DNA of 64,000 nt from Syntrophomonadaceae bacterium (GCA_018333865.1 JAGXSE010000061.1:25458-89457), one strand, 5' to 3'. Shown: positions 1 through 64,000, counted from the stretch's first letter. Numbers and translations are program-made. The notes: generated from the letters alone by a model not told the origin.

Positions 1-1071
1 GACCATTTCCACCAATTTTTGCTTGTCTCCCCGACGCGGCACCCGGATGTAAACTCGCCCTCCCCGCTTTTTAAAAAGCCACTCTTCTAACACCTCCTGG
101 TCCTCTACTTCTGCATCCAGGAGGATCTCCCCGGGCACCAAGTCTACCCGGGCATAATACTGCTGGACAAAAGCGGTCATCACCTGTTCCCGGCTTAAAC
201 CCTCGGTCCCGGTTAAGAAATAATGCTCCCGGCCAACGACCTTGCCGCCACGGACGAAAAACACCTGGCCACAGGCCAGGCTGCCTTCCCGGGCCACTGC
301 GGCCACGTCCTGGTCCTCCAGCCCGGTGGAAACCATCTTTTGGCCGGCCAGCACGTCCTCCACCGCCCTGATCTGATCCCGCAGGCGGGCAGCCTCCTCA
401 AACCGGAGGTTTTCGGCAGCCTCCTGCATCCGCTGGTAAAGCCGGGCCAGCAGGTCGTCTCCTTTGCCTTCCAGAAAGAGCAGTACCTCTTTGACCACAC
501 CGGCATATGCCTCCCTGCCAATCCGGCCCTGGCAGGGCGCGGGACAGCGGCTGATATGGGCGTTCAAGCAAAGCTTTCCCTGTTCCAGGACGTGGTCGCT
601 GCAGGTCCTTAAGGGAAATATCCGCCGCAGCAGTTTCAGGGTTTCATTGACAGCCCCGGCCCTGGTATAGGGTCCGAAATACCTGGCGCCGTCCTTGGCG
701 GCAGAACGGGTGACTGTAATCCGGGGGAAGGGGTGTTGCAGATCGATTTTTAAATAGGGATAGGTCTTGTCGTCTTTCAGGTTGACGTTATACTTGGGCC
801 GATGCTCCTTGATCAGGTTGTTTTCCAGAATCAAGGCTTCCACGGGGGAATCTGTGACGATATACTCCAGATCCGCCACATGCTGCACCAGAGCCTGCAC
901 CTTGGGGGCCTGGCGGTGGACGGAGCGGAAATAGGTCCGCACCCGGTTCCGCAAGGAGGCGGCTTTGCCCACATATAAGACCCGGCCCCGGCTGTCCCGC
1001 ATCAGGTAAACACCCGGCCTGTCAGGGAGCAGGCCCAGTTTTTCTTCCACCAGCTGGCTTAGTTCCACCAT
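1..1071 (-). CDS. uvrC: Excinuclease ABC subunit C, N-terminal 357 codons (gene continues past the left window edge)
   Basis: My own minus-strand translation from ATG 1071..1069 gives MVELSQLVEEKLGLLPDRPGVYLMRDSRGRVLYVGKAASLRNRVRTYF...ILENNLIKEHRPKYN (GIY-YIG) and ...FEEAARLRDQI (UVR motif). AGGAG lies 6 nt upstream. The ORF track misses it because the frame is open at the edge. Confidence 0.9.
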   Translation of the reverse strand, partial: MVELSQLVEEKLGLLPDRPGVYLMRDSRGRVLYVGKAASLRNRVRTYFRSVHRQAPKVQALVQHVADLEYIVTDSPVEALILENNLIKEHRPKYNVNLKDDKTYPYLKIDLQHPFPRITVTRSAAKDGARYFGPYTRAGAVNETLKLLRRIFPLRTCSDHVLEQGKLCLNAHISRCPAPCQGRIGREAYAGVVKEVLLFLEGKGDDLLARLYQRMQEAAENLRFEEAARLRDQIRAVEDVLAGQKMVSTGLEDQDVAAVAREGSLACGQVFFVRGGKVVGREHYFLTGTEGLSREQVMTAFVQQYYARVDLVPGEILLDAEVEDQEVLEEWLFKKRGGRVYIRVPRRGDKQKLVEMV

Positions 1072-1085
1072 TTTTTTCTCCTATC

Positions 1086-3938
1086 CTACGCCATCACATC
1101 CAGAATACCCCGCTGGCTCCTGGCCAAAACCGGCTGCAAAAACCTGCCGGTATGGGAGGCTTCCACCAGGGCCACCTCCTCGGGAGTGCCGGTCGCAACC
1201 ACCAGGCCGCCCCGGTTTCCCCCTTCCGGTCCCAAGTCAATCAGATAGTCCGCCAACTTGATCACATCCATGTTGTGCTCAATAACCAGGACCGTGTCGC
1301 CGTTATCCACCAGCCGCTGCAGGATGCGCAATAACCGGTGCACATCCGCCATGTGCAGTCCGGTAGTCGGTTCGTCCAAAATATACAAGGTCCTCCCGTT
1401 GGTACGGCGGGAAAGTTCAGTTGCCAGCTTCACCCGCTGGGCCTCTCCCCCCGACAGGGTAGTGGCAGGCTGACCCAGCCGCATATATCCCAACCCCACA
1501 TCCTGCAAGGTTAGCAGGCGGCGATAAATCCTGGGGATAGGCTGAAAAAACTCGGCGGCCTCGTCAATGGTCATCTCCAAGACCTGGGAAATGTTCTTCC
1601 CTTTATATTTTACCTCCAGGGTTTCGCGGCTGTAGCGCTGTCCCCTGCAGACTTCGCAAGGCACATAGACATCGGGCAAAAAGTGCATTTCTATCTTGAT
1701 GATCCCGTCTCCCCGGCAGGCCTCACACCGGCCCCCCTTGACATTGAAGCTGAACCGTCCGGGCTGGTAACCCCGGGCTCTGGCATCGGGCACTTGGGCG
1801 AAAACAGAACGGATGTCATCGAAGACCCCGGTGTAGGTGGCAGGGTTGGATCTAGGGGTCCTGCCGATGGGGGACTGGTCCACCTCGATCACCTTGTCCA
1901 GATACTCGATGCCCATCACTCTTTCATGGTCGCCAGGCTTGGCTTTGGCCCCCTGCAGTTCGCCGGCTAAACGCTTATATAAAATCTCATTGACCAGGGT
2001 GCTCTTGCCGGAGCCCGAAACCCCGGTTACCGCCACAAACAGGCCCAGGGGAATCCTGACTGTCAGGTCTTGCAAATTATGTTCCTTGGCCCCTTGCACC
2101 TCCAGCCACTTGCCATTGCCGGGCCGCCGACTGACGGGCACCGGGATCTGCCTCTGGCCGCTCAGGTACTGTCCGGTAAGAGAATCAGGGCAAGCCATAA
2201 TCTCCTCCAGCTGGCCGCAAGCCACCACCTGGCCGCCCTGGGCACCAGCTCCCGGGCCAATATCGATAATATGGTCGGCTGCCAGAATGGTTTCCTCGTC
2301 GTGCTCTACCACCAGCACCGTATTCCCCAAATCCCGCAGGTTTTTCAAAGTGGCGATCAGGCGGGCGTTGTCCCGCTGGTGCAGCCCAATGCTGGGCTCA
2401 TCCAGGATATACAAGACCCCGACCAGGCTGGAACCAATCTGGGTCGCCAGGCGGATCCGCTGGGCCTCGCCCCCGGACAGGGTGCCGGCAGACCGGCTTA
2501 AGGTCAGGTAATCCAGCCCTACATCCACCAGGAAACCCAGACGGGCCTGTACTTCTTTCAGGATCTGGCGGGCGATGAGCATCTCCCGGGAAGTCAATTC
2601 AAGGGAGGCAAAGAACTGCCTGGCCTCCCCTACGGACAGGCCAGTCACCTGGTGAATGTTCTTGTCCCCTATCAGCACCGCCAGACTCTCCGGCTTCAGC
2701 CTGGCCCCGTTGCACTGGGGACAGGAGCGGGCGCTCATGTAGGCTTGAATCTCCTCCCGGGCGGCATCCGACTGGGACTCCCGGTAACGGCGGGCCAAGT
2801 AAGGGATGACCCCCTCAAATACTGCCTGGTACGTATGGGGATGTCCTGCTGCCGTTACATGGCGGATGGTAATCTTTTCCTGCCCGGTGCCGTACAGGAG
2901 TATATTGAGGTGCTCGGGCTGCAGCCGGCTCACCGGGGTATTAAGGTCGAAGCCCAGGTGCTCGCTTAAAGACCGCAGCAGCAGGCCGTAGTACATACCG
3001 GCACTTTTAGACCAGGGAGCAATCGCTCCCTGGTTCAAAGACAAACACCGGTCCGGGATTACCAGGTCCGGGTCAACCTCCAGTTTGAACCCCAGACCGG
3101 TACACTCCGGACAGGCGCCATACGGGCTGTTGAAAGAAAACATCCGGGGGGTGATTTCCGGCAGGCTGATGCCGCAATCAACGCAGGCAAAGTTCTGGCT
3201 GAAGACCAGTTCTTGCTGGTCCATCACATCGATCATCACCAGTCCTCCGCCTAAAGCCAGGGCGGCTTCCAAAGAGTCTGCCAGCCGCTTTTCCATCCCT
3301 TCCCGGACCACAATCCGGTCAACCACCACTTCGATAGTATGTTTTTTGTTTTTATCCAGGTTGATTTCCTCGGCCAGCTCCATCACCTGGCTGTTCACCC
3401 GCACCCGGGCATAGCCCTGCCGGCGGACTTCCGCCAAAAGCTTTTGGTGCTCTCCCTTCCGGCCCCGGACCAGGGGAGCCAGAATTTGCAGCCGGGTCTT
3501 TTCCGGCAGGGCTGCCAGTTGATCCACCATTTGGGATACGGTCTGCTGGGTGATCGGTAAACCACAACTGGGGCAATGGGCCCGCCCAACCCTGGCAAAC
3601 AACAGGCGCAGGTAGTCATATACTTCCGTCACCGTTCCAACGGTGGAACGGGGATTGCGGCTGGTGGTCTTCTGGTCAATAGAAATAGCCGGGCTCAAGC
3701 CTTCGATGTAGTCTACATCCGGCTTGTCCATTTGGCCCAAAAACTGCCGGGCATAGGCCGACAGGGATTCCACATAGCGGCGCTGCCCCTCGGCATAGAT
3801 GGTGTCGAAAGCCAGGGAAGACTTGCCGGAACCGGATAACCCGGTCAGAATTACCAGCCGATCCCTGGGGATCTCCACATCTATGTTTTTCAGGTTATGC
3901 ATCCGGGCCCCTTTGACGATGATTTTATCTTTAGCCAT
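1086..3938 (-). CDS. uvrA: Excinuclease ABC subunit A
   Basis: 950 aa with two ABC ATPase modules ([20 protein letters not shown], two LSGGEAQR signatures) and Zn-finger CxxC pairs. I place the start at [16 protein letters not shown] (ATG 3938), preceded by GGAGG with a 5-nt spacer. The longer track ORF (to 4046) has no RBS. Confidence 0.95.
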
Positions 3939-4023
3939 GGATTCCTCCAAATTGTTCTCCAACACCAGCTCCTGACGAAGCCGCCGGGTTTTTAATCCTT
4001 TAATATCGTCCGCTCTATTATAA

Positions 4024-4052
4024 CAAAAAACAGCCGGGATAGACACCGGCTG
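4024..4052 (-). terminator. Intrinsic terminator downstream of the HtrA-like gene
   Basis: On the minus strand, CAGCCGG-tgtctatc-CCGGCTG is followed by T6-7. A TATAAT box (4017..4022, minus) follows directly, ahead of uvrA. Confidence 0.75.
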
Positions 4053-4107
4053 GATAGAGGGTTTCGCCCGCCCTATTTAAACCCCCGGGCAAGGACCTAT
4101 TTCCCAA

Positions 4108-5280
4108 TTACCTGGGCTGGCTTCTCTCTTCGATTACTACGGTAAAAAACCTGGTTGATTTATCGCGATGCACTAAAAGGACAACCTTTCCGCCAATCGG
4201 CGCGCTCCGGATCGCCTTGATCAGCTGATCGGTGTTTTTCAGCTTAATGCCGTCAATCTCCAGTACCACATCGCCCCGGCGCAGCCCGGCCTTGTGAGCA
4301 GGACCCCCCTGCACCACATCGGCAATCAGGACACCTTCCGGGGTCTTCAAGCCAAAGTGTTCCGCCAGCTGCGGAGTAACCTCCTGCAGCAAGACCCCCA
4401 TCCAGGGACGGATAACCTTGCCTTTTTCAATCAGATCTCTCAGTACATTTTTAACGGTGCTGGCAGGGATGGCAAACCCAATCCCCTGGGCCTGGGCGTT
4501 CATGGCGTTGTTGATCCCGATCACTTCGCCCTTCAGGTTCAAGAGCGGGCCGCCGCTGTTGCCCGGGTTGATGGAGGCATCGGTCTGCAGGAGGTCTTCA
4601 AACCTGCGGTCCTCCACTGTAATTCTCCGCCCCTTGTAGCTGATCACCCCTACTGTTACAGTGTGATCCATTCCATAGGGATTGCCGATGGCCACAACCC
4701 AGTCTCCCACCCGCACTTCATCCACATTCCCCAGAGTCAAGGCCGGCAGGTTTTTGGCATCTATTTTCAGGACTGCTAAATCCAGGTCATAGTCTGACCC
4801 GATCAGCCTGGCCTCATGGACCTCTTCACTTCCTACCATTCTCACTTCAATCCGGGTGGCCCCTTGCACCACATGCTGGTTAGTCAGGATATAGCCGTCC
4901 TGAGAAATGATAAAGCCTGAACCCATGCCCTGCCGGACCTGGGGTCCGGGGGAAAAGGGAGTTTCGCCAAAAAACTGCCGGAAAAAGGGGTCGTTAGAGA
5001 AAGGGTCTTGCTGCCTGCGCCTGGTTTCCACAACGGTATCGATGGTTACAACGGCAGGACCAACCCTTTCCACCAGATCCGCAATGGCGTTTGGGCCCAA
5101 TCCTGGCGGGCTTTCAGGCTGCATAAAAGCAACGGGTGCAGCTGGAACCGGCACCTGACTGCCAGGAGAAGCGGCAGCGGGAAAACCATTTAAATACAAT
5201 ATCCATCCCGATGCTGCCAGGCCAAGTGTAAAGGCAACTACTAAAGCAGCAACAAAATTAATTTTTAACCTCTTATCCAC
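4108..5280 (-). CDS. htrA: HtrA/DegP-family membrane-anchored serine protease with C-terminal PDZ
   Basis: N-terminal TM helix. Trypsin-like triad context (TNQHVV, DLAVLK, GNSGGPLLN) and a PDZ domain (GLRRGDVVLEIDG). GTG start with AGGAGG upstream. Confidence 0.9.
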   Translation of the reverse strand: MDKRLKINFVAALVVAFTLGLAASGWILYLNGFPAAASPGSQVPVPAAPVAFMQPESPPGLGPNAIADLVERVGPAVVTIDTVVETRRRQQDPFSNDPFFRQFFGETPFSPGPQVRQGMGSGFIISQDGYILTNQHVVQGATRIEVRMVGSEEVHEARLIGSDYDLDLAVLKIDAKNLPALTLGNVDEVRVGDWVVAIGNPYGMDHTVTVGVISYKGRRITVEDRRFEDLLQTDASINPGNSGGPLLNLKGEVIGINNAMNAQAQGIGFAIPASTVKNVLRDLIEKGKVIRPWMGVLLQEVTPQLAEHFGLKTPEGVLIADVVQGGPAHKAGLRRGDVVLEIDGIKLKNTDQLIKAIRSAPIGGKVVLLVHRDKSTRFFTVVIEERSQPR

Positions 5281-5405
5281 TTCTGCTACCTCCTAACAAG
5301 AAAATCTCTTTTTTAGAATTATAACCCTTATATTATATTCGTAACAAGATATATTTTTTGGTATGGAGTCAGTTAAAAGTATACAAAAAACAAGCAGAAA
5401 ACAAC

Positions 5406-5433
5406 TGTACAAAGAATGTTTGAATGTATACAA
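5406..5433 (+). promoter_or_regulatory. Candidate sigma-A promoter (TGTACA-16-TACAAT) overlapped by GTATAC palindromes
   Basis: The hexamers sit about 30 nt upstream of the ATG at 5466. GTATAC occurs at 5379..5384 and 5426..5431, and TGTACA at 5406..5411. These fit the generic GntR-type GT-N-AC operator pattern. Confidence 0.35.
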
Positions 5434-5465
5434 TAGTACCTAAATACATTTCAGGGGTGAGGATA

Positions 5466-6596
5466 ATGGCAGCAGGGTTTAATTCAGGCCAGGAGATTTA
5501 TCTGGTTGATACCACGTTGCGAGACGGCGAACAGACCGCCGGTGTTGTTTTTGCTAACAGGGAAAAGGTAACTATTGCCAAGATGCTGGCGGACCTGGGG
5601 GTTGACCAGATTGAGGCAGGCATCCCTGTCATGGGGGGCGATGAGAAGGAAACGGTGAAAGCCATTGTCAAGGCCAATTTAAAGCCCAGCATTATGGCCT
5701 GGAACCGGGCGGTCATTTCTGACCTGGAGGCCTCCCTGGACTGTGGGGTCGATGCTGTTGCGATCTCGATTTCCACCTCTGACATCCATATCAAATACAA
5801 GCTCCAATCCAGCCGCGAGCGGGTGTTGGAACAGATGGTCAAGGCGGTTGAATTCGCCAGAAAACACGGTGTCTACATATCGGTGAACGCGGAGGATGCC
5901 TCCAGATCTGATCCGGAATTTCTAGTCTTATTTGCCCGCACCGCCAAAGAGGCTGGCGCCGATCGCCTCCGTTACTGTGATACCGTAGGTGTCCTGGATC
6001 CTTTTTCAACTTACGAGAAAGTGCGCAGCCTGTTAGACCAGGTAGCCATAGACATGGAAATGCACAGCCATAACGATTTTGGCATGGCTACCGCCAATAC
6101 CTTAGCCGGGATTAAGGCCGGAGCCAGATTTGCCGGTGTTACTGTTAACGGCTTAGGAGAACGGGCAGGCAACGCTGCTCTGGAAGAGGTGGCTATGGCC
6201 CTGAAGCATGTCCTTGATTATCCCTTAAATCTCAACACCAAAGGTTTTCTGGAATTATCCGAATACGTGGCCAAAGCCTCGGACCGTCAGCTGCCTGTAA
6301 GCAAGCCAATAGTCGGCAAGAACATGTTTGCCCATGAATCCGGCATTCACGCCGACGGCGCCTACAAAAACCCCCGGACCTACGAAGCCTTTGAACCCGA
6401 GGAGGTTGGACTGATCCGGCAAATAATTATCGGCAAGCACTCCGGGACTACCTCAATCATTAAAAAATTCCAGGAGTTTGGCATCACAGTCAACCAGGAA
6501 CAGGGCGCTATCCTTTTGGAAAAAGTTCGCAAGCTGGCGGTTGAACTTAAACGCCCCTTGTTTGACAAGGAACTGGTCCAGCTTTTCCATGAATAA
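5466..6596 (+). CDS. Homocitrate synthase / 2-isopropylmalate synthase family enzyme, short form without a LeuA regulatory domain (candidate Re-citrate synthase)
   Basis: DRE-TIM fold signature LVDTTLRDGEQ, plus HSHNDFGMATANTLAG and HESGIH. I place the start at MAAGFNSG (ATG 5466), preceded by GGGGTGAGG. Confidence 0.85.
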   Translation: MAAGFNSGQEIYLVDTTLRDGEQTAGVVFANREKVTIAKMLADLGVDQIEAGIPVMGGDEKETVKAIVKANLKPSIMAWNRAVISDLEASLDCGVDAVAISISTSDIHIKYKLQSSRERVLEQMVKAVEFARKHGVYISVNAEDASRSDPEFLVLFARTAKEAGADRLRYCDTVGVLDPFSTYEKVRSLLDQVAIDMEMHSHNDFGMATANTLAGIKAGARFAGVTVNGLGERAGNAALEEVAMALKHVLDYPLNLNTKGFLELSEYVAKASDRQLPVSKPIVGKNMFAHESGIHADGAYKNPRTYEAFEPEEVGLIRQIIIGKHSGTTSIIKKFQEFGITVNQEQGAILLEKVRKLAVELKRPLFDKELVQLFHE

Positions 6597-6619
6597 GGGA
6601 AAAAAGGAGGGTTGCTGGC

Positions 6620-7699
6620 ATGAATACTCGCCAGAAAGAAAGGGGAAGTCGGATGTATACCATTACCTTGATCCCCGGAGATGGGATCGGCCCCGAGGTA
6701 ACAGCTGCCGCAACTGAAGTGTTAGCTGCAGCCGGTGTGCCGATCAAATGGGAAACAGCACAGATAGGAGAAAGCGCATTAAGAGATTATGGCTCCCCTT
6801 TGCCTGAGGAAGCCCTGTTGTCCGTTAAGAAAAACAAAGTCGCCCTGAAGGGTCCGGTTACAACCCCGGTTGGCAAGGGCTTCCCCAGTGTAAATGTCGC
6901 CTTGCGCAAAACTTTGGGCTTGTACGCGAATTTACGCCCTGTCAAAAGTATCCCCGGGGTGCCGTCAGTATTCAAAGACATTGACCTGGTGGTGGTAAGA
7001 GAAAACACCGAGGACCTTTACGCAGGGATTGAGCATGCCATCGGTAATTATGCGGCGGAAAGCATCAAACTGATTACCAGGGATGCCACCCTGCGGATTG
7101 CTGACTTTGCCTTCAATTATGCCAAGGAACACGGCCGGAATCAGGTTACTATCGTCCACAAGGCAAATATCCTTAAACTGAGTGACGGACTTTTTCTAAA
7201 TACCTGCCGGGAGACTGCCGCTCAATATCCTCACATCGGCTGCAACGACGCTATTATCGATGCCCTGTGCATGAACCTGGTGATCGCTCCCCAGAAGTAT
7301 GACGTGCTGCTTCTGCCTAACCTTTACGGAGACATTGTCTCCGACCTCTGTGCCGGGCTGGTTGGAGGTTTAGGCCTGGCGCCCGGCGCCAATATCGGGA
7401 CAGAAGGGGCGGTTTTCGAGCCAGTCCACGGCAGTGCCCCGGACATTGCCGGAAAAGGATTGGCCAATCCTGTTGCCCAGATTCTTTCAGCCACCATGCT
7501 GCTGGACTACCTGGGAGAGGAGAAAGCAGCCTCCAGCATCCGCCGTGCTGTCTATTATATGATTGAACAGAAAATTGCCCTGACCCGGGATCTGGGGGGA
7601 ACAGCGACAACTGAAGAGTTTACCGGAAATCTTTGCAGTATTCTTTCGGGCAATAGTAATCTACACCCTAAGGAGCTTGTTTTTAGTCCTGAGTTATAA
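6620..7699 (+). CDS. Isocitrate/homoisocitrate (isopropylmalate) dehydrogenase family, NAD-type short form
   Basis: ITLIPGDGIGPEV, LKGPVTTP, NLRP and NLYGDIVSDL motifs. AAGGAGG lies 9 nt before ATG 6620. An alternative start at 6653 gives MYTITLIPGDG. Confidence 0.85.
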   Translation: MNTRQKERGSRMYTITLIPGDGIGPEVTAAATEVLAAAGVPIKWETAQIGESALRDYGSPLPEEALLSVKKNKVALKGPVTTPVGKGFPSVNVALRKTLGLYANLRPVKSIPGVPSVFKDIDLVVVRENTEDLYAGIEHAIGNYAAESIKLITRDATLRIADFAFNYAKEHGRNQVTIVHKANILKLSDGLFLNTCRETAAQYPHIGCNDAIIDALCMNLVIAPQKYDVLLLPNLYGDIVSDLCAGLVGGLGLAPGANIGTEGAVFEPVHGSAPDIAGKGLANPVAQILSATMLLDYLGEEKAASSIRRAVYYMIEQKIALTRDLGGTATTEEFTGNLCSILSGNSNLHPKELVFSPEL

Positions 7700-7745
7700 T
7701 ACAATAGGCCTGGCAGAAGTTCTCTCCCTGGGAGGAATGAGCAGG

Positions 7746-8426
7746 ATGACCAAGGATTTTGAATTGTCTTCCCATGAGGTCTCTCTTCGCGCCAGGGTAT
7801 TCAAATACATTAAAGCCCAGATCATCACCGGGGTTTACCAGCCGGGGGAAAGTTTAGTGGAAGCTAAGCTGGCTGAAGAGTTAAAGGTCAGCCGTACTCC
7901 AATCCGGGAAGCCATTCGCCTCCTGGAGCTGGAAGGCCTGGTGGAAACCACTCACCATAAAGGGGCGGTGGTCTTGGGGATTTCCGCTAAAGATGTGGAA
8001 GACATCTTTGCCATCCGCTCGATGGTGGAAGGGCTGGCTGCCCGCTGGGCGGCGCAGAACATAGAAGAAGAGCAAATTAAAGAAATGGAAAAACTGGTCG
8101 ACTTGATGGAGTTTTATGCCCAAAAAAACGATATCAACGAGTTGGCAGAACTGGACCACAAGTTCCACGAAGTAATTTTCGAGGCCTCCGGCAGCAAAAT
8201 ATTAAATCTTACTCTCAGCAACTTACACCAGTATGTGCAATTGGCCCGCCTGGAATCCTTGAAGTTCCCAATGCGGCCTCCTCAGACCTTGAAGGAACAC
8301 CGGGCTGTTTTGCAAGCTTTCAAGGAGAAAAACCCCGAAGCCGCTGAAGACTTGTTGACTAAACATGTGCGAAACGCTTACCTGAACCTGAAAAAATTTC
8401 GTGGCAACCCCAAACCGGGCGGATAA
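7746..8426 (+). CDS. GntR-family transcriptional regulator (FCD/FadR-like C-terminal domain)
   Basis: Winged HTH (ESLVEAKLAEELKVSRTPIREAIRLLELEGLV) followed by an all-helical C-terminal domain. The start is uncertain (7737 or 7746), and the gene overlaps the end of the dehydrogenase gene. Confidence 0.85.
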   Translation: MTKDFELSSHEVSLRARVFKYIKAQIITGVYQPGESLVEAKLAEELKVSRTPIREAIRLLELEGLVETTHHKGAVVLGISAKDVEDIFAIRSMVEGLAARWAAQNIEEEQIKEMEKLVDLMEFYAQKNDINELAELDHKFHEVIFEASGSKILNLTLSNLHQYVQLARLESLKFPMRPPQTLKEHRAVLQAFKEKNPEAAEDLLTKHVRNAYLNLKKFRGNPKPGG

Positions 8427-8451
8427 GACGCTTCTCTGCCGCCCGGTTTTT
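8413..8451 (+). terminator. Intrinsic terminator after the GntR gene
   Basis: AACCGGGCGG ... CCGCCCGGTT stem followed by TTTT. The stem starts inside the last codons of the gene. Confidence 0.65.
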
Positions 8452-8542
8452 AGCAGAGCCCCTTCCAAGTGATACTGGCCGGAACTGTATTGAAACTGTT
8501 TGGCAGTTGCTGCTGATATTTAGAAATAAGTGAGGTTTGCCG

Positions 8543-9967
8543 ATGAATAATAAAGAACAATTTCAATGGACGTTTCATAATCAGGCAAACCCCAGTCTGT
8601 TCAAGCTCTTAAGTTTTGACGACGCTATCGACGACTTAGCGGCTCGTAGTGATCAAATAACAGTTATTACTGAAGGCTGGAAAGAAGGTCCGGTTACGGC
8701 TATTTTGCGCGGCGGTGTGAATGCCCGCTCCGTGCTGGATCTGCTCGCAGGAATAGGTGTAAAGGATCTGAAAATTTTTCACTTGGAAGAGAAAATAGAT
8801 GACCTGGAAGATATATTTTTATCTTCGGTTGTCGCCCCTGCTCATCAAATGTTCGACAGCGTATCAGTAACCTGGAGAAGGGAACCTTCCGTCCACCAGT
8901 TGCTGCAAAATATCGGCAATGAGCATCCGATGCTGTTCTTTGGCTCGCCCTTATCGGTGTCTGAAATTTTGCCTTTCTACCGCAGCATTAAACAGGTATA
9001 CGCCGGCAGCGTCACCATCGTGCGCGGGCCGTTGCAGGATATGGATTTCGACGAAAGCGGCGAAATCTACAAATGGGTCAGGGAGCGAACATTTGAAGCC
9101 AATGATTTTTCACTTCAGTCCGTTCTTCGTAACCAAAAGCGAAAACTCGGCGCTAAAATCGCTGTCATCCTGCCAAGTCTCAACGAGGAAAAAACGGTTG
9201 GCAGGGTAATTAAGACCGCTCTCGATGTCAAAGACATCGGTATTGTCGACGAAGTGATCCTGATTGATTCCGTGTCCACTGACAACACCCGCGAAATTGC
9301 TCTTTCCTATGGCATTCCTGTCTATCAGCATCCGGAAATAGAAAGCGGTCTCGGCGCTTACCGGGGCAAGGGTGAAGCGATGTTTAAGAGCGCTTATACA
9401 ACCGATGCCGACATTATAGCGTGGGTGGATACTGATATCGAAAATATCACACCAAGTTTTTTCTACGGCCTCCTGGGACCCATGCTTACTTATCCCGAGA
9501 TTAAGTTTTCTAAAGGCTACTTTTCTCGTCCGATCCGGGTTGAAGCGTCTGGAATTGAACTTGGCGGCGGCAGGGTTACTGAATTATTGGCCCGTCCTTG
9601 GCTGAATACTTTTATGCCGCAGCTTTCCGGCTACATTCAACCATTGGCAGGCACAGCCGCCATTTACCGCAGCGAATTCATGAAAATGCGCATCCCGGTA
9701 AATTATGGCGTTGAAGTCGCGATGCTGCTGCAAGCTGTCAGCAATATGGGGCTATGGTCAACATGCCAGGTCAATCTGGGTGAGGTCATTCATAAATCCA
9801 AAGACGTTCAGGGACTGAGCGAAATGTCCTATCAAATTCTGCAGGTTTTGGCTGAAATGCAAAACTTGAAGATTAGCAGCGACAATGTATTCCGCCGCGT
9901 CTTTTCTGCCCACGGTAATTTCGAAATCAGTGCCAAACGCTTTCCTGTTGTTTGGCGTACTTTTTAA
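8543..9967 (+). CDS. Glucosyl-3-phosphoglycerate synthase-like GT-A glycosyltransferase with an extra ~170-190 aa N-terminal domain
   Basis: The C-terminal ~290 aa resemble GpgS/GT81 (AVILPSLNEEKTVG, ILIDSVSTDNT, YRGKGEAMF, WVDTDI, GGRVTELLARPWLN). The N-terminal region matched nothing I recognise. ATG 8543 follows GTGAGG. Confidence 0.7.
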   Translation: MNNKEQFQWTFHNQANPSLFKLLSFDDAIDDLAARSDQITVITEGWKEGPVTAILRGGVNARSVLDLLAGIGVKDLKIFHLEEKIDDLEDIFLSSVVAPAHQMFDSVSVTWRREPSVHQLLQNIGNEHPMLFFGSPLSVSEILPFYRSIKQVYAGSVTIVRGPLQDMDFDESGEIYKWVRERTFEANDFSLQSVLRNQKRKLGAKIAVILPSLNEEKTVGRVIKTALDVKDIGIVDEVILIDSVSTDNTREIALSYGIPVYQHPEIESGLGAYRGKGEAMFKSAYTTDADIIAWVDTDIENITPSFFYGLLGPMLTYPEIKFSKGYFSRPIRVEASGIELGGGRVTELLARPWLNTFMPQLSGYIQPLAGTAAIYRSEFMKMRIPVNYGVEVAMLLQAVSNMGLWSTCQVNLGEVIHKSKDVQGLSEMSYQILQVLAEMQNLKISSDNVFRRVFSAHGNFEISAKRFPVVWRTF

Positions 9968-10051
9968 GCTGCAAGGCGTTATCACTGAAGGCAGTCCCCG
10001 ACAAGATCCCGTCTGGAATACGCATTGGTCTACACCCCAATAACAAACATA

Positions 10052-10097
10052 AAAAGCCATCGAATGCTTCAACAATCTAAGCCTTCATGGCTTTATT
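10052..10097 (+). terminator. Imperfect hairpin downstream of the GpgS-like gene
   Basis: AAAGCCATCGAATGCTT ... AAGCCTTCATGGCTTT followed by ATTT. Confidence 0.45.
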
Positions 10098-10128
10098 TGG
10101 TTGCCCGTTTTTAATTGTTCTTCCCTTA

Positions 10129-10158
10129 AGCATGTACCTTCATGGTACGCTTTTTTTA
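10129..10158 (+). terminator. Intrinsic terminator (second of two in tandem)
   Basis: AGCATGTACC-ttcat-GGTACGCT followed by T7. Confidence 0.6.
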
Positions 10159-10341
10159 TTCGCTTTATCCGCTATTGGGATCTCTATTCCTCTTTGTATA
10201 AAAAAGTTTCAGATCATCTTTTACCCCAGCCTTTTTTAGCCCGACAAAATAATTATTTGGCCTTCCAGGGCTATAGCCATCACCTATTTCACCCTTTTTT
10301 CGTAGGATATTGCAGAAATCCTTTTAAGGAGTTGATTAAAC

Positions 10342-11931
10342 TTGAGCGAAGACATTACCAGTCAATCGGTATGTCCGGGGGACACCCTTTACACCGTTCA
10401 ATCCGGAGATACAATTTTCTCTTTAGCGCAAAACTTTGGCACAACAGCAGAAGCAATCAGGTCAGTTAACCCAGGGATCGATTCCGATCGCTTGATAGCA
10501 GGCATGACCCTCTGTATGCCAATGATGCCGCCGTTGATCTGCCCGCCAAGCACATTTTGCTACATTATTCAAGCAGGTGACACTCTCTTTTCTTTGGCCC
10601 GGAGGTTCGGAACAACAGTGGAAGCAATACTACGGGTAAATCCAGGAATTCATCCTGAACATCTGCACATCGGCCAGGTCATCTGCATTCCAAGGGTAAC
10701 GCCGCCGGTAACCTGTCCGCCCAGCACCTTCCCTTATACCGTTCAGGCCGGCGACACTATCTGGAGTCTGGCCCAGCGGTTTAATACCACTGTAGCAGCC
10801 ATTATAGCAGTCAACCCGGGTATTGATCCGAATAATTTACAGATCGGCCAGATCATCTGCATTCCCAGGGTAATGCCGCCGGTAACCTGTCCGCCCAGCA
10901 CCTTCCCTTATACCGTCCAGGCCGGTGATACTATCTGGAGTCTGGCCCAGCGGTTTAATACCACTGTAGCAGCCATCATAGCAGTCAACCCGGGTATTGA
11001 TCCGAATAATTTACAGATCGGCCAGATCATCTGTATTCCAAGGGTAATGCCGCCGGTAACCTGTCCGCCCAGCACCTTTGCCTATACCGTTCAGGCTGGC
11101 GACACCTTCTGGAGTCTGGCCCAGCGGTTTAACACCACCGTAGCTGCCATTCAGGCCGCCAACCCAGGGGTAGACCCCAACAACTTACAGATCGGCCAGA
11201 TCATCTGCATCCCCAGGGTAACCCCGCAGCCTGGCCATTGCCCGGCAAGTACTTTTGCCTACACCATCCGGGCTGGGGATACTTTCTGGAATCTGGCCCA
11301 GCGGTTTAACACCACCGTAGCCGCCATTCAGGCCGCCAACCCGGGTGTTGACCCGAACAACCTACAGATCGGCCAGGTCATCTGCATCCCAGGCACAGGA
11401 CCCGCACCCGGCCATTGCCCGGCAAGTACTTTTGCCTACACCATCCGGGCCGGGGATACCTTCTGGAATCTGGCCCAGCGGTTTAACACCACCGTAGCTG
11501 CCATTCAGGCCGCCAACCCGGGTGTTAACCCCAATAACCTTCAAATAGGCCAGGTCATCTGCATCCCAGGCACAGGAACCGCACCCGGCCATTGCCCGGC
11601 AAGTACTTTTGCCTACACCATCCGGGCCGGGGATACCTTCTGGAATCTGGCCCAGCGGTTTAACACCACCGTAGCTGCCATTCAGGCCGCCAACCCGGGT
11701 GTTAACCCCAATAACCTTCAAATAGGCCAGGTCATCTGCATCCCAGGCACAGGAACCGCACCCGGCCATTGCCCGGCAAGTACTTTTGCCTACACCATCC
11801 GGGCCGGGGATACCTTCTGGAATCTGGCCCAGCGGTTTAACACCACCGTAGCCGCCATTCAGGCCGCTAACCCGGGTGTTAACCCCAATAACCTACAGAT
11901 CGGCCAGGTCATCTGCATTCCCCGCACTTAG
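10342..11931 (+). CDS. Cys-rich protein made of nine tandem LysM domains, with no signal peptide
   Basis: Nine units of [CP(P/A)STF-Y-(V/I)-(Q/R)-AGDT-(I/F)-W-(S/N)-LAQRFNTTVAAI...NPG...L-IGQ-ICIP]. TTG start 10 nt after AAGGAG. The N-terminus (MSEDITSQSV) is not hydrophobic. Confidence 0.9.
   Translation: MSEDITSQSVCPGDTLYTVQSGDTIFSLAQNFGTTAEAIRSVNPGIDSDRLIAGMTLCMPMMPPLICPPSTFCYIIQAGDTLFSLARRFGTTVEAILRVNPGIHPEHLHIGQVICIPRVTPPVTCPPSTFPYTVQAGDTIWSLAQRFNTTVAAIIAVNPGIDPNNLQIGQIICIPRVMPPVTCPPSTFPYTVQAGDTIWSLAQRFNTTVAAIIAVNPGIDPNNLQIGQIICIPRVMPPVTCPPSTFAYTVQAGDTFWSLAQRFNTTVAAIQAANPGVDPNNLQIGQIICIPRVTPQPGHCPASTFAYTIRAGDTFWNLAQRFNTTVAAIQAANPGVDPNNLQIGQVICIPGTGPAPGHCPASTFAYTIRAGDTFWNLAQRFNTTVAAIQAANPGVNPNNLQIGQVICIPGTGTAPGHCPASTFAYTIRAGDTFWNLAQRFNTTVAAIQAANPGVNPNNLQIGQVICIPGTGTAPGHCPASTFAYTIRAGDTFWNLAQRFNTTVAAIQAANPGVNPNNLQIGQVICIPRT
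10717..11928. repeat. Tandem 174-177 bp coding repeats (LysM units 3-9)
   Basis: 11404..11580 and 11581..11757 are identical over 177 bp by direct comparison. Units 3 and 4 (174 bp each) differ at about 6 positions, all synonymous. Confidence 0.9.
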
Positions 11932-11938
11932 ATACCAG

Positions 11939-11970
11939 AGCCCCGGTCCCTAAAAACCGGGGCTTTATTT
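11939..11970. terminator. Hairpin between convergent LysM (+) and uvrB (-) genes
   Basis: AGCCCCGGT-ccctaaaa-ACCGGGGCT, with a T-tract on the plus side only. Confidence 0.65.
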
Positions 11971-13972
11971 ATCTTTTCTTTCCTGTTTCTTCCCCGGCCT
12001 TTAGTTCCAAAATCAAATCCCGTAAAACAGCTGCCCGCTCAAATTCCAGCATTTTGGCAGCCTCCCGCATCTCCTTTTCCAGGTCGGCAATAAAGCGCTG
12101 CCGCTCACTTTTTGTCATCTGGCCAAAACTCTGCTTAGTCTGGTAAGGCTGTTTCTCTTCTGCCACCCGGGTCGCTTCGAGGACATTTCGCACCGCCTTG
12201 CGCACAGTCTCCGGGGTAATCCCATGCTGCTGGTTATAGGCTGCCTGCATCTCCCGCCGGCGATTTGTTTCATCTATCGCTCTTTTCATAGAATCAGTCA
12301 TCCGGTCTGCATACATGAGCACTATCCCCTCAACATTGCGGGCCGCCCGGCCCATGGTTTGGATCAGGGAACGCTCAGAACGCAGGAAGCCTTCCTTATC
12401 GGCATCCAGGATGGCTACCAGAGACACCTCCGGCAGGTCCAGACCCTCTCTTAAAAGATTAATGCCTACCAGCACATCAAATTCTCCCAGGCGCAGATCC
12501 CGGATAATCTCCATCCGCTCAATGGTATTGATATCGGAATGCATGTATCTGACCCGGACACCCATTTCCCGCAGGTAATCGGTTAGATCTTCTGCCATCC
12601 GCTTTGTCAGGGTAGTCACCAGAACTCGCTGGCTTTTTTTCTCCCGCAGGCGGATTTCGTGCAGGAGGTCATCGATTTGTCCCTTTACCGGCCGGATTTC
12701 GACCAGGGGATCGACCAGCCCGGTAGGCCGGACTATTTGTTCTGCTACTTGCCGGCTTCGTTCCAGTTCATAGGGGCCGGGGGTTGCTGACACATAGACG
12801 ACCTGGTTCACCATGGCGGCAAACTCCTTGAAAGTCAGCGGCCGGTTATCCAGTGCCGAAGGGAGGCGGAAACCATGTTCGACCAGACTGGTCTTGCGGG
12901 AGCGGTCCCCTTCATACATTCCACCAATCTGGGGAACAGTCACATGGGATTCGTCAATGATCACCAGAAAATCCTGGGGGAAAAAATCCAGGAGGGTGTA
13001 AGGAGGCTCGCCAGGCTGTCTCCCTGTCAGGTGGCGGGAGTAGTTTTCAATCCCGGAGCAAAAACCAACCTCCCTGATCATTTCCAGGTCATACTTGGTG
13101 CGCTGCTCTAATCGTTGGGCCTCCAACAGCTTGTCCCGGCTGCGCAGTTCCCGCAGCCGCCCTTCCAATTCTTGCTCAATGGAAACCATGGCCCGGAGCA
13201 ATTTTTCCTGTTCGGTAACATAGTGGCTGGCAGGGTAAACAGAAACATGCCACCGGCGGCCCAAGACCTCGCCAGTCATGGTATCAACTTCCAGGATGCG
13301 CTCAATTTCATCGCCAAAAAGCTCTACCCTGATCGCCTTTTCGGAAAAAGAGGCAGGAAAGATTTCGATCACATCCCCCCGCACCCGGAAGGTTCCCCGG
13401 CGAAAATCGTAGTCATTTCTGGTGTACTGGATATCCACCAGCTTGCGCAGGATCTTTTCCCGGTCGTATTCCTGGCCCTCACGCAAGGAAAGCACCAAAT
13501 CCCGGTAGTCTTCCGGGGAACCCAAACCATAGATGCAGGAAACACTGGCCACAATGACCACGTCCCGGCGCTCAAACAGGGCTGACGTGGCCGAATGGCG
13601 CAGTTTGTCTATCTCATCATTTATGGAGCTGTCCTTTTCGATGTAAGTGTCCGTATGGGGGATATAAGCCTCCGGCTGGTAGTAGTCATAGTAACTGACA
13701 AAGTACTCGACAGCGTTTTCCGGAAAGAACTCTTTAAACTCGCTGCATAACTGGGCAGCCAGGGTTTTGTTGTGGGCAATAACCAGGGCAGGCCTTTGCA
13801 CTTCCTGAATGACACAGGCCATGGTAAAAGTCTTCCCGCTGCCGGTCACCCCCAGGAGAGTCTGATGGGGATAGCCCTTATTCAAACCATCAACCAGAAG
13901 GCGAATGGCCCCGGGCTGGTCTCCCTTGGGCTGAAACTCCGATTTCAATTTAAAGCCGCTCATAGCAGTCAT
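11969..13972 (-). CDS. uvrB: Excinuclease ABC subunit B
   Basis: GVTGSGKTF Walker A, IIDESHVT (DExH), a helicase C domain and a C-terminal UVR motif ([11 protein letters not shown]). The start is either ATG 13972 or ATG 13963. Confidence 0.95.
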
Positions 13973-14000
13973 CTCTTTCCCGGAAAGACAAGGGAGACAA

Positions 14001-14188
14001 GGGGACGGTTCTCCTGTCTTTCTCGTTCAAATTAAGACATGGGGACGGTTCTCTTGTCTTTCTCGTTCAAGAGGCAAGAAAAAAGAGGTAAGAGCTAGGG
14101 AGAAGACATGGGGACGGTTCTCTTGTCTTTCTCGTTCAAGAGGCAAGAAAAAAGAGGTAAGAGCTAGGCAGACAAAAGAACCGTCCCC
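14001..14188. repeat. Tandem GGGGACGGTTCT-headed repeat units closed by an inverted AGAACCGTCCCC
   Basis: Units start at 14001 (40 bp, truncated), 14041 (69 bp) and 14110. The inverted head lies at 14177..14188. The array fills the carB/uvrB gap, and track ORF 14027..14209 is its translation artefact. Confidence 0.85.
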
Positions 14189-14205
14189 TTGTCTTCTTGT
14201 CTTTT

Positions 14206-17200
14206 TCACTGGTCGTTTTTGATGTCAAGATGATACGCCTGTAAATTTTTAACGTAGCTGGTTTGGACCTGCTGGTGAGCCGCGATGCCTTTTGCGCTGG
14301 CAAGGGCCGCCGCCAGGGTGGTGATATATGGTATTTTGTGTTTGATCGCGGCTTTGCGGATATACGAATCGTCCTTCTCGCTTAACCTGCCGATCGGAGT
14401 GTTAATAATCAAATTGATCTCCTTGTTGGCTATGCTGTCCAGGATATTTGGCCTGCCCTCATACAGCTTCTTCACAGCTATGGATGGTATCTGGTTTTGC
14501 GTCAGAAAATAATTAGTTCCTTGTGTTGCCATTATTGTAAAACCCAAAGCGGCAAATTGACGGGCCACTTCCAGCACAGCAGGCCTGTCCTGTTCTCTTA
14601 CGCTGATCAGGACTGTTCCCGAAGTCGGCAATGGGGACTGGGTGGCTTCCTGTGCCTTGAAATAGGCCAATCCGAATGAATCGGCAATGCCAAGCACCTC
14701 ACCGGTTGACCGCATCTCCGGCCCTAAAATGGGATCTACCTCATGGAACATGTTGAATGGAAGCACGGCTTCCTTCACGCCAAAATGCCGGACCTTGCCT
14801 GTAACAAGGTTATTAATCTTAGCATGGCCCATCATTATTTCGGTGGCCAACCGGGCCATGGAGATGTTGCAAACTTTTGAGACAACCGGCACGGTGCGGG
14901 AGGCACGGGGATTGGCCTCTAACACGAAAACCTGGCCATCGGCAATCGCGAATTGTATATTCATTAACCCGATCACGTTAAGTTTCCGGGCTATTTTTTT
15001 GCTGTATTCGCAGATTGTAGCGATGTGTCGATCCGGTATGCTCACCGGTGGGATGACACAGGCCGAATCTCCCGAGTGAATCCCTGCATACTCAATATGT
15101 TCCATGATCGGAGGTATAAACACGTCTTTTCCATCGGAAATGGCGTCTGCTTCTGCTTCAATGGCATCTCGCAAAAATTTATCAATCAGGATGGGTTTCT
15201 CGGGTGTAATATCCACTGCTGCGGCGACGTACTGACGGAGCATCTCCTCGTCGTGGACACATTCCATCCCGCGCCCGCCTAAAACATAAGAAGGCCTGAC
15301 CATCAGCGGGTACCCGATTTTATCGGCAATAGCAAGTGCTTCGCTAAGGTTTTTAGCCATGCCCGATTCCGGCATGGGGATCTGCATCTTCTCCATCATT
15401 AATCTGAACCTGTCCCGGTCCTCTGCCAGGTCAATTGCATCTAGTGGTGTGCCCAGAATTTGCACCCCTGCCAGAGCCAGTTCCCCGGCAATATTAAGGG
15501 GTGTCTGCCCCCCAAACTGAACGATAGCCCCGATCGGGTTCTCCTTTTGATAAATACTCAGCACATCTTCCACTGTGAGCGGCTCGAAGTACAATTTATC
15601 AGATGTATCATAGTCTGTGGAAACTGTCTCCGGGTTGCAGTTAACAATAATTGTTTCATACCCCAGATCACGCAGGGCAAAAGCGGCATGTACGCAACAG
15701 TAATCAAATTCAATCCCCTGTCCAATCCGGTTCGGGCCACCGCCCAGGATCATCACCTTTTCCCTATCGCTGGACGTGGTCTGATCCGCGGCATGATATG
15801 TGGAGTAATAGTAGGCGGCATTTTCCACACCACTGACCGGGACCGGTTCCCAAGCTGCCGTAAGCCCCAGGGCCAACCGGCGATTTCTGACCGCCTGCTC
15901 CGGCTGGTTTAACAGCATACCCAGATAGCGGTCGGCAAAACCGTCTTTTTTGGCCCGGATTAACAGTTCATCAGGCAGTTGGCCCTCCTTGTATTTTAAA
16001 ATCTCCTCTTCCAGCAAAACCAGTTCCTGCATCTGTTCAATAAACCATGGTTTGATATGCGTTAACCGGTGCAGCTGATCTATGGTCGCCCCTTTGCGCA
16101 AGGCCTCGTACATAATAAATTGCCGCTCGCTTGACGGTTCAGCAAGCATTGCCAGCAGGTCATTCAGAGTCAGCAAGTTGAAGTTCTTGGCAAAACCCAA
16201 TCCGTAACGTCCTGTTTCCAGCGAACGGATCGCTTTTTGCAAGGCTTCTTTGAAATTTTTCCCGATACTCATCACTTCGCCGACAGCCTTCATCTGCGTA
16301 CCTAATTTGTCTTCGGCGCCTTTAAATTTCTCAAAACCCCACCGCGGAAACTTGATCACAACATAATCGCCTGAAGGGGTATATTTCTCTAATGACCCCT
16401 CCCGCCAGTAAGGAAACTCATCAAGGGTCAATCCTGCCGCCAACATGGCCGAGACCATGGCGATAGGAAACCCGGTCGCCTTGGAAGCCAGGGCGGAAGA
16501 CCGGGAAGTCCGGGGATTTATCTCAATGACCACGACCCGCCCTGTTTTGGGGTCGTGGGCAAACTGGATGTTGGTGCCGCCAATTACCCCAATAGTTTCC
16601 ACAATCTGATAAGCATACTTTTGCAGACGCTGCTGCAGTTCTGCGCTGATAGTCAGCATCGGTGCGGAGCAAATTGAGTCACCAGTATGTACACCCATGG
16701 CGTCAATGTTTTCGATAAAGCAGACAGTAATCATTTGATTTTTGGCATCGCGCACTACTTCCAGCTCTAATTCTTCCCAGCCCAGGACAGATTCTTCCAC
16801 CAGAATCTGCCCGACTATGCTCGCTGAGATCCCCCTGCTGGCAACTAATTTTAATTCCTCTACATTATAAACCAAACCGCCGCCTGTACCCCCCATAGTG
16901 TAGGCGGGCCGGATCACAACGGGAAACCCAAGCTCCCGGGCAATATTTTCGGCCTCTTCCACAGTGTAGGCCGGCTCGCTTCTGGGCATTGCAATCCCTA
17001 TCTGTTGCATGCTTTCTTTAAAAGCAATCCGGTCCTCGCCCCGTTCGATTGCATCGAGCTGAACGCCAATGACTTGCACACCATATTTTTCCAGCACTCC
17101 GGCCTTGGCCAGCTTCATGCTTAAGTTTAAAGCAGACTGCCCGCCCAGGTTAGGCAGCAAGGCATCTGGCCGTTCCTGGGCAATAATCTCGGTTAATCTT

Positions 17201-17415
17201 TCCACGTTTAGCGGCTCAATGTATGTTGCATCGGCCATGCCGGGGTCAGTCATAATAGTTGCCGGATTAGAGTTTACCAGTACAATTTCATAGCCGAGTT
17301 TGCGCAGGGCCTTGCAAGCCTGAGTGCCTGAATAGTCAAACTCTGCTGCCTGTCCAATCACAATCGGCCCCGAACCAATTATCATCAGCTTGTGGATATC
17401 ATGACGCTTTGGCAT
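14206..17415 (-). CDS. carB: Carbamoyl-phosphate synthase large subunit
   Basis: 1069 aa with two ATP-grasp halves and an MGS-like C-terminus. Typical N-terminus KLMIIGSGPIVIGQAAEFDYSGTQA. No carA gene is adjacent. Confidence 0.95.
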   Translation of the reverse strand: MPKRHDIHKLMIIGSGPIVIGQAAEFDYSGTQACKALRKLGYEIVLVNSNPATIMTDPGMADATYIEPLNVERLTEIIAQERPDALLPNLGGQSALNLSMKLAKAGVLEKYGVQVIGVQLDAIERGEDRIAFKESMQQIGIAMPRSEPAYTVEEAENIARELGFPVVIRPAYTMGGTGGGLVYNVEELKLVASRGISASIVGQILVEESVLGWEELELEVVRDAKNQMITVCFIENIDAMGVHTGDSICSAPMLTISAELQQRLQKYAYQIVETIGVIGGTNIQFAHDPKTGRVVVIEINPRTSRSSALASKATGFPIAMVSAMLAAGLTLDEFPYWREGSLEKYTPSGDYVVIKFPRWGFEKFKGAEDKLGTQMKAVGEVMSIGKNFKEALQKAIRSLETGRYGLGFAKNFNLLTLNDLLAMLAEPSSERQFIMYEALRKGATIDQLHRLTHIKPWFIEQMQELVLLEEEILKYKEGQLPDELLIRAKKDGFADRYLGMLLNQPEQAVRNRRLALGLTAAWEPVPVSGVENAAYYYSTYHAADQTTSSDREKVMILGGGPNRIGQGIEFDYCCVHAAFALRDLGYETIIVNCNPETVSTDYDTSDKLYFEPLTVEDVLSIYQKENPIGAIVQFGGQTPLNIAGELALAGVQILGTPLDAIDLAEDRDRFRLMMEKMQIPMPESGMAKNLSEALAIADKIGYPLMVRPSYVLGGRGMECVHDEEMLRQYVAAAVDITPEKPILIDKFLRDAIEAEADAISDGKDVFIPPIMEHIEYAGIHSGDSACVIPPVSIPDRHIATICEYSKKIARKLNVIGLMNIQFAIADGQVFVLEANPRASRTVPVVSKVCNISMARLATEIMMGHAKINNLVTGKVRHFGVKEAVLPFNMFHEVDPILGPEMRSTGEVLGIADSFGLAYFKAQEATQSPLPTSGTVLISVREQDRPAVLEVARQFAALGFTIMATQGTNYFLTQNQIPSIAVKKLYEGRPNILDSIANKEINLIINTPIGRLSEKDDSYIRKAAIKHKIPYITTLAAALASAKGIAAHQQVQTSYVKNLQAYHLDIKNDQ

Positions 17416-17555
17416 TGTCCATTCCTCTTTCTTTTCGATATATTTTAATTTTTATTATTTTATCATAAATGCCGCTTGCGACACCATCAGAGGAATGAAA
17501 ATCTTGATCTGCCTGTGTTTTAAAATTAATCAGTCAGTACTGTGTTGATATTCCA

Positions 17556-17615
17556 TATTCTACCGGCTGATGCCTCCTGACTACCGACTACCGACTACCG
17601 ACTACTGACTACTGA
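17556..17615. repeat. Conserved 24-nt head plus (GACTACY)5 heptamer array
   Basis: ATTCTACCGGCTGATGCCTCCT followed by GACTACC x3 and GACTACT x2. The array supplies the last codons and the stop of the CDF gene. Confidence 0.85.
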
Positions 17616-18531
17616 AAGGCTCCACATGGACAGTGGTCAAGGCGCCGCATTTTTCCAGGATGCAATACTTGACCAGAGCGGCTATCTGATGAGAATCCGT
17701 CACGGCAATAGTTGGGTCCACCTGGATATGCAAGGAAACCAGCAGGTTTTCCTGCCCGTAGGCATGCACTTCCACCTTGTGCACCCCCTTCACCCCGCTC
17801 ACCGACCCAGCCGTCGCGGTAATCTTTTCAACCAACTCCGGGTCCGGCTTCTCTCCGATTAAAGCGCTGGCTGCGTTGCGAGCCAAGCCCCATCCCGTAT
17901 AAATAATCAGAGCGGAGACCAAAAGCCCGATCACAGCATCAGTCCTATAATAGCCAAACATAGCCGCTATCATTGCTCCGGCAACCAAAATACTGATAAT
18001 TGCATCACTGCGATGGTTTAAAGCATCGGCCACCAGGACCGAGGAATTTATCTTTTTCCCCACCGATACGGCAAAGCGGGCCATCCATTCTTTAAATAAC
18101 CCGCTCAGGACTAAAAAGACTGCCACCAGGAGGCTTCCTTCCACAACCTCTTGGGAAAAGAAGCGCTCGACCGAGGCCTTCCCGAATTCAATCCCCACAC
18201 CGATTAGCAAAAGAGCAATAATGAGGGTAGCCACATTCTCAACCCGCCCATGGCCGTAAGGGTGTTTTTCATCGGGGGGAAGAGCTGCCAGCTTAAATCC
18301 CCACAACACTACAAAGGAAGTCACTACATCCGACAAAGTATGGACAGCATCAGCCAAAAGGGAAATACTGTTCAGCGTGAGGCCGAAAAACCCCTTGGTC
18401 AGAGCCAGCAAAAGATTGCCCACAATACTCACCATGGCCACCAGGTACCCGTATTTAGTCCGGATACCGGCATCCATCACCTGTCCGGCTTGCGGAATAA
18501 ATCTCCGGACCAGCCAGCCTGTAAAACCCAT
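17602..18531 (-). CDS. Cation diffusion facilitator (CzcD/ZitB-like) metal efflux transporter
   Basis: Six TM helices with HTLSDVV and HRSDAI metal-site motifs, plus a cytoplasmic C-terminal domain. Confidence 0.9.
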   Translation of the reverse strand: MGFTGWLVRRFIPQAGQVMDAGIRTKYGYLVAMVSIVGNLLLALTKGFFGLTLNSISLLADAVHTLSDVVTSFVVLWGFKLAALPPDEKHPYGHGRVENVATLIIALLLIGVGIEFGKASVERFFSQEVVEGSLLVAVFLVLSGLFKEWMARFAVSVGKKINSSVLVADALNHRSDAIISILVAGAMIAAMFGYYRTDAVIGLLVSALIIYTGWGLARNAASALIGEKPDPELVEKITATAGSVSGVKGVHKVEVHAYGQENLLVSLHIQVDPTIAVTDSHQIAALVKYCILEKCGALTTVHVEPFSSQ

Positions 18532-18612
18532 TGCTATACCCCCTCGTAAATGCGTCGAATCTCTTGAAATGTTTTCGGCTAACTACTTGACACCATAACG
18601 CTGCTCTAAAAC

Positions 18613-18654
18613 CAAATAAAAAAACCTGCGGTACCAGTTCAGGTCCCACAGGTT
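18613..18654 (-). terminator. Hairpin plus U-tract inside the CDF 5' leader (attenuator-like)
   Basis: On the minus strand, AACCTGTGG-(14 nt)-CCGCAGGTT (one G-U pair) is followed by TTTTTTTATTT. It lies between the promoter at 18718..18746 and the CDF start at 18531. Confidence 0.6.
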
Positions 18655-18717
18655 TTCCCTGCTGCATCAGCCCGGCTCCATCGACTGTACTTCAGTCAAT
18701 TGCCTGTTCCTCAAATA

Positions 18718-18746
18718 CATTATACACTTTGTTCCGGCTTTTGTCT
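18718..18746 (-). promoter_or_regulatory. Sigma-A-type promoter TAGACA-17-TGtTATAAT for the CDF leader
   Basis: -35 at 18741..18746. Extended -10 at 18718..18725. The spacer is exactly 17 nt. Confidence 0.65.
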
Positions 18747-18806
18747 AAAAAAATTGCTCTATTTCGTTGGCAAAATTCAGCAGCCAGCATCCTAAATGCT
18801 TGTTAA

Positions 18807-18859
18807 CATTCAACCGGCTTCTGCCTCCCGACTACCGACTACTGACTACCGACTACCGA
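18807..18859. repeat. Second copy of the 24-nt head plus (GACTACY)4 array
   Basis: ATTCAACCGGCTTCTGCCTCCC followed by GACTACC, GACTACT, GACTACC, GACTACC. It begins directly after the cobT stop codon. Confidence 0.85.
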
Positions 18860-18860
18860 A

Positions 18861-19916
18861 TTAAAGGGCAACGGATACGCCGGCATCGGCAAAGGTAGCC
18901 ATCTCATTGATAATCTTCAGGGCAGCATCCACCAGGCCCATCGCCAAAGCAGCCCCGGTTCCTTCTCCTAAACGCATCTGCATATGGAGCATCGGCTTGA
19001 TGCCGATCATCTCCATCATTACCCGGTGCCCCGGTTCTTCTGAAAGGTGGGAGCCAATCAGGTAGTCCTTAACAGCAGGAGCAAGCCTGGTGGCAACTAA
19101 AGCAGCTGCTCCGCTGATAAAACCGTCAATCATTACCGGCACCCGGCAGGCCGCTCCTCCAATCATTAATCCTGCCAGCCCGGCAATTTCCAGCCCTCCC
19201 ACTTTGGACAGGACATCCAAAGGATCCGTCGGATCGGGCCGGTTAATTTCCAACGCCCTGGTGATGGCCTGAATCTTAAGCTGCAAGCGACGGTCATCAA
19301 TTCCGGTTCCCCTGCCGGCCACTTCCTCCACCTTGAGCCCGCTGAAGGCAGCGACGACCGCCGTACTGGGGGTGGTGTTGCCAATGCCCATATCTCCTGT
19401 GCCTAAAAGCCTCGCCCCTTTTGCCACCAATTCTTCGGCAATTTCGATGCCAGTTTCCAATGCCCGCATTGCTTCGTTTCTGGTCATTGCCGGGCCTTTT
19501 GCCATATTGGCGGTACCATAAGCCACTTTTTTGCGCAAAAGTCCCGGGATATCCGGCAGGTCTGCTGCTACCCCGATGTCCACCAAGACCAGTTCAGCGC
19601 CCACATGCCGGGAAAGGACATTCATTGCCGCACCTCCCCGGGCAAAATTGAGCACCATTTGCGGTGTCACTTCCGCCGGGAAGGCGCTCACGCCTTCAGC
19701 TACCACACCGTGGTCTCCTGCCATCAGGACACTCACCTTTTGCGGCAGATTGGGGCAGACCTCCCTGGTAATCCCCGCCACCTGTTTAACCAAGTCTTCC
19801 AGCACTCCCAGGCTGCCCGGGGGTTTGGTCAGGTTGTCCAGCCTGGCCTGGGTTTGGGCCATTATTTCCCGGTCCAGGGGTCCAATCCTGACAATGGTTT
19901 CCTGCAATCTGTTCAA
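18861..19916 (-). CDS. cobT: Nicotinate-nucleotide--dimethylbenzimidazole phosphoribosyltransferase
   Basis: 351 aa with KPPGSLGVLE, GDMGIGNTT and LGEGTGAALA motifs. TTG start 8 nt after GGGGAGG. Confidence 0.9.
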   Translation of the reverse strand: MNRLQETIVRIGPLDREIMAQTQARLDNLTKPPGSLGVLEDLVKQVAGITREVCPNLPQKVSVLMAGDHGVVAEGVSAFPAEVTPQMVLNFARGGAAMNVLSRHVGAELVLVDIGVAADLPDIPGLLRKKVAYGTANMAKGPAMTRNEAMRALETGIEIAEELVAKGARLLGTGDMGIGNTTPSTAVVAAFSGLKVEEVAGRGTGIDDRRLQLKIQAITRALEINRPDPTDPLDVLSKVGGLEIAGLAGLMIGGAACRVPVMIDGFISGAAALVATRLAPAVKDYLIGSHLSEEPGHRVMMEMIGIKPMLHMQMRLGEGTGAALAMGLVDAALKIINEMATFADAGVSVAL

Positions 19917-19970
19917 TCTTTTTTCCTCCCCTATTAGTTTTTGCGGCCAAGCAGGCCCATGGTGGATAGA

Positions 19971-20220
19971 AATAAAAAATCCCCAGCCTAAAACAGACTG
20001 AGGATTTTGCCATCACCCTCCAGCAACCCCTTTCTTCGAAGGGGCCTGGCTACCAGTAGGCAGGTTTCCTGGCTCCGGTTCTTTGTTCCCCGCTCCTTCC
20101 CGCCTCCCTTAAAAGAGGCAGTGGCTCAACTCAGATATGCAGGGTCCTCCCCGGTAACAGTGGCGGGACCGCTCGGGAGTTGCACCCGATTCCCTTTTAC
20201 CCCGTTTGGGCACCTACTTG
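19971..20220 (-). ncRNA. Cobalamin riboswitch with terminator-type expression platform
   Basis: The minus strand reads AGTAGGTGCC...AAAAGGGAATCGGGTGCAACTCCCGAGCGGTCCCGCCACTGT (B12 box GCCACTG) ...AGCCAGGAAACCTGCCTACT (closes P1). A TCCTCAG-(11 nt)-CTGGGGA hairpin plus T6ATTT follows at 19971..20004. Confidence 0.85.
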
Positions 20221-20230
20221 CCGTAATTCA

Positions 20231-20259
20231 AGTTTACCTTCCGCAAGAAATCATGTCAA
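20231..20259 (-). promoter_or_regulatory. Promoter TTGACA-17-TAAACT driving the riboswitch and cobT
   Basis: A perfect -35 (20254..20259) sits directly after the GGDEF stop codon. The -10 is at 20231..20236. The riboswitch P1 begins about 12 nt downstream. Confidence 0.6.
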
Positions 20260-21570
20260 GGGGGTTTCCCTGCAGGTGGTGTTTTTGCCCTCAAGTTTGG
20301 CCCTGTACATGGCGCTGTCCGCAATAGTCACCAGTTCACTCCAGTTTGCGGCATCATTAGGGAACGTAGCTATTCCGATGCTTACCGTCGTCTGGATAAC
20401 TATGCCGGCAGAGCACGGGAAAGAAAAAGCCTCAATGGCCTGGCGCAGGCGCTCAGCAACCTCCATGGCACCCTGGCTGCCTGTCTGGGGCAGCAGAACG
20501 GAAAACTCCTCCCCACCGTATCTAAAAGGAATATCTGTTTCCCTGACCGTATTCCTGATTATCGCGGCAACCTCTTTTAAGACCCGGTCACCAGCGGGGT
20601 GGCCGCAGGTATCATTTATTTTCTTGAAATCATCCATATCCAGCATTAATAGAGTCAATTCACTGCCAAAGCGACGAGCCCTGGTGATCTCTTCCCGAAT
20701 TTTTTGCTTAAAAAAGCGGTGGTTGTACAGCCCTGTTAAATCATCAGTAATAGCCAAATATTGGGTATTGGCCAGCACCTTAGCCTTTTCGATGGCTACC
20801 GCAGCCTGTTCAGCTAAAGCTAATAGAGCTTTTTGATCCTCCAGCGAAAATGCCGCCAGCTTTTCGCTCTCGATATTCAGCATTCCTTCAACTTCTTCAG
20901 CAATTATTAACGGGATTGTAATCTGGGACTTTGCACCCTTCACTGCGGGAATATACCGGGGCTCTTTTGAAACGTCGCTTACAATTGCTGGCTTACGGTG
21001 TTCTGCCACCCAGCCAAGAATCCCTTCCCCGGATTTGATGACGTAGCCGGACGGCAGGTCCGCCAGATGCCCGGCTGACGAAAGAAGGTTAAAATTCCCC
21101 TGATGGTCTTTCATAAAGATAGACGCATTGCCGTAATCAAAATCTTCAGCGGCAATCCTGGTTATACTTTGCAGGATATCCTCCAGTTTTGTCTGGCTGT
21201 GCATTGCGACGGTAGCTGCATAGGCCGACTGCAGCCTGCGGAGCATTAATTGCAGCTGGATCTCCCGGTAACGCAAACGGCCGATCAGATAACCGATGGC
21301 CGGTAAGATCACATAAGATGCAAATACCTCCTGCAGGTTTGTTCCATGAAAGCTGAAACTGACAAAGGCATCGACCAGGAACAGAGTAGCCATCGCAAAA
21401 CCTGCCAGTATTCCGCCGGCAACTTGTCCCTTCCAGGCGAGGGCGGCCACGATTACCAGAGATAAGCCTCGCACTAAAGAGTAATAAGGGAAATATAAAA
21501 GCAGAACAGCATATGCAACGAAGAGGAGCCCGAGGGCAACAACCCAGCCCAAGCCTGCAGGTTTGACCAT
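20251..21570 (-). CDS. Membrane-anchored GAF-GGDEF diguanylate cyclase (active-site and I-site motifs intact)
   Basis: N-terminal TM helices, a central GAF-like domain, then RETD-IPFRY-GGEEF. I place the start at MVKPAGLGW (ATG 21570, AGGGGT upstream). The track ORF extends to 21717 with no RBS. Confidence 0.85.
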   Translation of the reverse strand: MVKPAGLGWVVALGLLFVAYAVLLLYFPYYSLVRGLSLVIVAALAWKGQVAGGILAGFAMATLFLVDAFVSFSFHGTNLQEVFASYVILPAIGYLIGRLRYREIQLQLMLRRLQSAYAATVAMHSQTKLEDILQSITRIAAEDFDYGNASIFMKDHQGNFNLLSSAGHLADLPSGYVIKSGEGILGWVAEHRKPAIVSDVSKEPRYIPAVKGAKSQITIPLIIAEEVEGMLNIESEKLAAFSLEDQKALLALAEQAAVAIEKAKVLANTQYLAITDDLTGLYNHRFFKQKIREEITRARRFGSELTLLMLDMDDFKKINDTCGHPAGDRVLKEVAAIIRNTVRETDIPFRYGGEEFSVLLPQTGSQGAMEVAERLRQAIEAFSFPCSAGIVIQTTVSIGIATFPNDAANWSELVTIADSAMYRAKLEGKNTTCRETPLT

Positions 21571-21828
21571 AATGTTAACGACCCCTAAAGTTTCTTTGGC
21601 AAATATAATGAGCCAGGCCACGAACTCACAACAATTTAACGTGGCATGAAAGCGGTTTTCATACCCGGCTTCATTATTATAATGTAAATTATATCCCCTG
21701 CCGAGCATATATTCCACAACAGCTAATATTTACCTGCAACGGGAATAAAAAGATTTTTGCCTCCGATTAAACACCGGTAATTGTTAACAAGAAATCTACT
21801 GGGCCGCAAAATGAACGAACATCAACGA

Positions 21829-22923
21829 TCAAACATTAAACCGGAAATTGATGATATCCCCGTCCTGCACAATGTACTCCTTGCCTTCCAAGCGCATCAG
21901 GCCCCTCTCCTTCACTTTGGCCATCGATCCCATTTTTTCCAGATCTTCAAAACGGACCACTTCTGCACGAATAAAGCCCCGCTCCAGGTCAGAGTGAATT
22001 TTACCCGCCGCAGCCCTGGCGTTAGTACCCCGGCGGACGGTCCAGGCCCGGACTTCGTCCTCTCCCACAGTCAGGAAGGAAATCAACTCCAGCCTTGCGT
22101 ACATAGACTTGGCCAGCTTCTCGATCCCTGGCTCTTCAATTCCCAGTTCGGCCATAAAAATATCCCGGTCCTCCCGGTTCATTTGCCCGATCTCCATTTC
22201 GGCCTTGGCACATATTTCCATTACGGGCAAGTCCCTCGCCGCAGCATAGGCCATCACCTCGTCCCGCTGGGGATAGTTTTTCAAACCAAGCTGCTCCTCA
22301 TCCACATTGATCACCAGGACCGTGGGTTTGCCTGTCAAAAAGGTTACATGGCGCAATGCTGCCCGTTCCTCATCCTTTAATTCGGCCTGAGCGAGATTTT
22401 TTTCCTCTTCCAATAAGCCTTTGCACTTTTCCAAAGCCGCCAGCTCTATTTCCTGCTCTTTGGTCCGTTTTTTTCCGCCGAGGATGCGCTCGATCCTGTT
22501 CTCGATGAGCTGCAGATCCGCAAATAGGAGCTCCATCACCACTGTTTCCAGATCCCGGATCAGGTTAACACAACCGTCAACATGCAAGACCTGGTCATTA
22601 TTAAAGGCCCGCACCACATGGATGAGGGCGTCAGCCTCCCGGACCGCAGACAAAAATTGATTGCCAGCGCCTTGCCCCTGACTGGCCCCTTCAACTAGGC
22701 CCGGCACATCAATCACTTCCAAAACCGCCGGGGTATACTTGCGTGGGTTATAAATGCGGGCCAAATAGTCCAGTCGGCGGTCAGGGACAACGGCAGAGTT
22801 CACATTTGTTGCTGTTTTGCCAGAAAAAAAACTGCTGGTTTCTTTCTCTGTCCGGGCCAGCAGGTTGAAAAAGGTAGTTTTGCCCACCATGGGCAGACCG
22901 ATGATTCCACAGGATAAAGCCAC
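21829..22923 (-). CDS. ychF: Redox-regulated ribosome-binding ATPase YchF
   Basis: 364 aa with a G1 motif (GLPMVGKTTFFN) and a TGS domain at the C-terminus (RAWTV..G..A..AAGKIHSDLERGFIRAEV). Confidence 0.93.
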   Translation of the reverse strand: MALSCGIIGLPMVGKTTFFNLLARTEKETSSFFSGKTATNVNSAVVPDRRLDYLARIYNPRKYTPAVLEVIDVPGLVEGASQGQGAGNQFLSAVREADALIHVVRAFNNDQVLHVDGCVNLIRDLETVVMELLFADLQLIENRIERILGGKKRTKEQEIELAALEKCKGLLEEEKNLAQAELKDEERAALRHVTFLTGKPTVLVINVDEEQLGLKNYPQRDEVMAYAAARDLPVMEICAKAEMEIGQMNREDRDIFMAELGIEEPGIEKLAKSMYARLELISFLTVGEDEVRAWTVRRGTNARAAAGKIHSDLERGFIRAEVVRFEDLEKMGSMAKVKERGLMRLEGKEYIVQDGDIINFRFNV

Positions 22924-23021
22924 AAATTTTCCCTCGCTTCGTATGCATTATAACTTCTCAATAACAACTTTTTGAACTCTTCAACTGGGTCTTATCCTAT
23001 AATTCCCACTATGATCGTGCG

Positions 23022-23756
23022 CTATGGCATAATATCGCTGATTTTTATGCCCAGGCCCGCGAATGCAGCTGATTTAACCGTATCCTCCAGACCGAAGGTA
23101 TTTAAATAATCTATATCTCTTTCCTCAGAAAAGGTATATTGAAAAATAACCTTCCTTTCCAGATCCACGACCCAATATTCCCGGACGCCGCTTTTCATGT
23201 AGAGGTTTAACTTGGCTGCCATATCTTTGCCCCTGGTGGACGGAGAAAGAACTTCCACCACCAGTGCCGGTATGCCTACGTACCTGCCTTCTGCGTTGAC
23301 GTTTTCTTCGTCACAGATTACCACAACATCGGGCTGCACAACATTCGGGTCTTCTTCGAACTTGGTGGCGAAACCAAAGAGCCTGATATCCAAGGGTGCT
23401 GTTAAAGAACGGCAGGACTTATCCCTGAAATAGTTATTAAAATGCCAGGCGATTTCGTTCACTGCCACCTGGTGTTTAAAACTGGGGGAAGCCAGCAGGT
23501 AAATCTCGCCGTCGATCAGCTCATACCGCTGATCCGACGCATCAACCAGGGCCATATATTCATCGTAACTGATGCGCCTATGGGATCTATACTGTTGCGC
23601 TTCCTCGCGCACGATAAAAAAATCAGGTTCGCTGTAGCGGATGAGCTTGGCCACGCTTTTCCCGTTTTTCACGACAATGATATCTTCCTTTTCCACCAGG
23701 GAAAGGTATTTGCCAAAGGCATTCTGCAAATCGGTAGTACTAACACGCACAGCCAT
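23022..23756 (-). CDS. Fusion protein: Phd/YefM-like antitoxin N-domain plus Uma2 (DUF820) PD-(D/E)xK putative endonuclease
   Basis: The N-terminus is Phd-like (MAVRVSTTDLQNAFGKYLSLVEKEDIIVVKNGKSVAKLI). The C-terminus is Uma2-like (YELIDGEIY, PDVVVICDE, ALVVEVLSPST, Y...GVREYWVVD). ATG 23756 lies 8 nt after GGAGAA. Confidence 0.8.
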   Translation of the reverse strand: MAVRVSTTDLQNAFGKYLSLVEKEDIIVVKNGKSVAKLIRYSEPDFFIVREEAQQYRSHRRISYDEYMALVDASDQRYELIDGEIYLLASPSFKHQVAVNEIAWHFNNYFRDKSCRSLTAPLDIRLFGFATKFEEDPNVVQPDVVVICDEENVNAEGRYVGIPALVVEVLSPSTRGKDMAAKLNLYMKSGVREYWVVDLERKVIFQYTFSEERDIDYLNTFGLEDTVKSAAFAGLGIKISDIMP

Positions 23757-23807
23757 CACCACATTTCTCCTGGATAGATATAATTATAGCAGATATTAGC
23801 TATATGT

Positions 23808-23996
23808 TCAAGCCTTATTAGCTATTATTTGCTCAAGACGGATCTCAGTGATCTGATGCACCACGGTATATTGCTCCCGCAAGGGTGAGCACGCAGGGCA
23901 GAATACCTCTTCAGCACCGAAGAATTTAAGAAGAACAGCAAGGAATATTGTTAAACAGTAAAAAAGCAAGACATGGTCTTGCCTTTCACGAATCAA
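23808..23996 (-). CDS. Possible 62-aa single-TM protein with a CPAC motif, upstream of the Phd-Uma2 gene
   Basis: TTG 23996 lies 7 nt after GAAGGAG. The sequence is MIRERQDHVLLFYCLTIFLAVLLKFFGAEEVFCPAC.... I see no recognisable homology, so this may be non-coding. Confidence 0.3.
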   Translation of the reverse strand: MIRERQDHVLLFYCLTIFLAVLLKFFGAEEVFCPACSPLREQYTVVHQITEIRLEQIIANKA

Positions 23997-24107
23997 CTTC
24001 ACGCTCCTTCAACTGGGTCTTGGCTTCAGAGGGGGATTGTTACCCCCACTGAAGCTTAGAGCCAGTTAATATAGCAGCGTAACCGCTCTTATCCCACCGC
24101 CCTAATT

Positions 24108-24240
24108 GGGGACATTCCTGGCCCGTTCAAGAAGCAGGAGGCAGGAGGCAGGATGGATAAGCGGCTTTTAGTCCCTAAGCATCTGGCTCTTGCTCTTGCC
24201 TCTTGCCTCCTGCATCCTGCGTCTTGAATGGTGTGTCCCC
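24108..24240. repeat. Palindromic intergenic element, copy 1 (GGGGACATTCC ... GGTGTGTCCCC)
   Basis: It has inverted termini, a purine-heptamer left arm, a pyrimidine-heptamer right arm and a conserved core (GGATGGATAAGCGGCTTTTAGTCCCTAAGCATCTGGCTCTTG). Outer imperfect inverted repeats extend it to 24076..24282. Confidence 0.85.
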
Positions 24241-24508
24241 TTTCCTTAGAAGCGGGGGTATTAGAGCGGGTAGCTGTCTATGATAAACACGGCAACCTCA
24301 CCTATAAAAACACAGTAGTCTCAATATGAGTTTGGGCGATTTATAATAATCAAAAATAGTATTCCCAAAGAGTTTTTTTAACGTCTCAGATACTTTGCTT
24401 ACTTCATCATCTATCCAAACTGTGTACTTTTTCGCATTGAAGACTTAATTCAGAGCACAAAGATCTTAGCCCATACCATTTTAGACTGGTGCCACGCCGG
24501 TTAGTCGG

Positions 24509-25309
24509 TTAAACCGTTCCCGATTTCTTTTTCAGGCACTGCAAAAGCTCTTTTTCGTCGCTGCCATCTTGTGGGAAAGTTGCCATGGCTAAGGCTGCCT
24601 CTTTATTTTCGAAGATGGCAGTTTTTGTCCGAATCCGTTCAGCCGTAGCCGCCGCTCCCTCCGGACCGGTCAGGGGCAGGATTATTAACAAATTGCGCTC
24701 TTTACTAAGGAATACGGAATCTATCTCCCGCAAAAGGCCCTGGAGCTGTTCGCGCAATTCCACCAGTTCTTTCAAACGGGAAAGCCGCCTTAATTCAGCA
24801 GGCAGATTAATCTCCAACAAAGATAAAGGTGTATTTCCTCGTTTGGCCCGGCTGACCTCGGAGCGCACCCGGGCTTCTAAGTTGGCTCCGCTGTCAGTCA
24901 GATTGTTTTCCGGGGGAGGGACCAATTGCCCCAAGATCCCTTCTACCCGTTCCAGCAGCTCTTCCCTGGCAAATGGCTTGCGAATATAGTCAACTGCTCC
25001 GGCCTGCAAGGCCCTGGTCACATCAGCCCGTTCCGCACGGCCGGTCAACATGATCACGGGCAAATACTGCCATGCTCCAGTAAGTTTGATTTTTTCCAAC
25101 GCGCTGATGCCATCCATCCCAGGGAGAATAATGTCCAGGATGAGGAGGTTTAAACCCTGGTAACGCCAGGGATACTGGAAAAAATCTTCTGCATTGCTTA
25201 ATTCTATCACTTCCACCCCATATTTTTCCAAGGTCCGTTTGACTTCCATGCGGATCAGGGCGGAATCATCAATCACCAAAACTTTTTTACCTTTATCCAT
25301 TCTCGCCAT
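24509..25309 (-). CDS. Response-regulator receiver fused to a degenerate GGDEF domain (A-site lost, RxxD I-site kept)
   Basis: REC domain (VLVIDDS, LLILDIILPGMDG, K in YIRKPF). The C-terminus aligns to GGDEF, but the motif reads REID-SVFLS-KERNL where RxxD-x5-GGDEF is expected. Confidence 0.85.
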   Translation of the reverse strand: MARMDKGKKVLVIDDSALIRMEVKRTLEKYGVEVIELSNAEDFFQYPWRYQGLNLLILDIILPGMDGISALEKIKLTGAWQYLPVIMLTGRAERADVTRALQAGAVDYIRKPFAREELLERVEGILGQLVPPPENNLTDSGANLEARVRSEVSRAKRGNTPLSLLEINLPAELRRLSRLKELVELREQLQGLLREIDSVFLSKERNLLIILPLTGPEGAAATAERIRTKTAIFENKEAALAMATFPQDGSDEKELLQCLKKKSGTV

Positions 25310-25325
25310 TCACCTCCTGCCAAGC

Positions 25326-25409
25326 CCATTTGCCGGCTGGAAGCCGGCGCTACGACTGGCGACCTATTTCTGATTAACCCATTAGCCGGCTGGAAGCCGA
25401 CGCTACGAC
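25326..25409. repeat. Two 32-bp direct repeats, each with a GCCGGC-tggaa-GCCGGC hairpin
   Basis: CCCATTTGCCGGCTGGAAGCCGGCGCTACGAC (25326..25357) and CCCATTAGCCGGCTGGAAGCCGACGCTACGAC (25378..25409). Confidence 0.8.
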
Positions 25410-25417
25410 AGCCGGCG

Positions 25418-27490
25418 CTACGGCAACGACTGGCGACCGGCTACCGAATCCCAAAGGACTTCGGCCAGATCGACCACCTTAACCTGTTCTTCTGCCTCTT
25501 TGAATTTTACTCCGTCTTCCATCATGGTGAGACAGAAGGGACAGGCAGTACCGATGAGGTCTGGTTTACCCTCCAGGGCCTGTTCAGCCCGCATCAGATA
25601 AATTTTATTGCCTTCGGTTTCTTCCAGCCACATCCGGCCGCCGCCGGCCCCGCAACAGAAGCTCTGATCCAGGCGGCGGTCCATTTCGCTAAGCTTTATA
25701 CCCGGAGCAGACTGGAGGACCTGGCGCGGAGCATGGTAAATATCGTTATAGCGGCCAAGGTAGCAGGAGTCGTGATAGACTATCTTCTTGCCATTGACTG
25801 CCCCCGGTTTAAGCTTGCCTTGTTTGATCAGGTCGAGCAGGAACTCGCTGTGATGGATTACCCTGTAGTTCCCGCCAAACTGGGGGTAATCCTTGGACAG
25901 GGCGTTCAAACAGTGGGGACACTGGGTAACAATGGTCTTCACGCCATAATTGTTCATTGTCTCAATATTTTCCTGCGCCAGGGATTGAAAGAGGTACTCG
26001 TTTCCCAGGCGGCGGGCCGAATCGCCGCAGCACTTCTCTTCATTTCCCAAAATGGCAAAATTGACATCAGCCTTTTGCAATAGCTTAACAACAGCCGTTG
26101 CAACTTTCTTGTTCCGGTCATCGAAGGCGCCGGCACAGCCCGGCCAGTACAGGATCTCTGTTTCACTGTCCTCGGCCAGGGTTTTCACTCCCAGGCCCTC
26201 CGCCCAGTTCGCCCGGTTGGCCCAGCCTATTCCCCATGGGTTGCCGTTATTCTCCATGTTGCGGAAAGCCAACTGCATTTCGGATGGGAACCTGCTTTCC
26301 ATTAAAACCAGGTTCCGCCGCAATTCAATGGTTTTATCGATATGTTCCACATAGGCCGGACACTGTTCCTGACAGGCCCGGCAGGTGGTGCAGGCCCAAA
26401 TCTGGTCATCGGCAATGACATCTCCTGTTAACAGTCGTTCCAGCAAGGCCTGATCTGCTTCACTGGCAGCCGCCGCCTCATTTAACCCTTTTGCTCCCTG
26501 GGCAGCCTTTTTCTGGGCGGCTTGGGCCAGCAGCAAGGGGGCCTTCGCCTGCCAGTGTTCCTTCAAGTCCTGAGTCATCCGCTTCGGATTTAAGGATTTT
26601 CCGCTTAAGTGGGCCGGACAGTGGTCCTGGCAGCGCCCGCAGCGGATACAGGCATCGGGATCCAACAGCTGTTTCCAGGTAAACTCCTCTATTTTGGCCA
26701 CTCCGAAAGATTCCTGGGTCTCGTCCTCAAAATTGATGGGCTTAATGGTTCCCTTGGGGGAAAGGTCGCTGAAATACTGGTTGGCAGGAACCAGCACCAG
26801 GTGCACCAGCTTTGAATAGGGGATATAGGCGATAAAGCCCATGGCCAGGATCATGTGGAACCACCACAACACCCGGTGCGCCCCTTCCCATCCGCCCGAA
26901 CCGACCCCCCCCAGGAGGTTTGCCGTCAGGAGACCAACAGGGGACCACAGGGCCCAGGGGTCTCCCGCAGAAGCCATGCGCAGGCCCTGCAGCAAAAAGC
27001 CGGTGCAGATAATCACAAAAAGCATTAAGAGGACATAAGCATCCTCTGGTTTGTTGTCCAGCCGCTCAGGCCGCACAATATATCGGCGGTACCAGGCCAT
27101 CAGGATGCCGATCAAAACCATCGCCCCGGCAAGATCCATGGCCAGGGAAAACCACAGGTAAAAGGTCCCGCGGAGGGTGACAATGCCAAAATCGGCCTCC
27201 AGAAATACTAAGAAGGTACCAAAGGTCATCACCACAAAACCCCAGAAAATAAATAAGTGCATCAAGCCGGGGAAGGGATCTCTTAAGAGCCGGCGGTGGG
27301 CAAAAGTCTGGTTCAGCATCAGCATGAACCGTTCAGCCGGACGGTCAAACCTCATCTCCGCCTTGCCGGCTTTCCACATTTTGTAATGGCGGTGCATTCC
27401 TTTTAAAAAAAAGAACAGGGCTACTGCAAAGACCAGGTACATTAACAGGTATCCGTCAATATTCCAGTAAATCTCCCTGCTTGGTACCAA
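25418..27490 (-). CDS. Membrane-bound HdrD/DsrMK-like Fe-S oxidoreductase (NarI-like TM domain, 2x[4Fe-4S], two CCG domains)
   Basis: The N-terminal ~250 aa are polytopic. CIRCGRCQDHCP and CTTCRACQEQCP are ferredoxin-type motifs. EEKCCGDS and SFCCGAGGG are CCG motifs. TTG start 8 nt after AGGGGGA. Confidence 0.85.
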   Translation of the reverse strand: MVPSREIYWNIDGYLLMYLVFAVALFFFLKGMHRHYKMWKAGKAEMRFDRPAERFMLMLNQTFAHRRLLRDPFPGLMHLFIFWGFVVMTFGTFLVFLEADFGIVTLRGTFYLWFSLAMDLAGAMVLIGILMAWYRRYIVRPERLDNKPEDAYVLLMLFVIICTGFLLQGLRMASAGDPWALWSPVGLLTANLLGGVGSGGWEGAHRVLWWFHMILAMGFIAYIPYSKLVHLVLVPANQYFSDLSPKGTIKPINFEDETQESFGVAKIEEFTWKQLLDPDACIRCGRCQDHCPAHLSGKSLNPKRMTQDLKEHWQAKAPLLLAQAAQKKAAQGAKGLNEAAAASEADQALLERLLTGDVIADDQIWACTTCRACQEQCPAYVEHIDKTIELRRNLVLMESRFPSEMQLAFRNMENNGNPWGIGWANRANWAEGLGVKTLAEDSETEILYWPGCAGAFDDRNKKVATAVVKLLQKADVNFAILGNEEKCCGDSARRLGNEYLFQSLAQENIETMNNYGVKTIVTQCPHCLNALSKDYPQFGGNYRVIHHSEFLLDLIKQGKLKPGAVNGKKIVYHDSCYLGRYNDIYHAPRQVLQSAPGIKLSEMDRRLDQSFCCGAGGGRMWLEETEGNKIYLMRAEQALEGKPDLIGTACPFCLTMMEDGVKFKEAEEQVKVVDLAEVLWDSVAGRQSLP

Positions 27491-27704
27491 TACTCACATC
27501 CCCCTTCAAAAAACTAGCAGAATAGCAACAGGCCTACTTTGTAATTATCACCACCTTAGAGATAATTTCCATTTTCACAAGCTTGCTCTTTTTATTCGTC
27601 AGCCCGGCCCCGGATTCCTTCTTCCGGCAGCAGGTTCCCTTGACAAACCTATTTCCGTTTCTGCTTAGCACTCCAGCTTTTCCGCCAATGGGAACGCACT
27701 CCAA

Positions 27705-27738
27705 CTAAAAAACTTACACCGCCCAAAAGCGGTGTAAG
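27705..27738 (-). terminator. Intrinsic terminator after the ctp protease gene
   Basis: On the minus strand, CTTACACCGC-ttttgg-GCGGTGTAAG is followed by TTTTTT. Confidence 0.75.
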
Positions 27739-27758
27739 CACAAGCGACCGATATAGCA

Positions 27759-28934
27759 TCAAGGCCTCATTTTAGTTCTTAAGACCTCAATCGCTCTTCT
27801 TAACTGGGGATCTTTTACGGGGTCCGGCGCATGCATCAGCACCTGGGCAGCCTTCTCTCCCTCCAGAGTCACCACAACATCGGGTTCGATTCCCTTTTTG
27901 TCGATGTCATGCCTGGCAGGTGTCAAGTATTTATCCGTTGTTAGTTTTACGGCTGCTCCGCCCTCCATTCTGAACAAGGTCTGCACCAAGCCCTTGCCAA
28001 AAGTCTTTTCTCCGACTATTACCCCGACACCGCTGTCCTTGATGGCGCCAGCCAAGATTTCGGACGCACTGGCACTGCCGCTGTTTGTCAGGACAACCAA
28101 AGGCAATCCCAGGGCCTTGTCATCAGCTTTATGCTGGTGGGAGCGGAACCTGCCTGATATATGCACAATGGGACCCTCAGCCACAAAGTAATCTGCTACC
28201 TGAACAGCTGCCCCTAAATAGCCGCCAGGATTGTTGCGCAAATCTAAGATTACTCCCTTGAGACCAGACTGCCTCATTTCATCCAACAGGGTGCCTACAT
28301 CCCGGCCGGTATGCTCATTGAAGGTGGTCAGGTTAATATACCCAATCCCAGGGAAGCCTTCCAGCATCTTGCCCTCTACAGTCGGGATCTCGATAATCTC
28401 GCGGGTGATAGTGATTTCCCGTCTTTCTTTTTCCCCTTTACGCCCAACGGTAAGATTAACCTTGGTCCCCGGTTTGCCCTGCATCATGCTGGCTGCCCTT
28501 TCCAATTCCATTCCGGCAGTATCCTCTTGTTCGATGCGGAGGATAATATCTCCAGCCTGAATACCTGCCCGGTGAGCAGGGGTGCCTTTAAAAGGAGAAA
28601 CTACAATTAATCGCTTCTCCTCATCCAGGCCGATTAACAGGCCCACGCCGCCGTAGCTCCCGCTGATATGCTGTTCAATGCTCCGGTATTCCCTCGGTTC
28701 CAGAAATGCGGAATAAGGATCTTGCAAGGAGGCCACCATCCCCTTGACTGCCCCGGTAATCAGCTGAGGTGTGGTTACCGGCTGCAGGGCCTGGGTTTTG
28801 ATTAAGAAAACAGTCCTGATAGCATGCATCATTTCCTGGTGGCTGGTCAGGGCCAGCACTCCCAACAAGAGAGTGGAAACAAAACCCATCACGATCAGGA
28901 AATTGGTCAGCCACCCCCAAATTTTTTTCTTCAA
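27759..28934 (-). CDS. ctpA: Carboxy-terminal processing protease (S41) with PDZ
   Basis: TM anchor, PDZ (GIQAGDIILRIE) and S41 catalytic region (NSGSASASEILAGAIKD ... TFGKG). I place the start at TTG 28934, 5 nt after AGGTGGAG. Confidence 0.88.
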   Translation of the reverse strand: MKKKIWGWLTNFLIVMGFVSTLLLGVLALTSHQEMMHAIRTVFLIKTQALQPVTTPQLITGAVKGMVASLQDPYSAFLEPREYRSIEQHISGSYGGVGLLIGLDEEKRLIVVSPFKGTPAHRAGIQAGDIILRIEQEDTAGMELERAASMMQGKPGTKVNLTVGRKGEKERREITITREIIEIPTVEGKMLEGFPGIGYINLTTFNEHTGRDVGTLLDEMRQSGLKGVILDLRNNPGGYLGAAVQVADYFVAEGPIVHISGRFRSHQHKADDKALGLPLVVLTNSGSASASEILAGAIKDSGVGVIVGEKTFGKGLVQTLFRMEGGAAVKLTTDKYLTPARHDIDKKGIEPDVVVTLEGEKAAQVLMHAPDPVKDPQLRRAIEVLRTKMRP

Positions 28935-29065
28935 AATAACTCCACCTGCCGTTTCTGCATAGGCGTTGAAACCCACCCTTTCAGATTGTATGTATTTTCC
29001 ACATATAGTATGTGCTCCGCCGGTTAATCTTCCACATTATCTTTTATTATCCTGCCCGCTAAACG

Positions 29066-29100
29066 TCAGATATGCCGTACTTTGAGCACGGCATATCTGA
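29066..29100 (-). terminator. Perfect 13-bp stem hairpin downstream of the M23 peptidase gene (no clear U-tract)
   Basis: TCAGATATGCCGT-(9 nt)-ACGGCATATCTGA. Confidence 0.4.
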
Positions 29101-29167
29101 AACTGTTATCGCACATCTTCTTTCGGTGCCAATATAACCTCATAACTAGGCCCCGGCGCCTTATCCA

Positions 29168-30313
29168 TCAGCGCAAGTATTTCCAAGGATTTACATGCTC
29201 GCCTCTCTCCCTGACCTCAAAGTGCAAATGGGGTCCGGTACTGACGCCTGTGCTGCCTACCCTTCCAATAGCTTGTCCCCGTGTCACCTTCTGACCATCA
29301 TCAACTCCAATTACCGATAGGTGGGCGTAAGTGGTGGTAACTCCACCCCCATGGTCAATGACGACGGCTTTGCCGTAAGCCCCAAACCAGTCGGCCAGAA
29401 TCACCTGGCCCGCTTCGGCGGCTACCACCCTGGTACCGGTTGGCGCAGCGATATCAATGCCCTGGTGGAAGCGCCTGGCCCTCAATACCGGGTGCACCCG
29501 CCAGCCGTAGGGTGAGGTAATCCTGGTATGTTCGGGAACAGGCCAGGTCATTTTCCCACCTATGTATTGCCCGCTTTTGGAAGCCAGTTCCCGGATGCGG
29601 CCTGCCAGTTTGGCGCCATCCGCTTCTAATTCAGCCAGGGACTTCTCAATAGCTGCCTTATCGTTTCTTAGCTTGCCGATCAACCTTTCTCGTTCTATTT
29701 TCTGGCTTTCCAGGCGAGCCAACTGCTGTTCCGTCCTCTTTTTCAGCTGGGCTATCTCATCCCGGCGATCCTCCAGGTTGGTCTTTTTAATTTCCACATC
29801 CTGCCTTTTGGATTCAATTGCATTTAGCAGGGCAATATCCTGATCGGCTATCTTTTTTAATAAGTCAAAACGCACCAGAAAGTCGGTCATGCTGGTAGAC
29901 TGGACCAGAACCTCCAGGTAATCCACCCTGCCGTTAATATAGATTTCTTTTAGCCGGGCCCGGAAGATATTGGTCCGGTTATCCAGAGCGTCTTCTGCTT
30001 CCCGCAGTTCCCTTTCCGCTCTGGTTACCCGGGTCTGTGCATTCCGCAACTGGTTCTGCAGGTGATTAATATCCTTTTCTGTTCTGTCAATGCTTTCTTC
30101 CACCGCTCTTAACTGGCCGGAAATATTGGAGATCTGCCGGTCAGCCTGACGGATTAACTGGCGGTTTTGTTCAATCGCCCGCTGAATCCGGGTTTGTTCC
30201 TGGCGCAGCCTTTCCAGTTCAGATCCGTATACCGGCCACACCATCGCACTGAACAGAAAACCCAGGAGCAAAACCACCGTCCACCATCTTTTGCCATTAC
30301 CTATCCAGCCCAA
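29168..30313 (-). CDS. Coiled-coil M23 (LytM) peptidase, EnvC/PcsB-like partner of FtsEX
   Basis: Signal/TM segment, about 230 aa of coiled coil, then an M23 domain (HQGIDIAAPTGT, HLHFEV). It lies directly downstream of ftsX. I place the start at TTG 30313 after GGGGAGGG. The track start is 30331. Confidence 0.88.
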   Translation of the reverse strand: MGWIGNGKRWWTVVLLLGFLFSAMVWPVYGSELERLRQEQTRIQRAIEQNRQLIRQADRQISNISGQLRAVEESIDRTEKDINHLQNQLRNAQTRVTRAERELREAEDALDNRTNIFRARLKEIYINGRVDYLEVLVQSTSMTDFLVRFDLLKKIADQDIALLNAIESKRQDVEIKKTNLEDRRDEIAQLKKRTEQQLARLESQKIERERLIGKLRNDKAAIEKSLAELEADGAKLAGRIRELASKSGQYIGGKMTWPVPEHTRITSPYGWRVHPVLRARRFHQGIDIAAPTGTRVVAAEAGQVILADWFGAYGKAVVIDHGGGVTTTYAHLSVIGVDDGQKVTRGQAIGRVGSTGVSTGPHLHFEVRERGEHVNPWKYLR

Positions 30314-30338
30314 AGCTCTTTCCCTCCCCAAAAACCTG

Positions 30339-31226
30339 TTATACCCGCAAGAAGCGGTGAACGGAAACAGCGCTGCCCACAGCTCCTACACATACTCCTG
30401 CAGCCAAAAGCAAAAATAGCATCCTGCCGACCGATTGGATGTCAGTTATTATTGGCAGAAACGGTACAATATTAGCCACACTATCCACCAGCAAGGTATA
30501 CGTCCCATACAAGGCCAGTATTGACACCAGCGCCCCCGCCAGACCCAAGAAAACCCCTTCCAGGAAAAAAGGCCAGCGCACAAACCAGTCACTTGCCCCA
30601 ACCCATTTCGCAATGGCTATCTCCCGGCGCCGGGCAAAAACCGTCAGGCGGACAGTAATCGCAATGAGGAATATCGCCGCCAAAGAAACCAGCGCCATGG
30701 TTACCAACCCAACCATCCTGACCCAGGTCAACAGGCTTAATAACCGGGTCACCGCCCCTGCTCCGAAATCCACTTTCTCTACCAGATCCATCCCGGCCAT
30801 TAAATTGGCCAGCTCCTGCACCTGGTTTGGGTCAACAGCCTTTACGCGGAAATAGTCAGGCAAAGGATTAACCCCGCCGACAGCAGCCAAAAGGTCTTTA
30901 TTATCCCCCCAGCGTTTGCTTAACTGGTCCAGGGCCTCCTCCTTTGTTACCAAGACCACTTCCGCCACTTGGGGCAACCTGGCGATCTCGTCTTTTAAAC
31001 TAATCGACTTTTCCCGTGGTGTATCAACCTGCAAATAAACGGCTATTTCGATGCTTGCCTCCAGTTCTTGCGCGATATAATTTGCATTCATGATCACCAG
31101 CAAAAAGGCTCCTAAAACAAACAAGGCGATAGCTACAGTGGCAACGGAAGCCAAGCTCATCCACCCGTTACGGCGGGTCGACTTGGCTGCCTGGCGCAAA
31201 AAATAGCTAACGGTTCTAAGCTTCAA
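30339..31226 (-). CDS. ftsX: Cell-division ABC transporter permease FtsX
   Basis: 295 aa with four TM helices and a large first extracellular loop. Its start overlaps the ftsE stop. Confidence 0.9.
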   Translation of the reverse strand: MKLRTVSYFLRQAAKSTRRNGWMSLASVATVAIALFVLGAFLLVIMNANYIAQELEASIEIAVYLQVDTPREKSISLKDEIARLPQVAEVVLVTKEEALDQLSKRWGDNKDLLAAVGGVNPLPDYFRVKAVDPNQVQELANLMAGMDLVEKVDFGAGAVTRLLSLLTWVRMVGLVTMALVSLAAIFLIAITVRLTVFARRREIAIAKWVGASDWFVRWPFFLEGVFLGLAGALVSILALYGTYTLLVDSVANIVPFLPIITDIQSVGRMLFLLLAAGVCVGAVGSAVSVHRFLRV

Positions 31227-31902
31227 GGCGGTATCCCCCTTTCCGCTCGTCCTTTGCCATCCGGCCGTTATCCAGGGCGATTACCCTTTTCCGCAGGGAA
31301 TTTACGATCTGGCGGTTATGGGTTGCCACAACCACTGTGGTTCCTTTCTTATGGATATCGCTGAACAGCTCCATTATTTGCCAGGATGTATCCTGGTCAA
31401 GATTGCCGGTCGGCTCATCCGCTACCAAAATCCGCGGATTATTGACAATAGCCCTGGCGATAGCCACCCGCTGCTGTTCCCCTCCTGACAGCTGGTGGGG
31501 AAATGCCTTCTCTTTTCCTTCCAGGCCTACCAGCTGGAGGGCTTGCGGCACCCGCTGGGCGACCTCCTTGCAGGAGCATTCCAGGACTTCCATGGCGAAA
31601 GCAACGTTTTCGAAGGCTGTACGGTCAGCTAACAGACGGAAATCCTGAAAAACTACCCCCATATTGCGCCGCAGCAAGCAGATCTCCGACTTTTTCAACC
31701 GCAAAATACTGCGGCCGGAAATCATGATCTGTCCCCGCGTTGGCAGTTCTTCCCGGAACAAGAGCTTGAGGAAAGTGGATTTTCCGGCCCCGCTTGGCCC
31801 CATCAGGAAAACAAACTCTCCTTTTTCAACAGACAGGCTGATATCTTTAAGGGCATATGAGTTATCACCATATACCTTGCTGACGTTAAACATTTGAATC
31901 AA
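31216..31902 (-). CDS. ftsE: Cell-division ATP-binding protein FtsE
   Basis: GPSGAGKST, LSGGEQQRVAIARA and LVADEPTGNLD motifs. I place the start at TTG 31902 (MIQMFNVSKVY), 5 nt after GGGGTGGG. Confidence 0.92.
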   Translation of the reverse strand: MIQMFNVSKVYGDNSYALKDISLSVEKGEFVFLMGPSGAGKSTFLKLLFREELPTRGQIMISGRSILRLKKSEICLLRRNMGVVFQDFRLLADRTAFENVAFAMEVLECSCKEVAQRVPQALQLVGLEGKEKAFPHQLSGGEQQRVAIARAIVNNPRILVADEPTGNLDQDTSWQIMELFSDIHKKGTTVVVATHNRQIVNSLRKRVIALDNGRMAKDERKGGYRLEA

Positions 31903-31965
31903 TTTAACCCACCCCCGGCCACCCTTTTTGGATTCAACTGGGTCGACAGATTGACACAACTGTCG

Positions 31966-31993
31966 TTTTAAAAGGATTTTCGACAGAAAATCC
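31966..31993 (-). terminator. Weak terminator after transketolase genes
   Basis: GGATTTT-ctgtcg-AAAATCC followed by TTTT on the minus strand. Confidence 0.45.
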
Positions 31994-32064
31994 CGGAATC
32001 CTCCCGGAAAACAGACATTTCATGTAAGCTATCGCAGGGGATGGATGGAATCTTTTCTATTCTT

Positions 32065-33033
32065 TTAGAACGCGGAATCTCCCCATAAAGATATGGCTTT
32101 CTTGCGGGCGATTGCCCTTTCCACTTTAGCCACAATTCCCCCAGCCGTTAATCCATATTTTTCCAGCAATTCCTCCGGCAAACCGGATTCTCCGAAGGTA
32201 TCCTCCACTCCCAGCCGCTCCAAGGGGACAGGACAATGCTCCCCCAAGACTTCAGCCACAGCGCCGCCCAGGCCCCCAATTACACTGTGCTCCTCTGCTG
32301 TAACCACTGCCTTGGTTTGCCGGGCAGCCTCCACCACACTTTTTACATCCAAGGGTTTGATGGTGGAAATATTTATCACCGTAACCTGGATGCCTTGATC
32401 GGCCAGTGTTTCCGCCGCCTGCAAGGCCTTTGCCACCAGTACCCCGCAGGCAAGAACGGCAGCGTCATCTCCCTGGCGCAAAACACTGGCTTTGCCCAGT
32501 TCAAACCGGTAGCCGGAGTCGTAAATTTGCGGCACACCCGCCCGCCCTAGCCGGATATAGAAGGGACCCGGACTGGCTGCTGCCGTCTTGATAGCCTGGG
32601 CTGTCTCCTCGGCATCGGCAGGAACCAGAACTCTCATCCCAGGGAGTACCCGCATCAAAGCGATATCCTCTATGGACTGGTGGGAACCGCCGTCTTCTCC
32701 CACAGTGACCCCGGCATGGGTAGCGGCAATCTTAACCGGTAACCAAGGATAAACAATAGTATTGCGCACCTGTTCAAAAGCCCGGCCTGCAGCAAAGATG
32801 GCAAAGGTGCTGACAAAGGGTATTTTCCCGGCTGCAGCCAGGCCGGCTGCCGTTCCCATCAGATTCTGCTCCGCAATCCCCATGTTAAAAAAGCGGTGCG
32901 GGAATTCTTTGTAAAACTCGACGGTTTTGGTCGACTTGGACAGGTCAGCGTCCAACACGACAATGTCCGGGTTTTCCCGGCCCAATTCTACCAGTGTGCG
33001 GCCATAGGCATCCCTGGTGGCAATCTTTTTCAC
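32065..33033 (-). CDS. Transketolase, C-terminal (pyrimidine-binding) subunit
   Basis: 322 aa. The split-transketolase architecture is typical of Clostridia. The GTG start overlaps the stop of the N-terminal subunit by 1 nt. Confidence 0.92.
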   Translation of the reverse strand: MKKIATRDAYGRTLVELGRENPDIVVLDADLSKSTKTVEFYKEFPHRFFNMGIAEQNLMGTAAGLAAAGKIPFVSTFAIFAAGRAFEQVRNTIVYPWLPVKIAATHAGVTVGEDGGSHQSIEDIALMRVLPGMRVLVPADAEETAQAIKTAAASPGPFYIRLGRAGVPQIYDSGYRFELGKASVLRQGDDAAVLACGVLVAKALQAAETLADQGIQVTVINISTIKPLDVKSVVEAARQTKAVVTAEEHSVIGGLGGAVAEVLGEHCPVPLERLGVEDTFGESGLPEELLEKYGLTAGGIVAKVERAIARKKAISLWGDSAF

Positions 33034-33866
33034 TAGGCACCCCTCCCGTCATTCAGTTCAGCCAATGCCCGCTCCAGGTCGTCCCTGGCAGGAGTCACCC
33101 CGTGCCAGCCCACCTGGTTTTCCATAAATGAAACACCTTTGCCCTTAACCGTCTTGCCGATGATTATTGTGGGTTTGCCCTTTATTGTCTTTGCTTCCGC
33201 CAAAGCGGAGAGGATCTGCCTGAAGTCATGACCATCGATGCCGATTACATGCCAACCGAAAGCCTGCCACTTGTCCGCCAGCGGTTCCGGGTTCATCACC
33301 TCTGCCACCGGCCCGTCAATTTGCAGCCCGTTATGGTCCAAAAAGGCGGTCACCCTGTCCAGCTTGTAATGGGCCGCAGCCATGGCCGCTTCCCAGACCA
33401 TCCCCTCCTGCACCTCTCCATCTCCCAGCATCACATAAACCCGGTAATCCTGTTTGTTTAGCCTGCCCGCAAGGGCCATCCCGTTAGCCACCGCCAGCCC
33501 CTGGCCCAAGGAACCGGTGGATATTTCCACCCCCGGGGTTTTTTTCATGTCCGGATGCCCTTGCAGCATGCTTCCCAATTTGCGCAACCTTCCAAGTTCT
33601 TCCACAGGGAAATAGCCCCTTTCCGCTAAAACCGCATATAAAAGAGGCGCCGCATGACCTTTGGAGAGGATAAAACGGTCCCGGTCCGGCCAGGCCGGGT
33701 TTTTCGGGTCATGGCGCAGTTCATGCCAGTAAAGGGCTGTGAGATAATCCACCCCGGAAAGAGAGCCGCCGGTATGGCCGGATCCGGCTTGGGCCAGCAT
33801 TTCCAATATCCGGCAGCGGACTTTTCTTGCCTGCTCCTCTAAATTCTTAATCAGGTTTTCGTCCAT
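33033..33866 (-). CDS. Transketolase, N-terminal (TPP-binding) subunit
   Basis: GSGHTGGSLS, GSLGQGL and GDGEVQEG motifs. ATG 33866 (MDENLIKNL) lies 8 nt after AAGGAGG. Confidence 0.92.
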   Translation of the reverse strand: MDENLIKNLEEQARKVRCRILEMLAQAGSGHTGGSLSGVDYLTALYWHELRHDPKNPAWPDRDRFILSKGHAAPLLYAVLAERGYFPVEELGRLRKLGSMLQGHPDMKKTPGVEISTGSLGQGLAVANGMALAGRLNKQDYRVYVMLGDGEVQEGMVWEAAMAAAHYKLDRVTAFLDHNGLQIDGPVAEVMNPEPLADKWQAFGWHVIGIDGHDFRQILSALAEAKTIKGKPTIIIGKTVKGKGVSFMENQVGWHGVTPARDDLERALAELNDGRGA

Positions 33867-33919
33867 AATATATTCCTCCTTGCCCAGCTGGCAACTTGAT
33901 CTAAAGGCCAAGCAGATCA

Positions 33920-34780
33920 TTATCCCCCCCGCATTTCTTTGAATCCCTCTCCCAAGGCCTCATGTACATTAGTAACAACCATGAAGGCCCGGGGATCTAT
34001 CCGGGCAACCAGATTTTTTAATTTAGTCACTTCCGGTCGGCTGACCACACATAAAAGGACTTCGCGACTGGTGCCGGTGTAAATGCCTCTGCCCTGCAAA
34101 CCGGTTGCCCCCCGGTCCATTTCCAGGAGGATGGCCTGGCCAATTTCTAAGTTTCGTTCGGAAATAATCAGGGCTGCCTTGAAATATCCCACGCCTTCCT
34201 GCACCAGGTCGATTACCCGGGCAGTTATAAAAAGGGATAAAAGAGCGTACAAGGCCAATTCCAGGGAGAAAACTAATCCGGCCAAAGCGATCACCAGACC
34301 GTCAATAACTACCAAGGCAAAGCCTGAACTAATTTTTACCCAATGGCGGGCAATCTGAGCTGCCAGGTCAGTACCTCCGGTAGTACCTCCGGCCCGGAAA
34401 ACCACCCCTAAACCCGCGCCGACCAGGATGCCGCCATAAATTGAGGCTAAAAGGGGATCTTCTGTAGGTGCCGCGACAATGGGTTTCAGGAGATCGATCG
34501 AGACAGACAATAGGATTGTTCCAAAAAAAGACTTGGCGGCAAATGCCCATCCCAGCTGCCTAAAGCCGATCATGAACAGAGGAATATTTAAAGCCAGCAT
34601 GGTCAGGCCCACTGGCAGGCCTGCCACATAAAAAATGATGGTTGCCAGCCCGCTTACCCCCCCGGGCGCGATTTTGTTCGGAATCAAAAAAACAGCCAGC
34701 CCGATGGCCAGCACAATACTTCCAAAGGCCACCATCAAGTAGTCCCATAGATGTTTAGCATATTCGGGTGATTTAATCAT
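33920..34780 (-). CDS. YitT-family membrane protein (DUF2179 C-terminal domain)
   Basis: Five or six TM helices with repeated GG(V/T)xG motifs (APGGVSGLA, GGTTGGTDL) and a soluble C-terminal domain. Confidence 0.85.
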   Translation of the reverse strand: MIKSPEYAKHLWDYLMVAFGSIVLAIGLAVFLIPNKIAPGGVSGLATIIFYVAGLPVGLTMLALNIPLFMIGFRQLGWAFAAKSFFGTILLSVSIDLLKPIVAAPTEDPLLASIYGGILVGAGLGVVFRAGGTTGGTDLAAQIARHWVKISSGFALVVIDGLVIALAGLVFSLELALYALLSLFITARVIDLVQEGVGYFKAALIISERNLEIGQAILLEMDRGATGLQGRGIYTGTSREVLLCVVSRPEVTKLKNLVARIDPRAFMVVTNVHEALGEGFKEMRGG

Positions 34781-34989
34781 TGTCTTCACTCCCAGTGCCT
34801 TTTTTCAGCCATAGTTTGCCTCCTCCGGAGATTAATAACCAGCTGATTTCTTTCGGCATTATTCGCCATTTTCCTTTTTTCCCAATTTGTTTTGGGAATC
34901 TGTCCTTTCACAGTAACCTTCCGGTCTTCATGCTAATATACTGTACTGTGGTGCGGATTGGGAAAAACTGATAAAGGAGGAAATTAAAA

Positions 34990-35085
34990 ATGGAAACTCA
35001 AAGCGGTATCCTTGGCGGGCTTTTAGGCGGCAATAGGCTGCTTTTAATCTTCTTGCTGATCCTTTTCCTGTTCGACTTCAAATAA
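34990..35085 (+). CDS. Unannotated 31-aa hydrophobic micro-protein METQSGILGGLLGGNRLLLIFLLILFLFDFK
   Basis: ATG lies 9 nt after AAAGGAGG. The last 15 shared residues are identical to the second micro-ORF, although 7 codons differ synonymously. Confidence 0.6.
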   Translation: METQSGILGGLLGGNRLLLIFLLILFLFDFK

Positions 35086-35254
35086 GCCTATCCGGAAGCA
35101 GGATGCATAAAAAGCATACCAGCATTAACCAATCAGGGGTGCCATCGGCACCTCTTAAAACTTTCTAACCGCTCAAAAAGTAACACCCTGGGCCAAAGCT
35201 AAATATAATGTTATAAAGCCATGGTCCAGCAATACTATGTGAGGAGGGTTTAAA

Positions 35255-35314
35255 ATGGCTAATCCGCGGCTCCTGTTGATCTTCCTGCTGATCCTGTTTC
35301 TGTTCGACTTCTAA
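35255..35314 (+). CDS. Unannotated 19-aa hydrophobic micro-protein MANPRLLLIFLLILFLFDF
   Basis: ATG lies 6 nt after GAGGAGGG. It is a paralogue of the 34990 micro-ORF and is followed by a strong hairpin. Confidence 0.6.
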   Translation: MANPRLLLIFLLILFLFDF

Positions 35315-35330
35315 TGATTACCCAAAAAGA

Positions 35331-35361
35331 CTGAGGGGATGCCGGCCTGGCACCCCCTCAG
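35331..35361. terminator. Hairpin between the micro-ORF (+) and the ferredoxin gene (-)
   Basis: CTGAGGGG-atgccggcctggca-CCCCTCAG, with T-rich sequence on the plus side. Confidence 0.6.
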
Positions 35362-35377
35362 ATCATATTTGGGATTC

Positions 35378-35626
35378 TTATTTGATGGCCTGGGTTGGGC
35401 AGACCCCCAGGCAGGCGCCGCACTCATTGCACTTTGCACCAATCCGGTAAAACCGGCTGGCCTTATCTGCCGGCCCTTGTTCCATGGGCCCAGTCTGATC
35501 CGCACCGATGTTCGGAGTCAGCTCTCCCACTATATGACAGCTATAACCGTCCAAAATAGCGTCCTCCCTGCAAACAACGGTGCAAGCGCCGCAAGCTATG
35601 CAGTCATCGGTTATTCTGTAGGGCAC
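35378..35626 (-). CDS. 2x[4Fe-4S] ferredoxin with a ~40-aa insert between the cluster motifs
   Basis: CIACGACTVVC and CNECGACLGVCP motifs. I place the start at GTG 35626 (MPYRITDDC), 6 nt after GGGAGGG. Confidence 0.8.
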   Translation of the reverse strand: MPYRITDDCIACGACTVVCREDAILDGYSCHIVGELTPNIGADQTGPMEQGPADKASRFYRIGAKCNECGACLGVCPTQAIK

Positions 35627-35777
35627 CCTCATCCCTCCCTTAAGAGGATGTTCGAAAAGTCCGCTCAAGCGTGTTCCATTTCGAACACTCACTTCAACCG
35701 GTCAGGGTTAGCTTCTGTCTCTTCATCTTGTTTTATGCCCGCAGAATGATCAAAATTCATGGATTTGTTTAAACGCC

Positions 35778-37448
35778 TCAAATACGGCCCGAACGGAAGA
35801 TAGCCCAGCATAACAGGGCAACCATCACTGAAGCCAGAATAAAGGAGACTTCCAAAAAGGGCAGGCCCCAAAGAAACACCCTGCCTCGCTCGGCACTGAG
35901 AGCAGTAGCAACCAAAAGCCCGGCCATTACTATGCTAAACGCCAGCAAGACTAAACTGAAAGAAAGCCTGTTCGCCATTTTCTCCATCTGCCGCATGACC
36001 TGGTCCAGGTTATGGTGGGAGAGGCCGAGAGAAAGGCGCCCTTCAACCAAAGCTGTTACAAGCCTGTCAATTTTGCGAGGGAATTCCAAGGCCATGCTGC
36101 TGTATTCACCCAGGTATTCCTCCGCCTGCCGGGCTAAAAATCCTGGCGCCAACCGGCGGCCCATCAGTTTCCCGGCCATGGGCTGTGCAATTTCTACCAT
36201 CGAAAGCTGGGGATGCAATTCCCGGATAATTCCCTCTACCGTGACCAGGGACTTGACAATCAATGCCAGCTCCGAGGGAATTCTCAACTGATGGATGAAG
36301 GCCAGGTCCAACAGTTCAACAAATACCTCCCCCAGCCGGATCTGCCCGAGAGGAAGGTCATAGTACCGTTCACTCAGGAGATCAACATCGCGCCGCAAGG
36401 CCCGGGTGTCCATGTCTGCACTAAGAATACCCATCCTGGCTAGGGCCCTGATCACCTGGGAACTGCTGCGGGAAGTAATGCCCAAAACCAGAGTCCCAAA
36501 ATGGATTTTCTGTTCTTCCGACAGCCGCCCGACCACACCAAAATCCAACAAAACCAGGGTTTGATCAGGCAAGACAGCCAGGTTGCCCGGATGGGGGTCA
36601 GCATGAAAAAAGCCATCCAGGAGAATTTGCTGCAAAAAAACTTCGATCAGCTTTTTTGCCACCCTGCAGCGATCAATCCGGTGATGATCAAGCTCATTCA
36701 AATTGTTAAGCTTTATTCCCGCCAGGTATTCCATGGTTAATACCCGGGCAGTGGTATATTGCCAGAAGGTTTCAGGAATACGAACCAGGTTTGCCCTGGC
36801 TAAGTTCTTTCGCAACCGGTCACTGTTGCGCCCTTCCTGAGTATAGTCAAGTTCTAATTTTATGGTTCTGGCAAACTCCTCCATCAATTCAACCAGGTGG
36901 TAAAACCTGGCTTTAGGTAACCTGTTTTCAGCCAATCTGGCCAGGTCAACCACTATTTCCAGGTCTACCTTGATGGACTGTTCAACACCAGGGCGGCGCA
37001 CTTTAATCACAGCCTGCCGGCCATCCGCCAGTTCCGCCCGGTGCACCTGGCCGATAGAGGCTGCCGCTAATGGCTCGGGTTCAACCCACCGGAAATCCTT
37101 TTCCCAGGAAGCCCCCAATTCATCCTGCATTATTTCCTTGGCTTCCAGAAACGGAAAAGGAGGCACCCGGTCCTGCAGTTTGGCCAGCTCCCTGATAACC
37201 TCCTGGGGCAAAAGGTCCCCCCTGGTGCTCAGCATCTGGCCTAGCTTGATAAAAGCAGGCCCCAACTCCTCCATGACTTGGCGAAGGCGGGCACCAAAAG
37301 ACAGCCTGTGCTTTTCCGGGTCTTTAGACTGCCAGGCCCAGGAAATCATTTCCCCTAACCCCATTTGGTCCAACAAATAACCGAAGCCCTGTCTGGCAAA
37401 AGCGTTCACAATCTGCCGGTACCGTTTTAGATGCAGATAACTGGCCAA
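35778..37448 (-). CDS. ABC1/UbiB-family atypical kinase with C-terminal TM helices
   Basis: AAASIGQVHRA, KVRRPG and FFHADPHPGNL motifs, plus two C-terminal TM segments. Confidence 0.88.
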   Translation of the reverse strand: MASYLHLKRYRQIVNAFARQGFGYLLDQMGLGEMISWAWQSKDPEKHRLSFGARLRQVMEELGPAFIKLGQMLSTRGDLLPQEVIRELAKLQDRVPPFPFLEAKEIMQDELGASWEKDFRWVEPEPLAAASIGQVHRAELADGRQAVIKVRRPGVEQSIKVDLEIVVDLARLAENRLPKARFYHLVELMEEFARTIKLELDYTQEGRNSDRLRKNLARANLVRIPETFWQYTTARVLTMEYLAGIKLNNLNELDHHRIDRCRVAKKLIEVFLQQILLDGFFHADPHPGNLAVLPDQTLVLLDFGVVGRLSEEQKIHFGTLVLGITSRSSSQVIRALARMGILSADMDTRALRRDVDLLSERYYDLPLGQIRLGEVFVELLDLAFIHQLRIPSELALIVKSLVTVEGIIRELHPQLSMVEIAQPMAGKLMGRRLAPGFLARQAEEYLGEYSSMALEFPRKIDRLVTALVEGRLSLGLSHHNLDQVMRQMEKMANRLSFSLVLLAFSIVMAGLLVATALSAERGRVFLWGLPFLEVSFILASVMVALLCWAIFRSGRI

Positions 37449-37538
37449 TCCCTCAGCCCCTGTTTAATCATTGTAATTAGGTTAAGCCAGAGGGTGGCCA
37501 TTCATGCATATGACCCGGCATATTCTTCATCCGTCCCG

Positions 37539-38252
37539 CTAGGGTCTGTTGCGGGCGGTCAGTTTCAGGCGGGAATCAACTATTTCCGCTTCCGCCAGGG
37601 CTAACCCGGCAGGCAGCTGAGGTACTGAAAAAGCCAGGTTGAACTGGCTCAAGATCCGGGAAGCCAAATGAGCTGCAAGCTCCTCCCCCTCTACTGACAG
37701 CTTGGCAGGCAGGAACACCAGCCGGTTATCCTTGACCGAGAAACTGCCGGTGACTGAGAAGTCGATGGTTTTCCCCAGTAGCCTGACCTTGCAGTCAACG
37801 TGGGCTAACCGATCCTTCAGACGTAAGCCGGCAATCTGTACCCCTCCGCCTATCTGGCCTGAAAGCCACCTGAGCAGATCCTGCTCGGTCAAGGATATCG
37901 AGGCAGCAGCCCGGCCAAGGATCACGATCTTAATCTGTCTTTGTGCCATCAGCACCGGCAGATCCGCATGCAAGTCCCGGGCAGACAATTCCAGCCTGCT
38001 CCAGTTAAAACCCGCGGTCCCGCCGCCGCTAGCTTTTATTTCAATGCCATCAATCCTGCCGGCAAGCATCTCTACGGCCGGGAAGGCATCTACTTTAACC
38101 GTCAGAGCTTCAGGGCGCCCCAGACCTTCATACAGGACCCTTTCCAAGGCCCGGCTGGCAGCAGCAGGCAGCAGCAACTGCAAAGCAATGCCGATTACCA
38201 GCAACAGCAAAGCCAGGCTGAAGAACCAGGAGACCAATTTCCTCCATCTCAC
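37539..38252 (-). CDS. DUF2993 / LmeA-like membrane-anchored protein
   Basis: N-terminal TM helix followed by a beta-rich repeat pattern (...AGRIDGIEIKASG... LRLKDRLAHVDCKV...) that is typical of DUF2993 as I recall it. GTG start 8 nt after GGGGGA. Confidence 0.6.
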   Translation of the reverse strand: MRWRKLVSWFFSLALLLLVIGIALQLLLPAAASRALERVLYEGLGRPEALTVKVDAFPAVEMLAGRIDGIEIKASGGGTAGFNWSRLELSARDLHADLPVLMAQRQIKIVILGRAAASISLTEQDLLRWLSGQIGGGVQIAGLRLKDRLAHVDCKVRLLGKTIDFSVTGSFSVKDNRLVFLPAKLSVEGEELAAHLASRILSQFNLAFSVPQLPAGLALAEAEIVDSRLKLTARNRP

Positions 38253-38277
38253 TTCTTCATTCCCCCAAAGCGGTCAA

Positions 38278-39397
38278 CTACCGGTGATCATGCCGGTTTT
38301 TTTGGGCTTGCTGGATTAAGTAAGCGGAAACAAAGGGATCTAAATGCCCATCCATTACAGCCTGAACATTGCCAACTTCCGCATTTGTCCGGTGGTCCTT
38401 GACCAGAGAATAGGGATGAAATACATAGGAGCGGATCTGGCTGCCCCAGGCAATATCCTGCTGCACACCCCTTATAGCAGACATTTCTTCCTCTTCCTGG
38501 CGCTGTTTTAGTTCCAGGAGTTTGGCCATCAGTATTTTCATGGCCGCATTCTTATTGGCATGCTGGGAGCGTTCGTTCTGGCACTGGACCACAATGCCCG
38601 TCGGCAAGTGGGTAATCCGCACTGCCGAATCTGTCTTGTTAACATGCTGGCCCCCCGCCCCCCCTGCCCGGAAGGTATCAATCTTGATGTCTTCAGGCTT
38701 AACCTCTACTTCGTCATCGGAAACAACTTCGGGCATCACATCCGCCGAAGCAAAGGAGGTGTGGCGCCGGTTGGCAGCATCAAAAGGGGAAATCCGCACC
38801 AGGCGGTGCACCCCTTTTTCCGCCCTTAAATAGCCATAGGCATTATGCCCCTTGACGAGGATAGTCGCAGACTTGATTCCTGCTTCATCCCCAGGCAGAG
38901 AATCTACCACCTCAACCTGATACCCGCGGCCCTCAGCCCACCGGGTATACATCCGCAAGAGCATTTCTACCCAGTCCTGGGACTCGGTCCCGCCGGCTCC
39001 GGCATGCAGGGTTAAAAAAGCGTTATAACTATCGTATTTCCCGCTTAAGAGCACCTCTAATTTCATCTGTTCCAGGGAAGCAAGCAGGCTGTTCACTCCC
39101 GCTTCAACTTCAGCTCCATGCTCTTCGTCCTCTTCCTCCAAGGCCATTTCCCACATCAGTTCCAGATCCTCCTGGCGCTGAACCAGGAGAAAATACTTTT
39201 CCACCCGCTGACGGATATCAGCCAGGTTCTGCAGAGTTACCTTGGCCTCCCCGGTATTCTCCCAGAAACCCGGCTGGGAGACTAATTCCTCTAGCTCCGA
39301 CATTTTTCTTTGCTGTCCGGCAATGTCAAAGAGAGACCCTCAGTTCTTCTAGCAATTCCCGGGCCATTTTTAAAACAGGTCTTAGATCCTTTAGCAT
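38278..39397 (-). CDS. prfB: Peptide chain release factor 2, requiring a programmed +1 frameshift
   Basis: Frame 0 reads ATG 39397 MLKDLRPVLKMARELLEELRVSL then TGA. Frame +1 continues as DIAGQQRKMSELEEL... into the 341-aa track ORF. SPF and GGQ motifs are present. Confidence 0.93.
39325..39331 (-). promoter_or_regulatory. prfB autoregulatory frameshift site CTT TGA C
   Basis: The minus strand reads GAGGGTCTCTCTTTGAC. This is the canonical CUU UGA C slippery/stop context with an SD-like GAGGG a few nt upstream. Confidence 0.9.
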
Positions 39398-39641
39398 GCT
39401 TTTCCCCCCAAAAATCTTACAACTATGAACTTTATTCAATTGTATCACCTGGTTTGATGCTAGTAAAGGCAAAGGCTTACCCGCCTTAATGCTACACCTG
39501 ATCATAGATTGTTACCCGCACTAATGATTACAGCAAAACTACTTTCCTTTATTAAAGGAATTTAATCACCTGATGTCAAAGTTATTATGAAAACCTTTTA
39601 GTTATTAACGTTTAATTTTTTACGCTAGGAGGAAATGTCTA

Positions 39642-41360
39642 TTGCTTAAGAGTCAATTCTTACGTACCGTTAACGCCCAGGGCGATTCTCTGCGCCTTGG
39701 AACAGGCTGGAGCGTTGATGATCTGGGCAAACCCCAGGTTCTTATCGACAGCGTGTATGGCGACAGCCATCCGGGCAGCTATCACTTAAACCAGCTGGTG
39801 GAAGCAGCCAAAATCGGCGTTTACGAAAAGGGAGGAAAACCGGCGATTTATACCGTCACCGACATGTGTGACGGAGTGGCCCAGGCCCATGACGGAATGA
39901 ATTATTCTCTTCTATCGAGGGAAATAATTGCCGCCATGGTAGAAGTCCACGCCTTATCATCCCCTTTTGACGCTATTATTCTTCTTTCCAGCTGTGACAA
40001 GTCTGTTCCCGCTCATCTGATCGCCTTGGGCAGGATTGACCTCCCCGGGATCCATGTCTGCGGCGGTTCCATGCTGCCCGGCCCCGGATTTTTATCTTCG
40101 GAAAAACTATACGAATGCGGCGATAAATACCTGGCGGGCAAGATGGATTTTGAGGAACTGCTTTACTTCCAAAACCAGGCCTGCCCGACTTGCGGTGCAT
40201 GTCAGTTTATGGGAACTGCCAGCACCATGCAGGTGATGTCGGAAGCGCTGGGACTGGCTTTGCCAGGCAACGCCTTAATGCCCGCAACAATCAACCGGAT
40301 TACCCAGATCGCCAACCTGGCCGGTAAACAAGTATTGGAACTCTTGAAAAAAGGAATTACTCCAACTAAGATTCTCACCCGGGAGTCCTTTGAAAATGCC
40401 ATCATGGTTCATGCTGCTGTTTCCGGTTCCTCCAACGTGCTCTTGCACATGCCGACAATAGCCCGGGAGGTTGGCATCGATTTAGACCCTGCCCTTTTTG
40501 ACCAGATCCATCGCAAGATTCCTGTATTAGTCAGCATGAAAACCAGCGGCAAGTGGCCCAGCCAATTATTATGGTATGCCGGCGGAGTTCCGGCCATCAT
40601 GCGGGAAATCAAAGAATTCCTCCACTTAGACGCCCTGACCGTCACCGGCAAAACATGGGGCGAAAACCTCGTTGATCTGGAGAAAAGCGGTTTCTTCCGG
40701 GAAACCACTTCCTTCCTGGAGAACTATCAACTGACAGCTGCCGATATCATCCACACCGTAGAAAAACCTTATAAGCCGGGTGGCGGCCTGGCAATTTTGA
40801 AAGGCAACATCGCCCCGGAAGGAGCTGTTGTCAAACACGCTGCCGTACCAGCGGCAATGCACCGGCACATTGGGCCGGCCAAACCCTATAATTCTGAAGA
40901 AGAAGCGGTAGAAGCAATTATCGGTGGGCGCATTACCCCGGGAGACGTGGTGTTTATCCGCTACGAAGGACCCAAAGGGGCAGGTATGCCGGAAATGCTG
41001 CGCACTACAGAAGCCATGTACAACAGCCCGGAGCTTTCCGCCACTACCGCCCTGGTTACAGACGGCCGTTTTTCCGGCGCCAGCCGCGGCCCATGTATCG
41101 GCCATCTGTCCCCGGAGGCAGCAGCCGGCGGCCCGATTGCCTTGGTTGAAGAAGGAGACCTGATCTCTATCGATATCCCCAACCGAACCATTGATATAGT
41201 CGGGGTAAAAGGAGAAGCCAAAACACCGGCGGAAATAGAGGCTATCCTGGCCGCCCGCCAGGCTCTTTACCAGCCGCCGGTTTTCAAAAAGAAAAAGGGT
41301 ATTCTGAGACTCTTCAGCAATCTGGCTGTCTCCCCAATGAAAGGCGCCTATATGGAGTAA
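39642..41360 (+). CDS. IlvD/Edd-family dehydratase (divergent dihydroxy-acid / sugar-acid dehydratase)
   Basis: SSCDKSVPAHL, GACQFMGTASTM and TDGRFSGASRGPCIGHLSPEAAAGGPIALVEEGDLISID motifs. TTG start 9 nt after AGGAGG. Confidence 0.85.
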   Translation: MLKSQFLRTVNAQGDSLRLGTGWSVDDLGKPQVLIDSVYGDSHPGSYHLNQLVEAAKIGVYEKGGKPAIYTVTDMCDGVAQAHDGMNYSLLSREIIAAMVEVHALSSPFDAIILLSSCDKSVPAHLIALGRIDLPGIHVCGGSMLPGPGFLSSEKLYECGDKYLAGKMDFEELLYFQNQACPTCGACQFMGTASTMQVMSEALGLALPGNALMPATINRITQIANLAGKQVLELLKKGITPTKILTRESFENAIMVHAAVSGSSNVLLHMPTIAREVGIDLDPALFDQIHRKIPVLVSMKTSGKWPSQLLWYAGGVPAIMREIKEFLHLDALTVTGKTWGENLVDLEKSGFFRETTSFLENYQLTAADIIHTVEKPYKPGGGLAILKGNIAPEGAVVKHAAVPAAMHRHIGPAKPYNSEEEAVEAIIGGRITPGDVVFIRYEGPKGAGMPEMLRTTEAMYNSPELSATTALVTDGRFSGASRGPCIGHLSPEAAAGGPIALVEEGDLISIDIPNRTIDIVGVKGEAKTPAEIEAILAARQALYQPPVFKKKKGILRLFSNLAVSPMKGAYME

Positions 41361-41487
41361 CATATCGGGACGTTTATTGCTGCTTAACAATTATGACTAA
41401 ATAATGCATACTATTGCATACGATTAAGAACATGATGGAGGCTGCTTCATCGTTAGGATTAGCTTATTCCTCGAACCCATAAGTAGC

Positions 41488-41527
41488 GGGACCGCCCAGC
41501 ACTAACGCGTTAGTGCTGGGCGGTCCC
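41488..41527. terminator. Perfect 40-bp palindrome between convergent genes
   Basis: GGGACCGCCCAGCACTAACG/CGTTAGTGCTGGGCGGTCCC. It ends 8 nt from the permease stop. Confidence 0.6.
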
Positions 41528-41534
41528 TTCTTCA

Positions 41535-42926
41535 TTAGCGGCGGAGGGCCACCACCGGGGGAACGGAGGAAGCGGAAAAAGCGGGATAGACACCGAACAG
41601 CAAGCCTGCACCTAAAGCCACGCCACAGGCAATTTTGATCGCCTGCAGGCTGATGGCAGTTGCAAACCCATACTGAGCAAACAACTGCGCGCCCCAAATC
41701 CCTGTCGCCACCCCGGCGATTGCGCCAATTGCGCTTAAAAAAAGAGCTTCCAGCAAAAATTGAATTAACAGGTCGGCCTGTTTGGCCCCCAGTGCCCGCC
41801 GAAGACCAATCTCCGAGGTTCTTTCAGTAACAGCCACCAGCATGATGTTCATAATCCCCAACCCGCCCACCAAAAGCGAGACAGCAGCAATGCCGCCAAG
41901 CAGGAGAGTCATGATCCGGTTTGCCTGGTCCACCTGGTCCACCAGTTGGTTCAGGCTGGTGATGGTGATCAGATCTTTCCCACCCAGAGCCGGCGCCTCC
42001 TCCCCTTCCGGCCGTCCGCCGGGCGGCATTGGCCGCGGAGTATCTATCGGCATTGGCTCGATTGCCGGCATTGCCGTTACCGTTGATGTAACTTTTGCCG
42101 TAACCGGAACAGGGCCTCCGTCTGTGCCAGGGCTTGGCTCACCGCCGGGAGGTCTGGGCTGCATGGCAGCCTGATCCAGGCCGAGCTGGCGGCGAAAGAT
42201 ACGCCCCAACTGGACAACCGCCAGATCGACCTCTTGAGCCGAGCCGGCCTTGCCCCAGATCTCCGGCACCGTATTTTTCTTGGCGATTCTTTGCGCGGTA
42301 GTGTAGGGAATCAGCACCTGGTCATCGATGCCTTCGGCTTGCCCAGCCCCTTTAGGGGCCAACACGCCGATGATGGTATAAGTAAGACCCCCGATGGTCA
42401 GGGTTTGCCCCACCGGGCTGCGGCCACCAAGCAAGGCTGCTCCTAAATTAAATCCCAAAACAGCTACAGGTGAACGCTGCTTTACATGCCACTGGTTAAA
42501 AAAGTGGCCGGCAATCAATGCATGATCCCGCACCTTTGGGAAATGCTCATTTACGCCCAGGATCGAGGCTGTGCCCCGGGCCCGGCGCCACCTGATCGGT
42601 GCTTCAGTCTGGACTACCGGAGTCGCCAGCTTTAAGGCCGGTACCCGGTCAGTGAGTTCTGTTGCCTTTTCCGGGTCAAACTCCACCGAGGGGTCATGGG
42701 CTTTAATCACAATCACGTTGGAGCCTAAACTGGCAAATTGCTGCACCACTTTTTGGCGCGCTCCCTCGCCGATGCCCATCAGACTAACCACTGAAGCAAC
42801 CCCAATCGCAACCCCAAGGATGGTCAAAGAGGAACGAAGGGGTTTAGCCAGGACGCCGTGCCAGGCCATCTGGACAGTGAAGAAAAACCTGATCCCTTGA
42901 GCATAAATCCATTTAAAAAAAACCAT
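41535..42926 (-). CDS. MacB/FtsX-type ABC efflux permease with a Pro/Gly/Thr-rich insert
   Basis: TM1, a MacB-type periplasmic domain and a C-terminal FtsX 3-TM bundle (ERTSEIGLRRALGA). The low-complexity insert spans aa 251-317. Confidence 0.88.
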   Translation of the reverse strand: MVFFKWIYAQGIRFFFTVQMAWHGVLAKPLRSSLTILGVAIGVASVVSLMGIGEGARQKVVQQFASLGSNVIVIKAHDPSVEFDPEKATELTDRVPALKLATPVVQTEAPIRWRRARGTASILGVNEHFPKVRDHALIAGHFFNQWHVKQRSPVAVLGFNLGAALLGGRSPVGQTLTIGGLTYTIIGVLAPKGAGQAEGIDDQVLIPYTTAQRIAKKNTVPEIWGKAGSAQEVDLAVVQLGRIFRRQLGLDQAAMQPRPPGGEPSPGTDGGPVPVTAKVTSTVTAMPAIEPMPIDTPRPMPPGGRPEGEEAPALGGKDLITITSLNQLVDQVDQANRIMTLLLGGIAAVSLLVGGLGIMNIMLVAVTERTSEIGLRRALGAKQADLLIQFLLEALFLSAIGAIAGVATGIWGAQLFAQYGFATAISLQAIKIACGVALGAGLLFGVYPAFSASSVPPVVALRR

Positions 42927-42938
42927 GCTCTAGCCCCC

Positions 42939-44651
42939 TCACCTGACGCCTGGTATAGCAGGCCTGCCGGTTCCTCCCTGCTGTTGGCCCGGAGAACCTG
43001 GCAGCAAATTGTTTCTGGACTGGATCCGCTGGCTTGGCAACAGGTCCGCCGTGCTGCCGGTAATCACCAGATCTCCTTCGTTTACTCCGCTTTTTACTTC
43101 CGCCCAACGGTGACTCATCAAGCCCAGTTCCACAGCTGCCACCTTCGGGTTTCCGTCAGGCTGCAAGATCTCTACTCTGGCCTGCCCGCCGTCGTCAAAA
43201 ATTGCTTCCAGCGGCACCAAAAGCACATCCCGGGCTTTGCCGGCAGTGATGCGAGCCTGGGCCTGCATGCCTGGCCGCAGTTCAGGGACCCCCACGACTG
43301 TGATATGCACTCCAAACATCGCGATACCGCCTTCTTGCCGGCCCATGGCATCGATTTGGGCTACCTTGCCCTCCAGGGTTTTGCCCGGCAGAGCGTCCAG
43401 TGTTATTTCCACCGGCGAGCCATGGCGCACCAGGAGCACATCCACATCGTCCACTTGCACCCACATATGCATTTCCGCAGTATTATAAACAGCGCCGAAC
43501 CATTCCCCCTGCTGGACCGTCTGGCCAGCCTGCTTCGCAAGTTGGGCCAGCACTCCGTCCATCGGGGCTCTGATCTCCAGCTGTTCCTTTTTCGCGTTCA
43601 ATTGCTGCAACTCTATTATCAATTCCTGAATTTTATTTAATCTCTCTTCAATGTTTTTTTGAGCATCCCTTCCGGCCAGGGAGACCAGGGGATCTCCCGC
43701 CTGCACCAAGGCCATTTCCCTGACAAAGACTTGAGAAACAATAGCATCAGCTCTGTTCAGGACTGTTTCCTCGTCGACATAACCTTCAATCTTAGCCGGG
43801 AAGCGCAATTGCCTGGCGACAAACTCGTCAGGAGCTTGCCCAACTGGAACCAAACCGACTTGAGCCACCATGCCCGGACGGATCAACCCCGGGTTTTTAC
43901 CTTCAATTTCCGCCCAATAAACAAAGATCAGTTCTTCCCCGGCTTCGCCTTGGTTCAAGTCCAGCTCGCTGATCTTTGTCGGCACAGGGTTCGGGTTAAT
44001 ATCCTTAATTACCGCCGGCACCACCCCGCCAAACTGGGGAAACCTTAAGACCACCTTGCCGCCTGCCCTGGCCATTTCAAACTCAGACTGGACCAGCCTG
44101 GCAGTAAGCCTGAAGTGAGAATCGTCCACAATCCGGGCTACAATCTGGCCTTGTTTCAACTCTACTCCCACCTTGGGCGCAAGGCCGGTGACCCGGCCGG
44201 CGATAGGAGCCCGGAGGGTAATGCCCCGGATCGGATCAATATTGTCCAGCTGGGTTTCTGGCAAGTCTAAGAGCTTGGCTAAAGCTTCCTTTTGGGAATC
44301 CAGCTGTTCTTCCAGGGTTTTGATCCTGGGGGCCAGCTCAGGCGCGGACAGTACGGCTACCACCTGTCCTTGGGATACAGTTTCTCCTGGTTTTACCAGT
44401 ATTCTGTTAATAACAAAGTTCCCGCCAGGCATTTGCCCATGTGGTACTTCCAAACCTCCGGCTAGAGCCGGGCTTAAGGAGCCCATGGCTTCCACGCCAA
44501 CGGATATATCACCCCGGGCTACCTTGTGGGTGGAAAAGACTGGTCCCGTAACTACTTCTTCCGGGGGTGGAACAAGTTGTTGGTAAGCATAATAGCCACC
44601 ACCTAAAACAACGGCCAGAATCAAGCAAATCATCATCAGCCTTTGAAACAT
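42939..44651 (-). CDS. HlyD/MacA-family periplasmic adaptor (long form, 570 aa)
   Basis: N-terminal TM helix, lipoyl/barrel segments, a coiled-coil hairpin (IEERLNKIQELIIELQQLNAKKEQLEIRAP) and a Gly/Pro-rich tail. Confidence 0.85.
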   Translation of the reverse strand: MFQRLMMICLILAVVLGGGYYAYQQLVPPPEEVVTGPVFSTHKVARGDISVGVEAMGSLSPALAGGLEVPHGQMPGGNFVINRILVKPGETVSQGQVVAVLSAPELAPRIKTLEEQLDSQKEALAKLLDLPETQLDNIDPIRGITLRAPIAGRVTGLAPKVGVELKQGQIVARIVDDSHFRLTARLVQSEFEMARAGGKVVLRFPQFGGVVPAVIKDINPNPVPTKISELDLNQGEAGEELIFVYWAEIEGKNPGLIRPGMVAQVGLVPVGQAPDEFVARQLRFPAKIEGYVDEETVLNRADAIVSQVFVREMALVQAGDPLVSLAGRDAQKNIEERLNKIQELIIELQQLNAKKEQLEIRAPMDGVLAQLAKQAGQTVQQGEWFGAVYNTAEMHMWVQVDDVDVLLVRHGSPVEITLDALPGKTLEGKVAQIDAMGRQEGGIAMFGVHITVVGVPELRPGMQAQARITAGKARDVLLVPLEAIFDDGGQARVEILQPDGNPKVAAVELGLMSHRWAEVKSGVNEGDLVITGSTADLLPSQRIQSRNNLLPGSPGQQQGGTGRPAIPGVR

Positions 44652-45418
44652 TATATCCGCACCTCCTCCGGTGTTGAAGTTTGATCAATGCTGCCTGTTG
44701 CCGCGACCTCGCTCTGCCATGCCGTCAGGGGCTGTTCCAGGACGTGTTCCCGCTCAACCCCTCCGTCCAGGAGGTGTACTACCCGGCGTCCGTGACGGGC
44801 TATGGTTTCCTCATGGGTAACCTGGACAATAGTCAATCCCTGTTCCCGGTTCAGCCGCTGGAAAATGCCCATAATGTTGCGACCGGACCGGGAATCAAGA
44901 GATCCGGTGGGCTCGTCTGCTAAAATCAAGGCTGGTTCACCCGTCAATGCCCGGGCAATTGCTACCCGTTGCTGCTCCCCGCCAGACAGCTCTGCAGGGC
45001 GGTGGCGCCGCCGCTCTGCCAGTCCTACCGCTTCCAGTGCGGAGACTGCCCGGCGGCTGCGCTCCCGGCTGCCAATCCCCCGGTAGATAAGAGGCAGTTC
45101 CACATTGGCCTGGGCATCCAGATCCGGGAGTAAATGAAAACTTTGAAACACAAATCCGATCAACCTGTTCCGGATATCTGCCAGTCTGCCGTCACTAAGC
45201 CGTTCTACCTGCCGGCCTGCCAAACGGTAGGTCCCCGAGGTAGGGAGATCAAGACAGCCAATGATGTTGAGGAGAGTAGACTTACCCGACCCGGAGGGTC
45301 CCATGATGGAAATAAAGTCTCCTTGCTCAACAATCAAGTTGATCCCGGCCAAGGCATTGACCCGGATCTTTCCCATTTTATACTGGCGCGTGATACCCTG
45401 GAGTTCAAGCAAGGCCAA
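44651..45418 (-). CDS. MacB-type ABC transporter ATP-binding protein
   Basis: [26 protein letters not shown] and ILADEPTGSLD motifs. I place the start at TTG 45418 (MALLELQGITRQY), 8 nt after GGAAGGAGG. Confidence 0.9.
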   Translation of the reverse strand: MALLELQGITRQYKMGKIRVNALAGINLIVEQGDFISIMGPSGSGKSTLLNIIGCLDLPTSGTYRLAGRQVERLSDGRLADIRNRLIGFVFQSFHLLPDLDAQANVELPLIYRGIGSRERSRRAVSALEAVGLAERRRHRPAELSGGEQQRVAIARALTGEPALILADEPTGSLDSRSGRNIMGIFQRLNREQGLTIVQVTHEETIARHGRRVVHLLDGGVEREHVLEQPLTAWQSEVAATGSIDQTSTPEEVRI

Positions 45419-45548
45419 GAAAAAAGCCTCCTTCCGCCAGGGGTCAGGCAAAGCTTGCCTGAACTAACCCTCTTATTTTCATGCTTTACATGACGAAATT
45501 ATCTTTAAATAGTTCCCTGCCGGCAAAAAAAATCCTTTCACAGCAAGC

Positions 45549-45595
45549 GGGGACGGTTCTAGCTTGCTATCCCTAGCAAGTCAAGAACCGTCCCC
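45549..45595 (-). terminator. secA terminator hairpin built from the GGGGACGGTTCT/AGAACCGTCCCC repeat module
   Basis: The 12-bp arms enclose a nested CTTGCTA..TAGCAAG hairpin. A T8 run follows about 15 nt downstream on the minus strand. Confidence 0.6.
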
Positions 45596-45609
45596 GACTT
45601 GCGCGGCTG

Positions 45610-48228
45610 CTAGCCGCAGCATTTTTTGTGTTTTTTGCCGCTGCCGCAAGGACAGGGGTCGTTGCGGCCCACCTTCTTTTCCCGGCGGACCGGCTGTTTG
45701 GGTCCCTCCTCGGCATACCTGTTCTCAACCACATTCTTAACCCGTTCCCGGGGTTCTTCCGTTGCCAGCCGGTACCTGAAGATGTAGCGCACAATGTCTT
45801 CCTGGATCGAGGCCACCATGTCGTTAAACATGGCATAGCCCTCAAACTTGTATTCCACCAGCGGATCCCGGCCGCCATAAGCCCTGAGGCCAATTCCCTG
45901 GCGCAGCTGGTCCATGGCGTCCAGGTGGTCCATCCACTTCTGGTCCACCACCCTTAACATGACCATCCGCTCCAGCTGGCGCATGGCCTCAAAACCCATT
46001 TCCCCTTCTCTGAAGCTGTAAAGAGCCAGGGCCTCCTTTTGGAAAAGATCCCGGATCTCGTCCTTTTCCAGCTTTAACAGATCTTCCGGGGTAATCCGGT
46101 GTCCGGGCAGGAACAGCTCGTCGGCATGAGCCAGAAGACCTTCAAGGTTCCATTCCTCGGGAAAACGGCTCTCTCCGGCAAAACTGGTAATGGCCCGGTT
46201 AATTACCGTCCCAATCATTTCCTCGATATTCTCTCTTAAGTTCTCGCCGGTTAAAACCTTTAAACGCTGGGTATAGATTACTTCCCGCTGCTTGTTCATC
46301 ACATCGTCATATTCTAAAACGTGTTTCCGGAGGTCGAAGTTGCGGGCTTCCACCTTCTTTTGGGCCGTTTCAATCGATTTAGAAATTATAGGATGATCAA
46401 TGGGGGTGGTATCATCCATCCCCAGCCGGTCCATGATCCCGGCGATGTTGTCCGAACCAAAAAGCCGCATCAGGTCATCTTCCATGGAAATATAGAAGCG
46501 GCTGGAACCCGGGTCTCCCTGGCGGCCGGCCCGGCCCCGCAGCTGGTTATCAATCCGGCGGCTCTCATGGCGCTCGGTGCCAATGATGTGGAGCCCGCCT
46601 AAAGCCACTACCTGATTGTGTTCAGCTTCACTCTTGGCCTTCATAGCAAAAAAGGCCTCCCGGTAGGTGGCCGGGTCCACTTCTGCCGGATCTATTCCCC
46701 GGCTAATAATTTCCTCCTTGGCCAGAAATTCAGGATTCCCGCCCAGGATAATATCAGTACCACGGCCAGCCATGTTGGTGGCGATAGTCACTGTCCCCAG
46801 CCGGCCGGCCTGGGCAACAATTCTTGCCTCCTGTTCATGGTATTTGGCATTTAGCACCTGATGGGGGGCGCCCCTTCTTTTCAACAACTCGCTTAGCATC
46901 TCGGATTTTTCAATCGAGATCGTGCCTACCAGGACCGGCTGCCCGGTTTTCTGCTTTTCAATAATCTCGTCAACCACCGATTGGTATTTGCCCTTTTCGG
47001 TGCGATAAATCACGTCGGGATGGTCCTGGCGGATCATGGGCATATTAGTAGGAATTACAACTACATCCAGTTTATAGATTTTTCTGAACTCCTCTTCCTC
47101 TGTTACCGCTGTACCGGTCATTCCGGCCAGTTTTTTGTACATCCGGAAGTAGTTCTGGAAGGTGATGGTGGCCAGGGTTTGAGATTCCCGCTCAATTTTT
47201 ACCCCTTCCTTAGCCTCGATTGCCTGATGCAGTCCTTCGCTGTACCGGCGGCCGAACATCAGGCGGCCGGTAAACTCGTCCACAATAATTACCTGTTCGT
47301 CTTTCACCACGTAGTCCCGGTCCCGCTTCATCAGGGCATGAGCTTTTAAGGCCTGGTTCACATGGTGGGCCAGTTCGGTATGTGAATCATCAAAAAGGTT
47401 CTCCACCCCCAGCATGCGTTCCACCTTGGCCACTCCGCTTTCGGTAAGGGCGGCGGTATGGGCCTTTTCATCAACCGTAAAGTCTTCTGTGGCCCGCAGG
47501 CGGGGGATGATTTTGGCCACGGTGTAGTACATCTGGGTTGGCTTGTCGGCCTGGCCGGAAATAATCAAAGGCGTTCTGGCCTCGTCGATCAAAATACTGT
47601 CAACCTCGTCGACGATGGCGTAATTAAGCTCTCGCTGCACCCGCTGGCCGGCCTCCCAGGCCATGTTGTCCCGCAGGTAATCGAAGCCAAACTCGTTATT
47701 GGTGCCGTAAGTGATATCGGCCTGGTAGGATTCCCGGCGCTCAATAGCCTCAAGGCCGTGGACAATCAAGCCAACGGAAAGACCCAGGAACTTGTAAATC
47801 CGTCCCATCCATTCGCTGTCACGGCGGGCCAGGTAATCGTTTACCGTTACAATATGAACTCCCTTGCCCATCAGTGCGTTAAGATAGGCCGGCATGGTAG
47901 CCACCAGGGTTTTTCCTTCACCGGTTTTCATCTCCGAAATCCGGCCCTGGTGCAGAACCATTCCCCCCATCAACTGCACATCGAAGTGCCTTAAGCCCAG
48001 GGTACGGCATGAGGCTTCTCGCACTGCGGCAAAGGCCTCCGGCAAAATGTCTTCCAGGGTTTGGCCCTTGGCCAGGCGGTCCTTGAATTCCTCCGTCTTG
48101 GCCATAAGCTGGCTGTCGGTCAGGCTTTGCATCAGGGGTTCCAGGGCGTTTATTGCCTGCACTTTCTTGCTCATCCGTTTTATTTCTTTGGCATTGTCAT
48201 CTAAAAGGCTGCGCAGAATTCCCAGCAT
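45610..48228 (-). CDS. secA: Preprotein translocase ATPase SecA
   Basis: 872 aa with KTGEGKTL, a [22 protein letters not shown] motif and a C-terminal Zn-binding tail ([14 protein letters not shown]). Confidence 0.96.
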
Positions 48229-48358
48229 GGGACTACCTCCGATCTAACTTAATTATGGGCCGGCACTCATGGGCGGCGCACTCATCTCCAATGCTAATTA
48301 ACAAGGCCAACGTACCATGGCCATCAGCCGATTTCCGGCCCATGGCTGGCGCTAGTTT

Positions 48359-48387
48359 ATTTTATCACTGTTCGGCTAAGGGTTCAA
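48359..48387 (-). promoter_or_regulatory. secA promoter TTGAAC-17-TAAAAT
   Basis: -35 at 48382..48387 and -10 at 48359..48364, with an exact 17-nt spacer. It leaves a leader of about 125 nt. Confidence 0.6.
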
Positions 48388-48397
48388 GCTAAAGACA

Positions 48398-48427
48398 AGG
48401 TCCAGCGCTGATATCAGTGCTGGACCT
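48398..48427 (-). terminator. Terminator after the AbfD-like gene
   Basis: 13-bp stem AGGTCCAGCACTG/CAGCGCTGGACCT (one wobble) with loop ATAT, followed by TTGTCTTT. Confidence 0.55.
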
Positions 48428-48461
48428 CGCTCTTGCCAAAACCTGGTTACAGTTAGTTGAA

Positions 48462-49898
48462 TCAGTCCTGAATGCCGGCCAGACGCTTGGCGGCCTTTTT
48501 CTTGCTCTCTAAATCCGTCTCCCGCATGATGGTGACCCGGTGGGCTTCCGGTGAGCCCCCGCCATGAATATCCGAAACGGTATCAGCGCTCTCCAGGGCC
48601 AGCTTTTCCGCCAGGCGGTAAAGCTTGACCCGTTTCTCCACATCCACGCCGGCAACCCCTTTCAGGTACTTCTTAACCAGGGGGCCGATTTCCGGATGCT
48701 CAAGATCCCGGTCCGAAGGCAAATCTGCCACAAAACCGCCGCAAACATCCACCATAATCCTGGTAGCCTCCGCCATTTCCTTGCCTTCGTGAATCTTGGA
48801 GGCATTGGCCAGTACCGTGTCAATGAAGTAGGTCCCCGATGGTTCCCGCCTGCCTTCATAGGAGGCGGCCAAACAGCAGGCGTACATGGTTTCGGCCCGG
48901 TGCACCATATCAATGACCTTTTGCTGCAGGTGGCTGGCTTTGGCCGTGCCGTTATAGTCCATGGCTGTCAGGGCCGTGCCGATCATGCAGTCGATTTTGC
49001 CGGACTTGCACCCGCCATGGCTCTGGCGGTGGAAGGAAGCAAAGCGCAAGACCATCTCGCCGGCAAACTCCGTCTCCCCGCACATAAACACCCGCTCCCA
49101 GGGCACAAAAACATCGTTAAAGATCAGGGTGGGACAGTACTTGGAATAGCGGACATTGCCGATATCGCAGCCGTCCAGTTCCCGGGTGTCCAGGCTGGAG
49201 CGGCCCACCACATGAATCAGGCCCGGGGTATCAGTGGGGATGGCGAATGCAACGGCATAGTCCTTGTCATCTTTGCGCAGTGCCCGGGTAGGCATCACGA
49301 TCACCTGGTGGGCGGAGAGGGAACCAGTCTGGTGGGCCTTGGCCCCCCGGACCACAATGCCGTCCTCCCGGCGCTCCACTATCCGCAGGTACATGTCCTT
49401 ATCTTCCTGCTCGCTGGGGCCTTTGGACCGGTCCCCCTTCACATCGGTGACACCGGCATTTGCCGTCAAGTCGTTTTTCTGGACATATTTCAGAAATTCA
49501 ATAAAGTTTTTGTTGTATGAAGTGCCGTATTTCTGGTCGATGTCATAGGTAACAATAGACAGGGCCGAGAGGCAATCCAGCCCGGTGCAGCGCTGGTGGC
49601 AGGTTCCAACATGGTTGGCCATTTTGCGGTTCAGCTTGACCCGGGCCACCAGGTCGGCGATGGACGAGGGAGGCAAGGTAAAACGGTTGACCGGCTCATC
49701 GATCAAGGGGCTGTGCGTAACTACCAGGTCCCGCATCCCTTCCATCTGGGCAACTTCATAGGTGGCTGCCGTGGCCTCGATCCCCGCCCTGAGCCGCGGA
49801 TTATCCACCACATTGGTAATTTTCTGGCCAAACATATAGGCCGTTGGCCGCATTTCCCTTAAAGAGGCAATGTATTCTTCCTTAGTTTTTAGTCCCAT
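48462..49898 (-). CDS. 4-hydroxybutyryl-CoA dehydratase / vinylacetyl-CoA isomerase (AbfD) family protein
   Basis: 478 aa in the HpaB/AbfD-fold family. GTCHQRCTG (C-x3-C) and FHRQSHGGCKSG fit the positions of the AbfD [4Fe-4S] ligands (Cys, Cys, His, Cys) as I recall them. Confidence 0.82.
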   Translation of the reverse strand: MGLKTKEEYIASLREMRPTAYMFGQKITNVVDNPRLRAGIEATAATYEVAQMEGMRDLVVTHSPLIDEPVNRFTLPPSSIADLVARVKLNRKMANHVGTCHQRCTGLDCLSALSIVTYDIDQKYGTSYNKNFIEFLKYVQKNDLTANAGVTDVKGDRSKGPSEQEDKDMYLRIVERREDGIVVRGAKAHQTGSLSAHQVIVMPTRALRKDDKDYAVAFAIPTDTPGLIHVVGRSSLDTRELDGCDIGNVRYSKYCPTLIFNDVFVPWERVFMCGETEFAGEMVLRFASFHRQSHGGCKSGKIDCMIGTALTAMDYNGTAKASHLQQKVIDMVHRAETMYACCLAASYEGRREPSGTYFIDTVLANASKIHEGKEMAEATRIMVDVCGGFVADLPSDRDLEHPEIGPLVKKYLKGVAGVDVEKRVKLYRLAEKLALESADTVSDIHGGGSPEAHRVTIMRETDLESKKKAAKRLAGIQD

Positions 49899-49927
49899 AA
49901 TTCTCCTCCTCCTTTAATATAAAGGCA

Positions 49928-51037
49928 TTAAAACTGGACGGTGGCAGGTATCTCCATGTCGTGCTTGGCGCACAAAGAGCTTAAGTCCGCCCATACCTTT
50001 TCATGGACAGGCACACCGTTTTTCATGTTTTCTTCCCATTGCTGAAACTCTTTTTCCCCGGCAATATAAATCCGGTCACACCCCTCAGCCAGAGGTGCGT
50101 TCTTCAGCTCGGTGATAAATTGATCCACCCGCTCCTTGAATTCCTCTAAATCCATGAAAGCCTCCACCTTCAGGGCGGCAACAAAATGGCCCACACCGCA
50201 GGGATCCGGGTGCACCCTGGCGTTTAACACACTTGCCAGAAAGTTGGACCCTGTAAGCACCCCAGAGAGAAGATCGATGGCAGCAGACAGGCCATACCCT
50301 TTATAACCAGCGGTTTCCGCCGGCCCGCCGAGGGGGAACAGCCCTCCACCTTCAAAAATTTTGCCAGGATCAGGCGTTGCATTTCCCTGGCTGTCTGCCC
50401 CCCACACCGGGGGAACCTGAAGGTTTTTGCGCCGGTAGACCTCGATCTTGCCAATCGGCACCACACTTGTGGCCATATCCAGCACAAAAGGCTGGGATTT
50501 TCCGGCCGGGATTGCAATGCTGACCGGATTAGTGCCAAGCAGGCGCTTCCTGGAGTAGGTTGGCAATGTCAGTGGTTGGGAATTGGAAAGGCAAATTCCG
50601 ATCATCCCCTCCCGCAGGGCCATCATGGCGTAGTAAGCGGCAATCCCAAAGTGGTTACTGTTTTTGATGCCGCCTACCCCTACGCCAAATTTATTTGCCA
50701 GCTCAATGGATTTTTGCATGGCATGATGGCAAGCCACATGCCCCAGGCCGTTATCGCCATCAAGGTTAAAGACGGCGCCAAAACTCCTGGCCACCTGCAA
50801 ATTTGGCCTGCTATTCATATACCCGTTTTGAAACCGGAAAATATAATAAGGCAGCAGGCGCCCGACCCCGTGGGATTCCACCCCCCGCAAATCGGCATCA
50901 ACCAAAACGTCGCTCACAATGCCGGCATCCGCAGGAGGCACGTCATATTTCTCCAGCAGTCCGGCAACCAGCCTTTTTAAGGCCAAGGCCGGCACACGCA
51001 AATACTTGCTGTCTTCTTCCCGCTCAGACAAAAACAA
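49928..51037 (-). CDS. Ldh_2 family (malate/L-lactate/sulfolactate-type) NAD(P)H-dependent dehydrogenase
   Basis: ESHGVGRL and NSNHFGIAAYY motifs are typical of PF02615-type enzymes. The start is TTG 51037 or 51031, after AAGGAGGGG. Confidence 0.85.
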   Translation of the reverse strand: MFLSEREEDSKYLRVPALALKRLVAGLLEKYDVPPADAGIVSDVLVDADLRGVESHGVGRLLPYYIFRFQNGYMNSRPNLQVARSFGAVFNLDGDNGLGHVACHHAMQKSIELANKFGVGVGGIKNSNHFGIAAYYAMMALREGMIGICLSNSQPLTLPTYSRKRLLGTNPVSIAIPAGKSQPFVLDMATSVVPIGKIEVYRRKNLQVPPVWGADSQGNATPDPGKIFEGGGLFPLGGPAETAGYKGYGLSAAIDLLSGVLTGSNFLASVLNARVHPDPCGVGHFVAALKVEAFMDLEEFKERVDQFITELKNAPLAEGCDRIYIAGEKEFQQWEENMKNGVPVHEKVWADLSSLCAKHDMEIPATVQF

Positions 51038-51060
51038 TCCCCTCCTTTTTCAAATCCTTC

Positions 51061-51261
51061 GGGGACATTCCGCGTTCAGAATGCCTCATTAAGCGATGGA
51101 CCTTGGAACAATCCATGTTCAGGTTTTAGCACTACTTAAACGGTATAACCCGTTCAGGAGGCAAGAAGCAGGAAGCAAGAGGCAGGACGGATATGCGGCT
51201 TTTAGTTCCTAAGCATCTGGCTCTTGTCTCCTGCTTCCTGCGTCCTGAATGGTGTGTCCCC
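51061..51261. repeat. Palindromic intergenic element, copy 2
   Basis: Same termini as copy 1 (GGGGACATTCC ... GGTGTGTCCCC) and the core GGACGGATATGCGGCTTTTAGTTCCTAAGCATCTGGCTCTTG. It carries about 70 extra bp after the left terminus. Confidence 0.85.
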
Positions 51262-51306
51262 TTTCCTTAATCTTACACAAGGATCAGATATACTTCAAGG
51301 AATTTA

Positions 51307-51870
51307 TTAAATCCGATAGCGAAAGGAAGTGAATTTGTAATCCCGGCGGGCCTGCATGCCGTGCTGCAGAAAGTAAATCAGCCCTATGGAAAGGATCACG
51401 TCGCCGATACTGATCTTGCGCACGAGACTAAAGGGTGGCGAAATAATGTCCGCTAAAAAAGCCAGCCTGGTCTCCCCGGTCATCAGTGAATGGAGGGCCC
51501 AGCTTGCGCTGGGTTGCAGTTCCATCAGGCTTTGGCTAATGTTCTGGGCCGAAACCGGCATTACCCCGCCGTTAGCCGCAATTACGACGAAGTTAAGGAA
51601 TAAGCCCATGCCCATGATAACCATCCCCGGCAGCCGTCGGTTAACAAAAATAAAAATGAATAGCAAAAAATAGGAAAACAGGTGCAGGGGCATCACCTGA
51701 CTGGTAATAAAATGCATTTCCTGGCCTGTCGCAAAATATAGTCCCACCTGCAAGAGGTAAGCCAGAAAAGCCAACAGGACCAACCTTATTGGCTGTGTCC
51801 CCAAATATTTTATTCGCCCGCCTCTCAACCAACCAATCAGAACTCCTATAACTGCCGCCTCAATCAGCAA
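51307..51870 (-). CDS. DUF5317-family integral membrane protein
   Basis: 187 aa with 5-6 TM helices. The N-terminus (MLIEAAVIGVLIGWLRGGRI) and C-terminal SIGDVILSIGL match my recollection of DUF5317, which usually neighbours HD-GYP genes. Confidence 0.65.
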   Translation of the reverse strand: MLIEAAVIGVLIGWLRGGRIKYLGTQPIRLVLLAFLAYLLQVGLYFATGQEMHFITSQVMPLHLFSYFLLFIFIFVNRRLPGMVIMGMGLFLNFVVIAANGGVMPVSAQNISQSLMELQPSASWALHSLMTGETRLAFLADIISPPFSLVRKISIGDVILSIGLIYFLQHGMQARRDYKFTSFRYRI

Positions 51871-51885
51871 CTGCAGCCACCTGCC

Positions 51886-53247
51886 TTAAATTGTTGTATA
51901 ATTTTCCTGCTGGCAAAAACTGCCCGGCGGGATTTGACTATCTTTGCTGGACGCCGCTACCCTGGTTCCCGGGCCGGTCGCAAAACCCTTCGCCGCTTGG
52001 AACAAGGAGGGGTAAATATCAACAAAAGCCTGCACTATCCGCGGATCCAGTTGAGTGCCCGCACACCTGGTTATTTCCTGCAAGGCCGCCTCCGGCGACA
52101 TTGCCGCCCGGTAAGGACGGTCGCTGATCATGGCATCGAAAGCATCGGCCACCGCGATAATCCGGGAGCTAACAGGGATTTCGTCCCCTTTTTTGCCATC
52201 CGGGTAGCCGCGGCCGTCCCACCGCTCATGGTGGTGGCGGATGATCTCCGCCCCTTTTGCCAGCATTTTCACGTTTCTTACGATGTCGGCGCCTATTGCC
52301 GAATGGCACTGCATCTTCTGGAATTCATCGTCATTTAACCGCCCCGGCTTGTGCAGGATTTGTTCACTGGTGCCGATCTTCCCGGCATCGTGCAATAAGG
52401 CGATGTATTTTAAGTCTTCCACTTGATCTTCAGGCATTTTTAACCGCCTGGCAATTTCAACCGCATAGCCGGCCACCCGGTCGGAGTGACCGCGGGTGTA
52501 AGGGTCTTTAGCATCTAAAGCCGCAGTAAGGCTGCGGATGGTATCCAGGAAATTCTCCCGCAGGTCGATATAGGCTTGAAAAGAATAGCGGGCGATGAGT
52601 AGAGGGATAAAAAACAGGATCACGCCCCAAGGCCCTGAATGCAGGTAAATCTGCGCTATTAAATAACCGAGAGGCATTAAAGCCAAACTGTTCGGTATTG
52701 CCCATCGCATATTGCTGATCCACACTGCCTGGGGGGATAACCCTCTGGAAAAAGCAAAGGCCACAGTTACCAGGCTGGTGTTTATGATCAGCAAGGTCAA
52801 CCAGGAGGCGATTGCCGCAATTCCCATGAACAGGCTGCCTGCCGGCAAAGTATATTTTAAGTACTGGAACAAAAGAGCCGACACACCTACCGAAATAGCC
52901 AGCTGCCCTGAATTAAAACACACTTGCAGCAGCCATTTCCCGGTATCTCGCCGGTCAGCAAAAATATCCCCTATTATTGCCACTATGGCCACCAGGGCCG
53001 CAAAAAAAGGCTGAAATAGAAAGATTGCCGCACACCACATAGCAAACCCAACGGAAACAGTGCCGCCGTGGGGCAACTTGACAGGCAGCCATTCGGCCAA
53101 AATGGCCAACAGGACAAACAGGAAAAAACCCAGCCAATCCAATTGGCCTGTATCCATTTCTTTAAATAAGTGGAATACCACCAAAAAACCAAACCCAATT
53201 ACAAAAGAAAAATAAATCTTTGCTTTAATATTACTAGAGCCTCTCAT
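51886..53247 (-). CDS. Membrane-bound HD-GYP c-di-GMP phosphodiesterase
   Basis: About 230 aa of polytopic N-terminal domain, then HSDRVAGYA, LLHDAGKIG and HHERWDGRGYPDG (HD-GYP). Confidence 0.88.
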   Translation of the reverse strand: MRGSSNIKAKIYFSFVIGFGFLVVFHLFKEMDTGQLDWLGFFLFVLLAILAEWLPVKLPHGGTVSVGFAMWCAAIFLFQPFFAALVAIVAIIGDIFADRRDTGKWLLQVCFNSGQLAISVGVSALLFQYLKYTLPAGSLFMGIAAIASWLTLLIINTSLVTVAFAFSRGLSPQAVWISNMRWAIPNSLALMPLGYLIAQIYLHSGPWGVILFFIPLLIARYSFQAYIDLRENFLDTIRSLTAALDAKDPYTRGHSDRVAGYAVEIARRLKMPEDQVEDLKYIALLHDAGKIGTSEQILHKPGRLNDDEFQKMQCHSAIGADIVRNVKMLAKGAEIIRHHHERWDGRGYPDGKKGDEIPVSSRIIAVADAFDAMISDRPYRAAMSPEAALQEITRCAGTQLDPRIVQAFVDIYPSLFQAAKGFATGPGTRVAASSKDSQIPPGSFCQQENYTTI

Positions 53248-53298
53248 ATTATCACATCCCGAGATTATGAGTTACGGGGCCGGCACCCCGTTCAGTCT

Positions 53299-53376
53299 TT
53301 AGGGACCCCATCTAAAACCGGCGCCGCCCGCAAGAACCAAGGTAGCTAAGGCCATCAGCACCTTAAAGAGTTTCAT
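53299..53376 (-). CDS. Possible 25-aa hydrophobic peptide MKLFKVLMALATLVLAGGAGFRWGP upstream of HD-GYP
   Basis: ATG lies 7 nt after AAAGGGGG. The ORF is below the track cut-off, and I have no evidence of conservation. Confidence 0.35.
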   Translation of the reverse strand: MKLFKVLMALATLVLAGGAGFRWGP

Positions 53377-53477
53377 TGACTAACCCCCTTTAAGTAAGCT
53401 CTGCCTGGCCGCTAACAAGCAGGCAATTCCGCTCGCGCCGCTCCGCTTATGAACTTATCCGGCCCCGGTAACTTCCG

Positions 53478-54077
53478 TTATTTTTCCATGGCCGCCAGCC
53501 GGCGGTTAATGGCGTCAAGGGTAGCTTTGGCAGCTGACTCCCGGTCATCTCCGCCCAGGAAGGCGGCACCGATTAAACCCTCTTCTCCTTTTTGCGACAC
53601 CAGGCTGACTGCCACCATTAAAACATCCCGGCCTCCAACCCCTACCTTCTGGACATCTTCCAGGCAAAATTTTTCTGTGCCCCGGCATGCCTCAATTGCA
53701 TCCAGAGTTGCTAAGGCCACTAACTTGAGCCTGTTTTTATTCGTATTAGGTCCTGATGCAGTTCCACTAAAACAGTTTGAACCCGTAGCGATAGATACCA
53801 CAGCCTCTGCAATCTTCCCCTCGGTAAGCAGCTTAACGCTATTCAACCGCAACCGGGCAGACAAACCGGAAGGGACTGTTTCTTTCCCGGCAAACTGAAC
53901 CACACTGATTTTTTTATGGTCCAGGTTAATCCCCATTTGAACCAGCAGGGCGGATTCAATATCCCGCACCAGTTGTTTGGGGAGACGAGTACCGTCGGAG
54001 ATAATGTGGACCTCGTCAATTCCTTCTTTTCCCATAATAACCCGAACTGATAGGACCCCTTTAACCTGCTCGATCAC
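53478..54077 (-). CDS. Uncharacterised ~200-aa protein with an internal duplication (two ...ATLDAI... helices)
   Basis: This is an open frame with typical codon usage. The N-terminal module reads VRVIMGKEGIDEVHIISDGTRLPKQLVRDIESALLVQMGINLDHKKISVVQ. The start codon is uncertain (GTG 54077 has no SD). Confidence 0.6.
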   Translation of the reverse strand: MIEQVKGVLSVRVIMGKEGIDEVHIISDGTRLPKQLVRDIESALLVQMGINLDHKKISVVQFAGKETVPSGLSARLRLNSVKLLTEGKIAEAVVSIATGSNCFSGTASGPNTNKNRLKLVALATLDAIEACRGTEKFCLEDVQKVGVGGRDVLMVAVSLVSQKGEEGLIGAAFLGGDDRESAAKATLDAINRRLAAMEK

Positions 54078-54238
54078 CTGTTCACATTCTGCTGCCTTAT
54101 CCTTGCCGTTCAGAACATCACCTTCTTTAGAACCTTAGTCAGGCCAATATTATTCGACCTTTTTGGGCGTTTTCCCTTTTTTGTTGTCAAATTATTAAAT
54201 ATTTAACCTAAAGATACCAATTGGCTCCAAAATCAGGC

Positions 54239-54269
54239 AAAAAAATGGCCGCCATTTTTCAGGCGGCCA
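54239..54269 (-). terminator. Intrinsic terminator after hpf
   Basis: On the minus strand, TGGCCGCC-tgaaaaa-GGCGGCCA is followed by T7. Confidence 0.8.
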
Positions 54270-54309
54270 AACTTCTTCCCTCATTTTTTCCTACAAAGAA
54301 TATCCCAGA

Positions 54310-54837
54310 TTAAAACTCCGGCTCAATTAACCCGTAATGTCCGTCCTTGCGGCGGTAAACCACATTGACTTCTTCGCTTTCCGCATTAGAAAAAACGAAA
54401 AAACTGTGTCCAATCAAATTCATTTGCATTACGGCTTCCTCAACTGTCATTGGCTTAATGGCAAATCGCTTTGTCCTGATGATTTGGGACTGCTCTTCTT
54501 CATTTTGAATTACCGGAGATACCACGATTTCAACCAGATTCCGGCTTTTGATCTTTTTTATCAGTTTAGTTTTATATTTTTCAACCTGTTTTTCCAGTTT
54601 ATCCATTACCAGGTCAACGGAGGAATACATGTCACCTGTTTCTTCTTCTCCTCTGAGCAAGAAGCCGTTTAGAGGAATAGTCACTTCTACCCGGTGCCGG
54701 TCCTTTTCTACGGATAGGGTTGCTTGGGCTTCCTCAATCTCTCCCAGGAATCTTTCCATCTTGAAGATCCGCTTCTCCACATAGTCCCTAAGCGAGTCTG
54801 TAATTGGGATGTTCTTGCCCCTCACGATCAAGTTCAT
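54310..54837 (-). CDS. hpf: Ribosome hibernation promoting factor, long form
   Basis: An S30AE/YfiA N-domain (MNLIVRGKNIPITDSLRDYVEKR) with a C-terminal dimerisation domain (FFVFSNAESEEVNVVYRRKDGHYGLIEP). AAGGAGG lies 8 nt before ATG 54837. Confidence 0.93.
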   Translation of the reverse strand: MNLIVRGKNIPITDSLRDYVEKRIFKMERFLGEIEEAQATLSVEKDRHRVEVTIPLNGFLLRGEEETGDMYSSVDLVMDKLEKQVEKYKTKLIKKIKSRNLVEIVVSPVIQNEEEQSQIIRTKRFAIKPMTVEEAVMQMNLIGHSFFVFSNAESEEVNVVYRRKDGHYGLIEPEF

Positions 54838-54870
54838 CAAGACATCCTCCTTTCAGAAACTAATTATATT

Positions 54871-55038
54871 GGGGACATTCCGCACAAGAAGCAAGAAGAA
54901 GGACGGATAAACTGTTTCTAGTTCCTAAGCACCTGGCTCTTGTCTCTTGTCTCTTGTCTCTTGTCTCTTGTCTCTTATCTCTTATCTCTTATCTCTTGTC
55001 TCTTGCCTCCTGCCTCCTGCCTCCTGAATGGTGTCCCC
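54871..55038. repeat. Palindromic intergenic element, copy 3
   Basis: GGGGACATTCC ... GTGTCCCC with the core GGACGGATAAACTGTTTCTAGTTCCTAAGCACCTGGCTCTTG. The left arm is short and the right arm is expanded. Confidence 0.85.
54937..55027. repeat. 13-unit heptanucleotide array (CTCTTGT x5, CTCTTAT x3, CTCTTGT, CTCTTGC, CTCCTGC x2, CTCCTGA)
   Basis: I counted the units directly from the sequence. The array forms the right arm of element copy 3. Confidence 0.9.
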
Positions 55039-55120
55039 ATTCCTTATTCCTTATTATTCCCCTGAATGAACAAAAATCCTGCCCGCCCGCCGATATTGGA
55101 GAAAAAATTAATCTCAGGGA

Positions 55121-55153
55121 AAACAAAAACCCTGCGGGAGTTCCAGCAGGGTT
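55121..55153 (-). terminator. Intrinsic terminator after the cold-shock gene
   Basis: On the minus strand, AACCCTGC-tggaactccc-GCAGGGTT is followed by TTTTGTTTT. Confidence 0.75.
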
Positions 55154-55179
55154 ATTGTTACCGCAAGCGAAAATAACTA

Positions 55180-55377
55180 CTAAGCTTTTACCACATTGGC
55201 AGCCTGTGGCCCACGAGGACCGTCCACCATATCAAATCTTACCTGCTGACCCTCGGCAAGAGTTTTAAACCCCTGTTCCTGGATCGCAGAGTAATGAACA
55301 AAAACATCTCCACCATCTTCCCTCTCGATAAAGCCATAACCCTTTTCCTGATTGAACCACTTCACACGACCTAGCAT
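55180..55377 (-). CDS. cspA: Cold-shock protein (CspA family)
   Basis: 65 aa ([32 protein letters not shown]) with RNP1 and RNP2 motifs. GGAGG lies 9 nt upstream. Confidence 0.93.
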
Positions 55378-55432
55378 TCTAAAATTCCTCCCCAAAAAAC
55401 TACTTTGCCAGCGGTGGGCAATAATCTGGCTC

Positions 55433-55462
55433 ATTATAACACCAGCAGGGGATATTTGTCAA
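55433..55462 (-). promoter_or_regulatory. Consensus sigma-A promoter TTGACA-17-TGtTATAAT of the csp gene
   Basis: -35 at 55457..55462. -10 at 55433..55438 with a TG extension. Confidence 0.75.
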
Positions 55463-55783
55463 ACTGACTGCTGTCTTTCCAGCAGCACCTCTACTGGTTG
55501 AATTTTGCTTAAAAAAGTCCTTGCGCGCTATTGGCGGGGGTTTTGGAGGTTTACTATTCCGATACTTTTTGTCGTTATTCTTGTTAATTAACCCCTTTTA
55601 AAACTGATTGCTACCGTAGAATAATACAAGTCCTGTCTCAATTTTACAGCTAGCAATCTTTTCTCGTGAAATAACCCCCTTTTCAGGCTATGCCTGATGC
55701 CACTTGGCAGTCCTTCTTCAGCAATCGCCTTTTTTTATTTGTCGAAAACCGGCTCTTGCAGCAGCTGTCATGCCCCCAAAAAC

Positions 55784-55801
55784 TGTGGATAATGTGGATA
55801 A
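55784..55801 (-). promoter_or_regulatory. Two abutting perfect DnaA boxes (TTATCCACA x2 on the minus strand)
   Basis: The plus strand reads TGTGGATAATGTGGATAA. A third 7/9 box (TGTGGATTT) lies at 55836..55844. Confidence 0.6.
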
Positions 55802-55933
55802 AGCTGTTTATAACTTCTCCCCCAAGGGTTTCATCTGTGGATTTTGCTTTTGCGCAGCAAATATTATGTCACAAAATACCATTTATGGGCTAAATAGTGT
55901 CGAACGGGCGGGAGCGTCAGAGCAGGCAGCCAT

Positions 55934-56644
55934 CTATATGACAAGACTGGCCGCAACCACCGCTATCGAAACCCTGGCGGCTCCCGCCAGCAAGAGGACT
56001 CTGGCGCATTCTCCCGCTGTTGCCCCGGTGGTTAAAACATCATCAACCAATAGCACCTCTTTGTCTTTTACCATCGCCCCGGCTGTCACGGTGAAAGCAC
56101 CGGCAAGGTTCTGCAGCCGTTCCTGACGGTCCAGGCCAGCCTGGGCAGGAGTCTCCCGTGTTTTAGCCAGGCACTCTGCCACAGGCAGTTTGAGACAGTC
56201 TGCTACAGCCTGCGCCAGCATTTCAGCCTGGTTATATCCCCGCTCTTTCCTCCGCCCGGGGGACATCGGGACCGGAACTATTACCGGCCTGGCTGTGATC
56301 AAGTCCTTACCCAGCCATTCGCCAATCAGCCGGCCTAAAGTCCTGGCCACTCTCCGCCGCCGCTGGTATTTCAAGGCCAAAACCGCCCTCTTGAGAGGGT
56401 CGTGATAGGGTCCCAATGACCTGGCAATGCGGAAAAGAGGCGGTGCTGCCCGGCATTCTCCGCACACACCCTCTTTTGGCATCCACCGGCCGCAATAACG
56501 GCAAAAGGCTTTGCTGTCTTGCCAGTTTTTGATCCTGGTAAGGCAGGATGCACAGATGTGGGGTTCGGCTAATTGAAGGTTGCCGCAAAGGTGGCAGACC
56601 GGCCGGGTGGGGAAAAACAATTCAAAAAAGCTTTCCAGGGCCAA
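55934..56644 (-). CDS. comFC: ComFC-like phosphoribosyltransferase-fold competence protein
   Basis: N-terminal CxxC...CxxC Zn ribbon pairs with a PRT motif (VLLVDDVLTTGATA). TTG start 6 nt after GAGGGA. Confidence 0.88.
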   Translation of the reverse strand: MALESFFELFFPTRPVCHLCGNLQLAEPHICASCLTRIKNWQDSKAFCRYCGRWMPKEGVCGECRAAPPLFRIARSLGPYHDPLKRAVLALKYQRRRRVARTLGRLIGEWLGKDLITARPVIVPVPMSPGRRKERGYNQAEMLAQAVADCLKLPVAECLAKTRETPAQAGLDRQERLQNLAGAFTVTAGAMVKDKEVLLVDDVLTTGATAGECARVLLLAGAARVSIAVVAASLVI

Positions 56645-56647
56645 TTG

Positions 56648-58549
56648 CTATCCCTCGGCTTTCATGGTCAGGTAGAAATCGGGGTGCAGGTACCCCCGGC
56701 GAAAGGCCTCCTGGTTCAAGTGCCGGATTTTTTGCATGGCTCCTTTCATGGCCTTGGTGGACCGGTTCCCTACATACCATACCCTTGCGGGAGGCCAACC
56801 ATCCCCGGCACAGCCGGCCAGCTGCACCAAGGTTCCCTCAGTGTATACGTCTTCTGCTTCGGCAAACAGGACAATAACGTTGACTCGCGATAATTTTAGC
56901 GGCTTCTCCGCTACCGGAGTGGTCACAAAAATTGGGAATTCGCCTCTGGCAAAACGGGCTTTTTTCTCTTCCCGCTCTGCATCCCTGGCATGGCTTATAA
57001 AGACCCAATCTTCCTGATAGTGATTAAATGGCGGTAAAACCACTGCCCGCCGGAGAACTTCTCCCGCCCGCTGAGCTAAAAAGGCATGCGGAACAAAAAC
57101 AAATACCTGAGACAGATCCCCTTCCAAGCTTTGATGCAGGATCTGGGCTACGCTTTCCGGCAGTTCCATTTGGTCTCTTCTGTCAATGAGCAGAGATTTT
57201 TCGATCACGAGCTGGGGTTCCGGCAATGGATAACCATTGGCGCCAACCGGCAAGCACACCAGGTGAACCAGGCCGTTTTTCATCCTGGCTAAAAGTTCGG
57301 GTTCAGGGGCTGCAGTAATAAAGGCTGTTTTCCCCTTCTGGACGGTAGCCCGTTCCGCTATTCGCTGCAGCAAGCGGTTGCCGCTTAAAAGCTGCGTCTC
57401 CGATTCATCCACAATTACCAGGGAGAATTTCTGGAAAAAGCTGATCACTTCCGTTGTTGCCGCAATAACCACCTCTGCCTGCCCCAGTTCAGAAGCGCTG
57501 GCAGACCTTGCAGATAAAACCTCTGCCCCGGGAAAAACTCCCTTTATCCGCTGCGTCAGTTCCGTTACCTGATCCCGCCGGGGAGTTGCGATCAGGACCT
57601 GTCCGCCTGAATTAAGCCTTTCTGCTATCCCGTGGAACAGGGCTTTCAGAGGATCTGTCCCTCTTGCCGGCCACACTAGACACTGGGATGGTTCCTGTTC
57701 CCTGGCAAAACGGCGGAATTCACCCGCCGCATCTTTCTCCGCAGGATGACAGGAAGCCGTAGCAAAAAACTCCACCGGCTCTTTGCGGCTCTTCTCCCCA
57801 ACCAGGCCGGCCATCCTATACAAGGGGCGGCACAACCTGGCCTCTCCCATCCCGACGCAGGATATGCAGTGGCCGCAAAGGGGATTTTTACAGTCCAGGC
57901 ACTGGCCGGTTTCCAGGTGGTTTTCCTCCCCGCACCGGTTGCATCTGGCCATTTCTCCGGAATGAAGGGAAAGCCCCGGCAGGCGCAGGGATTCTCCCCG
58001 CAAATGCATCACCTGCAGGCTGTCCTCCAGGGGTGTTCTGAGGCATAATCCTTGTTCCCGCAGGGCAATTTCCAGTTCAGGCAGCCAAAAGCTTCTGCCC
58101 CTTAAAACCAGCCGCAGCCTGTCTAGCTCTGGCTCCGGCGGCAGGGCCGTATTGGCAGCCTGTTCCCAAGTCAGAATTTCTCCCAATGGCCACTCAGCTA
58201 AGCCTATTTTTTGTCCTGCCCGTATTAATGCCCTGTACTTTGCCCGGGCTACCTCTTCACCTGCCGACCGGCCTTTGCCCAGCCCGCTAGCAATCCGGGC
58301 CAAGAGCCGGTGACCCTGCAGCCCGGCCAGGCCTTGCCCTGCCCGTTCCCCTCTGGTTGTGACGGATTCCAGGAGAAAAAGGGCAATGCCAAAAGGCAAA
58401 AAAGGTGTCAGCAATGCCATCCTGCGGTAATTCGATTGATGACCAAGGTATTTCAGGTCGAGGAGAGGATGGTGCGACACCTCCAGCCGGTATTCGACCG
58501 TATTCCAAGCCAGATACACGCAAGTCCTGAGGCAGGACACAAACCTCAC
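56648..58549 (-). CDS. comFA: ComFA-like SF2 helicase-fold protein with an extended N-terminus and degenerate ATPase motifs
   Basis: It has a Zn-finger (CNRCGEENHLETGQCLDCKNPLCGHC), motif Ia (IATPRRDQV), motif II (VIVDESE) and motif III (ITAAP), and lies directly upstream of comFC. The Walker A position reads WPARGTDPLK. The start is uncertain. Confidence 0.7.
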   Translation of the reverse strand: MRFVSCLRTCVYLAWNTVEYRLEVSHHPLLDLKYLGHQSNYRRMALLTPFLPFGIALFLLESVTTRGERAGQGLAGLQGHRLLARIASGLGKGRSAGEEVARAKYRALIRAGQKIGLAEWPLGEILTWEQAANTALPPEPELDRLRLVLRGRSFWLPELEIALREQGLCLRTPLEDSLQVMHLRGESLRLPGLSLHSGEMARCNRCGEENHLETGQCLDCKNPLCGHCISCVGMGEARLCRPLYRMAGLVGEKSRKEPVEFFATASCHPAEKDAAGEFRRFAREQEPSQCLVWPARGTDPLKALFHGIAERLNSGGQVLIATPRRDQVTELTQRIKGVFPGAEVLSARSASASELGQAEVVIAATTEVISFFQKFSLVIVDESETQLLSGNRLLQRIAERATVQKGKTAFITAAPEPELLARMKNGLVHLVCLPVGANGYPLPEPQLVIEKSLLIDRRDQMELPESVAQILHQSLEGDLSQVFVFVPHAFLAQRAGEVLRRAVVLPPFNHYQEDWVFISHARDAEREEKKARFARGEFPIFVTTPVAEKPLKLSRVNVIVLFAEAEDVYTEGTLVQLAGCAGDGWPPARVWYVGNRSTKAMKGAMQKIRHLNQEAFRRGYLHPDFYLTMKAEG

Positions 58550-58743
58550 CCCATTTTTCGTTTGTTAGTCAATTATTCTACATATAGTTAAATTTTTCCT
58601 GCCCCTGCCAGTCCCGGTTGCATATTTCAGGGAATTTTATTAAACTTAGATGCAAATCCTCTTGCCAGCAGGGGATATTATCTGATATACAAGAAAAGGC
58701 GAAAAAGACAGAGAAAAAAGTTTCCCCGGGGAGGCTCCCGCGC

Positions 58744-59895
58744 TTGAAAAGAGAAATTTATCTGGACAACAGCGCGACTACTAAGGTGCTGCCTGAAGTT
58801 GTCGCGACAGTACAGGAAATGATGACAAAAACCTACGGCAACCCCTCTTCTTTGCATAAAATGGGCCTGGCCGCTGAACAGATTGTCCGGCAATCCAGGC
58901 TGACCGTCGCCGGAATAGTTGGGGCCAGGCCGGAAGAGATCTTCTTTTGCTCAGGGGGTACTGAAGCCAATAACTGGGCCATTCAAGGCATTGTCAGGCA
59001 GAGCCGGACCAAACCCTTACATATAATCACCAGCCAGGTTGAACATCCTTCGGTTCTCAGGGCCTGCCAGACAATGGCGCAAGAAGGCCACCAGGTTACC
59101 TTTTTGCCGGTAGATCCGCTGGGGATTGTGGATCCGGCTCTTGTGGAAAAAGCAATTTCTCCTAACACGGTGCTGGTGTCCTTAATGCATGTCAATAACG
59201 AGACAGGTGCCATTCAGCCAATTACAGAGGTAGGCGAAATCCTGCGCCGGCATCCCGCCATAGTTTTCCATGTGGACGGTGTCCAAAGTTTTGCTAAACT
59301 CCCGCTTGATCTTCACAGGGCCGGCATCAGCCTCTTCAGCTTGAGCGGCCACAAAATACATGCTCCTAAGGGGATTGGCGCTCTTTACGTCCGGGCGGGA
59401 ACCCGCCTGACCCCCCTTTTATGGGGCGGAGAGCAGGAGGGCAACCTGCGGGCCGGCACTGAAAACGTGCCGGGGATTGCCGCTCTCGCAATGGCAGCTG
59501 CCATTGCCGGCAGGCATCTGGTTGATTTCTGCCATAAAATGAGCGAGCTGCGGAACAGTTTTTTAGCCCAAATTTTCTCCCGGCTGGACAGGGTGAAGGT
59601 GAACAGCCCCATTGATGATACAGGGACCCCCCACATCCTTAACCTTTCTTTCGAAGGTGTCAAGGCTGAGGTACTTTTGCGGATGCTTCAGGACCAGGGG
59701 ATTTTTGCCTCCGCCGGTTCAGCTTGTCATTCCAGGCGGACTGCGGCCAGTCATGTCCTTACCGCCATGGGCTTGCAGAAGAAACACCTGGAAGGGGCTA
59801 TTCGCTTTAGCTTTTCTGTCCTTAACAGCAAAGAGGAGATCAACCTGGCGGCAGGGAAGATAGTAGAGGCAGTAACTGAGTTAAGAAGTTTTTAA
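58744..59895 (+). CDS. Cysteine desulfurase (NifS/NifZ/IscS class V aminotransferase)
   Basis: IYLDNSATT, SGHKIHAPKGIGALYV (PLP Lys) and SAGSACHS (catalytic Cys). I place the start at TTG 58744 after GGGGAGG. The track ORF starts at 58618. Confidence 0.9.
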   Translation: MKREIYLDNSATTKVLPEVVATVQEMMTKTYGNPSSLHKMGLAAEQIVRQSRLTVAGIVGARPEEIFFCSGGTEANNWAIQGIVRQSRTKPLHIITSQVEHPSVLRACQTMAQEGHQVTFLPVDPLGIVDPALVEKAISPNTVLVSLMHVNNETGAIQPITEVGEILRRHPAIVFHVDGVQSFAKLPLDLHRAGISLFSLSGHKIHAPKGIGALYVRAGTRLTPLLWGGEQEGNLRAGTENVPGIAALAMAAAIAGRHLVDFCHKMSELRNSFLAQIFSRLDRVKVNSPIDDTGTPHILNLSFEGVKAEVLLRMLQDQGIFASAGSACHSRRTAASHVLTAMGLQKKHLEGAIRFSFSVLNSKEEINLAAGKIVEAVTELRSF

Positions 59896-59910
59896 GAGGA
59901 GGCAACACCC

Positions 59911-61071
59911 TTGTACAAATTGCTGCTTTTGCGGTATGGAGAAATTGGGTTAAAGGGAAGCAACCGTTCTACCTTTGAAAAGAGGCTGGTGAAAAACATT
60001 TGCCAGGCAGTGGCAGATCTCCCTCCAAGAAAGGTCAGCTGCAGTTTCGGCCGCATCTATGTGGAGCTTGAAGGAGATGCTGAGGCCGTTGTTGAGAGAC
60101 TAAAGCGGGTTTTTGGCTTGGTCTCAATGAGCCCGGCGATGGCTGTTCCCCTTGATCTGGAGGCTATCCAGGAGGCTGCCCTTAAAGTCTTGCAAAACGG
60201 CCCGCCCGTATTAACCTTTAAAGTTGAGACAAGGCGCCCCAACAAAAGGTTTCCCCTGCAGTCCCCTGAGATCAACAGGGAAGTAGGCCATTACCTGCTG
60301 ACCAAAAACCCGGGATTGAAGGTAGATGTCCACTCTCCAGCAAGGGTGATCAGTATTGAGGTCCGCGACCATGAAGCCTATGTTTTTGGCGAGGTCTACA
60401 AAGGACCAGGCGGGCTGCCGGTAGGGGTTACCGGCCAGGGCCTTTTGCTTCTGTCTGGGGGCATCGACAGCCCGGTCGCCGGATGGCTGGGGATGAAGAG
60501 GGGATTGAAGATTGTCGCGCTGCACTTTTACAGCTATCCTTTTACCGGCGAACGCTCAAAAGAAAAAGTGCTGGACTTGTGCCGCGTCCTGGCCAGCTAC
60601 GGGGCGGAAATCAAGCTTTACATCGCCCCCTTTACTGACATCCAAAAAGAAATCCGCCGGCAATGCCATGAGGAGCTTTATATTACGATAATGCGCCGGA
60701 TGATGTTCAGGATTGCCGAAAAAATTGCCGCCAGGGACCGCATCCTTGCACTGCTGACCGGAGAGAGCCTTGGTCAGGTAGCCAGCCAGACCCTTTACAG
60801 CATGCATGCTATTAATGATGTAGTTGATCTGCCTGTCCTGCGGCCCCTGATTACCATGGACAAAACCGAGATTATCGAGTTGGCGCGGCAGATTGGCACC
60901 TTCGACATCTCCATCCGCCCATATGAAGACTGCTGTACCCTGTTTGTCCCCCGCCACCCGTCAATCCGGCCCCGGATGGACAGGGTGGCTGCCACTGAGC
61001 AGAACCTGCCCGTGACAGAATTGGTGGACACCTGTGTTGCCAACCTGGAGACGATTTTGATTAAACGATAG
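59911..61071 (+). CDS. thiI: tRNA 4-thiouridine synthase ThiI (no rhodanese domain)
   Basis: An N-terminal ferredoxin-like domain plus THUMP, with a PP-loop (LLLSGGIDSPVA). TTG start 8 nt after GAGGAGG. Confidence 0.92.
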   Translation: MYKLLLLRYGEIGLKGSNRSTFEKRLVKNICQAVADLPPRKVSCSFGRIYVELEGDAEAVVERLKRVFGLVSMSPAMAVPLDLEAIQEAALKVLQNGPPVLTFKVETRRPNKRFPLQSPEINREVGHYLLTKNPGLKVDVHSPARVISIEVRDHEAYVFGEVYKGPGGLPVGVTGQGLLLLSGGIDSPVAGWLGMKRGLKIVALHFYSYPFTGERSKEKVLDLCRVLASYGAEIKLYIAPFTDIQKEIRRQCHEELYITIMRRMMFRIAEKIAARDRILALLTGESLGQVASQTLYSMHAINDVVDLPVLRPLITMDKTEIIELARQIGTFDISIRPYEDCCTLFVPRHPSIRPRMDRVAATEQNLPVTELVDTCVANLETILIKR

Positions 61072-61093
61072 TACGTAATTTCTCCAAATATTA

Positions 61094-61483
61094 TCATTTG
61101 GCCAGTTCCTGCCGCACCAGGCGGTAGCCTTCCCGGCTGTCCTTTAAATAAGATAAATTAACTTCCACAAAAGGTTCCGCCTGCATATCCCCGGGGATGT
61201 GCTCCTCGAGCCCCGGCAGAATCTTTTTTAGCCGGTGCAAAATTTGCGGCGTGTCATCGTCAGACCCGGCATCAACCACTGAGATCAGCCAGCCTTCAGC
61301 CTGCAGCCGGGGCAAAAGATTTCTGGCCAGCCCTTCGATCGAGGCCCCGCAGTTTTTCACCCGCAGGACGATCCTCCCGTAATCCCTCGGCTGAAACGCT
61401 TCTATCAACCCGCCGGCCCAAATCCATAATACTGTACCCAGAGCCAGGAATGCCAGAACTAAATTAAGCTCGCCTGCATCCAC
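61094..61483 (-). CDS. Hypothetical 129-aa membrane-anchored protein with a GT-A-like fragment (VVDAGSDDDTPQIL)
   Basis: GTG start 6 nt after AAGGAGGG. One N-terminal TM helix. I recognise no family. Confidence 0.5.
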   Translation of the reverse strand: MDAGELNLVLAFLALGTVLWIWAGGLIEAFQPRDYGRIVLRVKNCGASIEGLARNLLPRLQAEGWLISVVDAGSDDDTPQILHRLKKILPGLEEHIPGDMQAEPFVEVNLSYLKDSREGYRLVRQELAK

Positions 61484-61657
61484 CGGCAGCCCTCCTTTGC
61501 AGCAGTTTCCGGTACCCCATCATATGCGGGCGATCGGCCCTCGGCGACCTTTTTGCTGCTGCCGGTGGTATGACTTTTGTGTTTTAAGCAATACTAAGTT
61601 CAGGGCTTTGCTAACAAAAACATCTGACTAATTATCAGGGCAAAAATTAAGGGGGGC

Positions 61658-61825
61658 ATGCTGATGGCAGCCGAAACGGATGGATGTTTAAAATGCAGTC
61701 ATCCCTTGGGATTATTGGAAAGTGTTTTGGAATTAGACCCGGTGCCAGTACCCGGAAAGGGCGAATTATGCCCAGAATGCTACCGGAATCTTTCCTGGGA
61801 AGAGCATAGCCGCTACTTTGGCTAG
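61658..61825 (+). CDS. Possible unannotated 53-55 aa zinc-ribbon protein (CLKC ... CPEC)
   Basis: AAGGGGGG precedes ATG 61658 and ATG 61664. The sequence is MLMAAETDGCLKCSHPLGLLESVLELDPVPVPGKGELCPECYRNLSWEEHSRYFG, followed by a 24-bp perfect palindrome (61842..61865). It competes with track ORF 61647..61919 (-). Confidence 0.45.
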   Translation: MLMAAETDGCLKCSHPLGLLESVLELDPVPVPGKGELCPECYRNLSWEEHSRYFG

Positions 61826-61985
61826 CAAGTCGGGAACGATTCTTGACTGCTGGCCAGCAGTCAAGCAGGGCCGTTCCGAAACCGATGGAAAACCCCACTC
61901 CATTTTTTTGTTTTTTCACCGACGGGGCGGCTCTGGGAAATATGTATCTGTTTAATATCTGGTCTGCCTACTTAGTTCTTGATTT

Positions 61986-63410
61986 TTAGAATCCGACTTC
62001 TAAACGGACCTCTTGCTGGATTTGTTCTAACTGCTCCTGGCTTTTTGCTTCCACATACAGGCGGAACAAGGGCTCTGTGCCTGAGGCCCGCACCAGGGCC
62101 CAGCTCCCGTCAGCAAGCACTATTTTCACCCCGTCAACCGTATGCCTTTGCACTACAGGCTGCCCGGCCACTTGCACCGGGTTCAGAGCAGCCATTCTTT
62201 CCATGATGATATCCTTGTCGCAGATATCAACGTGAATATCCAGGCGCTGGCTGACAGAAGGGCCAAAACGATCTTCAATTTCTTTCAGTATAGCTAGAAG
62301 GGATTTGCCGGTGGATGCAACCACTTCCACCATTAAAGCCGCAGCTAAAATACCATCCTTTTCCGGCAGGTGACCGCGGATGCTCATTCCCCCGCTTTCC
62401 TCGCCTCCCATCAGGCTGCCGGGGTCCAGCAGGGCCTGACCAATAAACTTAAAGCCAACAGGTGTTTCAACAACCTTAACCCCATAGAACTCCCCTATCC
62501 GGTCCAGCATATGAGTAGTTGCTACCGTCCGGACCACTTTGGTCCCTTCCCAGCGCCGGTTTTCCAACAGGTGGTACATGGTCAGCACCAACACCTGGTT
62601 GGCCGTCAGGAAACTCCCATCCCGGTCAATGATGCCAAACCTGTCGGCATCCCCATCCAGGGCCAGCCCCAGGTGAGCCCCTGTCTCTTTTACTTTTTCA
62701 ATCAGTTCCGGCAGATTCACTGCGTTAGGTTCCGGCAGCCGCCCACCAAAAAGAGGATTATGCTCCTGGTGAATGGCCTCGACCTGGCACCCAAATTCTC
62801 CCAGAAGGGTTTCCAGGTAACCGGTGCCGCAAGAATACATGGGGTCGATCACTACTTTAAGTCCTGCCGGCCTGATTTTAGCCCCGTCAATCAATCCCCG
62901 CAGGTGAGCCAAGTAGTCCTGAAAGGGATCGATCAGAGTGATCAGGTTAACACCGTCGACCAGGCAGGGATCATTTCGCAGCACACCTCCTGCGGCAAGG
63001 ATTTTTTCCAGCCGGGCTTCAATATCCCTGGTAATTTCGGGTAGCGCGGGACCGCCGTAGTGGGGAATAAACTTGATGCCGTTATACTCAGGCGGGTTGT
63101 GACTGGCTGTGATCATGACGGCGCCTGCAGCCTGATTTCGCACAACTGCAAAGGCTGTAACCGGTGTAGGAGTATCTTTTTTAGTCAGGAGCACCGGTAT
63201 CCCGTTAGCAGCAAAAACCTCCGCCGCTGCCTGAGCGAACTTATCGGACAAAAACCGGCGGTCAAACCCCACCACTACCCCCTGCTCCTTCCGGCCTGCA
63301 GCAATGATGTGGCCGGCGATAGCCTGAGTCACCGATCGCACGTTAGGAAAGGTAAAGTCTTCTGCCATTATTGACCTCCACCCATCCGTGCCGAATAGAA
63401 TTAATGGCAT
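61986..63410 (-). CDS. Phosphoglucomutase/phosphomannomutase (alpha-D-phosphohexomutase family)
   Basis: ITASHNPPEYNGIK (phosphoserine loop), GLALDGDADRFGI (Mg site) and GGEESGG (sugar loop). Confidence 0.9.
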   Translation of the reverse strand: MPLILFGTDGWRSIMAEDFTFPNVRSVTQAIAGHIIAAGRKEQGVVVGFDRRFLSDKFAQAAAEVFAANGIPVLLTKKDTPTPVTAFAVVRNQAAGAVMITASHNPPEYNGIKFIPHYGGPALPEITRDIEARLEKILAAGGVLRNDPCLVDGVNLITLIDPFQDYLAHLRGLIDGAKIRPAGLKVVIDPMYSCGTGYLETLLGEFGCQVEAIHQEHNPLFGGRLPEPNAVNLPELIEKVKETGAHLGLALDGDADRFGIIDRDGSFLTANQVLVLTMYHLLENRRWEGTKVVRTVATTHMLDRIGEFYGVKVVETPVGFKFIGQALLDPGSLMGGEESGGMSIRGHLPEKDGILAAALMVEVVASTGKSLLAILKEIEDRFGPSVSQRLDIHVDICDKDIIMERMAALNPVQVAGQPVVQRHTVDGVKIVLADGSWALVRASGTEPLFRLYVEAKSQEQLEQIQQEVRLEVGF

Positions 63411-63501
63411 GGCGTCCCTCCTCTTTGGAATACCGATTTCCGCATCATTGTAACATCGGCAATGCTCGCCGTCAACACCGGCGGCAGTTTACAGGAATAG
63501 T

Positions 63502-64000
63502 TTACCTGGGGGGTTTAGGCCAGTCGGAAATATCCACGGGCATTTGCAAATTGTCTTTTTTTACATCGGTATATAGCTTGCCGTTGGTCGCAATGGCGGC
63601 ATACACCACTTGATCCAGGCCGGTGATGCCCCTTTCTCTCAGCCTCCGCCTTAGCCAATCCTCGCTGAAGCCCAACTGCTGCAAATTGCGGCTGATTATT
63701 TTTCCATCCATCACAAGTTCAATGTTAAGGCCCTCGTATTCTGTCGGAACCCCCAGATCGCCGGGAGTTGCCGGGCGATGCTGGGATTTGGGCAAGACTG
63801 AGATGTTCCCGTTTGGTTCCAGGAGAGCGAATTCGACGTCATCCACCCGAAAGACACCTTTTTCGCGCAGCTGCATTAAAAGTTCGTCCAGATTGTAGCG
63901 CATCTTTCTCAAGTTCTGGTCCAGGATTTGTCCATTATGGACTACTATCGTAGGTTCGCCCTCAATCACCTTGCGGGCAGTTCTGCTCTTCAATGAGACC
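63502..64000 (-). CDS. DUF421 (YetF/YdfS-like) membrane protein, C-terminal part (gene runs off the right edge)
   Basis: IEGEPTIVVHNGQILDQNLRKMRYNLDELLMQLREKGVF is the typical DUF421 soluble domain. The frame stays open upstream of the track start through position 64000. Confidence 0.8.
   Translation of the reverse strand, partial: VSLKSRTARKVIEGEPTIVVHNGQILDQNLRKMRYNLDELLMQLREKGVFRVDDVEFALLEPNGNISVLPKSQHRPATPGDLGVPTEYEGLNIELVMDGKIISRNLQQLGFSEDWLRRRLRERGITGLDQVVYAAIATNGKLYTDVKKDNLQMPVDISDWPKPPR

Follow-up and report, generated by a model that had tools for sequence, protein, structure and literature searches.

Twin micro-ORFs belonging to an unnamed family of peptides with a nearly invariant hydrophobic tail: candidate late sporulation genes in Clostridia-type Bacillota

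ORF1 and ORF2 are two micro-ORFs on the plus strand of the 64-kb stretch of DNA that we analysed (hereafter, the window). Both are housed in the 588-bp gap between a YitT-family gene (PF02588), which is divergent, and the gene for a 2x[4Fe-4S] ferredoxin (Fer4), which is convergent (Table 1). A preliminary description of the twin micro-ORFs had their coordinates right, and also the two flanking genes; the gap itself, put there at 590 bp, is marginally shorter. ORF1 is built from METQSGILGGLLGGN, a 15-residue tail, RLLLIFLLILFLFDF, and a final Lys. ORF2 consists of MANP and the same tail, and is a head-less member, the shortest, of the family to which both genes belong. The product of ORF2 thus ends in D-F, as had been proposed for both, whereas that of ORF1 ends in ...DFK. 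Proteins of fewer than 50 residues are routinely missed, and none of the six public assemblies inspected lists ORF2 as a gene. ORF1, which had also been taken to be unannotated, is in fact called in at least 24 public contigs (JGI, ENA, Logan), although only as a 31-aa hypothetical protein.

Table 1. Positions of ORF1 and ORF2, of their expression signals and of other features mentioned in the text; positions are those of the window unless another sequence is named.
Feature	Position	Strand	Description
ORF1	34990-35085	+	31 aa, product METQSGILGGLLGGNRLLLIFLLILFLFDFK
ORF1 promoter-like site	34913..34943	+	GTAACC (-35 region), 16 nt, AATATACTG (-10 region)
ORF1 Shine-Dalgarno sequence	34973..34980	+	AAAGGAGG, 9 nt before ATG; invariant in three-way alignment
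Hairpin after ORF1	35135..35155	+	GGGGUGCC-AUC-GGCACCUC type, 9-bp stem, weak U-tract next; region z = -2.6
ORF2	35255-35314	+	19 aa, product MANPRLLLIFLLILFLFDF
ORF2 promoter-like site	35180..35210	+	GTAACA, 16 nt, AATATAATG
ORF2 Shine-Dalgarno sequence	35241..35248	+	GAGGAGGG, 6 nt before ATG; conserved in alignment
GC-rich hairpin after ORF2	35329..35364		-31 kcal/mol, z = -4.8; almost invariant in alignment
Gene for multi-LysM protein	10342-11931	+	529 aa, nearly all of it about nine LysM repeats
45-aa ORF	about 27534-27671 (L080 2545-2682)	-	No Pfam match
Release factor 2 gene	38278-39395	-	PCRF and RF-1 domains
Frameshift site of release factor 2 gene	near 39327-39333		CTT TGA C
DUF421/YetF_N membrane protein gene	L108 9166-9909		About 2 kb past the right end of the window, same JGI contig
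Tandem family copies, PH28_bin88	L034 5314-6101		Four copies at the YitT-UbiB locus
Atypical family member, PH28_bin88	L016 3330-3587		Pro-rich head (PPSPPPVPPIIPPQP...), start uncertain
Atypical family member, PH28_bin88	L019 2646-2795		20-aa Pro-rich C-terminal extension after the tail
Family member P0001	L079 3072-3197		Logan SRR10029121 contig
Reductive-dehalogenase-like cluster	L079 5083-6873		VcrB/RdhB-type anchor, Fer4 protein, FMN_bind regulators

The tiny ORF of each gene is framed by signals of its own: a promoter-like site and a Shine-Dalgarno sequence stand ahead of it, with a 5' untranslated region of roughly 35-50 nt, and a hairpin follows. Judged from these signals, ORF1 and ORF2 are two independent, monocistronic transcription units. 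The strong Shine-Dalgarno sequences and their proper spacing are as previously given, and both of the hairpins that had been noted are real. The one downstream of ORF1 is probably the terminator of the ORF1 transcript; its stem is kept in a close relative (L082) and in the genome MAG053, unlike the sequence that leads from the stop codon up to it. The hairpin downstream of ORF2 is common to ORF2 and to the convergent ferredoxin gene on the minus strand, with a T-run on the minus-strand side. In the minimum-energy folds of the two messages (34973-35060 and 35241-35300), the purine-rich Shine-Dalgarno sequence pairs with the CU-rich Leu and Phe codons of its own tail. We rejected this pairing as a regulatory feature, the fold energies being no better than those of shuffled sequences (z ~0), and it is probably an effect of composition.

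The tail contains 7 Leu, 5 Phe and 2 Ile residues. AlphaFold models ORF1 as a single helix over residues 3-30, with a pLDDT of 84-90 over residues 11-30. The unbroken hydrophobic run between the invariant Arg and Asp residues spans only 12 residues, which is too short for a classical membrane-spanning helix, above all in the 19-aa ORF2. The composition of the tail, together with a hairpin after each ORF, would suit Leu/Phe/Ile-rich leader peptides of a transcription attenuator. The orientation of the genes effectively refutes that role: no co-oriented gene lies downstream, the gene that follows ORF2 being convergent, and most paralogs also precede convergent or unrelated genes. Moreover, an attenuator needs the codon content only, and not an invariant order of residues, and the fold analysis did not find an alternative pairing signal.

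Over the 15 codons that ORF1 and ORF2 share, comparison codon by codon bears out the seven nucleotide differences reported earlier, with no amino acid change. The pairs, ORF1 first, are AGG/CGG, CTG/CTC, CTT/CTG, TTA/TTG, TTG/CTG, CTT/CTG and TTC/TTT, so that 7 of 7 differences are synonymous. Since synonymous changes make up 24% of the possible single-base changes in these codons, such an outcome would have a probability of about 5e-5 if substitution were uniform. ORF1 and ORF2 are almost certainly real coding genes.

The tail is not confined to the window. When the YitT gene was used to fetch relatives, the same tail was seen in three copies in each of two related MAGs, and a degenerate DNA pattern for the tail was run against 185,579 species genomes, about one third of the matches being spurious (T-rich, low-complexity). 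A scan of metagenome DNA gave 44 stretches, among which the only true members are L040 and L062, both from one sample; we discarded the other 42 as chance matches in T-rich, low-complexity sequence, which arise because YTN also encodes Phe. At the protein level, a profile (HMM) search of 1.84 billion representative proteins found nine proteins, all of the tail family and all named "hypothetical protein" where the source gives a name, and an indexed search with a 45-aa paralog returned a single protein, P0001. A full-text literature search for the tail sequence found no paper with the motif. The preliminary description had been unable to place the peptides in a known family, and correctly so: no Pfam or NCBIfam model matches them. 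The tail family is therefore real, unnamed and narrowly distributed.

Altogether, the searches yielded 24 distinct copies. Besides the window, four uncultured Bacillota genomes, two metagenome contigs and one Logan contig carry the family, and a single genome has as many as eight copies. MAG053 has eight copies on six contigs and PH28_bin88 has six, four of them in tandem at the syntenic YitT-UbiB locus. UBA2598 has three, one with an I-to-V change in the tail, and UBA1874 has two with the divergent tail NR[VI]FLIFLLLLFFFDFDF.... The array at the YitT-UbiB locus is syntenic and varies in copy number, with four copies in PH28_bin88, two in MAG053 (L015/L001) and two in the window. MAG053 also carries an extra copy between the transketolase gene and ftsE; it is missing in the window, where the same gap measures about 105 nt. 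P0001 lies near a reductive-dehalogenase-like cluster (Table 1), which hints that some hosts of the family are organohalide respirers of the Peptococcaceae type.

Members of the family, mostly 19-54 aa long, start with M-[PAT]-E-x-Q-[SA] (alignment A1) and continue with a low-complexity head of very variable length, in which Gly accounts for 34%, Phe for 13%, Pro for 12% and Tyr for 6% of the residues. The head is followed by the tail, of consensus R-[LIM]-LLIFLLILFLFDF, and by 0-2 further residues ([KR][YW]). Three longer members, in PH28_bin88 and MAG053, are atypical or uncertain. Two atypical members of PH28_bin88 are listed in Table 1; the extension in L019 means that the tail need not stand at the C-terminus. 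All copies start with ATG or GTG and have a Shine-Dalgarno sequence. The ortholog of ORF1 in MAG053 is MPEIQSGGLGGLLGGNRMLLIFLLILFLFDFK, and that of ORF2 is a 34-aa protein (MPEVQSPGYYGPGYPYPIERLLL...), from which the window copy differs by an in-frame deletion of 45 nt. The close relative (L082, L084, L085) keeps the 19-aa ORF2 intact (MVNPRLLL...), with one A-to-V change.

The pattern of change among the copies shows that selection acts on the peptide. In a set of 18 distinct canonical DNA copies, comprising paralogs and orthologs, 14 of the 15 tail residues are invariant, and the sole residue that varies is L, I or M. At the DNA level the same copies diverge by a mean of 9.2 of the 45 nt in pairwise comparison, and their variable sites are distributed over the first, second and third codon positions as 8, 0 and 14. 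The eight varying first positions are all in synonymous Leu or Arg codons, except for that of the L/I/M residue. The other five frames are unconserved, with 15-17 distinct peptides each, many of which contain stop codons. The indels in the alignment of the window, L082 and MAG053, of 3 nt and 45 nt, are both in frame. At the protein level, purifying selection on the tail is extreme, and the head evolves by in-frame indels. Gene conversion, considered as the source of the identity of the tails, was rejected, because conversion would homogenise the DNA too and the copies differ at about 20% of the tail nucleotides. With its near-saturated synonymous variation, the family offers one of the cleanest signatures of peptide-level selection to be had from sequence.

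A 45-nt element that is repeated, with several copies per genome, could in principle be a repeat without coding function or a structured RNA, and a structured RNA had been raised at the outset as something that might explain the substitutions. The distribution of the changes over codon positions refutes both: changes fall at third positions, at first positions only where these are synonymous for Leu or Arg, and never at second positions. Nor do the messages have extra structure, their folds scoring z = 0.0 and +0.9 against shuffled sequences, and a search of Rfam at E <= 10 over 34500-35800 gave noise only. The conservation of a single frame among relatives, the presence of a start codon and a Shine-Dalgarno sequence in every copy, and the codon-position pattern all speak for the peptide, and the view that the peptide itself is selected, already voiced in the preliminary description, is strongly supported.

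Short, extremely hydrophobic products with a strong Shine-Dalgarno sequence, encoded by many dispersed copies, recall type I toxins of Firmicutes (of the Fst, TxpA or BsrG type), which are likewise intergenic, short, hydrophobic single-helix peptides. We consider it improbable that ORF1 and ORF2 code for type-I-toxin-like or other membrane-damaging peptides that an antisense RNA would keep in check, a role that had been suggested for them. At the ORFs we found neither a conserved convergent promoter nor an overlapping antisense element; the minus-strand promoter-like sites detected upstream of ORF1 do not overlap it, and conservation across the locus is lowest in the 3' flank of ORF1. The mRNA has no excess structure that would hide the Shine-Dalgarno sequence (z ~0) and no match in Rfam. 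Furthermore, the paralogous expansion to 2-8 copies per genome, the variable, low-complexity heads rich in Gly and the operon of three tandem copies are atypical for toxins, and the promoters of the tail family look to be of a sporulation type.

These promoters share the motif GTAAC(A/C)-N15-16-(C/A)ATAnnnT(A/G), placed about 85-180 nt ahead of the tail of each copy. A strict version, GTAACM-N15-16-MATANNNTR, derived post hoc and partly from the two window sites themselves, has exactly two matches in the 64 kb, one before each ORF, where 0.03 are expected. In the 34 loci scanned, every strict match falls in a locus with family copies, unlinked paralogs in other genomes included. The pattern AC-N16-18-[CAT]ATAnnnT is present at a consistent distance upstream in 21 of the 24 copies; of the three copies that lack it, two are internal to a closely spaced run of three genes in PH28_bin88 that probably forms an operon. 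Both boxes of the ORF1 site are kept in L082 and in the MAG053 ortholog, with a different spacer, and the ORF2 site is also conserved there; because the spacers are unrelated in sequence, it is the two promoter boxes themselves that are conserved. By motif resemblance, the family promoter would be of the sigma-K type (-35 AC, -10 CATAnnnTA). The pattern AC-N-CATAnnnTA has three other matches in the window, none of them convincingly upstream of a gene.

The -10 element begins with CATA in about 15 of the 21 copies, and both window sites have A in place of the consensus C at its first position. Moreover, the ORF2 site can also be read as sigma-A-like (GTAACA-18-TATAAT) and has 10 of 12 matches in a sigma-70 scan. 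These features would agree with small hydrophobic or membrane proteins unrelated to sporulation, expressed under a housekeeping or another sigma factor, for example as subunits associated with lipids or with a complex. The surroundings agree too, in that no sporulation genes were found in the neighbourhood or in the loci examined: tblastn with SASP, SpoIIID, SpoVT, SpoVS, SpoVM and sigma-E/K/F/G core queries detected none in about 700 kb of locus sequence, the neighbourhood in the window is of a housekeeping nature, and the 10 kb past its right end hold housekeeping genes and a DUF421/YetF-type gene. We nevertheless regard a function outside sporulation as rather unlikely. The conserved -35 element, GTAAC(A/C), lacks the TTG of a sigma-A -35, the prevalence of CATA at -10 points away from a housekeeping promoter, and heads rich in Gly, Tyr, Phe and Pro, in families of 2-8 paralogs per genome, mirror YjcZ and coat-like proteins. 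In addition, the copies adjoin unrelated genes in different loci and so have no conserved partner; for the same reason the earlier suggestion that the peptides modulate a membrane complex finds no supporting context.

The only hints of a spore-forming host are the DUF421/YetF_N gene and, inside the window, the gene for a multi-LysM protein (Table 1). The former is a weak hint, as a member of the DUF421 family is found in the sigma-G regulon of C. difficile (PMC3789822).

The closest parallel to the tail family is YjcZ of the Bacillaceae (PF09680 "YjcZ_2", TIGR01732 "tiny_TM_bacill"), a multi-copy protein (PMC8313275) that in B. subtilis has been assigned to the sigma-K regulon (PMC517825). Both families consist of tiny proteins (about 30-70 aa) with a Gly/Tyr-rich, low-complexity head of variable length and a near-invariant hydrophobic block, and both occur in several copies per genome. 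The genes of both families are monocistronic; each has a strong Shine-Dalgarno sequence and a terminator, and AC-N16/17-CATAnnnTA lies about 45-60 nt upstream of the start codon. The canonical yjcZ genes of B. atrophaeus and of the B. cereus group served as a positive control: there, too, AC-N16/17-CATAnnnTA precedes a strong Shine-Dalgarno sequence at the same distance. The tail family also shows the YjcZ type of architecture: its members, several to a genome, have fewer than about 70 residues and join a variable Gly/aromatic-rich head to a hydrophobic segment that is invariant.

The sequences themselves differ. In an alignment of 32 named YjcZ proteins (PF09680; alignment A2), a variable Gly/Tyr/Cys-rich head precedes the invariant hydrophobic block FALIVVLFILLIIVG; this core is missing in the tail family, where R[LIM]LLIFLLILFLFDF takes its place. 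The block of the tail family is bounded by an invariant Arg and an invariant Asp and stands at the very C-terminus, whereas in YjcZ a further short Gly/Tyr tail comes after the block. The heads of the tail family are Phe/Pro-rich and start with M-P-E-x-Q-S, and its hosts are uncultured Clostridia-type Bacillota, in contrast to the Bacilli that harbour YjcZ. When 17 family members were compared with Pfam and NCBIfam (hmmscan, E <= 10), neither PF09680 nor TIGR01732 matched; genuine YjcZ proteins do carry the PF09680 label in the precomputed annotation of the collection. Matches to Hanta_Gc_C, DUF347, TatA_Rickett and PsbH were dismissed as sub-threshold and driven by composition. Comparison of alignments A1 and A2 with hhalign gave a probability of 25% and E = 7.7e-4 over 18 aligned columns, which take in the Gly-rich segment and the first part of the hydrophobic block, and the HMM search of the 1.84 billion representative proteins found no sequences bridging the two families. 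True homology between the tail family and YjcZ is, in our estimate, doubtful. The tail family is best read, by analogy, as working like YjcZ and not placed as a member of it. A YjcZ-like tiny sporulation peptide is thus the best fit among the three roles offered by the preliminary description.

Other very small mother-cell peptides, SpoVM and CmpA, act at the surface of the forespore through hydrophobic or amphipathic helices, and in size and helical character they resemble what we propose for the tail family. SpoVM, an amphipathic 26-mer that is encoded by a single copy and depends on sigma-E, differs in having no Gly-rich head and no sequence similarity to the tail family.

An N-terminal part that varies, fused to a C-terminal one that is invariant, also recalls the core-plus-recognition-sequence logic of a RiPP or bacteriocin precursor with a C-terminal follower, and a hydrophobic helix followed by a basic residue is superficially like the C-terminal sorting domain of a cargo protein. 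Either identity seems to us very improbable, given that the neighbours listed are never common to different loci, and that those annotated include no modifying enzyme, dedicated transporter, sortase or rhombosortase-type gene. Moreover, the heads have no N-terminal signal peptide, and the 19-aa ORF2, which has no cargo to speak of, is conserved nonetheless.

With moderate confidence, then, we favour a role for the tail family in late sporulation, under sigma-K in the mother cell. Late in endospore formation, RNA polymerase containing sigma-K would transcribe both genes in the mother cell. As a hydrophobic helix, the tail would insert into a membrane or a hydrophobic layer of the spore envelope, or stick to it, and it would probably also make a specific contact, through self-association or with a partner, because every position is fixed even among paralogs. 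The tail may display or anchor the Gly/aromatic/Pro-rich head, which would be low-complexity material of the kind found in spore coats; the existence of the tail-only ORF2 would imply that the head is dispensable for at least one role. The tail family would then be the functional counterpart of the Bacillus YjcZ in a Clostridia-type lineage, and maybe a very distant relative of it. More tentatively, the 15-residue tail could be, in place of a generic membrane anchor, a dedicated assembly or targeting module, recognised by a specific partner or through self-association, which delivers diversifying Gly/aromatic-rich peptides to the spore envelope under sigma-K, in a new family either parallel to YjcZ or anciently split from it, with ORF2 as the minimal, tail-only unit.

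If the assignment to sigma-K is true, the YjcZ type of design extends beyond the Bacilli, and its recurrence in a second lineage would suggest a general solution in the construction of the endospore envelope. In any event, the tail-only ORF2 is a natural minimal construct for probing the invariant block.

Three other features of the window deserve mention. Multi-LysM proteins are often linked to the cell wall or to the spore cortex or coat, and the window codes for one, although nothing in the analysis connects it with the micro-ORFs. The 45-aa ORF (Table 1) is flanked by the genes for a CtpB-like S41 protease and a CCG/Fer4 protein; all public assemblies of the locus call it, and it is another small conserved gene. 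Finally, the release factor 2 gene has the classical programmed +1 frameshift site; a short upstream frame starts at ATGCTAAAGG, before this site, and owing to the frameshift the ORF list shows only the 341-aa downstream part of the protein.
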